This document shows positions 1 through 32,000 of a stretch of 32,000 nucleotides of DNA, piece by piece. This DNA is from Candidatus Profftella armatura (GTDB lineage: Bacteria; Pseudomonadota; Gammaproteobacteria; Burkholderiales; Burkholderiaceae). The notes under the pieces were generated by a model that saw only the letters and a program-made list of their open reading frames with translations, had not been told where the DNA came from and ran no database searches. The position numbers were made by a program, and so were the translations under genes. Within the stretch, counting starts at the first letter, position 1; every line of letters starts with the position of its first letter. Location of the stretch: the NCBI RefSeq assembly GCF_000441555.1, contig NC_021885.1:150001-182000 (forward strand), given 5' to 3'.

Positions 1-14362: not shown

Positions 14363-15544
14363 ATGAAACTTATGCGTTATAATCATATTCCCAAAATTAA
14401 TATAATATCTTATATTTTATTTTTTCTCTCTTTTTTTACAGTATTTTTTTCTGGAAAAATTGTCAGTAAAGAAATAAAAATTGGAACATCAATACCATTA
14501 ACTGGACAATTTTCTAATATTGGTAAATATTATCACGATGCTTATAAATTTACTATTGATAAAATAAATGAAAGTGGAGGTGTGAAAGTTAATAATTCAT
14601 TTAAAAAATTATCTCTTAAGTTATATGATAATCAATCAAATATCGGTATTAATAAGTGTCAATATATTAAACTAATCACAGAAGATAATATTAATTTTTT
14701 ATTAGGACCTTTTTTAAATAATTTTATACTTAATAATTCTTTTATTTCCGAAAAATACAAAACTATTATTATGCAAAGTTGTGGAATTTCAAACCAAATT
14801 TTATCAAATAATTTTAAATATGTTTTTGGTTTATTTATACCAGCTAAAAATTATTTTCAAGATACTATAGAAATTTTAAAAAAAATGAAAATAAAAAATG
14901 AAAAAATTGTGTTTCTTTATGTTAATGATGCATTTCATTCTGCTATTGCAAATGGAGTATCTTTAATATTTAAAAAATTTAATTTAAATAAAATTATAAA
15001 TAAAAATTATTCATTAAATACTATTGATTTCACCTCATTAATAGCACAAATAAAAAATATAAACGCAAAAATAATATTTTTTTCTGGATATGAAACAAAT
15101 ATTATTAATTTTATACGACAAATTAAAATTTTTAAAATAAAACCTATGTTTTTTTCATTGACTTCTGATTTATTAAATAAAAATATTAGGAATTTACTAA
15201 AAAATGAAAATAATTATACTTATGGTATAACTCCCTGGTTGCCTAATTTTAATTTTAAAGATCGTTGGTTTAGTAATGCTAAAAATTTTTCAAATGAATA
15301 TAAAAAAAAATTTGGATATTATCCTGATTATCATTCAATTTTTGCTGTAATTGATATTGAATCATTAGTATATGCAATAGAAAAATCAAATGATCTTAAT
15401 CCATTAAAAGTAAAAAAACAGTTAAAAAAATTAAATTTTAATAGCATATATGGTAAAATTACTTTTAATAAAAATAATAAAATGATAATATCACAAAATG
15501 TTATTAAAATTCAAAATAATAAATTAGTTCCAGCTAATAGTTAA
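14363..15544 (+). CDS. ABC transporter periplasmic substrate-binding protein, Leu/Ile/Val-binding (type I PBP, LivJ/K-like) family
   Basis: 393 aa. N-terminal hydrophobic signal/anchor (ISYILFFLSFFTVFF). IKIGTSIPLTGQFSNIGKYYHDAYKFTIDKINESGGV is typical of this family. First gene of a livKHMGF-ordered operon. Confidence 0.8.
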   Translation: MKLMRYNHIPKINIISYILFFLSFFTVFFSGKIVSKEIKIGTSIPLTGQFSNIGKYYHDAYKFTIDKINESGGVKVNNSFKKLSLKLYDNQSNIGINKCQYIKLITEDNINFLLGPFLNNFILNNSFISEKYKTIIMQSCGISNQILSNNFKYVFGLFIPAKNYFQDTIEILKKMKIKNEKIVFLYVNDAFHSAIANGVSLIFKKFNLNKIINKNYSLNTIDFTSLIAQIKNINAKIIFFSGYETNIINFIRQIKIFKIKPMFFSLTSDLLNKNIRNLLKNENNYTYGITPWLPNFNFKDRWFSNAKNFSNEYKKKFGYYPDYHSIFAVIDIESLVYAIEKSNDLNPLKVKKQLKKLNFNSIYGKITFNKNNKMIISQNVIKIQNNKLVPANS

Positions 15545-15575
15545 ATATTTTAATGATTTTTAAAATCTAAAAATA

Positions 15576-16439
15576 ATGAATTTACTAATACAAATTTTTA
15601 TTAATGGTATTTTACAAGGTGGTTTTTATATCATAATAGCGTTAGGATTGGCACTAACTTGGGGAATACTTAATATTCCTAATCTTACCCATGGGACATT
15701 TATTGTATTAGGTGGTTATATAACATGGTATTTATATAATAATTTTAATATAGATCCATTATTAAATTTACCAATTGTAGCATTAATAATGTTTATATTA
15801 GGTTATATTATACAACGTTTATTAATTAATTTTGTTATAAAAGCACCAAAATTTAATACTCTTTTGCTTACTTTTGGATTAGATATGTTGTTAACCAACA
15901 TAATACAATTAATATTTTTAACAAATTCTTATATTATTAATCCGATTTATGCAAGTAAAAGTATAACATTTGGAGATTTTTTATTTCCTGAAATTAAATT
16001 AATAGCATTTTTCATAGGAATTTTTTTAGCAATTGGCATGTGGTTTTTCTTATTATATACTAAATTAGGATATTCAATTCGAGCCACAAGTCAGAACAAA
16101 ATAATTGTACGTTTTTGCGGGATAAATCCAGGACATTTATATGCGATAACTTTTGCTATTAGCTCAGCTATTTCTGGAATTGCTGGCGCATTTTACGGAA
16201 TGATATTTCAAATTAATCCATATATTGGTCCTATGCTTACGACTAAATCATTTATAATTTCTAGTATTGGAGGATTAAATAATCCAATTAATATAATTTT
16301 TGGGGCAATATTATTAGGTATTGTGGAATCTTTAACTACATTATACATTGGACCAACTTTTACTGATTTATTTAGTTTTAGTATTTTAGTTTTAATATTT
16401 TTTTTTCGTCCAAATGGATTAATGGGAAAAGTTAGATGA
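15576..16439 (+). CDS. livH: Branched-chain amino acid (HAAT family) ABC transporter permease, LivH-like
   Basis: 287 aa multi-pass hydrophobic protein. The LivH-like N-terminus (ILQGGFYIIIALGLALTWGILNIPNLTHG) and operon position support the call. Confidence 0.8.
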   Translation: MNLLIQIFINGILQGGFYIIIALGLALTWGILNIPNLTHGTFIVLGGYITWYLYNNFNIDPLLNLPIVALIMFILGYIIQRLLINFVIKAPKFNTLLLTFGLDMLLTNIIQLIFLTNSYIINPIYASKSITFGDFLFPEIKLIAFFIGIFLAIGMWFFLLYTKLGYSIRATSQNKIIVRFCGINPGHLYAITFAISSAISGIAGAFYGMIFQINPYIGPMLTTKSFIISSIGGLNNPINIIFGAILLGIVESLTTLYIGPTFTDLFSFSILVLIFFFRPNGLMGKVR

Positions 16440-17392
16440 AAAATTTAAAATTATTTAAATATTCTATTTACGTATTAATATTGATATTATTAATTTTTTT
16501 ACCTTCATACGCTCCAGATGTATTAATGCAATTTAGTATTAATGTTTTATTATCATCTGTTTTGGCGCAAAGCTGGAATATTATTGGAGGTTATACTAAT
16601 TATGTTTCTTTTGGTAATTCAGTATTTTATGGTCTTGGTAATTATTGTACAGCAATAACAATAAAAAGATTTAATTTTTCTTTTGGTATTAGTTTAATTT
16701 TTAGCATATTATTAGTTATATTTTTTGTAATATTTATTAGAAAATTTATTTTTCGTTTAAAAGGACAGTATTTTGCAATTACAACTTTAGCTATTTCTCA
16801 AATAACAATGTTGATTTTATCTAAAGTAAAATTTACTGGAAAAAATATTGGATTAATAATTCCAGAATTTAATAATGATACTTTTTTTTATGAAATATAT
16901 TTATTATTATTAATAATTATAACATTAAATATTTATTTTTTAACTAAAAGTAAATTTATATTAGGATTAATTGCGATTCGTGAAAACGAAGAAAATGCAA
17001 TAGCATTAGGTATTAATACTAATTTTTATAAAACATTAATTCTAATATTTTCTGGTACATTTGTTGCATTAGCAGGGAGTGTTCATGCTTATTGGGTTTC
17101 TTTTGTAACCCCAGATAGTGCTTTTGATACAAGTCTTAATATAAAAATGATTCTTATGACAGTTTTAGGTGGTTTAGGAACAATAATTGGTCCAATTATA
17201 GGTTCATTTTTGTTTTTATTTTTATCAGAAATAATGGTTAATAATTTTACTGGTATTGCCAATATATTTCTTGGATTTATAATTATAATTTTAATAATAA
17301 TTATGCCTAATGGTTTTATAAAAATTTTCACTAATTTTCATAAAATTAATAAAAATTACTTTATTAAAAAAATTAAAAAAAATAAATTATGA
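16436..17392 (+). CDS. livM: HAAT family ABC transporter permease, LivM-like
   Basis: 318 aa hydrophobic protein. Has a LGLIAIRENEENAIALGIN motif (LivM-type RENE..A...G). ATGA start/stop overlaps with both neighbouring genes. Confidence 0.8.
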   Translation: MKNLKLFKYSIYVLILILLIFLPSYAPDVLMQFSINVLLSSVLAQSWNIIGGYTNYVSFGNSVFYGLGNYCTAITIKRFNFSFGISLIFSILLVIFFVIFIRKFIFRLKGQYFAITTLAISQITMLILSKVKFTGKNIGLIIPEFNNDTFFYEIYLLLLIIITLNIYFLTKSKFILGLIAIRENEENAIALGINTNFYKTLILIFSGTFVALAGSVHAYWVSFVTPDSAFDTSLNIKMILMTVLGGLGTIIGPIIGSFLFLFLSEIMVNNFTGIANIFLGFIIIILIIIMPNGFIKIFTNFHKINKNYFIKKIKKNKL

Positions 17393-18105
17393 CATCTATT
17401 TTAAAAATTTTTAATGTTACTAAATGTTTGAACAATTTTTTAGTAATTAATAATGTAAATTTTTCATTAAAAAGGGGTGAAATATTAGGAATAACTGGAA
17501 ATAATGAATCTGGTAAAACAATACTTGCACGTATAATTAGTGGATTTATAATACAAGATAAAGGAGATATATTTTTCCAAAAAAAAATAATTAATTCTTT
17601 TTTACCATTTAAACGAGTTAAATTAGGTATTATTCATATATTTCAAAATAAAAATTTATTTAATAATTTATCTGTTTTAGATAATGTAACAATTAGTATA
17701 TTATTTGGATCAAATGATAATATTAATCTTATTTATTCACGTCAAAAAGCATTTGAATATTTAAAATTTGTAGGTTTGCAAAAATTTTTTAATTCCAAAA
17801 TTAATACATTAACTCGGCTTAATAAACAAAAATTGAAATTAGCGAAAGCTTTTGGTGCAAAACCCAAAATAATTTTATTAGATGAAATAATGTCTGGTTT
17901 AAATAAAATTGAAGTTTTAAAATTAGCTAAAATAATTGAAAAAATTCGTAATTTAGATATTAGTATTTTATTTATTGATAAAAATTTCAGTGCTATTAAA
18001 ATTTTAGTGGATCGTTTATTAGTTTTATATCGTGGTAATAAAATAGCAGATGATTTTCCAAAAAAGATATTATCTGATAAAATTTTACTAAATAAATTGA
18101 GTTAA
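17389..18105 (+). CDS. livG: HAAT family ABC transporter ATP-binding protein, LivG-like (divergent signature and H-loop)
   Basis: 238 aa. Walker A GNNESGKT, Q-loop IFQNKNLF, Walker B IILLDE. The signature region reads LTRLNKQK and the H-loop position reads IDKN. Confidence 0.75.
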   Translation: MTSILKIFNVTKCLNNFLVINNVNFSLKRGEILGITGNNESGKTILARIISGFIIQDKGDIFFQKKIINSFLPFKRVKLGIIHIFQNKNLFNNLSVLDNVTISILFGSNDNINLIYSRQKAFEYLKFVGLQKFFNSKINTLTRLNKQKLKLAKAFGAKPKIILLDEIMSGLNKIEVLKLAKIIEKIRNLDISILFIDKNFSAIKILVDRLLVLYRGNKIADDFPKKILSDKILLNKLS

Positions 18106-18109
18106 AAAT

Positions 18110-18799
18110 ATGAAAAATTTAAATAAAAAATATCCAATTTTAGAAATTAAAAATTTATACTTAAAGTATAATAATAAATTAATTTTAAATAAAATAAATT
18201 TAAATTTTTTTTCCGGAGAAATAGTAACTTTAATTGGGAAAACAAATTCTGGAAAAACTACTTTTGCTCATGCAATATATAACATGTTACCATATGCTGG
18301 TAAAATTATTTTTAATAAAAATAAAATATATAAATTAACATATGACAAAATTTTTAAACTAGGATTAGTCTATGTTATGCAAAAAAATAGATTATTTGAA
18401 CAAATAACAGTAGAAGAAAATTTATTAATAGGAGCTTATTTAAGAACTAATAAACTTTTAATTATGAGGGATTTAAATAAAATATATTCAATATTTCCTA
18501 AATTATTTGAACAGCGCATGCAATTAGCTATTAATTTATCCAATGGACAAAAAAAAATATGCTCAATAGCACGCGCATTAATGGCTTCACCAAAATTTAT
18601 AATTATTGATGAAATTAGCTTTGGAATTACAAATAAAATAATAAATAAAATAATAAAAATATTAATAGAAATACAAAAATTTGGTACAACTATTTTTTTG
18701 ATAGAAAAAAATATACAATTAATTATACCTATTTCTGATCATATTTATATTATAAAAAAAGGAAGTATTATAAAATCACAAAATTATAGAAATAACTAA
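18110..18799 (+). CDS. livF: HAAT family ABC transporter ATP-binding protein, LivF-like
   Basis: 229 aa. Walker A GKTNSGKT, signature LSNGQ, Walker B FIIIDE, and LIEKN at the LivF VEQN position. Confidence 0.75.
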   Translation: MKNLNKKYPILEIKNLYLKYNNKLILNKINLNFFSGEIVTLIGKTNSGKTTFAHAIYNMLPYAGKIIFNKNKIYKLTYDKIFKLGLVYVMQKNRLFEQITVEENLLIGAYLRTNKLLIMRDLNKIYSIFPKLFEQRMQLAINLSNGQKKICSIARALMASPKFIIIDEISFGITNKIINKIIKILIEIQKFGTTIFLIEKNIQLIIPISDHIYIIKKGSIIKSQNYRNN

Positions 18800-18858
18800 G
18801 AGTTATAAATATAATATGAATGTAAAATTATCCTATAAATTTATGAACTGGAAAAACA

Positions 18859-19101
18859 ATGACAAAAAATAATATTTTTAATGTTATTAAAAAAAACATT
18901 TTAGACACTTTACCCAAAATATCACCACATATAATTTCATATGAAAAAAAATTAGTTGATTTAGGCGCAAATTCTGTAGATAGAATTGAAATTATTATAA
19001 TGTCAATGAAAGATTTAAATATAAAAATTCCATTACTTAATTTTTCTAAAGTATCTACAATTGAAGATTTAATAAATGTATTTTTTGCAAAATTAAATTA
19101 A
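18859..19101 (+). CDS. Free-standing acyl carrier protein (donor ACP of a beta-branching cassette, PedN/AcpK-like)
   Basis: 80 aa. LGANSVDRIEIIM carrier-protein core with the Ser retained. Convergent with the HMG-CoA-synthase-like gene and overlaps it by 4 bp. Confidence 0.8.
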   Translation: MTKNNIFNVIKKNILDTLPKISPHIISYEKKLVDLGANSVDRIEIIIMSMKDLNIKIPLLNFSKVSTIEDLINVFFAKLN

Positions 19102-20393
19102 TTAAACCATTTATAACGCCTATAAAATCCCTTAATTTCTACTAAAAATATTCTTTTTTGATTATTTTTTTTTAATGATTTTTTTATAAATTTCCATATA
19201 TTTGGTAAAATATTAGTGTCTAAAACTGCATCCCTTGTACCAAATTTAACAACATTTTTATCTTTTATTAATACTTCATATTCATTTATATTTAATTGAT
19301 AACGAGAATCTAAATATTTTTTAATATTTAGTAATTTAATTTTTTTTTGACTAATAGATGTTGCAACACCACTATAAAATTCAGAACTACAACCCGATCC
19401 ATATGAAAATAATCCAATTCGCTTAGGAAAGTTAAAATCTCCATTTTCAATAATACTAATTAAAGAAACCATAATAGTTCCCCCCATAATATTACCAACT
19501 TTTTGACAAAATATTAAACCTAATTTTACACGTTTTTGAAAATCTTTTTCAATATCAATTTTATCAATATTAGAGCTATGTTGACGCATCATATAACGAT
19601 GAGCACCATTAACCATACCACCAAAAGGAGTATGAAAACTCAAATAATCAAAAGAAGTTTTATAATTAACATTAGGTACACGTTTTTTATATTCTTTAAA
19701 ACTTTGAGCACAACAATCTAAATATGATAATAAAGATAAATCTGCATTTCCGGCTTCACTATCGGGTATTGGACGACATGTATCCATTACTTCAAAACTA
19801 TAATATCCATTAGAACCAATATCAAATTGAAATATTTCAGGTTTATCACTGATCAACATAGCTACAGCTCCTGCGCCTCCACTTGGTTCAAAAAAGGCCC
19901 ATTCCATTGTTAATTCATTTTTATCTTCTGTAACAAAAAAACGAGAAATATCGGTGGCAATAACCAATGCTTTAGCACCTGGAGATACTTTAGATAAAAT
20001 AAAATTAATCGCCATTTGTAAACCAGCTGTACAAGAATAACAGGCTTGTTTTAATTCAAATAAACGACAATTACGATTTAAACCTAAATAATGATGAATA
20101 TATGTGCTCATTGATTTTCCAAAATCAATTCCTGATTCGGAGCATGTAATAATTAACTCAATGCTATTTTTATCGATATTCGATAAATTATCAATTAATG
20201 GGGCTGCGGCATTAATAGCAAAACTAACTGGATCTTCATAAGGCAAAGAAACAGATTTTTGTTGCATAAGTAAATTTTCAAAACGCACAGTATCTAGTTT
20301 TCTGTATTTAGCTAATTCAATAACATCAATAAATACACTGCCTCCATACAAATTAATTGCCTCAATTCCAACTTTTATCATATTTTTTCTCAT
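19098..20393 (-). CDS. HMG-CoA synthase-like beta-branching enzyme (HCS; PedM/PksG-like)
   Basis: 431 aa. VGIEAINLYGG N-terminus, CSESGIDFGKS (Glu), KQACYSCTAGLQ (catalytic Cys), LSFHTPFGGM (His). An alternative ATG at 20381 is possible. Confidence 0.9.
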   Translation of the reverse strand: MRKNMIKVGIEAINLYGGSVFIDVIELAKYRKLDTVRFENLLMQQKSVSLPYEDPVSFAINAAAPLIDNLSNIDKNSIELIITCSESGIDFGKSMSTYIHHYLGLNRNCRLFELKQACYSCTAGLQMAINFILSKVSPGAKALVIATDISRFFVTEDKNELTMEWAFFEPSGGAGAVAMLISDKPEIFQFDIGSNGYYSFEVMDTCRPIPDSEAGNADLSLLSYLDCCAQSFKEYKKRVPNVNYKTSFDYLSFHTPFGGMVNGAHRYMMRQHSSNIDKIDIEKDFQKRVKLGLIFCQKVGNIMGGTIMVSLISIIENGDFNFPKRIGLFSYGSGCSSEFYSGVATSISQKKIKLLNIKKYLDSRYQLNINEYEVLIKDKNVVKFGTRDAVLDTNILPNIWKFIKKSLKKNNQKRIFLVEIKGFYRRYKWFN

Positions 20394-20473
20394 TAAATAA
20401 TATTAAAATTTTTGTATATGTAATATTTAAAATACTTTTTAAATATAATTATAAATTATATGCTTTATAATTT

Positions 20474-21496
20474 TTATAACGGTATTTTATTATTTCTTGA
20501 AATTTTACTAATATCAACAGATTCTTTATAAAATTGAATTTTATTTTCTGAAAAATTTAATAAAAAGTTATTAAAAGATTTTCCATGTAATTTGTTTTTT
20601 AACTTTATTTTAACATCATATATTGGAAGCATACGAATAACATAAATTTCTCTTGCCTGTTGTGTATTTTTCCAGTATTCTGCAAAATGAAAATTTTTAT
20701 TATTAAATAGTAAAACTTTACCTTTTGTTTCAATAGTTTCAGTAAAATCATTAATATATTGTGTCTTTACTAAAGAAAGCATATTTTTATATATACTCAT
20801 TAGTTCTTGGTGCATTGTGCTTTTAATAAACGAATTAATTTTAGAATAATTAATTAAATTAGGATCAATATAATTATTTTTATCTAAATAAATTATATTT
20901 TTTGAAAAATATTCATATAATAATTTTAATAGCATATTTCCTGGAATTTTTAGTTTTTTTTCTGGTAAAACTTTAAGTTTTCCCCCATTAATATAGTTTA
21001 AATCAACTAAAGGAATATATATACTTAAATCATTTTCAGTTTCATAAAAATGATGAAAATTTGGTAAATCACTATGTATTCCAGCTGCTGAAGATAAATG
21101 ATTACTATGCAAATACATATCATATGATACAAGCATATAATGAGCTTTAAAAAAACGAAAAAAACCTTTTTCAGATAATTCTTTTAATACTTTTTTGATA
21201 AAAATTTGTTCACAATAAACAGCTTTGCTATAAGATTTATTATAAAAATTTTTAACCGATATTTTTGCAAATTTTGGAAATACTTTTAAAAAAAAATTAA
21301 AAAATTTTTTTTGCATCATATATGCAAGATGTTCATTATAATCAAAAAATTTTGGAAAATCATTATGACCTATTTTTTTTCTTGTATAGTATTCCTGGAT
21401 TTCATTAACTAAATTATTGCTTAAAGAAATATTAGTTTCAATAAATCCATTAGTATAATATTCCATAAAATATTTTTCTTTAAGAATTTTAAACAC
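20474..21496 (-). CDS. Putative Fe(II)/2-oxoglutarate-dependent dioxygenase (PhyH-like), probable tailoring hydroxylase
   Basis: 340 aa. GIHSDLP (HxD), LSIYIPLVDLNYINGGLKVLP-like segment, GKVLLFNNKNFHFAEYWKN....REIYVIRM (distal His/Arg). The GTG start at 21496 is preceded by a perfect AAGGAG with a 6-nt spacer. Assignment rests on motif pattern only. Confidence 0.55.
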   Translation of the reverse strand: MFKILKEKYFMEYYTNGFIETNISLSNNLVNEIQEYYTRKKIGHNDFPKFFDYNEHLAYMMQKKFFNFFLKVFPKFAKISVKNFYNKSYSKAVYCEQIFIKKVLKELSEKGFFRFFKAHYMLVSYDMYLHSNHLSSAAGIHSDLPNFHHFYETENDLSIYIPLVDLNYINGGKLKVLPEKKLKIPGNMLLKLLYEYFSKNIIYLDKNNYIDPNLINYSKINSFIKSTMHQELMSIYKNMLSLVKTQYINDFTETIETKGKVLLFNNKNFHFAEYWKNTQQAREIYVIRMLPIYDVKIKLKNKLHGKSFNNFLLNFSENKIQFYKESVDISKISRNNKIPL

Positions 21497-21502
21497 TATA
21501 AG

Positions 21503-21508
21503 CTCCTT
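21503..21508 (-). promoter_or_regulatory. Shine-Dalgarno AAGGAG for the PhyH-like gene (supports the GTG start at 21496)
   Basis: Plus-strand ctcctt at 21503-21508 is AAGGAG on the minus strand, 6 nt upstream of the GTG. Confidence 0.6.
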
Positions 21509-21575
21509 ATATTTAAATTATTTTAATAAATACTTAAATAAATTTTTGAAAATTATTAATTATTTTTAAAAATAC

Positions 21576-22331
21576 TTATTCCCATGGAAAATAACCAGTA
21601 TTCATATAATAAGAAATTTTTTCTAAATTTTTAGAATCAGAAAATAATTTATGGTTAGTAGAAATTGCATTATTTTTTGAATTTAATAAAATATTATTTA
21701 ATTCATTTATATATTTTTTATAATTTTTAATGCTATTTTTTGATAAATATTTAAGACGCAAGAGATGTTTATGTAATAGTAAATCATTATTATTTGAAAT
21801 GGCATCAACTAAATTCCATTCTAATGCTTGTTTTGCTGTAATTGGTTTAGTCATTAAAGTCATATAATTTGATCTTTGAAAACCTATACGTCTAATTAAA
21901 AATGGTAAAACACAAGCTGGAAATAAATTAAATAATAATTCAGATAAACTAAATTGAGCATCGTGATTAGCTAAAACTATATCACAAGCTGCAATAAAAC
22001 CAATCCCCCCAGCATTTACTCTACCGCTACATATATTAGATAAACTAATAAATGGCCCACATGATAACAGATACCATAATTCATATAATTTTTTTGATTC
22101 TATTGGATGGTTTTTTTTTATTATTTCGTCAAAATCAGCTCCTAAACAAAATATTTTTGGTAATCCTTCTAAAACAACAATATGAAAAGGATTAGATGAA
22201 TCATTTTTTTTTAAAATATGAAGACATTCATTAATCATAGAATTATTAATCATATTATTATTTTTTTTATTACAAAATCGTATAAAACAAATGGATTGTT
22301 TTATATTCACTTCAATAGTTTCATAATTCAT
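21576..22331 (-). CDS. Enoyl-CoA hydratase/isomerase (crotonase) family protein, beta-branching ECH (PedL-like)
   Basis: Crotonase fold motifs VVLEGLPKIFCLGADFDEI and NAGGIGFIAACDIVLA. The track start at 22385 is TTG. I prefer ATG at 22331 (MNYETIEVNIK...). Confidence 0.8.
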   Translation of the reverse strand: MNYETIEVNIKQSICFIRFCNKKNNNMINNSMINECLHILKKNDSSNPFHIVVLEGLPKIFCLGADFDEIIKKNHPIESKKLYELWYLLSCGPFISLSNICSGRVNAGGIGFIAACDIVLANHDAQFSLSELLFNLFPACVLPFLIRRIGFQRSNYMTLMTKPITAKQALEWNLVDAISNNNDLLLHKHLLRLKYLSKNSIKNYKKYINELNNILLNSKNNAISTNHKLFSDSKNLEKISYYMNTGYFPWE

Positions 22332-22420
22332 ATTATTTGTAATTTTTATGTAAAAATTTGAATTATCTAATAAAAATTTTAACAAAATATAGTATATTTT
22401 AGATAAAATTTTATAGAAAA

Positions 22421-23089
22421 TTAATTATAAATTTTAACTGCTGTTATTAAATAGTTATAACTTATTCCAGCAAAAATATCAACATTTGGTTTTTTATTTT
22501 GGATAATAAATTGAATTTTTTTATTTTCATAAAAAATTTTAATATCTCTCATATCTATAAAATTATTGATTTCACTTGAAATCGCTTTAATAATTGATTC
22601 TTTAACACTAAATAATATTGTTGATGAATCAATATTCAAACCAAATTTATCCATTATGTCTATTTCATTTTTATTAATCACAAACATTGATTCTAAATAT
22701 TTTAATTTATTACTATATTTTGGGAAATAAATAATATCAATACCAATATTTGTTAAAAAAGGTATTTTTTTCATTATTACTACGGTACATAATTTATTAT
22801 CATGACTAATACTGCCATTTATTTTATCTGGCCATATTGGATTTTTTAAATATCCAGTTAATATTTCTGTTTCTGGGAATCCAAAATATTTCAATCCTTT
22901 TCTAGATAACCATCGTCCTGTTGAAAATTCTTTTTTTCTCTTGGAGACTGCATTAATTACTAATTTTTTTTCTTCTGGTAATATTGGATAATTATCAATT
23001 TTTGCTGTTTCTATAAATGTTTTTTTTGGAAACCATTTATATAAAATATTATTTATATTAGCAATAATTTTATCTTCTTTAATATTCAA
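22421..23089 (-). CDS. Sfp/EntD-type 4'-phosphopantetheinyl transferase
   Basis: 222 aa. FSTGRWLSRKGL, GSISHDNKLCTVV, IGIDII and FSVKESIIKA match PPTase motifs (G.D, (W/F)..KES..K). The only in-frame start near the N-terminus is TTG at 23089. Confidence 0.8.
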   Translation of the reverse strand: MNIKEDKIIANINNILYKWFPKKTFIETAKIDNYPILPEEKKLVINAVSKRKKEFSTGRWLSRKGLKYFGFPETEILTGYLKNPIWPDKINGSISHDNKLCTVVIMKKIPFLTNIGIDIIYFPKYSNKLKYLESMFVINKNEIDIMDKFGLNIDSSTILFSVKESIIKAISSEINNFIDMRDIKIFYENKKIQFIIQNKKPNVDIFAGISYNYLITAVKIYN

Positions 23090-23370
23090 TGTATATTTGA
23101 TATTTAATTAATAATTTTCATGATTTTTATCTTTATAATTTCCTTAAAAAGATAAAGAAAAATAATTCTATTTAAAATTTTACACAAATATAAATTTTAT
23201 GTAAATTGATACATATATAGTAAATTATATCTTCAACTATATAATATAAAAAATTTATATTTCTTAAAATAAAATAATTTTTTAAAAATATTTTTTTTAT
23301 ATAATATTAATATTGAATAATATTTTTTATTTTTTATAAATATTTTTAAAACAAAATAGGTAAATAAACA

Positions 23371-32000: not shown

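Follow-up and report, generated by a model that had tools for sequence, protein, structure and literature searches.

A five-gene HAAT importer within the dip cluster of Candidatus Profftella armatura, probably a resident housekeeping transporter

The importer locus

We analysed a window of 32,000 nucleotides from the chromosome of Ca. Profftella armatura, a symbiont of the psyllid D. citri (chromosome positions 150001-182000). The importer lies inside the diaphorin polyketide (dip) cluster. At window positions 14363-18799, five intact and co-directional frames on the + strand, dipK to dipG, encode a substrate-binding protein together with a pair of permeases and a pair of ATPases (Table 1). 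Open reading frames, Pfam matches and direct reading of the sequence agree with the first-pass annotation, which had described five livKHMGF-like genes with ATGA overlaps between the H/M and M/G pairs; the overlaps lie at 16436-16439 (dipJ/dipI) and 17389-17392 (dipI/dipH). At the G+C content of this DNA, about 20%, stops would make up roughly a tenth of all codons, so chance does not explain five frames that stay open for 229-393 codons. Their architecture is that of the HAAT family (TC 3.A.1.4; Liv/Bra/Urt type), with two distinct BPD_transp_2 permeases and two distinct ABC ATPases in the order K-H-M-G-F, and with a periplasmic binding protein of type I (Peripla_BP_6), as which DipK is recognised by both Pfam and Foldseek. 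The flanks are as first described, the operon lying between a block of ER, methyltransferase, monooxygenase and PKS genes and a block of ACP, HCS, ECH, PPTase and AT genes.

The operon has already been published as dipK-dipJ-dipI-dipH-dipG, and there is nothing categorically new in its existence. The reference for these genes in Ca. Profftella armatura is reportedly Nakabachi et al. 2013. Supplementary table S1 of Nakabachi et al. (PMC7643613) lists the five as LivK/M/H/G/F homologues among 20 dip genes (dipA-T), at 167463-171941 in Profftella_Dco and under the DC locus tags SSDC_00675-00695; the available part of the main text of that paper does not discuss what dipK-dipG do, what they carry or where they come from, nor their motifs. 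What is new here is the set of free-living orthologues, the status of the operon as sole ABC importer with its own ATPases, a kinship with SAR11_0655, fast evolution and motif loss.

Table 1. Features of the importer locus (positions within the window)
Feature	Position	Strand	Details
Left flank of importer		-	PfaD-type ER (dipL), methyltransferase, FMO, trans-AT PKS >3393 aa
Divergent intergenic region dipL (ER, -) / dipK (+), probable promoter region	14165-14362		
dipK, periplasmic substrate-binding protein, HAAT family	14363-15544	+	393 aa; Peripla_BP_6 PF13458 1.8e-37
dipJ, LivH/UrtB-like permease	15576-16439	+	287 aa; BPD_transp_2 1.2e-38
dipI, LivM/UrtC-like permease	16436-17392	+	318 aa; BPD_transp_2 1.6e-30
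dipH, LivG-like ATPase	17389-18105	+	238 aa; ABC_tran 8.7e-23
dipG, LivF/UrtE-like ATPase	18110-18799	+	229 aa; ABC_tran 8.7e-22
dipF, ACP, PedN homologue	18859-19101	+	80 aa; sequence and translation; name per PMC7643613 supplement
Right flank of importer			ACP (dipF), HCS, 340-aa ORF, ECH, PPTase, AT

Orthologues in free-living bacteria and origin of the operon

Members of the binding-protein subfamily were found in free-living Beta- and Alphaproteobacteria, at 438 loci across the genome collection, and 80 of these loci were examined for gene order and neighbours. All five genes are present in 70 of the 80, and at every locus where the contig is long enough the genes run in the order K-H-M-G-F; the loci include those of Collimonas, Herbaspirillum, Herminiimonas, Achromobacter, Rhodoferax, Bradyrhizobium and Nitrobacter. 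On sequence comparison, the Profftella operon is orthologous to this five-gene unit, which is widespread in free-living Burkholderiales and Hyphomicrobiales. Identities between the free-living operons and Profftella amount to 40-46% for the binding protein, 52-58% (dipJ) and 43-55% (dipI) for the permeases, and 36-44% (DipH) and 32-40% (DipG) for the ATPases. In the literature we found no characterised member among the free-living operons. Their neighbours vary and are mostly housekeeping genes (COX1, RF3, an SDR and GltP among others); even the most frequent neighbouring family is shared by at most 9 of the 80 loci, so that inference of the substrate from conserved neighbours fails, and a search of the surroundings of all 80 gave no dip tailoring genes.

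Ranked by identity over the concatenated proteins, the top six orthologues (46.5-47.8%) all belong to Oxalobacteraceae of the Herbaspirillum group. In trees of the five concatenated proteins (LG+G4, 69 rows; C20, 28 rows), Profftella emerges from a polytomy at the base, and its branch is very long in both, at about 2-5 changes per site. The importer was most likely inherited from the ancestor of Profftella, a free-living member of the Burkholderiales. The alternative, a horizontal gain of the operon along with a portion of the PKS island instead of inheritance from that ancestor, could draw on this failure to fall inside Oxalobacteraceae, but an extreme long branch with a biased composition would give just such a placement, as the tree program itself flagged, and the top identities are to Oxalobacteraceae. 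In a sample of 24 genomes drawn from the other genera of that GTDB family, a close relative was present in one only (G021), as a divergent copy, which also suits a transfer. A further point in its favour comes from Paraherbaspirillum soli, in which, as the one case among the 80 loci, 2 kb separate the orthologous operon from a trans-AT PKS/NRPS cluster; that cluster is unrelated, however, a check of it for dip tailoring genes gave none, and one locus in 80 is within chance. We regard such joint transfer as very unlikely. The copy in G021, the nearest same-family orthologue, adjoins TcuA and TcuB, both above their equivalog cut-offs; tricarballylate was dropped as a candidate substrate since this is a one-off, with TcuA/TcuB beside none of the 80 other loci.

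Divergence of the ATPases and selection on the operon

Free-living operons retain canonical ATPase motifs and a C-terminal YPMPxWxKR tail on the binding protein, whereas the Profftella copy does not. DipH and DipG keep the Walker-A Lys-Thr and the Walker-B Asp-Glu, but the fourth Gly of Walker A, the His/Gln of the H-loop and the glycines of the signature, invariant in 67/67 free-living orthologues, are replaced in both. Walker A of DipH reads GNNESGKT, as against GPNGAGKT in 67/67 free-living orthologues, its H-loop has changed from EH to DK (His to Lys) and its signature from LGGPGRKR to LTRLNKQK; in DipG, Walker A reads GKTNSGKT, the H-loop has changed from EQ to EK (Gln to Lys) and the signature from SGGEQQ to SNGQKK (read as LSNGQ). 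Just 53-70% of the near-invariant positions of the free-living orthologues are retained. The activity of the importer may accordingly be weak, given that invariant residues are replaced in both ATPases and that the tail of DipK has been lost.

Comparison with Profftella_Dco, the sole other lineage with the cluster, indicates how these changes have been treated by selection. All five importer genes are intact there in an unchanged layout, and the altered DipH motifs GNNESGKT and DKNF are identical in both lineages. Published dN/dS values for the importer genes are 0.117-0.195, with small p-values (PMC7643613, supplement), and our own Nei-Gojobori estimates are 0.22-0.44. Values well below 1 mean that the importer is under purifying selection. 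This selection is relaxed, though: dN/dS is 1.5-2.5 times as high as the genome mean (0.076), and in our own estimates the importer genes hold five of the six top places among the 19 scorable genes of the window. Neighbouring enzymes evolve more slowly (dipL 0.024 and dipE 0.033 against 0.12-0.19 for the importer genes; PMC7643613).

The operon could thus be read as a decaying relic, open but functionally disabled, hydrolysing ATP hardly if at all, and surviving through slow decay or a need for read-through into dipF. The Walker A, signature and H-loop changes in DipH and DipG, the loss of near-invariant positions, the truncated C-terminus of DipK and the high dN/dS ranks all fit such a state, as does the visible decay of the neighbouring Dpp system, of which dppC persists in DC only and dppA2 in Dco only (PMC7643613). 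Nevertheless, five frames have stayed open in two lineages at a dS of about 0.4 in DNA so rich in stops, dN/dS is well below 1, the altered motifs are conserved between the lineages and the Walker-A Lys-Thr and Walker-B Asp-Glu pairs are retained, and we consider a relic improbable.

The binding protein and its nearest relatives

DipK begins with a hydrophobic, signal-like segment, and its AlphaFold model (pLDDT 82.9) has a type I PBP fold. A Foldseek search with this model matched LivK/LivJ/UrtA-type structures at probability 1.00. A substrate call from the fold search was dropped, the matches being generic HAAT binders at 12-19% identity in which binders of amino acids, urea and aromatic acids are mixed. 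Residues of the pocket region also depart from the free-living consensus, with, for example, GPFaS changed to GPFLN and QGGGAS to QSCGIS.

None of the five importer proteins reached an NCBIfam equivalog cut-off. The importer has the architecture, Pfam families, gene order and type I PBP fold of the E. coli LIV-I system (LivJ/LivK-LivHMGF), but E. coli LivK matches DipK at only E 5e-8, and all scores lie below the LIV-I cut-offs (bits/cut-off: SBP 68/477, LivH 86/379, LivM 64/366, LivG 108/362, LivF 134/441). With UrtABCDE the likeness is closest in the first permease and the second ATPase, whose best NCBIfam matches are UrtB and UrtE respectively; here too the scores fall short of a urea transporter (UrtA 28/493, UrtB 147/250, UrtC 85/296, UrtD 102/304, UrtE 146/286).

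Among relatives both solved and characterised, a profile search with the DipK subfamily places SAR11_0655 of Ca. Pelagibacter ubique nearest (E 5e-39, full length); this protein binds L-pyroglutamate (PDB 8WCH; PMC11485210). The kinship with DipK, drawn from a profile match, is distant. The C-terminal YPMPxW motif is present in SAR11_0655 and in the free-living DipK orthologues but not in Profftella DipK; furthermore, the SAR11_0655 system is partnered by the 5-oxoprolinase pxpABC, whereas a search of the Profftella genome for PxpA (PF03746) gave no match. The published label of 'Liv homologue' should not be taken as an assignment of substrate, since this nearest characterised relative binds L-pyroglutamate and not branched-chain amino acids.

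Amino-acid supply and a proposed role

Reduced symbionts had been expected to keep few transporters, and the 465-kb Profftella genome bears this out. It encodes three ABC ATPase domains, two of them in the importer and the third in an MsbA-like exporter, which makes dipK-dipG its only ABC importer with its own ATPases; there is also one orphan BPD_transp_1 permease. Searches of the genome for carriers of the MFS, APC, DAACS and AGCS types (MFS_1, AA_permease_2, SDF and Na_Ala_symp) gave no match. The amino-acid pathways, an inventory of which had been called for, are reported to be nearly absent: the published gene list holds almost no amino-acid biosynthesis genes (PMC7643613). Both glyA and metK are present.

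We hypothesize, with moderate confidence, that dipK-dipG is a resident housekeeping HAAT importer of Burkholderiales ancestry, probably for amino acids, whose place in the dip cluster is incidental. In the periplasm DipK would bind a small nitrogen-containing solute, with one or more amino acids as the most probable ligands, and would dock on a DipJ/DipI heterodimer, while DipH and DipG would power uptake, the presumed direction of transport, with ATP. Given an inventory with essentially no amino-acid biosynthesis, the importer would serve general amino-acid supply. Diaphorin would be fed indirectly by this supply, through serine and glycine via GlyA, methionine to SAM via MetK, and the synthesis of very large PKS proteins; the dip blocks would have been laid down around an importer with no dedicated role in the pathway. 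Besides the changes in the ATPases and DipK, the raised dN/dS and the very long branch in the trees, two points count against this proposal. A single importer of narrow specificity could not provide 20 amino acids, and the closest characterised relative, as judged by profile, binds a ligand, L-pyroglutamate, that is not a proteinogenic amino acid.

With Profftella reported to lack amino-acid synthesis, and with no other recognisable ABC importer that has its own ATPases, dipK-dipG is plausibly a metabolic lifeline between the host and its defensive symbiont. It is also a candidate point at which the host, the vector of citrus greening, could control how much diaphorin is made. A search by protein names and locus tags, including the available part of the Profftella proteome paper, found no expression evidence for the importer proteins.

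Position within the dip cluster

The first-pass annotation had left two explanations side by side, an import route for the pathway or a trapped housekeeping operon, and the evidence leans to the latter, since the orthologues have variable neighbours and stand alone, without dip genes. A pathway-dedicated importer would carry a building block or cofactor precursor for diaphorin synthesis, for instance glycine or serine (NRPS module), methionine (SAM) or some other compound supplied by the host, and would have been kept in the cluster through co-regulation with the dip genes. Profftella does need imported amino acids, and the position of the operon is conserved in both lineages; however, the two genomes are collinear throughout, with near-perfect synteny, so that the conserved position says nothing specific and a test by relocation cannot discriminate. 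The published annotation places the five genes among dipA-T, but the dip names merely follow gene order along the chromosome (PMC7643613, supplement). The Labrenzia paper states that no ABC transporters had been identified in the clusters ped and onn, which is a further argument against a pathway function; the Labrenzia lab cluster has three ABC transporters, counted at the ABC level only. The faster evolution of the transporter genes relative to the neighbouring dip enzymes also speaks against a shared task. Overall, we consider a dedicated pathway role unlikely.

The intergenic regions on either side of the operon bear on the same question. dipK and dipL have a probable divergent control region in common, in which a stretch of about 50 nt (about 14214-14265) has the same sequence in Profftella_Dco, as would suit co-regulation. 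The spacer also contains a 33-bp tandem duplication at 14168-14233 that is single-copy in Profftella_Dco and has no other occurrence in the Profftella genome; as a common dip regulatory element it was rejected, being confined to this spacer, duplicated in DC only and absent from other dip promoters, which again weighs against the pathway reading. A promoter scan was uninformative in such A+T-rich DNA (73 sites against 62.7 expected). Downstream, the gene of the beta-branching ACP, dipF, starts 59 nt after the dipG stop on the same strand; the spacer is conserved in Profftella_Dco, and a scan of it gave no terminator-like hairpin, a scan that is itself uninformative at such A+T content. dipF is possibly the sixth gene of the importer transcript.

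The changed pocket-region residues of DipK could mean an altered specificity. Taken further, the importer would work in diaphorin production, co-transcribed with dipF and tuned to a host-supplied precursor by its altered pocket, lost tail and lysine H-loops; we give this fuller version slightly less credence than the general idea of a pathway importer. If true, it would mean that a housekeeping operon had been recruited into the toxin pathway of the symbiont.

As a minor point of annotation, the published table (PMC7643613) appears to have exchanged the labels LivM and LivH between dipJ and dipI, judging by the COG and NCBIfam matches of the two permeases.

Genomic context of the dipK-dipG operon

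The genome of Ca. Profftella armatura of Diaphorina citri comprises two contigs (459,399 and 5,458 bases, 24% G+C), and the window, chromosome positions 150001-182000, lies at one of two loci that carry dip (diaphorin) PKS genes. We found five co-directional ORFs exactly where the first-pass annotation had placed a livKHMGF-like importer, read the ATGA overlaps of the H/M and M/G gene pairs directly in the sequence, and located trans-AT PKS genes on both flanks, as it had described; the dipK-dipG operon is real and intact. Pfam searches of the five ORFs returned Peripla_BP_6 (one), BPD_transp_2 (two) and ABC_tran (two), while the nearest NCBIfam models were Liv and Urt subunits with scores far under every equivalog cut-off. 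The operon is already published and is not new: dipK, as a LivK homologue, and dipJ, dipI, dipH and dipG are included in supplementary table S1 of PMC7643613, the main text of which describes the PKS clusters as 'twenty genes (dipA-T)'. The dip letters follow chromosomal order, and the names therefore denote position, not demonstrated role. The published labels give dipJ as the LivM homologue and dipI as the LivH homologue (PMC7643613); COG and NCBIfam matches indicate the reverse, dipJ being LivH/UrtB-like and dipI LivM/UrtC-like.

Features of the dipK-dipG locus and of the loci compared with it
Feature	Location	Description	Source
dipK-dipG	window 14363-18799 (+)	five-gene importer operon, SSDC_00675-00695	
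dipJ/dipI	window 15576-17392	permease genes	
DipK C-terminus	window 15490-15544	lacks conserved tail	
33-bp tandem repeat	window 14168-14233	dipL-dipK spacer	
LysE-type gene	window 28404-29015 (-)	translocator	
Orphan permease	G000:C1:187440-187976 (-), Profftella chromosome	Dpp-type (BPD_transp_1)	
dipL		PedB homologue, ER; neighbour	PMC7643613 table S1
dipO		PedH homologue; neighbour	PMC7643613 table S1
dipF		ACP, PedN homologue; neighbour	PMC7643613 table S1
dipE		PedP homologue; neighbour	PMC7643613 table S1
dipD		PedK homologue; neighbour	PMC7643613 table S1
dipA		acyltransferase; neighbour	PMC7643613 table S1
P. soli operon	L086:9920-14419	KACC 12633 (Oxalobacteraceae, free-living)	NZ_JBHSMT010000028.1
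P. soli PKS/NRPS cluster	L095:1334-17095 + L094:2-18705	KACC 12633	NZ_JBHSMT010000028.1
Operon locus of G021	L013:6146-16408	genome from the same GTDB family	

Orthologous operons and origin

Among about 5.8 billion protein clusters searched, only the two Profftella sequences exceeded 46% identity, and a tight group at 35-44% came next. The operon layout is identical in the second lineage, Profftella_Dco, which carries little weight because both genomes are collinear throughout. With each species represented by one genome, scanning gave 438 places encoding the binding-protein subfamily; at the best 80 of these, every contig that extends far enough carries the K-H-M-G-F unit, with all five genes in 70 of the 80. 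Operon-bearing taxa include Collimonas, Herbaspirillum, Herminiimonas, Paraherbaspirillum, Achromobacter, Candidimonas, Rhodoferax, Polaromonas, Gallionella, Bradyrhizobium, Nitrobacter and Mesorhizobium. Among the same best 80 loci, flanking genes include cytochrome oxidase, RF3, SDR and GltP, any one flanking family recurs in nine loci at most, and no dip enzymes were found beside the operon. The first-pass annotation had offered either an import route for the pathway or a trapped housekeeping operon; these variable neighbours favour the latter, and we lean modestly towards dipK-dipG being a resident importer with a housekeeping role and an incidental position inside the cluster.

Paraherbaspirillum soli is the sole exception, in that a large trans-AT PKS/NRPS cluster begins 2 kb from its operon. 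A PKS of 5253 aa in this cluster has four KS domains and lacks an in-line AT; a tandem AT (627 aa) and a second ORF (longer than 5599 aa) accompany it. No dip tailoring genes were present in the cluster, and only its AT resembles a dip protein (44% identical to DipA). Such adjacency, in one of the 80 loci, is within chance. That the importer travelled with PKS genes as co-transferred cargo is, in our judgement, very improbable. All six of the concatenated orthologues closest in sequence come from Oxalobacteraceae, a similarity that weakly suggests vertical descent of the operon; in concatenated trees the Profftella pair forms a very long branch attached at an unresolved base, for which the tool issued a biased-composition warning.

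The most divergent orthologous operon, that of G021, lies between LysR-TcuA-TcuB and an MFS transporter, with TcuA and TcuB scoring above equivalog cut-offs as tricarballylate dehydrogenase genes. A HAAT system may have been recruited for tricarboxylate in that genome; a tricarballylate link for the operon family was dropped, the association being a one-off.

Sequence divergence of the transporter genes

Published dN/dS values are 0.193 for dipK, 0.117 for dipJ, 0.134 for dipI, 0.166 for dipH and 0.195 for dipG, compared with a genome mean of 0.076 and values of 0.024 for dipL and 0.033 for dipE (PMC7643613). By Nei-Gojobori estimates, the transporter genes account for five of the six highest ratios among the 19 window genes scored. 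Both Profftella lineages have also replaced ATPase residues that do not vary across all 67 free-living orthologues compared, namely the signature glycines, the fourth Walker-A Gly in DipH and DipG alike, and the H-loop residue, where His (DipH) and Gln (DipG) have both become Lys; DipH and DipG each retain the Lys-Thr of Walker A and the Asp-Glu of Walker B. The YPMPxWxKR tail, near-invariant among free-living orthologues and common to SAR11_0655, is missing from both DipK proteins, which stop about 18 residues short, and the 31-nt dipK-dipJ spacer leaves no space for the tail. In a sequence-only alignment, several DipK positions matching what we take to be the ligand-contact residues of LivK are changed. 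These replacements are what a decaying relic might display; we regard decay as improbable. Selection on the transporter genes is relaxed yet purifying.

Role in the genome and potential substrates

Genome-wide Pfam searches found three ABC ATPase domains, two in the dipK-dipG operon and one in an MsbA-like exporter, together with a single, orphan BPD_transp_1 permease; no MFS_1, AA_permease_2, SDF or Na_Ala_symp carriers were found. Profftella keeps no amino-acid synthesis genes except cysDHIN (PMC7643613). From these inventories, no ABC importer with ATPases of its own is recognisable besides dipK-dipG, and the organism must import amino acids, which are most likely the substrate class of the importer. 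The genome also contains glyA and metK, and therefore imported serine and methionine can supply the glycine of the NRPS module and the SAM for methylation. For the orphan Dpp-type permease the genome encodes no cognate ATPase; dppC occurs only in the Profftella of Diaphorina citri and dppA2 only in Profftella_Dco (PMC7643613), so that a second ABC importer appears to decay differently per lineage. [quoted passage not shown]

By direct sequence search DipK matches LivK only at E 5e-8, while the DipK-subfamily profile matches 8WCH (SAR11_0655) over the full length at E 5e-39, and a fold search returned generic HAAT binders of mixed specificity. SAR11_0655 binds L-pyroglutamate with a Kd below 5 nM and has been reported to represent a new ABC-transporter class. 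A genome search found no PxpA in Profftella, and pyroglutamate would therefore be of doubtful use to it.

Potential links to the PKS genes

An importer dedicated to the pathway is one of the two first-pass readings, and we consider it unlikely. The lab cluster of Labrenzia sp. PHM005 contains three ABC transporter genes. On the same strand, dipF follows dipG by 59 nt across a spacer that is conserved in Profftella_Dco and in which no terminator-like hairpin was seen; the transporter genes and dipF may be co-transcribed. The dipL-dipK spacer contains a conserved block and the 33-bp tandem repeat. No further copy of the repeat unit exists elsewhere in the genome; Profftella_Dco carries a single partial copy, and the duplication is limited to the D. 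citri lineage.
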